From: a virus
Taxonomy: Duplodnaviria > Caudoviricetes
Reading direction: 5' to 3' (one strand)
Length of the DNA stretch: 24,870 bases
Virus record (IMG/VR): IMGVR_UViG_3300049164_000065
Span: 1 to 24,870 of that record
Shown: in pieces, positions 1 through 24,870 of the stretch
Layout of the letters: every line of letters begins with the position of its first letter
Position numbering within the stretch: the stretch's first letter is position 1
Notes under the pieces: model-generated
Database searches by the model: none
What the model was told of the DNA's origin: nothing
Seen by the model: the letters and a program-made list of their open reading frames with translations, nothing else
Translations under genes and position numbers: made by a program

Positions 1-86
1 ACCTGTGCGCGCGAATCGCAGCCTTCTGATCACTGGGGCAGGCCGCCCCGCATCGTGACACACCGTCACGGAAGGGAGTGATCGTC

Positions 87-677
87 GTGTCTGTACCCGG
101 CAGGAAGCCGAAGCCCGCCCTGCAAGTCGTGCGCGAGGGCAACCCTGGGCACCGGCCCGTCCGCGAGGGCGCCAAGGTCCCCCCGGCCGAGCTGGTCGAG
201 CCTGACTGGGGGCAGCTGTTCCCGGACGTGCGCGTGCCCGACAAGCCGCGGGCGCCGGCGGGCGCGAGCGACACGGAGCTGAAGGAGTACCGCCGCGAGG
301 TCGACGCGTGGCAGCGCATCAAGCTGGCGAGCGAGGCCGCCGTGTTCTGCCGCGACGTGGCCGCCCGCGAGTGGGCGCGCGTGGTGCCCATCTTGAAGAT
401 TGCCGTGGGCCTGTCGACCGTGGACCGGTCCGCGGCCGTGGACTACTGCCTGTGCGTCGCCCGCCTGGAGTGGTGCGAGCGGCGCCTGTCGGTCGAGGGC
501 CTCGTCACCGAGGGGCAGCGGGGGCCGTGCCGGAATCCGCTCACGACCGTCGCCACCCAGTACCGGACACAGCTGAAGGCGTACATCGGTGAGCTGGGAC
601 TGAGCCCGAGTTCGCGGGGGCGGATCGCGCCGCCGGAAGGCGGAGACGATGACGACGACGGAAGCGTCTTCGACTGA
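87..677 (+). CDS. terS: Phage terminase small subunit, P27 family
   Basis: N-terminal GRKPKP...EGNPGHRP motif and C-terminal NP...ELGLSPSSRGRI motif typical of P27-family TerS, immediately upstream of TerL. GTG at 87 is preferred over 78 because of its spacing from the GAAGGGAG SD at 71-78. Confidence 0.9.
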   Translation: MSVPGRKPKPALQVVREGNPGHRPVREGAKVPPAELVEPDWGQLFPDVRVPDKPRAPAGASDTELKEYRREVDAWQRIKLASEAAVFCRDVAAREWARVVPILKIAVGLSTVDRSAAVDYCLCVARLEWCERRLSVEGLVTEGQRGPCRNPLTTVATQYRTQLKAYIGELGLSPSSRGRIAPPEGGDDDDDGSVFD

Positions 678-2394
678 CGGCAGGTTCTACCTGACGTTCG
701 AGGACGAGGCCGACGACCTGCCAGTGCCGCGCGCAGCGCTGCACCAGCTGGGCATGACAGACGAGGAGATCGGCCAGGCCCTCGCTTCCAAGCCTCTGGT
801 CGTCGCGAACCAGGCGCACTTGAAAGAAGGCGCCTGGTTCGACGTCCCCGCGGTCCTGCGCGCCAAGCGGGCCATCGAGTCCTTCAGGCACACCAAGGGC
901 CGGTGGGGCGGCAACGCGTTGTTGCTCGCGCCCTGGCAACTGGTGTGGGCCATCGCCCCCGTCTTCGGCTGGCTGTACGACGACGAGGAAGCGGGCCGCC
1001 CGGTCCGTGTGATCCGCACGGCCTGGATCGAGGTGCCCCGGAAAAACGGTAAGTCGACAATCAGTTCTGGCGTGGCGCTGACGCTGCTGCTCGCGGATCG
1101 GGAGATCGGCGCCGAGGTCTACGCGGCGGCTGGCTCACTGGAGCAGGCCAAGCGTGTATTCGATGACGCGAAGCGGATGGCGCAGACGAGCCGGGCGGTG
1201 CGCGGGCGCGTGGACGCGCGGGCGGCCGCGCTGCTCACCCCGCGGACCGGCGGGGTGCTGCGGGCCCTGTCGAAGGTGGCCGAGACCGCGCACGGCCTGA
1301 ACGTCTCCGGCGGCGTCATCGACGAGGTGCACGTCCACAAGAAGCGCGACCTGGTCGACGCCATCGAGACCGGAACGGGCGCCCGTGACCAGCCGCTCAT
1401 CATCTTCATCACGACAGCGGATGAGGGCGATGAGGGCACGATCTACGACGAGAAGCACACGTACACCGTGCGCGTCGCCGAGCTGGTCGTCGAGGACCCG
1501 TCGCACTACGGCGTCATCTGGGCGGCGGAGGAGAAGGACGACCCGTTCGAGGAGTCGACCTGGCGCAAGGCGAACCCGGGCCTGGGGGTGTCGCCGACGC
1601 TGTCGTACCTGCGCAAGGAGGCGGCCAAGGCGAAGGTGACGCCGTCGTACTTCCCGACGTTCTGCCGACTGCACCTGAACCGGCGGATGCGCTCCAAGGT
1701 GCGGTGGCTGCCGATGCCGCTGTGGGACGCCAACGAGGGAGAGCTGACCCCGGCCCGGCGGCAGCGGTTCCAGCCGGCGTGGGGAGGGCTGGACCTGTCG
1801 GCAGTCTCTGACCTGTCGGCGTGGGTGCTGGTGGTCAAGTCCCGCCAGCCCGGCAAGGAACTGGAGATCGTCCCCCGATTCTGGGTGCCGGAGGACCGAT
1901 GCGACGAGCTGGCGCACCACCTTCAGGTGCCCCTGCGGGAGTGGGCGGAGGCTGGCCTGCTGACGCTGACCGAGGGCGACGCGATCGACTACGCGGCGAT
2001 CGAGGACCAGATCCTGGCCGACTCGCGCACCTACCGGATCCAGCGCGTCAGCTACGACCGGATGTTCGCCGGCGGCTCGTTGCAGCGGATCGAGGCCAAC
2101 CCGCGCATCGGTGAGGTCGTTCCGGTGTCGCAGACCTACCTCGGCATGGGGCCGGGGTCGAAGGAGACCGAACGCCTGCTGCGTGACCGGGCGCTCGTGC
2201 ACGACGGCCACAAGGTCCTGCGCTGGAACGCGGGATGCGTCGAGGTCATCCGCGACGGCAACGACAACATCCGCCCGGTCAAGCCGAAGCGGGATGAGTC
2301 CTCGGCGCGCATCGACGGCATCGCCGCCCTGGTGATGGCCATGGACGGCTACCTGCGGCGCAAGGCCGTCCGGGACACCGCAGACAGCGCGTGA
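649..2394 (+). CDS. terL: Phage terminase large subunit (Terminase_1 type)
   Basis: Walker A EVPRKNGKST, Walker B VIDEVH, coupling motif FITTA, nuclease acidic motifs GLDLS..SDL and RIDGIAALVMA. Overlaps terS by 29 nt. Confidence 0.96.
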   Translation: MTTTEASSTDGRFYLTFEDEADDLPVPRAALHQLGMTDEEIGQALASKPLVVANQAHLKEGAWFDVPAVLRAKRAIESFRHTKGRWGGNALLLAPWQLVWAIAPVFGWLYDDEEAGRPVRVIRTAWIEVPRKNGKSTISSGVALTLLLADREIGAEVYAAAGSLEQAKRVFDDAKRMAQTSRAVRGRVDARAAALLTPRTGGVLRALSKVAETAHGLNVSGGVIDEVHVHKKRDLVDAIETGTGARDQPLIIFITTADEGDEGTIYDEKHTYTVRVAELVVEDPSHYGVIWAAEEKDDPFEESTWRKANPGLGVSPTLSYLRKEAAKAKVTPSYFPTFCRLHLNRRMRSKVRWLPMPLWDANEGELTPARRQRFQPAWGGLDLSAVSDLSAWVLVVKSRQPGKELEIVPRFWVPEDRCDELAHHLQVPLREWAEAGLLTLTEGDAIDYAAIEDQILADSRTYRIQRVSYDRMFAGGSLQRIEANPRIGEVVPVSQTYLGMGPGSKETERLLRDRALVHDGHKVLRWNAGCVEVIRDGNDNIRPVKPKRDESSARIDGIAALVMAMDGYLRRKAVRDTADSA

Positions 2395-2416
2395 CGCGCA
2401 GGAAGGGAGGGCGCAC

Positions 2417-3889
2417 GTGTTCACCGACACGGAGAACCGGCTGGCCGGCACCGACAGCCCGGAGACGATGATCCGGAAGCTGCGCGCCCGCCTGGACAAG
2501 CGGGACGCCAAGGTCCAGGAGTGGAACTCCCTGTACGAGGGCGAGCGGCCGCTCAAGTACGCCAGCCCGGAGTTCAGCGAGCAGACCGGGGGGTTGTTCG
2601 ACGACTTCTCCGACAACTGGTGCAAGACGGTGCCGGACACGCTCCGCGAGCGCCTGGCCGTCATCGACTTCGAGGGTGAGGACGGCACCTCCGACAAAGA
2701 GGCGATGAAGGCCTGGAAGCGCACCCGCGCCGATGTCGAGGTGGGCCTGGCCATCCTGGACGCGCTGGTCGTAGCCCGGTCGCACGCCATGGTGTGGAAC
2801 CCCGGCGGCGAATCGGACATCACGTTCGTACCCGCCGGGCAGGCCATCGTGGACTACGCGCCCGGCACCCGCGGCGTGCGCCGGGCCGGCCTGAGGGTCT
2901 GGTCGGACGGCAGCCACGAGTTCGCCACCCTGTTCGTGCGGGCGATGGCGGGCAGCCCGGCCCGCGTGTACCGGCGTCAGCGCACCGTCAACGGCGGCGA
3001 GTGGGTGACACGGACGATCGGCCTGCGCACCTCCGAGCAGGTCGACATGGTCAACCCCATGGGCGACGAAGTCCCCCTGGTGGAGATCGCCAACCGAGCC
3101 CGCCTGCACGGCAAGCCCCAGTCGGAGATCGCCCAGGTAGCCCCCCTACAAGACGGCGTGAACACGTTGTGGGCGCACCTGTTCACCGCGGCCGACTTCG
3201 CTGCGCTGCCGCAGCGCGTGGTCCTCGGAATGGACCGGCCGACCAAGGACATCGTCGACCCCGAGACCGGCGACATCATCGACGTCGAGAACGTCCCGCT
3301 GGGGCAGTACTCCAAGGACCGCCTGCTCTGGCTGTCCAAGGTCGGCGCGAACATCGGCCAGTTCTCCGCCGCGGACCTCAACGCATACCTGAAGGTCATC
3401 GACCAGTGCGTGCGGCACATCGCCGCCCAGACCAGGACGCCCCCGCAGTACTTGCTGGGCGAGATGGCCAACATCGCCGCTGACGCACTGGAGTCCGCGG
3501 AGTCCGGCCTGGTCGCCAAGGCCATGGACAAGCAGCTGCACTTCGGCGCCGACCTGCGCGAGATCATGCGGCTGGAGGCCCTCGCCGCCGGCGACCCGGC
3601 CCGCGCGGCGTCCCTGTCCATGGGGCGCACCGTGTGGCGGGACGCCCAGTTCCGTTCCGTCGCCCAGTACGCGGACGCCCTGACGAAGTACAAGGCGATC
3701 GGCGTCCCCGACGAGGCCCTGTGGCGGATGATCCCCGGTGTCCGGCCCGAGCAGGTCGAGGAGTGGATCCGGCTGCGCGACGAGCAGGCCGCCGCCGCGG
3801 CGCAGGCCGCCGCCACGGCATTCGGCTCGTTCGGGCCGAAGGAGACCGACGCTGACGACGAGGACGACGCGGAGGGTGAAGCGGCATGA
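2417..3889 (+). CDS. Portal protein (SPP1 gp6-like, actinophage type)
   Basis: Follows terL, 490 aa. NWCKTVPDTLRERL, VPLVEIAN, SEI...PLQD, PQR, TPPQYL and ADALESAESGLVAK motifs match actinophage portals. SD GGAAGGGAGG. Confidence 0.9.
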   Translation: MFTDTENRLAGTDSPETMIRKLRARLDKRDAKVQEWNSLYEGERPLKYASPEFSEQTGGLFDDFSDNWCKTVPDTLRERLAVIDFEGEDGTSDKEAMKAWKRTRADVEVGLAILDALVVARSHAMVWNPGGESDITFVPAGQAIVDYAPGTRGVRRAGLRVWSDGSHEFATLFVRAMAGSPARVYRRQRTVNGGEWVTRTIGLRTSEQVDMVNPMGDEVPLVEIANRARLHGKPQSEIAQVAPLQDGVNTLWAHLFTAADFAALPQRVVLGMDRPTKDIVDPETGDIIDVENVPLGQYSKDRLLWLSKVGANIGQFSAADLNAYLKVIDQCVRHIAAQTRTPPQYLLGEMANIAADALESAESGLVAKAMDKQLHFGADLREIMRLEALAAGDPARAASLSMGRTVWRDAQFRSVAQYADALTKYKAIGVPDEALWRMIPGVRPEQVEEWIRLRDEQAAAAAQAAATAFGSFGPKETDADDEDDAEGEAA

Positions 3890-4866
3890 GCGACGCCGCT
3901 GACGCCCGCTACCGGCAAGTGCAGTCCCTCGCCCTGGCCGTCGTCGCCCGCGTGCAGTCCATCTGGTCGGGCCTGGCCGCAGAGAACATCCTGGCCTCCC
4001 TGCAAGGCGACCAGGGCGCGGCCATCCTGGACGCGGTCGTCGCCGGGCAACTCACCGCGGCGCAGGGCGCCCAGGCGTTCGTCGGCCAGGCCATGGCCGA
4101 GCGAGGCGCGGCCGCGCGGATGGCCGCCGAGGTCACCCCATCAGCGCTCGCCGGAGTCGCCTCCGACGGGCGGCCGCTGACGACGCTGCTGTACGTCCCC
4201 GCCATCACCACCTACACCACGCTGGCGGCCGGCGCCGACCCGGCCACCGCGCTGCTGGCGGGCATGAACCAGATGGCGCGGATGGTGGCCACACAGATCT
4301 CGGACACCTCGCGGGCCGCGACCCAGGTGGCGATGGTGACGCATCGCCGCTGCATCGCCTACGTGCGGGTGGTGAAGCTGCCGGCGTGCGGAAGGTGCAT
4401 CATCCTGGCCGGCCGTCAGTACAGCTACAGCACCGGCTTCCGGCGGCATCCGAAGTGCGACTGCGGCATGGACCCCATCGACATCGAGCGATGGGGCGAA
4501 GTGCCCAGCCCCGAGCGGCTGGTGGCGCAGATGAGCCCGCAGGAACAGCGGCGGCGACTCGGCGCGGCCGCCGTCGACGCCCTCGACAAGGGCGCGGACC
4601 TCGCGCAGGTCGTCAACGCCCGCAAGGGCATGCAGACGATGACCATCGACGGCCGCAAGGTGAAGACGACCACCGAGGCCACCACGCTGCGCGGCATCGC
4701 AGGCAAGCGCCTTGCCGTGGACCTGGGCGCGGACAAGCTCCCCCGGGAGCGCTACCGACGCTCCAACGCCCCGAGGCTCATGCCGGAGGAGATCCTCCAC
4801 CAGACCAAGGACAGCAGCCGTGACGAGCAGCTGAAGCTGCTGAAGCTGCACGGCTACATCTACTGA
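3886..4866 (+). CDS. Minor head / head morphogenesis protein (MuF-like)
   Basis: Lies between portal and scaffold with an ATGA overlap. Carries ACGRCIILAG and RHPKCDC Cys/His motifs typical of MuF-like proteins. No evident toxin extension. Confidence 0.75.
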   Translation: MSDAADARYRQVQSLALAVVARVQSIWSGLAAENILASLQGDQGAAILDAVVAGQLTAAQGAQAFVGQAMAERGAAARMAAEVTPSALAGVASDGRPLTTLLYVPAITTYTTLAAGADPATALLAGMNQMARMVATQISDTSRAATQVAMVTHRRCIAYVRVVKLPACGRCIILAGRQYSYSTGFRRHPKCDCGMDPIDIERWGEVPSPERLVAQMSPQEQRRRLGAAAVDALDKGADLAQVVNARKGMQTMTIDGRKVKTTTEATTLRGIAGKRLAVDLGADKLPRERYRRSNAPRLMPEEILHQTKDSSRDEQLKLLKLHGYIY

Positions 4867-4869
4867 CTT

Positions 4870-4938
4870 CCGGGCGCGAGGCCCGGGTGCGCGCGGCGCG
4901 ACGCCGCGCGGAACACCGAAGGAGGAGCGCGATGCTCC
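4870..4938 (+). promoter_or_regulatory. Three tandem RNA hairpins with GCGAN loops; the third sequesters the scaffold SD and start codon
   Basis: CCGGGC-GCGAG-GCCCGG (4870-4886), CGCGCGGC-GCGAC-GCCGCGCG (4890-4910) and GGAGC-GCGAT-GCTCC (4924-4938, ATG at 4932). Confidence 0.65.
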
Positions 4939-5639
4939 GCACACGCAAGAACACCCTGTCCACCATCGGCGGCTGGGCCCACCCGTACCCCACTGGCCCT
5001 TTCGACCCGTACCTCTACGCCGACGGAGGGGACGGCGGCGGCTCCGGATCCGGCAGCGGCAGCGGTGACGGGGGCGGCTCCGAAGGCGGGGACGGCGGCG
5101 ACGGCGGCTCCGGAGACGGGGACGACGACAAGCTGGGCGAGGGCGGCAGGAAGGCCCTACAGGCGGAGCGCGACGCCCGCCAGGCGGCCGAAGCCAAGGT
5201 CAAGGAGCTTGAGGCGAAGCTGTCCCGCAAGCCGAAGCCGGACGGCGGCAAGGGCGGCGACGGCAAGGGCGATCCTGCGCCGGACGTCGAGTCGATCAAG
5301 AAGGAGCTGCGCGAGGAGCTCACCGCTGACACCAACGCCCGCCTGGTGCGCGCCGAGGTGAAGGCCGCTGCGGCGGGCAAGCTCGCCGACCCGTCCGACG
5401 CCCCGAAGTTCATCGACCTGGCGAAGATCAAGATCGGCGAGGACGGGGAGCCCGACGCTAAGCAGATCAAGAAGGCGATCGAGGAACTGCTGAAGGACAA
5501 GCCGTACCTGGCCGCCAACGGCGCCGGGCAGGGCTGGGGCGACGTCGGCGGCGGCGGCCACTCCACCCCGCCGGCCGAAGTGGAGCCCGGCCTGGGGCGC
5601 CTGCGGCACGCCTACGCCACCGAGTCCAAGACCAAGTAA
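4932..5639 (+). CDS. Capsid scaffolding protein
   Basis: ATG 4932 after GAAGGAGGAG. Gly/Asp-rich N-terminus, LGEGGRKALQAER coiled coil, AAAAGKLADPSDA and ELLKDKPYLAA motifs typical of actinophage scaffolds. Directly precedes the capsid gene. Confidence 0.88.
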   Translation: MLRTRKNTLSTIGGWAHPYPTGPFDPYLYADGGDGGGSGSGSGSGDGGGSEGGDGGDGGSGDGDDDKLGEGGRKALQAERDARQAAEAKVKELEAKLSRKPKPDGGKGGDGKGDPAPDVESIKKELREELTADTNARLVRAEVKAAAAGKLADPSDAPKFIDLAKIKIGEDGEPDAKQIKKAIEELLKDKPYLAANGAGQGWGDVGGGGHSTPPAEVEPGLGRLRHAYATESKTK

Positions 5640-5681
5640 CCGGCCCGCGCAGCGGGTCTCACCTGTGAAGGAGGGCCCGCT

Positions 5682-6629
5682 GTGGCCGTCACTCTCGTCG
5701 AGGCAGCCAAGCTGTCTCAGACCAGCCTTCAGCGCGGCGTCATCGAGACGTTCGTGCAGGAGTCCAGCATCCTGGACCGAATCCCGTTCCTGACCATCGA
5801 GGGCAACGCCTACGCCTACAACGAGGAGGCCACGCTGCCCGGCGTCGCCTTCCGTTCGGTCAACGAGGCGTACACCGAGTCGACCGGCACGGTGAACCAG
5901 AAGTCCGAGTCTCTGGTGATCCTCGGTGGCGACGCCGACGTGGACAAGTTCATCGTCCGCACCCGCGGCAACCTGAACGACCAGCGCGCCACGCAGACCC
6001 GCATGAAGGTCAAGGCCGCCTCCTACAAGTTCCAGGACGCCTTCTTCAACGGCGACGTCGCCGTGGACCCCAAGGGCTTCGACGGCCTGAAGAAGAGGCT
6101 GGTGGGCGCCCAGGTCATCGACGCCGCGACCAACGGCATGGGCCCGGTCGCCGGGGGACACGACTTCTTCGACGTCCTGGACACGGCCATTGCGCGCGTG
6201 CCCGGCGTCAACGGCTCCAACGGCGCCATCTACGCCAACTCCGCGGCGATCGCCCGCATCAAGTCCTCGGCTCGGCGCCTGGGCGGGGTGGAGATGGTCC
6301 GCGAGGCCCTGACCCAGAAGATGATCCCGACCTACAACGGGATCCCCCTGCTGGACCCGGGCCAGACGGCGGCCGGCGCCGACATCCTGCCGCAGACCGA
6401 GACCCAGGGCACCGCGGCCGGTACGGCATCGTCGATCTACGTCGTGAAGTTCGGCCAGGACGAGGGCGACAAGGCCGTCACTGGGCTGACCAACGGCGGC
6501 GTCCAGGCCTACGACCTGGGCGAGCTTCAGGAGAAGCCCGCGTACCGCACGCGCATCGAGTTCTACACCGGCCTCGCTGTTTTCGGCGGCAAGGCCGCCG
6601 CCCGCATCCGCGGCGTCCTGAACACCTGA
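5682..6629 (+). CDS. Major capsid protein (HK97 fold)
   Basis: 315 aa after the scaffold, strong SD (GAAGGAGG). ESSILDRIPF, FFNGD...PKGFDGL, YNGIP and C-terminal GLAVFGGKAAARIRGV pattern of HK97-fold capsids. Confidence 0.9.
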   Translation: MAVTLVEAAKLSQTSLQRGVIETFVQESSILDRIPFLTIEGNAYAYNEEATLPGVAFRSVNEAYTESTGTVNQKSESLVILGGDADVDKFIVRTRGNLNDQRATQTRMKVKAASYKFQDAFFNGDVAVDPKGFDGLKKRLVGAQVIDAATNGMGPVAGGHDFFDVLDTAIARVPGVNGSNGAIYANSAAIARIKSSARRLGGVEMVREALTQKMIPTYNGIPLLDPGQTAAGADILPQTETQGTAAGTASSIYVVKFGQDEGDKAVTGLTNGGVQAYDLGELQEKPAYRTRIEFYTGLAVFGGKAAARIRGVLNT

Positions 6630-6648
6630 CCCGAGAGGAGACGGCCCC

Positions 6649-6978
6649 ATGGCTGCGAGCAAGAACACCGGTACGCCGGACGAGACCAGGCTGGACGAGC
6701 ACCTCGACAAGCCGTCGACCACCGCCCCGGGCGACGGGCCGGCGGACACCACCGATCCCGACGAGCGCGCATCCTCGGCAACGCCCGACAAGGGCGCGGC
6801 GGCCCGGGCCGGGCACGGCACCGTCAACGCCGTCGTGCCGCTGCCGAAGAGGAAGGCCGCGGCGGCCCGCCAGGGCAAGGACCGCACCGAGACCTACAGC
6901 GCGGTGAAGCCCGACGGGACCGAGGTGACCGTCGAGCGGAACATCGAGACGGGCGAGTCGTCCGTCACGGGGGGCTGA
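6649..6978 (+). CDS. Small virion-associated protein of unknown function
   Basis: SD GAGAGGAG, good codon bias, fills the gap between capsid and adaptor. Low-complexity N-terminus and short beta-rich C-terminus. Confidence 0.7.
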   Translation: MAASKNTGTPDETRLDEHLDKPSTTAPGDGPADTTDPDERASSATPDKGAAARAGHGTVNAVVPLPKRKAAAARQGKDRTETYSAVKPDGTEVTVERNIETGESSVTGG

Positions 6979-6979
6979 G

Positions 6980-7540
6980 ATGCCGCTGCCTCCGCTGGCC
7001 ACCGTCGAGCAGCTGGAGGACTGGTTGCAGGTGCCGCGGGGCAGCGCTCCCGTCAACACGGTGAACCTGGCCCTGGGCATCGCCTCGGACATGGTCCGGC
7101 GCGAGGCCAAGACCACGTTCACCGTGCGCACCGCGACCACTTGGCGGCTCATCGAGGACGGCCGGATCCTGCTCGCTGGGCCGGTCCAGTCCGTCGGCGA
7201 GATCGTCATGGACGACAACGCCCTGATCGAGGACACCGACTGGCGACTGGAAGGCGACAGCGTCCAGTTGCTCAACGCCTACCGGTGGCGCTCGTGCCGG
7301 CGGGCGCGCGTCACGTGGACGTTCGGCTGGCCGGTCGTGCCCATGGAGGTCGTGGGCCTGGTCCTCGATGTCACCGCGCGGGCGTGCGTGAACCCCAAGA
7401 ACCTCCGCCAGGAGTCGACTGGGCAGCGCGCGGTGACGTTCGCGTCCGAGACGCTGGCCACGTCGCTGGCCGAGGTGGAGAAGGACAAGCTGGCCCGCTA
7501 CCGGCCCAGTGCTTCTCTCACCTCGCGCTTCGGGAGGTGA
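6980..7540 (+). CDS. Head-to-tail adaptor
   Basis: PLATVEQLEDWL N-terminus, VTWTFGW..VP, NPKNLRQES and EKDKLARYR C-terminus typical of actinophage adaptors. Synteny fits. Confidence 0.8.
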   Translation: MPLPPLATVEQLEDWLQVPRGSAPVNTVNLALGIASDMVRREAKTTFTVRTATTWRLIEDGRILLAGPVQSVGEIVMDDNALIEDTDWRLEGDSVQLLNAYRWRSCRRARVTWTFGWPVVPMEVVGLVLDVTARACVNPKNLRQESTGQRAVTFASETLATSLAEVEKDKLARYRPSASLTSRFGR

Positions 7541-7543
7541 CCC

Positions 7544-7885
7544 GTGTTCGGTCAGTCGCCGCTGATGGACCAGACCGTCACGCACATCCCTCGCCACTAC
7601 GGGGAGGACGACCGCGGTAACGACGCCTGGATCGAGGACACCCCGGTCGAGGTCGAGAACTGCTCTGTGCAGCCGCTCGACTCGGCGGAGTACCTGACCA
7701 GCGCATCCGACCGGATCGTCTCGCGCTGGCAGTTCTTCGGCCCGCCCGGGATGGGGCTGAAGGCCACCGACCTGATCGAGGTCGACGGCGACAAGTACGA
7801 GGTCGACGGCAAGCCGGGGCTGGCCCGGTCCATCTCCCCGTTCCTCACCCACACCTCCGCCGTGCTGAAGGAGTTCACGGGATGA
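7544..7885 (+). CDS. Head-to-tail stopper / head closure protein
   Basis: DDRGN, CSVQP and DLIEVDGDKYEVDGKP motifs, 113 aa, synteny. Confidence 0.8.
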   Translation: MFGQSPLMDQTVTHIPRHYGEDDRGNDAWIEDTPVEVENCSVQPLDSAEYLTSASDRIVSRWQFFGPPGMGLKATDLIEVDGDKYEVDGKPGLARSISPFLTHTSAVLKEFTG

Positions 7886-8220
7886 GCAGACGTCCACGGA
7901 TCAGGTTCGACGAGCGCGGCCTGACCGCCATCATGCGGCTGCCCGAGGTCCGGGCCGCCCTGCACAACAAGGCCGAGGAGATCGCCGCCCGGGCCAGGCC
8001 CATCGCCGCCTCTGAGATCGACGACGACTTCGCCTCTGAGATCCGTGTGCAGGACGAGACCCGCCCCTCCGGTCGTCCGGTGTCCAAGGTCATCGCCACC
8101 CGCGACGACGCACCCGACCACGAATGGGGCAGCACCAACACCCAGCGCCGCCGGGTGCTGGGCCGGGCGGCCGGCGTCCAGCCGGAGACCATCTTCCGGG
8201 ACCGGGCGGACCGGCCATGA
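7882..8220 (+). CDS. Neck / tail completion protein (HK97 gp10-like)
   Basis: HEWGSTNTQRRRVLGRAA resembles the E(F/W)GT...LxRA motif. Lies between stopper and tail terminator with ATGA overlaps. Confidence 0.65.
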   Translation: MSRRPRIRFDERGLTAIMRLPEVRAALHNKAEEIAARARPIAASEIDDDFASEIRVQDETRPSGRPVSKVIATRDDAPDHEWGSTNTQRRRVLGRAAGVQPETIFRDRADRP

Positions 8221-8621
8221 CTTGGCCGGAGATGGACTGGGGCGACGTCGAGGAGGCCGCCGCGGTGTGGCTGCGCTCCCGGCATGCGGGCGTGCGCGTC
8301 GCCAACGAGCTGCCCGCCGACCTCGATAAGAAGCTGCCGCTGATCCAGGTGCAGGTCACCCCGGGGGGCGGCGAGGACGGCACCACCGGCGTCACGCTGA
8401 TGGACGTGGCCACGTTCGCGGCCACCCGAACCCAGATGTGGGACCTGGCCCGCGCCGTCCACACCAGCATGCTCGCCCTCGCCGGCCAGTACGTCGGAGC
8501 CCTGGTCATCGACACCGTCTCCAGCGACAGCAGGCCCGCTCCCGTCGACTACGGCAACCCGGCCGTGCGCCGGGCGGTCGCCACCTACCGGCTCACCAGC
8601 CGCGCCCAGGCGCCCGCCTGA
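8217..8621 (+). CDS. Tail terminator protein
   Basis: ATG 8217 overlaps the upstream TGA. DVEEAAAVWL, LPLIQVQVTPGG, DVATFAATR and RRAVATYRL pattern. Precedes the major tail gene. Confidence 0.8.
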   Translation: MTWPEMDWGDVEEAAAVWLRSRHAGVRVANELPADLDKKLPLIQVQVTPGGGEDGTTGVTLMDVATFAATRTQMWDLARAVHTSMLALAGQYVGALVIDTVSSDSRPAPVDYGNPAVRRAVATYRLTSRAQAPA

Positions 8622-8640
8622 CGCGCACGCAACCATCCAC

Positions 8641-8669
8641 GCCCCCGCCCGCGCGGGGGCTTCGTCATG
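8641..8669 (+). terminator. Terminator-like hairpin upstream of the major tail gene
   Basis: GCCCCCGC-CCGC-GCGGGGGC (8-bp stem) followed by TTCGTCATG. The U tract is short. Confidence 0.55.
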
Positions 8670-8682
8670 GAAGGGGGCCGCG

Positions 8683-9654
8683 ATGCCGGCCGCTGACTTC
8701 ACCGCGATGGCGGAGCTCCGCCAGTCGCTCATCCGCAAGGCACTCAGGTACGCGATCTTCGCGGCCGACACGACCGCGGCGGCTGTCTCCGCCCCGTTCG
8801 ACTCCGGCGGCGTGCTCCAGACCCTGCCGTCCGGCTACGTGCCGGTGGGCTTCACCACGACCGACGGCGTCACCTTCTCCGGCGACCTGTCCAACTCCGA
8901 CGTGGAGTCCGGGCAGTCGGCCTCTCCGACCCGCTCGGACGTGGAGACCGACACGCGGACCGCGCAGTGGGTGCCGCAGGAGACCAACGCGGCCGCCGTC
9001 GCGCTGTACGAGAACCTGCCGCTGTCCGGCGCCGGTTCCCTGCCCGAGCTCGGTTCGGCGACGTGGACCTGGTCCCGCCCGAAGACTCCGCCGACCCGCT
9101 ACCGGCGCCTGGTCTTCATCGCCGAGGACCTCAACAAGGAGACGGGGCAGCCCATCTACATCGTCCGCCACTTCCCCAGCGCGCTGCGCACGGGACGCGA
9201 GGACGAGCAGTGGACGCGCACGGCGGAGATCGCCCGCGGGGTTACGTACCAGGCGTACCTCGACGACGTCCTCGGGACCGACTCCGTCACCTGGATCGAC
9301 GGGCCCGGCTGGCGGGACCTGGCCCCGCTGTCGGACGAGGTCCAGAGCGTGGCCATCACCGGCGGCCCGACCGGCGGAACCTACACGCTCACCTTCGACG
9401 GGCAGACCACCTCCGGCATCCCGTACAACGCCACTGCGGCCACGGTGCAGTCGGCGCTGGAGGCACTGTCGAACGTCACCGACGGGGACGTGGTGTGCAC
9501 CGGCGGCCCGCACCCGGGCACGCCCGTGGTGGTCACCTTCGGCGGCCAGTACGACGGCGAGGACGTGCCGCAGATGACCGGCAGTGCGGCCGGCCTGACC
9601 GGGGGCACCAGCCCTGCCGTGGTCGTCACCACCACCACGGCCGGCGGCGCGTGA
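8683..9654 (+). CDS. Major tail (tube) protein with a C-terminal accessory domain
   Basis: LPSGYVPVGFTTTDGV, PTRSDV and QETN tube motifs. The last ~105 aa (DEVQSVAITGGPTGGTYTLTFDGQTT...) form a separate beta-rich module. Confidence 0.88.
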   Translation: MPAADFTAMAELRQSLIRKALRYAIFAADTTAAAVSAPFDSGGVLQTLPSGYVPVGFTTTDGVTFSGDLSNSDVESGQSASPTRSDVETDTRTAQWVPQETNAAAVALYENLPLSGAGSLPELGSATWTWSRPKTPPTRYRRLVFIAEDLNKETGQPIYIVRHFPSALRTGREDEQWTRTAEIARGVTYQAYLDDVLGTDSVTWIDGPGWRDLAPLSDEVQSVAITGGPTGGTYTLTFDGQTTSGIPYNATAATVQSALEALSNVTDGDVVCTGGPHPGTPVVVTFGGQYDGEDVPQMTGSAAGLTGGTSPAVVVTTTTAGGA

Positions 9655-9670
9655 GCTCCCCCCGCCAACC

Positions 9671-9761
9671 GGCACCGCGGCGGCGGCCCAGGGTGAGCCC
9701 TGCCGCCGCGGTGCCTTCACCCGCTCACCCACCGGCCACCCAGAAGCGAGACGAAATCACC
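9671..9761 (+). promoter_or_regulatory. Structured leader (14-bp hairpin with potential pseudoknot) upstream of the tail assembly chaperone
   Basis: GGCACCGCGGCGGC (9671-9684) pairs perfectly with GCCGCCGCGGTGCC (9702-9715). Loop GGGTGAGC (9691-9698) is complementary to GCTCACCC (9723-9730). Confidence 0.6.
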
Positions 9762-10088
9762 ATGAGCAAGCCCAACAAGAAGCGTTACGTCCTGTCTACG
9801 GTCCGTTCTCAGTACGCCGAGGCCGTCGGCGGCGAAGAGGTGGAGTTCGAGGGCCCGGGCGGCAAGACGTTCACGATGCCGCACCCGATGTTCGCCCCCT
9901 CGGAGTGGACCAAGGCCGTGGACGACGCCGAGTCTGACGAGGAGATCGCCGAGGCGATGCTGGGCGCCGAGCAGTACGCCGAGTACGTGGAGGCAGGCGG
10001 CAACCCGGCTGACGTCAACTTCATCCGCATGGCCGCGATGGAGGACATGAAGGGGGCCCTGAAGAAGGGCCGCCCTACACGGTCCTAG
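9762..10088 (+). CDS. Tail assembly chaperone (lambda gpG analogue), 108 aa
   Basis: ATG 9762 (MSKPNKKRY...KKGRPTRS). Acidic small protein between major tail and tape measure. The 373-aa ORF in the track is an upstream over-extension. Confidence 0.85.
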   Translation: MSKPNKKRYVLSTVRSQYAEAVGGEEVEFEGPGGKTFTMPHPMFAPSEWTKAVDDAESDEEIAEAMLGAEQYAEYVEAGGNPADVNFIRMAAMEDMKGALKKGRPTRS

Positions 10089-10519
10089 ACGTCCTCGGTC
10101 CCTACCCCGAGGCCGTCGAGGCCGACCTGTGCCACCAGTACCCGCAGTACGGCGAGGGCGGCCCGCTCCGGGCGTTCTTCCAGGGCCGCATCACGCTGCG
10201 GCACCTGCGGGTCCTGGTGGAAGGGCTGCCGCCCGACGGCGCCCTGGCACGCAAGGCGGCCGGCCACCACTGGCAGCACGAACACTTCATGCTGGCCGAC
10301 CTGCTGGACGTCCAGGTACGTGCGCGGGTCGACTTCGCCAACGCCAACCGTGCGGAGAAGGCGCCCATGCAGCCGTACCCGGACGCGGTGTGGCGGCCGG
10401 AGGCACCCAGCGTGAAGAAGAAGCGCGAGAAGAAGGCCCGGAAGGAAGCCGCAGAAGCCCGCAGTGGCTACCTGCGGATCGTCTCCCTGGTCACACCGGA
10501 GTACGCAGAGAAGGGGTGA
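10076..10519 (+). CDS. Tail assembly chaperone frameshift extension (gpT analogue, -1 frame)
   Basis: The -1 frame is open across the gpG stop and reads YTVLDVLGPYPEAVEADLCHQY...RITLRHLRVLVEGLPPDGAL, the usual actinophage second-chaperone pattern. No convincing independent start. Confidence 0.8.
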   Translation, partial: YTVLDVLGPYPEAVEADLCHQYPQYGEGGPLRAFFQGRITLRHLRVLVEGLPPDGALARKAAGHHWQHEHFMLADLLDVQVRARVDFANANRAEKAPMQPYPDAVWRPEAPSVKKKREKKARKEAAEARSGYLRIVSLVTPEYAEKG

Positions 10520-10522
10520 GCC

Positions 10523-13500
10523 ATGCCCCGCGCTGCATCCGTGTGGGTCGACGTCCTGCCGTCCATGGCGGAGATGCGCCGTGAACTGCGCCGCGAGCTG
10601 GAGCAGCCCGTCATCGACTCTGCCGCCCGGGCGGGCGACCAGGGCGGCGAGGCGATGGTGGGCGGCTTCAAGGAGAAGCTGAAGGCGGGCGGCGCCGTCA
10701 TCGGCGTCGCGTTGGGCGCCGCCATCGCCGCCTCCACCGTCAAGCAGCTGGAGAAGGAGAAGACCGCCGACCGCCTGGCCGCGCAGCTCGGTCTGTCCGG
10801 CAAGGGTGCGGAGAAGGCCGGGAAGGCTGCCGGCGGCCTGTACTCCAAGGCCGTCGTCGACTCGTTCGAGGAGGGCGCCGAGGTCGTCCGGCAGGTCATG
10901 GGCTCCGGCCTGATCGACCCCAAGGCCAGCACCAAGTCCATCGAGCAGATCACCACCAAGGTCGCCGACCTGGCCAAGACGTTCGACCAGGACCTGGCCA
11001 TGACCTCGAACGCGGCCGCCCAGATGATCCGCACCGGGCTGGCCAAGGACGGCACCCAGGCCCTGGACCTGCTCACGCGCGGCTTCCAGACCTCGGCGAA
11101 CAAGGCCGACGACCTGGCCGAGACCGTCAACGAGTACGGCGTCCAGTGGAAGAAGATGGGCCTGGACGGCGCCACCGGCATCGGGCTGCTGAACCAGGCC
11201 ATTGCAGGGGGCGCTCGCGACGCCGATATCGCCGCCGACGCCATCAAGGAGTTCAGCATCCGGGCCGTGGACGGCTCGGACACCACCAAGGAGGGCTTCA
11301 AGGCCCTGGGACTGTCGGCCACCGACATGGCCAGCAAGTTCGGCAAGGGCGGCAAGGTCGCCACGGCGGCCCTGGATCTGACCCTGGACCGGCTGCGCGC
11401 CATCGAGGACCCCGTCAAGCGGGAGGCGGCCGCGGTCGCCCTGTTCGGAACCCAGGCCGAGGACCTCGGGGCGGCCCTTTACAAGATGGACGTCTCCACG
11501 GCCGCCGACAGTCTCGGCAAGGTGGGCGGGGCGGCCAAGAAGATGGGCGACACCCTCCGCGACAACACGTCCACGCGCATCGAGGTCCTGAAGCGGCAGC
11601 TCACCAGTGCCTTCGGCACGGCCGTCAACGCGATCGTGCTGCCCACGATCAACGGCCTGATCACCGGCATACGGTCGCTGGACGACGTCCTCGAGGCGAC
11701 GGGCGCCTGGTTCTCCAAGTGGGGTGCCTGGCTGATCCCGCTGGGCATCATCGTCGGCGGGCTGACGATCGCCCTGAACGCCAACGCGATCGCCACCGGC
11801 ATCGCCATGGGCGTGATGGGCGCCTACTCCCTGGCCGTGCGCGGCGTGGCCGCCGTGACCCGCGTATGGGCGGCCGCACAGCTGCTGATGAACAGCATCA
11901 TGGCGCTCAACCCGTTCGTCCTGGTCGCCATCGCGGTGCTCGCCCTCGGCGCGGCCCTGGTCGTCGCCTGGAAGAAGTCCGAGACGTTCCGCAGCATCGT
12001 CATGGGCGTCTGGGAGGCCATCAAGACCGGCGCGATGTGGCTGTGGACCAACGGCATCAAGCCCATGGTCGACGGCTTCATGTCCGGCATGCGCTGGATC
12101 GGCGACGCCGCGTCCTGGCTGTGGAACACGGTGCTGAAGCCGGTGTTCTCCGCCATCGACACCGGCGCCCGGATCCTCGCCACCATCCTGACGATCGTGG
12201 TCTTCGGGCCCATCTACCTGGCCGTGAAGCTGCTGGGTGCGGTCTTCGGCTGGCTCTGGACGGCGGCCATCAAGCCGGTCTTCGGGTGGATCCAGGCCGG
12301 GGCATCGCTGCTCTGGGCCGCCGTGCAGATCGTCTTCGGCTACTTCATGGCCGGCCTCAAGACGGTGGGCGGCTGGTTCAAATGGCTCTGGAACAACGCG
12401 GCCAAGCCGGTCTTCGGCTGGGTCGCCGCCGGGGCCAAGGTCCTGTGGTCCGGCGTGACCATCATCTTCGGCTACTTCATGACCGGGCTGAAGACCGTGG
12501 GCGGCTGGTTCAAATGGCTGTACAACAACGGCGTCAAGCCTGCGTTCAACGGCGTGAAGTCGGTCATCTCGACCGTCTGGGAGTCCGGGATCCGGCCCGT
12601 CTTCGACAAGATCAAGGCCGCTACCGGCAGGGTCGCCGACGCGTTTGAGGTCGCCCGGGCGGGCATCAAGCTGGCCTGGGACAAGGTCAAGGGCATCGCC
12701 AAGACCCCGGTGAAGTTCATCATCGACACGGTCTACAACGGCGGAATCGTCAAGGTGTGGAACAAGGTGGCGGACGTCTTCGGCGCCCCGACCCTGGACC
12801 CCGTCAAGGGCTTCGCCCGCGGTGGCCTGCTGCCCGGACAGTCGTCCTACCGGCAGGGTGACGACCAGCTGGTGCCGATGCGCCGCGGTGAGGGCGTCGC
12901 CGTGTCCGAGGCGATGCGTGATCCGTATGAGCGGGCGCGGCTGCTGGCCGTGAACAAGGCCGCCATGCGCGGCCAGTCGCTGAGGCCGTTCCAGGAGGGG
13001 TTCGCCAAGGGCGGCATCTTCGGCTGGGTGAAGAGTGCGGCGTCCAAGACGGTGGACCTGGCCAAGTCCGGTGTCGGCTGGCTGAAGGACGGTGTGAAGG
13101 CCTCCGCCGAGGCGGGCCTGAACAGCGTGGTGGAGCCGCTGCTGGACCGGATCGCCGGTTCGGCGTCGGTGTACCGGGACATGATCTCTGGCATTCCACG
13201 CCGCATGATCAAGTCGATTCTGGGCTACTCCGGCGAGGCCGATAAGAAGCTCGAGGCCGCGGGCATCGGCGGCAAGGGCTACAAGGCGGCCCTGTCCTGG
13301 GCGCGCACCCAGCACGGCAAGAAGTACCAATGGGGGGGCAACGGCAACCCCAGCTGGGACTGCTCGGGTTTCATGAGCGCCATCGAGTCCGTCATCCGCG
13401 GGCAGAAGCCGCACCGCCGCTGGGCCACCGGCAGCTTCTCCGGAGTGACCGCCGCGCCCGGCTGGGTCCTGAACAAGAAGTCCCCGTTCCAGATCGGGAT

Positions 13501-14812
13501 CACGAACGCCGGCGTGGGCCACACGGCCGGCACGATCAACGGCGTCAACGTTGAATCGCGGGGCGGGGACGGCGTCATCGTCGGACCGCGCGCCCGCTCG
13601 TACCGGGACAGCCTGTTCACCCACCGATACGGGTTCGCGGCCAAGGGGTACGCCGACGGCGGCAAACCGCGCCCCGGCGAGATCGCCTGGGTGGGCGAGC
13701 GCGGCCCGGAGCTGGTGAAGTTCGGGAGCGGCAGCGCGGAGGTCTACAACCACACCGACTCCATGCGGATGTGGGAGGGCCTCGGCGCCCGCGGCTTCGC
13801 CAAGGGCACCGCGTCCTCGAGGGCCAAGGCCCGCAAGGACATCCCCGGCGACCTGAAGGCCTTCACCAAGTCGCTGACCGGCTCGGCGGCGGACATCTCC
13901 AAGGCCACCAAGGAGCTGGTGAAGGACCTGACGGCGGCGGGCGGCGGCAAGTCGCTGCTGGCCTCGGTGCAGAAGGTCTCTGCCAAGCTCCAGTTGCTGG
14001 CCAAGCAGCGCGACGCCATCGCCGGCCGGATCGCCACGGCGAAGGCGGCGGCCGCCGACCAGAAGAAGGCCGCGCAGGACTACCTGGGGCTGTCGAACCT
14101 GGGGGACGCAACCAGCATCGGCGATCTGATCTCCGGCATGAAGGAACGCCAGGGCACCCTGAAGGGCTTCCAGAGCCAGATCAGCACGCTGTCCAAGAAG
14201 GGCCTGAACCAGCAGCTGATCAGCCAGCTGGTGGAGATGGGCCCGGGCAGCCAACTCGCCGGGCTCGTCTCCCGGGCCACGCCGGCGCAGATTAAGGAGC
14301 TCAACAAGCTCGCCGCCTCGGGTGTCAAGTTGTCGGCCAGCTACGGCAACACCATGGCGGACGCCATGTACGACGCCGGGAAGATGGCGGGCAAGGGCTT
14401 CCTGACCGGCCTGATAGCGGACCAGAAGGCGATCCAGGCCGTCATGGCGAAGCTCGGCGCCGACGCCATCAAGGCGATCCGCTCCAAGAAGGGCATCGAC
14501 GCTCACTCCCCGTCCCGCAAGGGCGAGCAGGCGGGCGCCGACCTCGGCGCCGGCCTGGTGGCCGGCATGTCCGCCGCAGGGCCCGCCATCGAGTCCGCGG
14601 CTGCCCGCATGGGCGCCTCCGCAGTCCCTGCCGGAGTCGTCCCTGTCACCTCCGGAGCGACCCGCCAGACCACCTCCAACGGCCTGAACGGACAGCCGCT
14701 CTACCTGGTCGTCGAAGACGGTGTGGTGCTGCGCGCGTACCTCTCGGACCGGGTCGACGACGCCCTGACCGACGTGCGCCGCGGCAAGCGGTCCGGCTCC
14801 AAGAAGAAGTAG
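10523..14812 (+). CDS. Tape measure protein with an internal NlpC/P60 peptidase domain
   Basis: 1429 aa, Ala/Gly-rich. PhageMin_Tail-like block (ETVNEYGVQW...ADAIKEFSIR...ALFGTQAEDLG), hydrophobic segments, Trp/Phe-periodic repeats, YQWGG...WDCSG...GHTAG motif and a terminal IDAHSPSR motif. Confidence 0.95.
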   Translation: MPRAASVWVDVLPSMAEMRRELRRELEQPVIDSAARAGDQGGEAMVGGFKEKLKAGGAVIGVALGAAIAASTVKQLEKEKTADRLAAQLGLSGKGAEKAGKAAGGLYSKAVVDSFEEGAEVVRQVMGSGLIDPKASTKSIEQITTKVADLAKTFDQDLAMTSNAAAQMIRTGLAKDGTQALDLLTRGFQTSANKADDLAETVNEYGVQWKKMGLDGATGIGLLNQAIAGGARDADIAADAIKEFSIRAVDGSDTTKEGFKALGLSATDMASKFGKGGKVATAALDLTLDRLRAIEDPVKREAAAVALFGTQAEDLGAALYKMDVSTAADSLGKVGGAAKKMGDTLRDNTSTRIEVLKRQLTSAFGTAVNAIVLPTINGLITGIRSLDDVLEATGAWFSKWGAWLIPLGIIVGGLTIALNANAIATGIAMGVMGAYSLAVRGVAAVTRVWAAAQLLMNSIMALNPFVLVAIAVLALGAALVVAWKKSETFRSIVMGVWEAIKTGAMWLWTNGIKPMVDGFMSGMRWIGDAASWLWNTVLKPVFSAIDTGARILATILTIVVFGPIYLAVKLLGAVFGWLWTAAIKPVFGWIQAGASLLWAAVQIVFGYFMAGLKTVGGWFKWLWNNAAKPVFGWVAAGAKVLWSGVTIIFGYFMTGLKTVGGWFKWLYNNGVKPAFNGVKSVISTVWESGIRPVFDKIKAATGRVADAFEVARAGIKLAWDKVKGIAKTPVKFIIDTVYNGGIVKVWNKVADVFGAPTLDPVKGFARGGLLPGQSSYRQGDDQLVPMRRGEGVAVSEAMRDPYERARLLAVNKAAMRGQSLRPFQEGFAKGGIFGWVKSAASKTVDLAKSGVGWLKDGVKASAEAGLNSVVEPLLDRIAGSASVYRDMISGIPRRMIKSILGYSGEADKKLEAAGIGGKGYKAALSWARTQHGKKYQWGGNGNPSWDCSGFMSAIESVIRGQKPHRRWATGSFSGVTAAPGWVLNKKSPFQIGITNAGVGHTAGTINGVNVESRGGDGVIVGPRARSYRDSLFTHRYGFAAKGYADGGKPRPGEIAWVGERGPELVKFGSGSAEVYNHTDSMRMWEGLGARGFAKGTASSRAKARKDIPGDLKAFTKSLTGSAADISKATKELVKDLTAAGGGKSLLASVQKVSAKLQLLAKQRDAIAGRIATAKAAAADQKKAAQDYLGLSNLGDATSIGDLISGMKERQGTLKGFQSQISTLSKKGLNQQLISQLVEMGPGSQLAGLVSRATPAQIKELNKLAASGVKLSASYGNTMADAMYDAGKMAGKGFLTGLIADQKAIQAVMAKLGADAIKAIRSKKGIDAHSPSRKGEQAGADLGAGLVAGMSAAGPAIESAAARMGASAVPAGVVPVTSGATRQTTSNGLNGQPLYLVVEDGVVLRAYLSDRVDDALTDVRRGKRSGSKKK
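12333..12530 (+). repeat. 132-nt (44-aa) period imperfect direct repeat within the tape measure gene
   Basis: TCTTCGGCTACTTCATG...GGCGGCTGGTTCAAATGGCT starts at 12333 and again at 12465, encoding FGYFM(A/T)GLKTVGGWFKWL(W/Y)NN. Confidence 0.85.
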
Positions 14813-14825
14813 GGAGGCACCCCGT

Positions 14826-15719
14826 ATGCCGATGATCGTGGACCCGTCGGCGCCGCAGGTCACTCCGCCCGCCACCGTCACCAGCCCCGACGGCTGGCTG
14901 ACCGCTGTGGTGGACGCGCAGTGGGCGGGCGTCTACCTCGCGGTCAACTACCTGGGCGGCAGCTCCCCGCTGGCCGGTGCCGCCCAGGTCCGCAAGGTGA
15001 GGCTCACCCGCCAGGACCCCGGCCAGGGCGCGCCCGTCCCAGTGCGCTCCGGGGACCTGGCGTGGGCCATCGAGGGCGTCGGCCAGGCCTACGACCACGA
15101 AGCGCCCCTGGGCGTGGCCGTGGCGTACACCGCGCAGCCGCAGTTCGCGGACGGCTCGTGGGGGCCGCTGTCGTCGCTGGGCCTGGTCGTGCCCGCCCCC
15201 TCGCCCGGGCAGAACCGCGACCTGTGGCTGAAGTCCATTGACGAGCCTGGCCTGTCGATGCGGGTGATGTACGGCCCCGACCAGGGCACGACCAGTGAGG
15301 CCCGGATGGACACCGCGGCGCGCACGGGCACGCCGTACACCGCGGTCGCCTACGACACGGCGGCTGCGCCCGCCGAGTCCGTCCAGGTCGACGTCCTCAC
15401 AGCCCACATCGAGCAGTTCCGCCTGCTGATCCGCTCTGGGGTGCTGCTCGCCCAGGTGCGGCCCGGCTACCAGAAGCCGGACAGGTTCTTCGTGCCCGGC
15501 GCTGTCACTGAGAAGGCCACCGGGAAGCTCGGCTCCACGGGCGGCTACACCGTCACGTTCGACATCGCCCCCATCGAACGGCCCCACACCACTGGCCAGC
15601 CCATGCGGGCCCCGGCCTGGTCCTACGACACGCTCGCCGCCCAGTTCGCCACCTACGACGCGGTCGCCGCCTCCTACCCCACCTATGCGGCGCTGGCCAC
15701 GAACGGCGCGGTGACCTGA
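14826..15719 (+). CDS. Minor tail protein (probable distal tail / Dit position)
   Basis: First gene after the tape measure, SD GGGAGG. YDHEAPLGVAVAY and WLKS...PGLS motifs and terminal SYDTL...TYDAV...TYAAL repeats seen in actinophage Dit-like proteins. Confidence 0.7.
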   Translation: MPMIVDPSAPQVTPPATVTSPDGWLTAVVDAQWAGVYLAVNYLGGSSPLAGAAQVRKVRLTRQDPGQGAPVPVRSGDLAWAIEGVGQAYDHEAPLGVAVAYTAQPQFADGSWGPLSSLGLVVPAPSPGQNRDLWLKSIDEPGLSMRVMYGPDQGTTSEARMDTAARTGTPYTAVAYDTAAAPAESVQVDVLTAHIEQFRLLIRSGVLLAQVRPGYQKPDRFFVPGAVTEKATGKLGSTGGYTVTFDIAPIERPHTTGQPMRAPAWSYDTLAAQFATYDAVAASYPTYAALATNGAVT

Positions 15720-15720
15720 C

Positions 15721-16866
15721 GTGCTGCCCATCTCCCAGACGGCGCTGGCCGCGCTGGGGCAGGCCACCGCCCGCCCGGTGAAAGCGGAGTGGTCCAACGA
15801 CGGCGGACGCACGTGGCAGCCCGTCCAGTTCGGCTCGGGGCAGGTGACCCCGGACCGTACCGCGGAGGTCCGCTACGCCGCTGCCGTCGAGCTGCTCGAC
15901 GCGCCCCGGGGACGGCACGGCATCAACAGCGTCTCCACCGAGGTCCGGCTGTTCCAGGGCATCAAGGCGCCCAGGCGGGACGTCGAGTGGATCGCCGCCG
16001 GCCGCTACACCATCGACCGGCTGCGCCGTACCCGCCTCGGCGTCTCCCTGGACCTGCTCGGCCGTGAGGACATCGTCCGCAGCGCGGACCTGCCCACGGC
16101 GCGCACCATCGGCCCGGACACGGCGAAAGTGTGCGCCGAGCAGCTGCTCGCCGAGGCCCTGCCCGGCTCAACGGTGGCATGGGCGGCCGGAGTGAAGACG
16201 GAGACGCCACTGCCGGCGTTCGTCGTCGACGAGGACCGCTGGGCGGCTATCAGCGGAGGCACCGATTCGTCCGGCGCCGGGACCGGCATCGCGTCCTCCT
16301 TGGGCGCGGAGACGTACTGCGACGCCCGCGGCATCCCCACCTTCCGGCCGGTGCCGACCCTGGCCGATCCGGTGGTGTGGGAGATCCCCCGCAGCCTGGT
16401 CACCGCCGAGCCCGCCGAGGAGGAGTCCAGCGAGGGCCTGCGCAACCTGTGGGTGGTCACCGGCGACGCCGGCAGCGGCGGGGACGTGATCGGGCCGGTG
16501 TTCCGCTGGGACGACGACCCCGACAGCCTGACCTACGCCGGGCCGGACCCCGTCGGCGATCCGCTGGCGCCGCAGCGCCTGGGCCTGCCCGGCGTGCGGG
16601 TGCGCACCGGCCGCTACAGCAGCGCGCTGATCACCAGCCTGGCGCAGGCCCGCGACGTGGCGGCCGCGCAGCTCGCCGACTCCCTCGGCGTGCAGGCCTC
16701 GCTGTCCTTCACCGCTGTGTGCAACCCGGCGATCGAGCCGGGCGACGTCGTCCTGGCCGAGGTCGCCGACGGGGTGTGGGAGCGCCACCTGATCGACTCC
16801 AACCCCTACACGCTCGGGGGCGTGTCGATGACCTGCCAGACCCGCACCAGCACGAGGAGGATCTGA
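15721..16866 (+). CDS. Minor tail protein (baseplate hub / DUF5047-like)
   Basis: GQVTPDRTAEVR, DEDRWAAI, NLWVVTG, YSSALIT and NPAIEPGDVV motifs of actinophage hub proteins. Synteny fits. Confidence 0.72.
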   Translation: MLPISQTALAALGQATARPVKAEWSNDGGRTWQPVQFGSGQVTPDRTAEVRYAAAVELLDAPRGRHGINSVSTEVRLFQGIKAPRRDVEWIAAGRYTIDRLRRTRLGVSLDLLGREDIVRSADLPTARTIGPDTAKVCAEQLLAEALPGSTVAWAAGVKTETPLPAFVVDEDRWAAISGGTDSSGAGTGIASSLGAETYCDARGIPTFRPVPTLADPVVWEIPRSLVTAEPAEEESSEGLRNLWVVTGDAGSGGDVIGPVFRWDDDPDSLTYAGPDPVGDPLAPQRLGLPGVRVRTGRYSSALITSLAQARDVAAAQLADSLGVQASLSFTAVCNPAIEPGDVVLAEVADGVWERHLIDSNPYTLGGVSMTCQTRTSTRRI

Positions 16867-16867
16867 G

Positions 16868-17794
16868 GTGGGCATCCGCGACCAGCTGGGCAAGGACCTG
16901 GACACGCTTGAGGCGTCGGCCGGAGGCCTTCAGACCGTCACCGCCGACGTCATCGACGTCACCGAGGACGGCAAGGTCAACCTGCGGATGCAGGGCGCGG
17001 ACTTCTACGGCGTCGCCTGCACGGACGCCTACCGCAACCGCAAGGCCGGGGACACCGTGGCCGTGCGCCGCGGCACCGTCCCCGTCGTCCTGTGGCGGCT
17101 CGGCGACGACCCCGCGGAGACCGAGCAGGCAGAGGTCGAGAAGATCGCCCAGCAGGCCGCCCGTGACATTCAGGTGGTGCGGGCGGCCACCTACGGCACC
17201 GGCGCCCCCGCAGGATCCGGCTGGCAGGCCGCCTCCGCGGTCTACGTCCGCAAGGTGGACGGCCGCCTGGAGCTGTACTTCCAGGTCGCTTCCGACGCCG
17301 ACCCGTCCCCGGGCACCCCGGCCGTGCCCGCCCCGAAACCGGTCACCATCAGCCCGACCGCGTCGGGCACCTGGCGCGGCGGCCGCCCCGACGACTACGC
17401 GGCCGCGCCGATGCAGGGCGACTGGACCGGCAGGGGAAACAGAAGGGGCGGCTGGTTCTACGGGTCGGCGATCCAGACCGCCTGCGCGGGCAAGACGGTG
17501 GCGCGCATGACCGTGGCGTTCACCCGCAAGACCGGCTCGGGCGTCAACGGCAAGCGGCCGCTACACCTCTACTTGCACAGCCACTCCTCGCCCCCGTCGG
17601 GCCAGTTGAACCTGGGCAGCGGGCCCGAGGAGTTGCTGCGGTTGTCGGTCGGCGCGAAGGGCACGGCGACGCTTCCGCAGTCCTGGGCGGCCGCGCTGGC
17701 GTCCGGGTCCGCGAAGGGCCTGGCCATCTACGCCAGCGGCAGCAGCGACTACATGGCCGTCACCGGCGGCCGACTCACCATCACGTTCTCCTAG
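16868..17794 (+). CDS. Minor tail protein
   Basis: N-terminal OB-like segment (VTADVIDV...GDTVAV), Pro-rich linker, C-terminal beta-sandwich-like domain (SGTWRGG..PMQGDW..RRGGWFYG). Confidence 0.7.
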   Translation: MGIRDQLGKDLDTLEASAGGLQTVTADVIDVTEDGKVNLRMQGADFYGVACTDAYRNRKAGDTVAVRRGTVPVVLWRLGDDPAETEQAEVEKIAQQAARDIQVVRAATYGTGAPAGSGWQAASAVYVRKVDGRLELYFQVASDADPSPGTPAVPAPKPVTISPTASGTWRGGRPDDYAAAPMQGDWTGRGNRRGGWFYGSAIQTACAGKTVARMTVAFTRKTGSGVNGKRPLHLYLHSHSSPPSGQLNLGSGPEELLRLSVGAKGTATLPQSWAAALASGSAKGLAIYASGSSDYMAVTGGRLTITFS

Positions 17795-17804
17795 GAGCCT
17801 CATC

Positions 17805-18416
17805 TTGGCGACCATCGGATACGCCGAGCTGCCCGTTCCGGGCGGCGCGGACAGCCCCACCACACCAGGCCACCTCGCCGACCTCGCGACCGCGATCGAC
17901 CCGCACCTGGTCCACCACGTCGCCAACGTCAGCCAACGCGACCAGAAGTTTGCGGACGCCCCGCTGCACACGGCGGTGACCGCGGCCGACGGCTCCCTGT
18001 GGCTGAAGACGTCGGCGACCTCCAACACCTGGGCCACGGTCTACGCGCCGGACCCGGGGTGGCGGCCGGTGTCCCTCGCCTCCGGCTACGAGGAGGACCA
18101 GACCGTGCCCGAGGTGAAGCGCATCGGCAACCAGGTGTGGACGCGCGGCCGGATCCGCAGGACGGACGGCACGCCCATCGCCCCGAACGCGACGAAACTC
18201 GGCAACGTGCCGGGGGACTGCATCCCGAAGCAGCTCGCCACGTTCGCCGGCGGCTCCAGCATGACCGGCGACCCCATCGTCGGCGTCGCCCGTTTCGAGG
18301 TCTACAGCCCGCTCAACACCCAGCAGACACCCGGCTCGCTGATGCTCTACAGCCAGGACGCCGAGGCTTATGGCTTCACCTGGGTGGACATCTCCGGTTC
18401 CTACTGGATCGACTGA
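17805..18416 (+). CDS. Minor tail protein
   Basis: TTG start after TAGGAG. ELPVPGGADSP..PGHLADLATAID N-terminus typical of actinophage tail-tip proteins. C-terminal WRPVSL..KRIGNQVWTRGRI domain. Confidence 0.7.
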   Translation: MATIGYAELPVPGGADSPTTPGHLADLATAIDPHLVHHVANVSQRDQKFADAPLHTAVTAADGSLWLKTSATSNTWATVYAPDPGWRPVSLASGYEEDQTVPEVKRIGNQVWTRGRIRRTDGTPIAPNATKLGNVPGDCIPKQLATFAGGSSMTGDPIVGVARFEVYSPLNTQQTPGSLMLYSQDAEAYGFTWVDISGSYWID

Positions 18417-18426
18417 AAGGCCGCCC

Positions 18427-21087
18427 GTGGCGCTCTACACCTTCGGCGGCACCCCCGCCGACGTCCTCACCACCGCGACCGGCGACGTCGTCCCCGACTA
18501 CCCCCTCATCGTGCGCCGCGCCGGCACCGGCGAGCGGATCACCGCCCTGTACGAGGCGGACGGCACCACCCCGATCGCCGAGCTGCGCAGCAACCCGGCC
18601 TCACACGCTCAGCCCGGCGCCATCCGGCCCTTCAAAATCGCCGACGTCACCGAGATCGAGTTCGAGTATCTGGGCCCGGACGGGCAGCCGGTGCGCTGGT
18701 ACCAGGCCGCGCGCGAGGTCGCTGCCGAGGCCCTCGCCAAAGCGTCCGGAGCGCTGCCCACGACCGGCGGCACCCTCACCGGGAAGGTGCAGACCTCGGG
18801 CCAGGCCGGAAGCGACGTCGTCGACGCGTCGTTCGTCGCCGGCGACGCCTTCGACCGTTACCGGCGTCTGGTCAGCGGCGAGGAGGCCTGGGGCCCGGGC
18901 GACGCAGCCCGCGACGTCCGCTGGTTCCGCAGCGGCGCGAAGACGATGACTCTCACCGGCACCCTGCTGCCCGAGGCGGTATCGCTCGCCGGCAGCCGTG
19001 TCTTCAACGTGATCGGTGCTGTGGGCGACGGCGTCGCCGACGACCGCGCCGTCATCCAGGCCGCGCTGGATGCCGCACGCGACGCCGGCGGCGGCACCGT
19101 GCTGATCCCGCCCGGCCGCACCTACGGCGTCGGAACGTTCCTCGTCGCTTACGACCACACCACGATCGTCGCCCGCGGAGCGACGCTCAAAGCCATCGGC
19201 ACCGGCGCTGGCCTGCTGCGCAACTTCCTGTCCTCGGAGTCCTTCAGCGGCTACAGCGGGCACTCCCACATCACCGTCATCGGCGGCGTCTGGGACGGCA
19301 ACGCCAGCGACGGATCCACCGGCACGGTCACCGCGACGACGAACGTACTGGGCTGGGTGCACGCCTCGGACATCACCGTCCGAGACGCCACCATCCGCAA
19401 CGTCTCCAGCGCGCACGCCTGCGAGTTCAACAGCATCAACGGCGGGCGGGTCATCAACTGCCGCTTCGAGGGCTACCGCGACAACAGCGGCACCAACACC
19501 CGCCAGTTCAGCGAGGCCGTGCAGATCGATCTGGCCAAGTCCGGCAGCTCCAGCATCGGCGCGTTCGACAACACGCCCAGCAAGAACATCGTCGTGCTCG
19601 GCTGCTACTTCGGCCCGTCCAGCAGGCTCGGCGCCCACGGCCGGGCGGTCGGCTCCCACACCCTGGCCGCGGGCGTCACCTACGACAACATCCAGATCAT
19701 CGGCAACCGCGTCGACGGCGCCCTCCAAGAGGGCATCCACGCCTTCGGCTGGAAGCGCGCCGTCATCGCGGACAACATCATCACCGGCACGGGCAAGGCC
19801 GGAATCCTGGCGACGATGACCGATCCGGCGACCACATCCGTCGCCCCGCACGGCCTGTCCGTCACCGGCAACATCGTCGAGTCCGCCGGCGACGACTCCG
19901 GCATACGCGCCATCGCCTACGCCGCCTACAAGTACCCGGGCGTCAACATCGCCAACAACGTGGTCCGATCGGTCACCGGCAACGGCATCCATGCCGAGCA
20001 CTGCGACCGGCCGAACATCACGGGCAACCGCGTGGAGTCCACCAGCAGCACGGGCATCTACGCCCACTACAGCGACGGCGCCACCCTCGCCGGGAACACC
20101 TGCCGCTCGGCGGGCAGCAACGCCCTGAACGTCTCCGGCACGGTCGGCGCGAGCCTGACCGGCAACCTGGTGGACGGCACCAGCAGCAACTTCGGCATCT
20201 TCATCGGCCAGGGCTCGGACGGCTCGACGAACAGCCGCGACGCCCTCATTGTCGGCAACCAGATCACCGCGCCCGCCAGTTCCGGCATCCGGCTGTCGAC
20301 GAACGCCACCGGCTGTCTCGTCACCGGCAACAAGGTCCGCAAGGACGGCGGAGCAGCCACGAGCGCCCTGTCGATGGCGGCCTCGGCCACCGGCTGCTCG
20401 GTGCTCAGCAACGACTTCAGCGGCAACGGCTGGGGCGCCGCTGCGGCCATGAGCGTGTCGACGGCCGCGCCCACCACAGGCCAGGGCGGCATGACCGCGC
20501 TGCCCGGATCCAACGCGGTCGACGGGGACCTGACGCCCGTCCCTGCGCTTGAGGCGGGCATGTCCCCGTCGGACCGGTACGAGACGACCAGCCGCCTGCG
20601 CTGCGGCACGGCGTCCACCCCGGTCAGCGGCGCCCTGTACCTGGTGCCGATCTGGCTGCCCAAGGGCCTGACCATATCCAGCATCTCGTTCACCTCGGGC
20701 GGCACCGCGGCCGCGTCACCGACCAACCAGTGGTTCACCGTGCACAACGCCAGCAGGGTGGCGCTGGCGCGCACGGCGGACGCCACGACGGCGGCCTGGG
20801 CGGCGAACACGACCAAAACCTTGGCCATCGCCCAGACCACCGCGGGCGCGGCGACCTCGTACACCACGACCTACAGCGGCCTGCACTACCTGGGCGTCAT
20901 GGTCGCCGCCACCACCATGCCGAACCTGGTGGGCGAGGGATCCCTGCCCGCCGGCGTCGCCAACGCCTCCCCGGGCTTCGGGCCGACGAACAGCGGCCAA
21001 ACCACCCCGCCCACCGTGACCGGCGGCGCTTTCACCGCGGCGGCATTCGCCGGCGCCGGGATCCTCGCCTACGGCTACACCGGCTGA
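18427..21087 (+). CDS. Tailspike / receptor-binding protein with a pectate-lyase-like right-handed beta-helix
   Basis: GTG 18427 after GAAAGG. FNVIGAVGDGVADDRAVIQAALDAA..GGGTVLIPPGRTY (Pectate_lyase_3-type cap), many parallel beta-helix rungs (ITGNRV, IADNII, LTGNLV, VTGNKV) and a separate C-terminal domain. Confidence 0.85.
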   Translation: MALYTFGGTPADVLTTATGDVVPDYPLIVRRAGTGERITALYEADGTTPIAELRSNPASHAQPGAIRPFKIADVTEIEFEYLGPDGQPVRWYQAAREVAAEALAKASGALPTTGGTLTGKVQTSGQAGSDVVDASFVAGDAFDRYRRLVSGEEAWGPGDAARDVRWFRSGAKTMTLTGTLLPEAVSLAGSRVFNVIGAVGDGVADDRAVIQAALDAARDAGGGTVLIPPGRTYGVGTFLVAYDHTTIVARGATLKAIGTGAGLLRNFLSSESFSGYSGHSHITVIGGVWDGNASDGSTGTVTATTNVLGWVHASDITVRDATIRNVSSAHACEFNSINGGRVINCRFEGYRDNSGTNTRQFSEAVQIDLAKSGSSSIGAFDNTPSKNIVVLGCYFGPSSRLGAHGRAVGSHTLAAGVTYDNIQIIGNRVDGALQEGIHAFGWKRAVIADNIITGTGKAGILATMTDPATTSVAPHGLSVTGNIVESAGDDSGIRAIAYAAYKYPGVNIANNVVRSVTGNGIHAEHCDRPNITGNRVESTSSTGIYAHYSDGATLAGNTCRSAGSNALNVSGTVGASLTGNLVDGTSSNFGIFIGQGSDGSTNSRDALIVGNQITAPASSGIRLSTNATGCLVTGNKVRKDGGAATSALSMAASATGCSVLSNDFSGNGWGAAAAMSVSTAAPTTGQGGMTALPGSNAVDGDLTPVPALEAGMSPSDRYETTSRLRCGTASTPVSGALYLVPIWLPKGLTISSISFTSGGTAAASPTNQWFTVHNASRVALARTADATTAAWAANTTKTLAIAQTTAGAATSYTTTYSGLHYLGVMVAATTMPNLVGEGSLPAGVANASPGFGPTNSGQTTPPTVTGGAFTAAAFAGAGILAYGYTG

Positions 21088-21104
21088 CCGTCCGTTCACT
21101 TCAC

Positions 21105-21137
21105 GCCCCGCTCCCATCGGTCGGGGCCTTTCTCATG
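21105..21137 (+). terminator. Terminator-like hairpin between the tail and lysis modules
   Basis: GCCCCG (21105-21110) pairs with CGGGGC (21122-21127), followed by CTTTCTCATG. Confidence 0.5.
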
Positions 21138-21149
21138 TCTGGAGGCCTC

Positions 21150-21899
21150 ATGGCCACACCGCTGTCCCCATCGAGACTGGTGGAGATCCTCCGCGCCGAG
21201 GGACTGACCGTTCACGAGGTCCGCTCGTGGCGCACCCACAACCGCAACAGCAAGGGCCCGTGGGGGCCGGTGAACGGGGTGATGATCCACCACACCGTGA
21301 CCTCCGGCACCGCGGCCTCTGTCCGCATCTGTTACGACGGGTACGCGGGCCTGCCCGGGCCGCTGTGCCACGGCGTCATCGACAAGAAGGGCCACGTCCA
21401 CCTCGTCGGCAACGGCCGCGCCAACCACGCGGGAAGCGGCGACAGCGACGTCCTGCGCGCCGTTGTCGGCGAGCGCTCCCTGCCCGCCGACAACGAGACG
21501 GACACCGACGGCAACCGGCACTTCTACGGCTTCGAGGCCATCAACATGGGCGACGGCAGGGACCCGTGGCCGAAGGAGCAGCTGGAGGCCATCGAGAAGG
21601 TCTCTGCCGCGATCTGCCGTCACCACGGTTGGACGGAGCGGTCCGTCATCGGCCACAAGGAGTGGCAGCCGGGCAAGGTGGACCCTCGCGGATTCGGCAT
21701 GGAATGGATGCGCGGGCAGATCCGTGACCGGCTCAAGCCCACCGTCGTCTACACCGTCACCAAGGGCGACACCCTCTGGTCTATCGCGGCCTCCAAGCTC
21801 GGCGACGGCAACCGCTGGCGGGAGATCGCCAGCCTCAACAAGCTCCGGGACGCCGACGCGATCACGCCCGGTCAGAAGCTGACCCTGCCCAAGAAGTGA
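21150..21899 (+). CDS. Endolysin: N-acetylmuramoyl-L-alanine amidase (Amidase_2) with a C-terminal LysM domain
   Basis: ATG 21150 after GGAGG. GVMIHHT, RANHAG, YGFEAIN and VIGHKEW..GKVDP Zn-amidase motifs. YTVTKGDTLWSIA...IASLNKL....ITPGQKLTLP is a LysM. Confidence 0.95.
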   Translation: MATPLSPSRLVEILRAEGLTVHEVRSWRTHNRNSKGPWGPVNGVMIHHTVTSGTAASVRICYDGYAGLPGPLCHGVIDKKGHVHLVGNGRANHAGSGDSDVLRAVVGERSLPADNETDTDGNRHFYGFEAINMGDGRDPWPKEQLEAIEKVSAAICRHHGWTERSVIGHKEWQPGKVDPRGFGMEWMRGQIRDRLKPTVVYTVTKGDTLWSIAASKLGDGNRWREIASLNKLRDADAITPGQKLTLPKK

Positions 21900-21907
21900 G
21901 GACCTCC

Positions 21908-22108
21908 ATGAGAATCTCCCCCATCGCCAAGGCGATCGTGTCCGGCATCGCCGCCGGATCCGCGGCGGCCGTCACCGCCGCGCAGGACAGTGTCATCACC
22001 ACGGGCGAGGGCGTCACCATCGCCCTGGCCGTCCTCGGCGCCTGGGGCATCACCTGGGCCGTGCCCAACCGTCCGACTCAGACCCGCTCTCTGCCGCGCG
22101 ACCTGTAG
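21908..22108 (+). CDS. Putative holin
   Basis: Small hydrophobic protein right after the endolysin. AKAIV...ALAVLGAWGITWAVPN pattern of actinophage holins. Alternative GTG start at 21896. Confidence 0.7.
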   Translation: MRISPIAKAIVSGIAAGSAAAVTAAQDSVITTGEGVTIALAVLGAWGITWAVPNRPTQTRSLPRDL

Positions 22109-22117
22109 GGAGCCACC

Positions 22118-22384
22118 TTGGACGCCACCACCCTCGGCTCCCTGCTTGTGGGCGTGGGCGCGGTCGTCGGCGGCGTGGTGGCGTACCTCGGCAAGCGGGG
22201 AGAGAACGCAACCACCCGCATGAACTCGGAGCTTGACCAGATCCAGGAAGAGCGCGACAAGCTGCGCGAGCAGCTCACCGCCCGGGACCAAAAGATCGAG
22301 GGACTCCTCGAACAGCGCGTCGCCGACCAGGTGGAGATCGCCCGCCTCCGCGTGAAAGTCGTCAACTTGGGAGGCGATCCGTGA
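22118..22384 (+). CDS. Membrane protein (one N-terminal TM helix plus coiled coil) in the lysis cassette
   Basis: TTG start after [27 protein letters not shown] hydrophobic helix followed by a heptad-rich charged region. Confidence 0.75.
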
Positions 22385-23103
22385 CCCGTGCAGAAAAGGC
22401 CCTTGCCCGCCGCTGGCGCCCGCTGGCGCTGCTGTGCTGGCTGGTCGCCCTGTCCGGCGCGGTCGTCATCATCTGGAGCCGCATCGACGCTGAGACGACC
22501 GCACGACAGGAGGCTGTCGCCGAGGCGAACCGCAGAGGCGAGGCCGTCTCCACCCTCGCGACCGACGTCCGCCAGCTGCGGGAGCAGGTGAAGGGCGAGG
22601 GCGAGACACCCGTCGCACCTGACCCGTCCGAGGCAGTGGACGATCTGCCCGAGCGGGCCGAGGTGCCCGTACCGATCCCCGGCGAGAAGGGCGACCCCGG
22701 CAGGCCGGGCCGGGACGGCTCACCGGGAGCCGAGGGAGAGCCCGGCCAAGACGGGGCACCGGGCACACCGGGCCAGGACGGCACGCCTGGCGAGAACGGC
22801 GAACCGGGCGCGGACGGCGAACCCGGGGAGGATGGCGCCCCGGGCGCGGACGGCGCACAGGGGCCAGCCGGACCGGAGGGACCACAGGGACCGCCTGGCC
22901 AGCAGGGACCGCAGGGCGAGCAGGGACCCCGCGGCGAGCAAGGGCCGCCCGGCCCGGACTGCCCCGACGGCTACTCGCTCCAGGCCCCGAACTGGGATCC
23001 GGATGCGCTCGTGTGCCGCCGTGACGGCGCACCACAGCCGAGCCCCGGCGACGGAGGCCTGCTCTCCCTCGCCCTCGATCCTTACCGCCGCCAGTACCCA
23101 TGA
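22381..23103 (+). CDS. Membrane-anchored collagen-like protein
   Basis: Basic N-terminus, TM helix ([18 protein letters not shown]), coiled coil, 31 uninterrupted Gly-X-Y triplets, C-terminal CPDGY...ALVC. GTGA overlap with the upstream gene. Confidence 0.88.
22681..22959 (+). repeat. Collagen Gly-X-Y repeat (31 triplets)
   Basis: GEKGDPGRP...GEQGPPGPD counted directly from the translation. Confidence 0.95.
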
Positions 23104-23105
23104 CG

Positions 23106-23146
23106 AACGCCCCCTGCACGGCCACCACGGCCGTGCAGGGGGCGTT
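23106..23146. terminator. Bidirectional intrinsic terminator between convergent genes
   Basis: Perfect 18-bp inverted repeat AACGCCCCCTGCACGGCC-ACCAC-GGCCGTGCAGGGGGCGTT between the stops at 23103 (+) and 23162 (-). Confidence 0.88.
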
Positions 23147-23161
23147 TCGTCGTGCCCGGAG

Positions 23162-23932
23162 TCAGTCGTCGAGGTCGATACGGAAGTCCACCACCGTCGT
23201 GTCGCCCCTCCGGACGATCGGGTGGGCGACCTCGACAACGCGGCCGGTGTCGGCGATGTGCCTGCGGGTGTACCGGAGCACGGGCACGCCGGCGCCGATC
23301 CGGAGTGTGGCCGCCTCCAGCTCGGTCGGCATGGCCGCCGTGAAACTCTCGGTGATCGTGGTGACGCGGATGCCGAGGCTTCCCAACTGGGCGCGGGTGC
23401 CGCCCGGCCAGGGCTCGTTGATGGGATCGGCGACTGGGGTATCGGCGACGTCAGCCCATCGCAGGTAGCTGGTGGACATCTGGGTGGGCTGGTCGTTGTC
23501 GTAGAACACGAAATGCCGGGCCAACAGTTCCTCGCCCGGCTCGGCCTCGAACAGCGCGGCAATCTCGATGTCGGCCTCGATCCGCTCGAACCGCTTATCC
23601 AGCCGGTACTCGGTCCACCCGATGCCCTGGTCACGGGTGAACGGCGTAGACCGGTCGCCGCCCACCCTTCGGTACCGGTCGGCCGCGAGGCGATGAACCG
23701 GAGGCCGCGCCCGCACACGAGTGCCAGCACGGGCCCGACTCTCGATGAGGCCCTCGCTACGCAGCAGGCCGAGCGCGTTCCGGACCGTGGGCTCCGACAC
23801 GCTGTAAGCCCTGGCAAGTTCGGGCAGCGTCGGCAGCCGGTCGCCTTCCTGGTATCCCTCGGCGCCAGCCAGGATGCGCTCGCGCAACTCGCGCGCGATC
23901 CGCACATATCCGGCCTGATCATTGCGCGCCAC
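23162..23932 (-). CDS. GntR-family transcriptional regulator, HutC subfamily (wHTH + UTRA)
   Basis: YVRIARELRERI..YQEGDRLPTLPELARAYSVSEPTVRNALGLLRSEGLIESRARAGTRV wHTH. UTRA-like C-terminus (ITESFTAAMPTELEAATLRIGAGVPVL..GRVVEV). GTG 23932 has a GGAAGGGG SD. Confidence 0.93.
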   Translation of the reverse strand: MARNDQAGYVRIARELRERILAGAEGYQEGDRLPTLPELARAYSVSEPTVRNALGLLRSEGLIESRARAGTRVRARPPVHRLAADRYRRVGGDRSTPFTRDQGIGWTEYRLDKRFERIEADIEIAALFEAEPGEELLARHFVFYDNDQPTQMSTSYLRWADVADTPVADPINEPWPGGTRAQLGSLGIRVTTITESFTAAMPTELEAATLRIGAGVPVLRYTRRHIADTGRVVEVAHPIVRRGDTTVVDFRIDLDD

Positions 23933-23992
23933 CGTGCCGCCCCTTCCGGGTGATCGCCGCCTTTTCTGATGACACATATTGCACGGACCCGC

Positions 23993-24021
23993 TTGACCTG
24001 CGCCAACCCCAGGGCCAATCT
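23993..24021 (+). promoter_or_regulatory. Putative sigma70/HrdB-type promoter for the rightward accessory operon
   Basis: TTGACC (23993-23998), 17-nt spacer, CAATCT (24016-24021), in an AT-enriched divergent intergenic region. Confidence 0.5.
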
Positions 24022-24070
24022 GTAATCACAAAATCCGTATCAGTAATCGGAAACGGACCGGGGGACCGTC

Positions 24071-24409
24071 ATGCCCGAGTCGGGTCGTTCGTGGCAGAAG
24101 CCTTTCAAGGCCGAGCCGATCGAGGCGCGTCACGTCCGCCTGTGGGTCGCGGGCCGCGTCCGGCATCCCGACGCCCCCATGGTCGCGCACGAGCTGTACG
24201 TGGCGATCCTCAGTTCGGGCGCCCCCGCCGTGGAGGTGACCCTGTCGACAGCAGGGACACGCGTGCGCATCACGGCGCTCGGGCCGGACCCGCTCCCCCT
24301 CCTCTACAGCCACGGGCCCGGCTGGCAGATCATCACCGGCCTCGCCGACACTGCCGGCCTCACCACCGACGAGTGCGGGCTGTGGGCGCAGTTAGGGACG
24401 AGCCAGTGA
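24071..24409 (+). CDS. Degenerate HATPase_c / RsbW-like (anti-sigma fold) small protein containing a TTA codon
   Basis: Spacing of F.AEP..AR..R, VAHEL, VEVTL...RVRITA, HGPGW.II..LA and LWAQL follows Streptomyces small ATP-binding proteins, but the N-box Asn and G1 Asp are absent. In-frame TTA at 24392-24394. Confidence 0.65.
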   Translation: MPESGRSWQKPFKAEPIEARHVRLWVAGRVRHPDAPMVAHELYVAILSSGAPAVEVTLSTAGTRVRITALGPDPLPLLYSHGPGWQIITGLADTAGLTTDECGLWAQLGTSQ

Positions 24410-24462
24410 CCAGGGCCCCGGGAAACCGCCGCCGCCGACCAGCACACCAAGAGGGACAGCAG

Positions 24463-24852
24463 ATGAGCAGCACACAGACCGAGTTCACACCCATAGAGCT
24501 GGCGCTGGGGCTCCTGGAGCTTCCCAGCCTCGACGGCCTCACCGAGGAGCAGGTGCGCGGCTTTACGTGCATCTGGGACAGCGGTGAGAAGCCCCTCGCC
24601 GAGGCGGACGCCGTCACCCTCGGGCCACGTCGCAAGAAGCGGTTGGACGGCGAGTACGAAGTGCACCCGCGCGGCTGCCCCGAGCACGTGGCGCACGCGG
24701 CCTACGAGGCGTTGTTCCGCCACTGCATGGAGGAGTGCGAGCAGTGCGGCCGGCCCGAAAAGAAGACCGAGGACGCAGTCGAGCAGGAGACCTCCTGCGA
24801 GATCGGTGTCGCCCTGCGCCGCCTGGTCATCCGGAAGGGGCGGCTGTGGTGA
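24463..24852 (+). CDS. Cys/His-rich hypothetical protein (putative Zn-binding)
   Basis: ATG 24463 after GAGGGA. LPSLDGL..EQVRG..CIWD, PRGCPEH, HC..ECEQC and SCEIG motifs. The 300-aa ORF in the track is over-extended upstream. Confidence 0.7.
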   Translation: MSSTQTEFTPIELALGLLELPSLDGLTEEQVRGFTCIWDSGEKPLAEADAVTLGPRRKKRLDGEYEVHPRGCPEHVAHAAYEALFRHCMEECEQCGRPEKKTEDAVEQETSCEIGVALRRLVIRKGRLW

Positions 24853-24870
24853 CTCCCCTCCCCGACCACC
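24849..24870 (+). CDS. Possible start of the next gene, truncated by the window edge
   Basis: GTGA overlap with the previous stop and GGAAGGGG upstream. Only 7 codons are visible. Confidence 0.35.

Follow-up and report, generated by a model that had tools for sequence, protein, structure and literature searches.

The three hairpins at the start of the scaffold gene in the window, that is, the whole stretch of 24,870 bases that was analysed (virus record IMGVR_UViG_3300049164_000065; Duplodnaviria, Caudoviricetes), are a real RNA element that has no match in Rfam. The comparison with related loci makes it probable that these hairpins are copies of a conserved GC(A/G)AN element placed on the scaffold start, and that the scaffold protein uses a helix around Arg80 to bind the loops and represses its own translation. 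From these comparisons we infer repression and, with it, control of the scaffold:capsid ratio.

The hairpins of the window and the conserved element

The window encodes the head and tail module of a siphovirus, with small and large terminase, an SPP1-type portal, a VG15-family gene, the scaffold and the major capsid protein (Table 1). The stop of the VG15-family gene precedes hairpin 1 by 3 nt. The closest named homologs of the scaffold are of Streptomyces origin, and many of its homologs carry PF06810, for which the window copy itself scores below the cut-off. Structure searches with the scaffold returned nothing at E up to 0.001 and found no solved relative of the family, an Atlas search with residues 60-105 gave leads that were all under 0.9, and no RNA holder was among the entries listed. 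In the window (4932-5030) and in many homologs, the N-terminal extension of the scaffold ends in an aromatic/hydrophobic run followed by a Gly/Asp-rich linker (...PYLYADGG in the window). In Paenibacillus copies the extension reads LNLQLFAE, a site of the host Prp protease, and it is possible that the extension is a cleaved leader peptide.

Table 1. Features of the head-gene region of the window
Feature	Position	Strand	Remarks
VG15-family upstream gene	3886..4866	+	PF25310; phrog_1522 'head maturation protease'
Hairpin 1 (stem of 6 bp; loop GCGAG, 4876-4880)	4870..4886	+	perfect stem, C-G closing pair
Hairpin 2 (stem of 8 bp; loop GCGAC, 4898-4902)	4890..4910	+	perfect stem, C-G closing pair
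Shine-Dalgarno (SD) AAGGAGG	4919..4925	+	last two G belong to the 5' side of the hairpin 3 stem
Hairpin 3 (stem of 5 bp; loop GCGAU, 4929-4933)	4924..4938	+	C-G closing pair; overlaps SD end, spacer and AUG 4932-4934
Head scaffolding protein, 235 aa	4932..5639	+	phrog_4708 E 1.9e-35; PF06810 21.2 bits, below cut-off 35
Scaffold codons 68-98: cap L-G-x-x-G-+-+-A-L and predicted helix 70-98	5133..5225	+	pLDDT 84-90 for residues 71-90; likely RNA-binding part
Arg80 codon; the residue covaries with letter 3 of the loop, Arg where this is G and Lys where it is A	5169..5171	+	column comparison
Major capsid protein	5682..6629	+	phrog_212, PF20911

The first-pass annotation had described three stems that share a loop and a C-G closure, and all three are found as described, with the AUG where it had been placed. 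They are the only Watson-Crick stems of at least 5 bp with a GCGAN loop on both strands of the window, and all lie within 69 bases; perfect stems of at least 5 bp with a 5-nt loop of any sequence number 64. The folding energy of the leader is ordinary for its composition (z -0.55), which indicates that the signal is the repeated loop and not stability, and whole-leader energy was discarded as an uninformative indicator. The same annotation had considered both SD and AUG to be buried. This holds in part: hairpin 3, with an energy of -7.0 kcal/mol when folded alone, has 4924-4928 and the last base of the AUG, its G, in paired positions and the A and U in the loop, but positions 4919-4923 of the SD are predicted to be 42-98% unpaired. 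The pairing of hairpin 1 varies with the stretch that is folded, with a probability of about 1.0 in two stretches and 0.17 in a third. An Rfam search of the window at E up to 1 gave a single chance match elsewhere in the window, and 20 scaffold loci searched at the gathering score gave no match. Two lone hairpins that require a G-U pair occur elsewhere in the window and may be chance, one with a non-cognate GCAAG loop at 2355-2369, about 50 nt 5' of the portal start, and one with a GCGAG loop at 6948-6962, ahead of the adaptor gene (6980).

Leaders were collected with a scaffold profile and no RNA information, which gave 126 loci, 125 of them with a scaffold match and 117 with a callable start; 88 leaders were kept after the removal of near-copies and of loci with less than 120 bases of leader. 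At least one GC(A/G)AN hairpin with a stem of at least 3 bp is present in 84 of them and at least two in 62, and the 155 hairpins divide into 119 GCAA and 36 GCGA. The reverse strand of the same leaders has 8 hairpins in 8 of 88 and capsid starts have a hairpin in 2 of 83, with no case of two or more in either control. Dinucleotide shuffling yields 5.5 leaders with a hairpin (maximum 12) and 0.14 with two or more (maximum 2).

Pairing around the loop was also seen with cognate loop words that were not selected for it (n=254), in which flank positions 1-3 pair in 93, 93 and 85% of cases, with all four Watson-Crick pair types from position 2 outward; for non-cognate words (n=43) the values are 40, 33 and 26%. 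In a sequence-only alignment of 30 leaders, RNAalifold recovered two hairpins with changes on both sides in 6 of 7 pairs, amounting to 39 cells vs 12.0 in shuffled alignments and at most 18 in slid ones, and in ten close relatives 4 of 19 pairs have changed on both sides. The proposal that a fixed loop on unrelated stems points to selection on RNA structure is thus supported by comparison, both by the 84 of 88 leaders vs 5.5 after shuffling and by the compensatory changes in the stems. The constancy of loop and closing pair proposed for the window was confirmed, but in a wider form, since the loop is a GC(A/G)AN family, in which letter 2 is always C, and the closure is mostly C-G and also A-U (192 and 31 of the 254 cognate words). 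The counts of G-U vs A-C give RNA no advantage (22 v 29 in one count, 36 v 40 in another). Among loci whose scaffold bears the cap motif of Table 1, the last hairpin contains the SD purines in 99 of 123, and in 19 of 40 loci of the Arg type the most constant copy extends over the AUG.

A covariance model (R1) ranks 4839-4937 first in the window with 37.3 bits, a score that comes partly from the VG15 coding tail, and proved a poor descriptor, given that Reptar3000 reached only E 0.38 and AGM1 was missed; it is given no weight here. A loose motif-only scan for triple words, of which 120 of about 1200 loci were inspected, gave at least two real hairpins in 17 loci, one in 24 and none in 79, and was rejected as a detector because its matches are mostly chance. 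In agreement with the profile-based set, eight of the 17 multi-hairpin loci belong to the start of a scaffold or scaffold-like gene. The hairpins are in the leader in 3 of these and a short way into the coding sequence in 5, and for three of the five the assignment to a scaffold goes by appearance only. A literature search, with subscription journals largely outside its coverage, found no description of the hairpin motif or of a scaffold helix-hairpin code.

Cognate copies also occur inside genes, where stems of at least 4 bp were counted against synonymous shuffles. In the scaffold coding sequences, the 43 Arg loci have 39 GCGAN hairpins vs 6.0 after shuffling (maximum 12) and the 80 Lys loci have 86 GCAAN hairpins vs 9.3 (maximum 19), while non-cognate loops number 1 vs 2.0 expected and 7 vs 10.1, respectively, and a clade of cap-less scaffolds has 5 vs 3.6. 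In the VG15 coding sequences the cognate copies are 32 vs 6.7 and 24 vs 6.8, and 1 vs 2.9 for the clade without the cap. Two sites in VG15 show coordinated changes at the third positions of codons, by which pairing is kept in most rows. There is no enrichment in the capsid gene. The window itself has no in-gene copy at this stem length, VG15 included, and its relatives have extra cognate copies in VG15.

Hairpins of the GC(A/G)AN type were also seen over the SD or start of small-terminase-like genes, identified by eye, in the L258 match region and in L476 and L490; in the latter two records, where the loops are GCAAN, phrog_4708 found no scaffold. These may possibly represent a wider regulon. 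In L188 (641-712) three hairpins with GCGAG or GCGAA loops lie about 90 nt 5' of a long gene for a capsid-like protein that is extended at its N-terminus, and the scaffold-profile search found no separate scaffold in this record or in that of L282; a scaffold domain fused to the capsid-like protein might be the reader in L188. In L177, L191, L283, L282 and L285 the array is located within the low-complexity N-terminal coding sequence of the scaffold, in repeated Gly-Ala-[Arg/Thr/Lys]-Pro codons. In the unrelated-looking contig L227, a GCGAT hairpin occurs in three identical copies within an array of non-coding repeats.

The scaffold helix and the third letter of the loop

The feature common to the loci that bear hairpins is a scaffold segment, L-G-x-x-G-+-+-A-L-x-x-[E/M]-[R/K], which forms the predicted start of a helix (residues 70-98). 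Gly72 and Ala75 are invariant, and basic residues are found at 73, 74 and 80 and mostly at 83-84. In the first set, 84 of the 88 loci have a single loop type. All 16 loci with GCGA have Arg at residue 80, and 67 of the 68 with GCAA have Lys there, the sole exception being a Glu in a scaffold that has no cap. No other of the 174 scaffold columns matches the loop type as well.

Held-out loci were obtained from capsid-anchored, genome and pattern searches; 196 were examined, 127 had a scaffold match, and 76 were non-redundant. Many leaders of this set had been seen beforehand and the helices had not, except for ten pattern loci; L033 was excluded as a duplicate of L034, four starts were re-called, and 18 scaffolds were added. 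These loci gave 22 Arg-GCGA and 10 Lys-GCAA rows and no discordant single-loop row. The exceptions are 3 Arg rows with both loops, with a GCAAC copy within the VG15 coding end, and a hairpin is missing in 3 Arg and 3 Lys rows, two of these six being false matches of the regular expression. A second blind set was drawn with the GCAA RNA pattern alone (120 of about 590 loci, 114 distinct rows). Its 48 rows with two hairpins comprise 34 with cap and Lys, 31 of them new, none with cap and Arg, 4 with cap-less scaffold matches and 10 others. A single prediction was also borne out: the L258 record, in which GCGAT hairpins sit at the start of a terminase-like gene, has an Arg-type scaffold with GCGAT hairpins of its own (L445:1374-1415).

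Over 124 labelled loci, residue 80 gives the loop type with a balanced accuracy of 0.975, and both misses are cap-less. On the same rows, the best of 243 VG15 columns reaches 0.836 vs 0.973 for residue 80, and the best of 316 capsid columns 0.883 vs 0.968 (42 rows). The GCGAN loop is also found with another capsid family (L169) and where VG15 is absent (L169, L177 and L191), the portal being directly 5' of the scaffold in L177 and L191. It had been suggested that free scaffold or another head protein reads the array. Covariation at residue 80 and the co-loss described below favour the scaffold, and the capsid and the VG15/MuF-like protein are disfavoured by their worse columns and by a loop that is common to different capsid families and to loci that lack VG15. 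The basic N-terminus MLRTRK, named at first as the binding part, appears dispensable, since hairpins are retained before scaffolds with acidic N-termini (Rowa, SF1, Reptar3000 and L169) and the residue that covaries lies in an internal helix. The scaffold is thus the likely reader of the loops.

In the Arg loci the codons over Arg80 spell GCGA in 25 of 43, and a hairpin is formed there in only 4. A hairpin copy written into the codons over Arg80 was discarded as the general cause on the grounds that 18 of 43 Arg loci have no GCGA at this place, that the Lys80 codons are AAG/AAA, and that 35 of 39 in-gene copies lie elsewhere. The Arg/Lys rule is limited to cap-bearing scaffolds: GCGAN also occurs before scaffolds with other helices (L027, L070, L282 and L285) and GCAAN 5' of scaffolds of the W class.

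Kinship was examined with trees that are quick and have long branches. On a VG15 tree of 99 cap-bearing rows the loop label needs 10 changes, 5 of them forced by starred branches; the first tree forced just 1. In a VG15 tree of 109 rows with 8 independent pairs, residue 80 follows the loop in 6.8 and opposes it in none (median p 0.016). The number of pairs that follow is 6.2 for residue 79 and about 0.5-2.7 for VG15 columns, among those listed. A tree of the scaffold C-terminal part holds only 5 starred independent pairs, 4.8 of them concordant (p 0.0625). The leader and the helix are 200-300 nt apart, and the swap of both as one module would give the same picture; these trees therefore show tight co-inheritance and not contact.

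The element is also lost together with the cap. In 16 Streptomycetaceae-type loci with the same capsid family and no cap, a clade chosen by eye, a leader hairpin is present in 1 of 16, and these close relatives retain an intact-looking head module. In one cap-less locus, L029, a remnant that does not pair, GGAGCGAT, lies after the stop of VG15 and ahead of the scaffold start. The cap-less clade has 14 short GCGAN stems on the portal side, mostly at two common sites, about 1150 nt (L036, L091, L095, L100, L101 and L108) and about 1750 nt (L021, L035, L100, L101, L104 and L107) 5' of the scaffold start, which may be a relic or protein-coded. Among named phages, the mycobacteriophage Reptar3000 has cap and Arg with three GCGAN hairpins, and the mycobacteriophages TM4, Anaya and Job42 have an FTQ-type helix and no such hairpins; the TM4 scaffold is 84.5% identical to that of L169 over residues 65-167. 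Rowa and SF1 combine cap and Arg with one GCGAT hairpin on the SD, and phiSASD1, Dubu and AGM1 combine cap and Lys with GCAAN.

Proposed control of scaffold synthesis and its alternatives

In the proposed mechanism, free scaffold would bind the loops directly through helix 68-92, with residue 80 reading letter 3 of a loop that could fold as a GNRA whose 3' base is left free. Hairpin 3, weak by itself, would be stabilised by the bound scaffold, the ribosome would be kept from loading, and the additional hairpin copies would add avidity. Scaffold bound in the procapsid would be unavailable, so that the block would be released and synthesis would follow the supply of capsid protein, as has been reported for P22.

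SD blocking alone does not account for the copies that lie 500-800 nt upstream or far inside the coding sequence. The scaffold could bind and yet have a main role other than repression, whether the mRNA with its several sites serves as a platform on which scaffold (and portal) collect to nucleate the procapsid, or its decay is changed, or translation is activated. The cognate copies throughout the scaffold and VG15 coding sequences, far from starts and with none enriched in the capsid gene, would suit a platform, as would the hairpins at three small-terminase-like starts and a portal/mRNA hypothesis mentioned as unproven in the accessible part of PMC5529062. Such a role is nonetheless rather unlikely, given that the most constant copy lies on the SD purines and the AUG, that close relatives have lost element and cap with their head module still intact-looking, and that the window is devoid of in-gene copies. 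That another phage or host protein reads the loops, residue 80 following by linkage, has a low probability. The end of VG15 is nearer to the hairpins than the helix is and VG15 predicts worse, the same loop is kept with different capsid families and in the loci that lack VG15, and all copies in leader and gene switch together; Streptomyces phages include both loop types, and a single host strain has phages with the array (Reptar3000) and without it (Anaya and Job42). Linkage is nevertheless favoured by the physical closeness of leader and helix, by the range of the covariation tests, which covered genes within about 2-3 kb and had terminase and early genes outside, and by the occurrence of the same loops with other helix classes.

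Hairpins with no reader at all, which would tune translation or its coupling to the upstream gene through the stability of GNRA-like loops, would leave unexplained the constant C at letter 2, the absence of GCGA/GCAA mixing within a phage, the tracking of a protein residue and the selected cognate copies within coding sequences. This account is very improbable, even though GCGA and GCAA are both GNRA sequences, hairpin 1 begins just past the stop of VG15, a stop that in Rowa/SF1-like phages is itself covered in part by the SD hairpin. The last alternative is an element that acts as DNA, a cruciform or a single-stranded hairpin read in packaging or transcription. The G-T pairs on the sense strand are not favoured over A-C, which is compatible with DNA, and the arms change freely, which excludes a double-stranded palindromic site; with a loop confined to the sense strand (155 vs 8 hairpins) and placed on SD and AUG, and with no promoter-like match near the hairpins of the window, an action as DNA is scarcely credible.

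The preferred reading, autogenous repression by the scaffold, is close to what is described for P22, where the scaffold is autogenously regulated and its N-terminus is implicated (accessible parts of PMC5529062 and bioRxiv 10.1101/2022.12.13.520362). As with P22 gene 8, the scaffold of the window would limit its own synthesis post-transcriptionally through an N-terminal part that is apart from the coat-binding end. The accessible P22 literature names no RNA element or binding residue, whereas the loci analysed here offer, from sequence alone, a defined repeated hairpin and a candidate specificity residue. As expected of a P22-type operator, the element is placed on the translation start of the scaffold. 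The window element most likely works like the autogenous control of P22.

Structured RNAs have been catalogued near genes of the family PF06810 (Phage_scaffold, formerly Phage_GP20). In its accessible part, PMC10690425 records Rfam GP20-a (RF02991), GP20-b (RF03003) and six more candidate RNAs, all of them 5' of GP20 genes, gives no mechanism, and names Firmicutes as hosts or gives none. The catalogued candidates DNAVirus_1060, 1362 and 1369 have Streptomyces hosts. The catalogued RNAs are candidate cis-regulatory structures directly 5' of Phage_scaffold family genes, a position that the window element may share, with a scaffold at 21.2 bits for PF06810 (cut-off 35) and many homologs that carry the family. 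Neither model matched the genome of the window at E up to 10; GP20-a had no match in 151 genomes either and is hence devoid of a positive control. Five GP20-b leaders have no GC(A/G)AN loop, and inspection of their scaffolds by eye showed no cap motif. GP20 is not mentioned in the PMC5737381 main text. The window element is not a member of the Rfam GP20 families.

The lambda N peptide binds boxB as a helix. The lambdoid N-boxB systems, as presented in the accessible part of PMC12550061, resemble the proposed element, which would likewise combine a GNRA-like pentaloop on a short stem with a basic peptide reader. By their sequence, the window loops fit a GNRA with a 3' free base, a variant listed in that source (n5-n6 insertion type, with RNase MRP as example), in which the free base follows the A, unlike P22 boxB, which loops out an inner base. 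The function proposed here is also different, translational control and not antitermination, and no sense-strand terminator-like site was found in 4500-5800. In RNA phages such as MS2, the coat protein binds a hairpin over the start codon and represses translation. The likeness is that a capsid-assembly protein is the proposed binder of a start-codon hairpin; the reader here would however be the scaffold, acting on its own gene and on several copies, the capsid columns are worse, and unrelated capsid families have the same loop. CsrA/RsmA sites present GGA in the loop, whereas the window loops are GCGAN and their GGA is in the stem.

Other helix-loop pairings and significance

Scaffolds with other helices also occur with repeated loops or words of their own. 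A W..EARKWE helix is found with a GCAY tetraloop in 8 of 9 loci, compared with 2 of the 43 Arg loci and 4 of the 80 Lys loci, in a comparison of few rows with classes made partly by eye. An E-A-A-type helix is found with a CCAGG/CNNGGAG word that overlaps the SD in 10 of 10 loci, again in few rows with classes made partly by eye. Pairings of other helix classes with other repeated loops are seen in the leaders of L115, L116, L148, L410, L435, L437, L439 and L441, in Raleigh (L595:1100-1200), in L040, L080, L147 and L164, and in TM4 (L588:5284-5383). The FTQ-type helix occurs with ACGG words, the count of which was not specific, and ACGG was rejected as a marker of this class. In L117-L145 and L156-L168, which include many Streptomyces genomes, the capsid homolog has 61-66% identity and the genes 5' of it are, by automatic ORF call, small terminase-like or Cys-rich HNH-like and not scaffold; this arrangement is possibly a different type of element.

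A broader proposal has about an even chance of being correct: the scaffolds of tailed phages may be a large unrecognised family of sequence-specific RNA-binders, in which a swappable N-terminal helix would read a matching loop (cap with Arg GCGAN, cap with Lys GCAAN, W..EARKWE the GCAY tetraloop, others CCAGGAG or ACGG). Helix and operator would be exchanged or lost as a module, providing a private feedback on the translation of head genes, perhaps including the small terminase.

In the accessible literature, the balance of scaffold and capsid so far rests on P22 genetics from 1985, with no RNA site or binding residue named, and the structured RNAs 5' of scaffold ('GP20') genes have been catalogued without a reader. 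Here an RNA element comes with a candidate reader and with one residue-base pair, which makes the model testable by a single reciprocal swap, and the element is present in the cultured phages Rowa, SF1, Dubu, phiSASD1, Reptar3000 and AGM1, the hosts of which are harmless. If the model is true, a short helix with a one-residue specificity switch would be a new tool for RNA tethering. If the broad helix-loop code is true, it would provide a mechanism for orphan motifs such as GP20-a/b, as well as orthogonal peptide-hairpin pairs.
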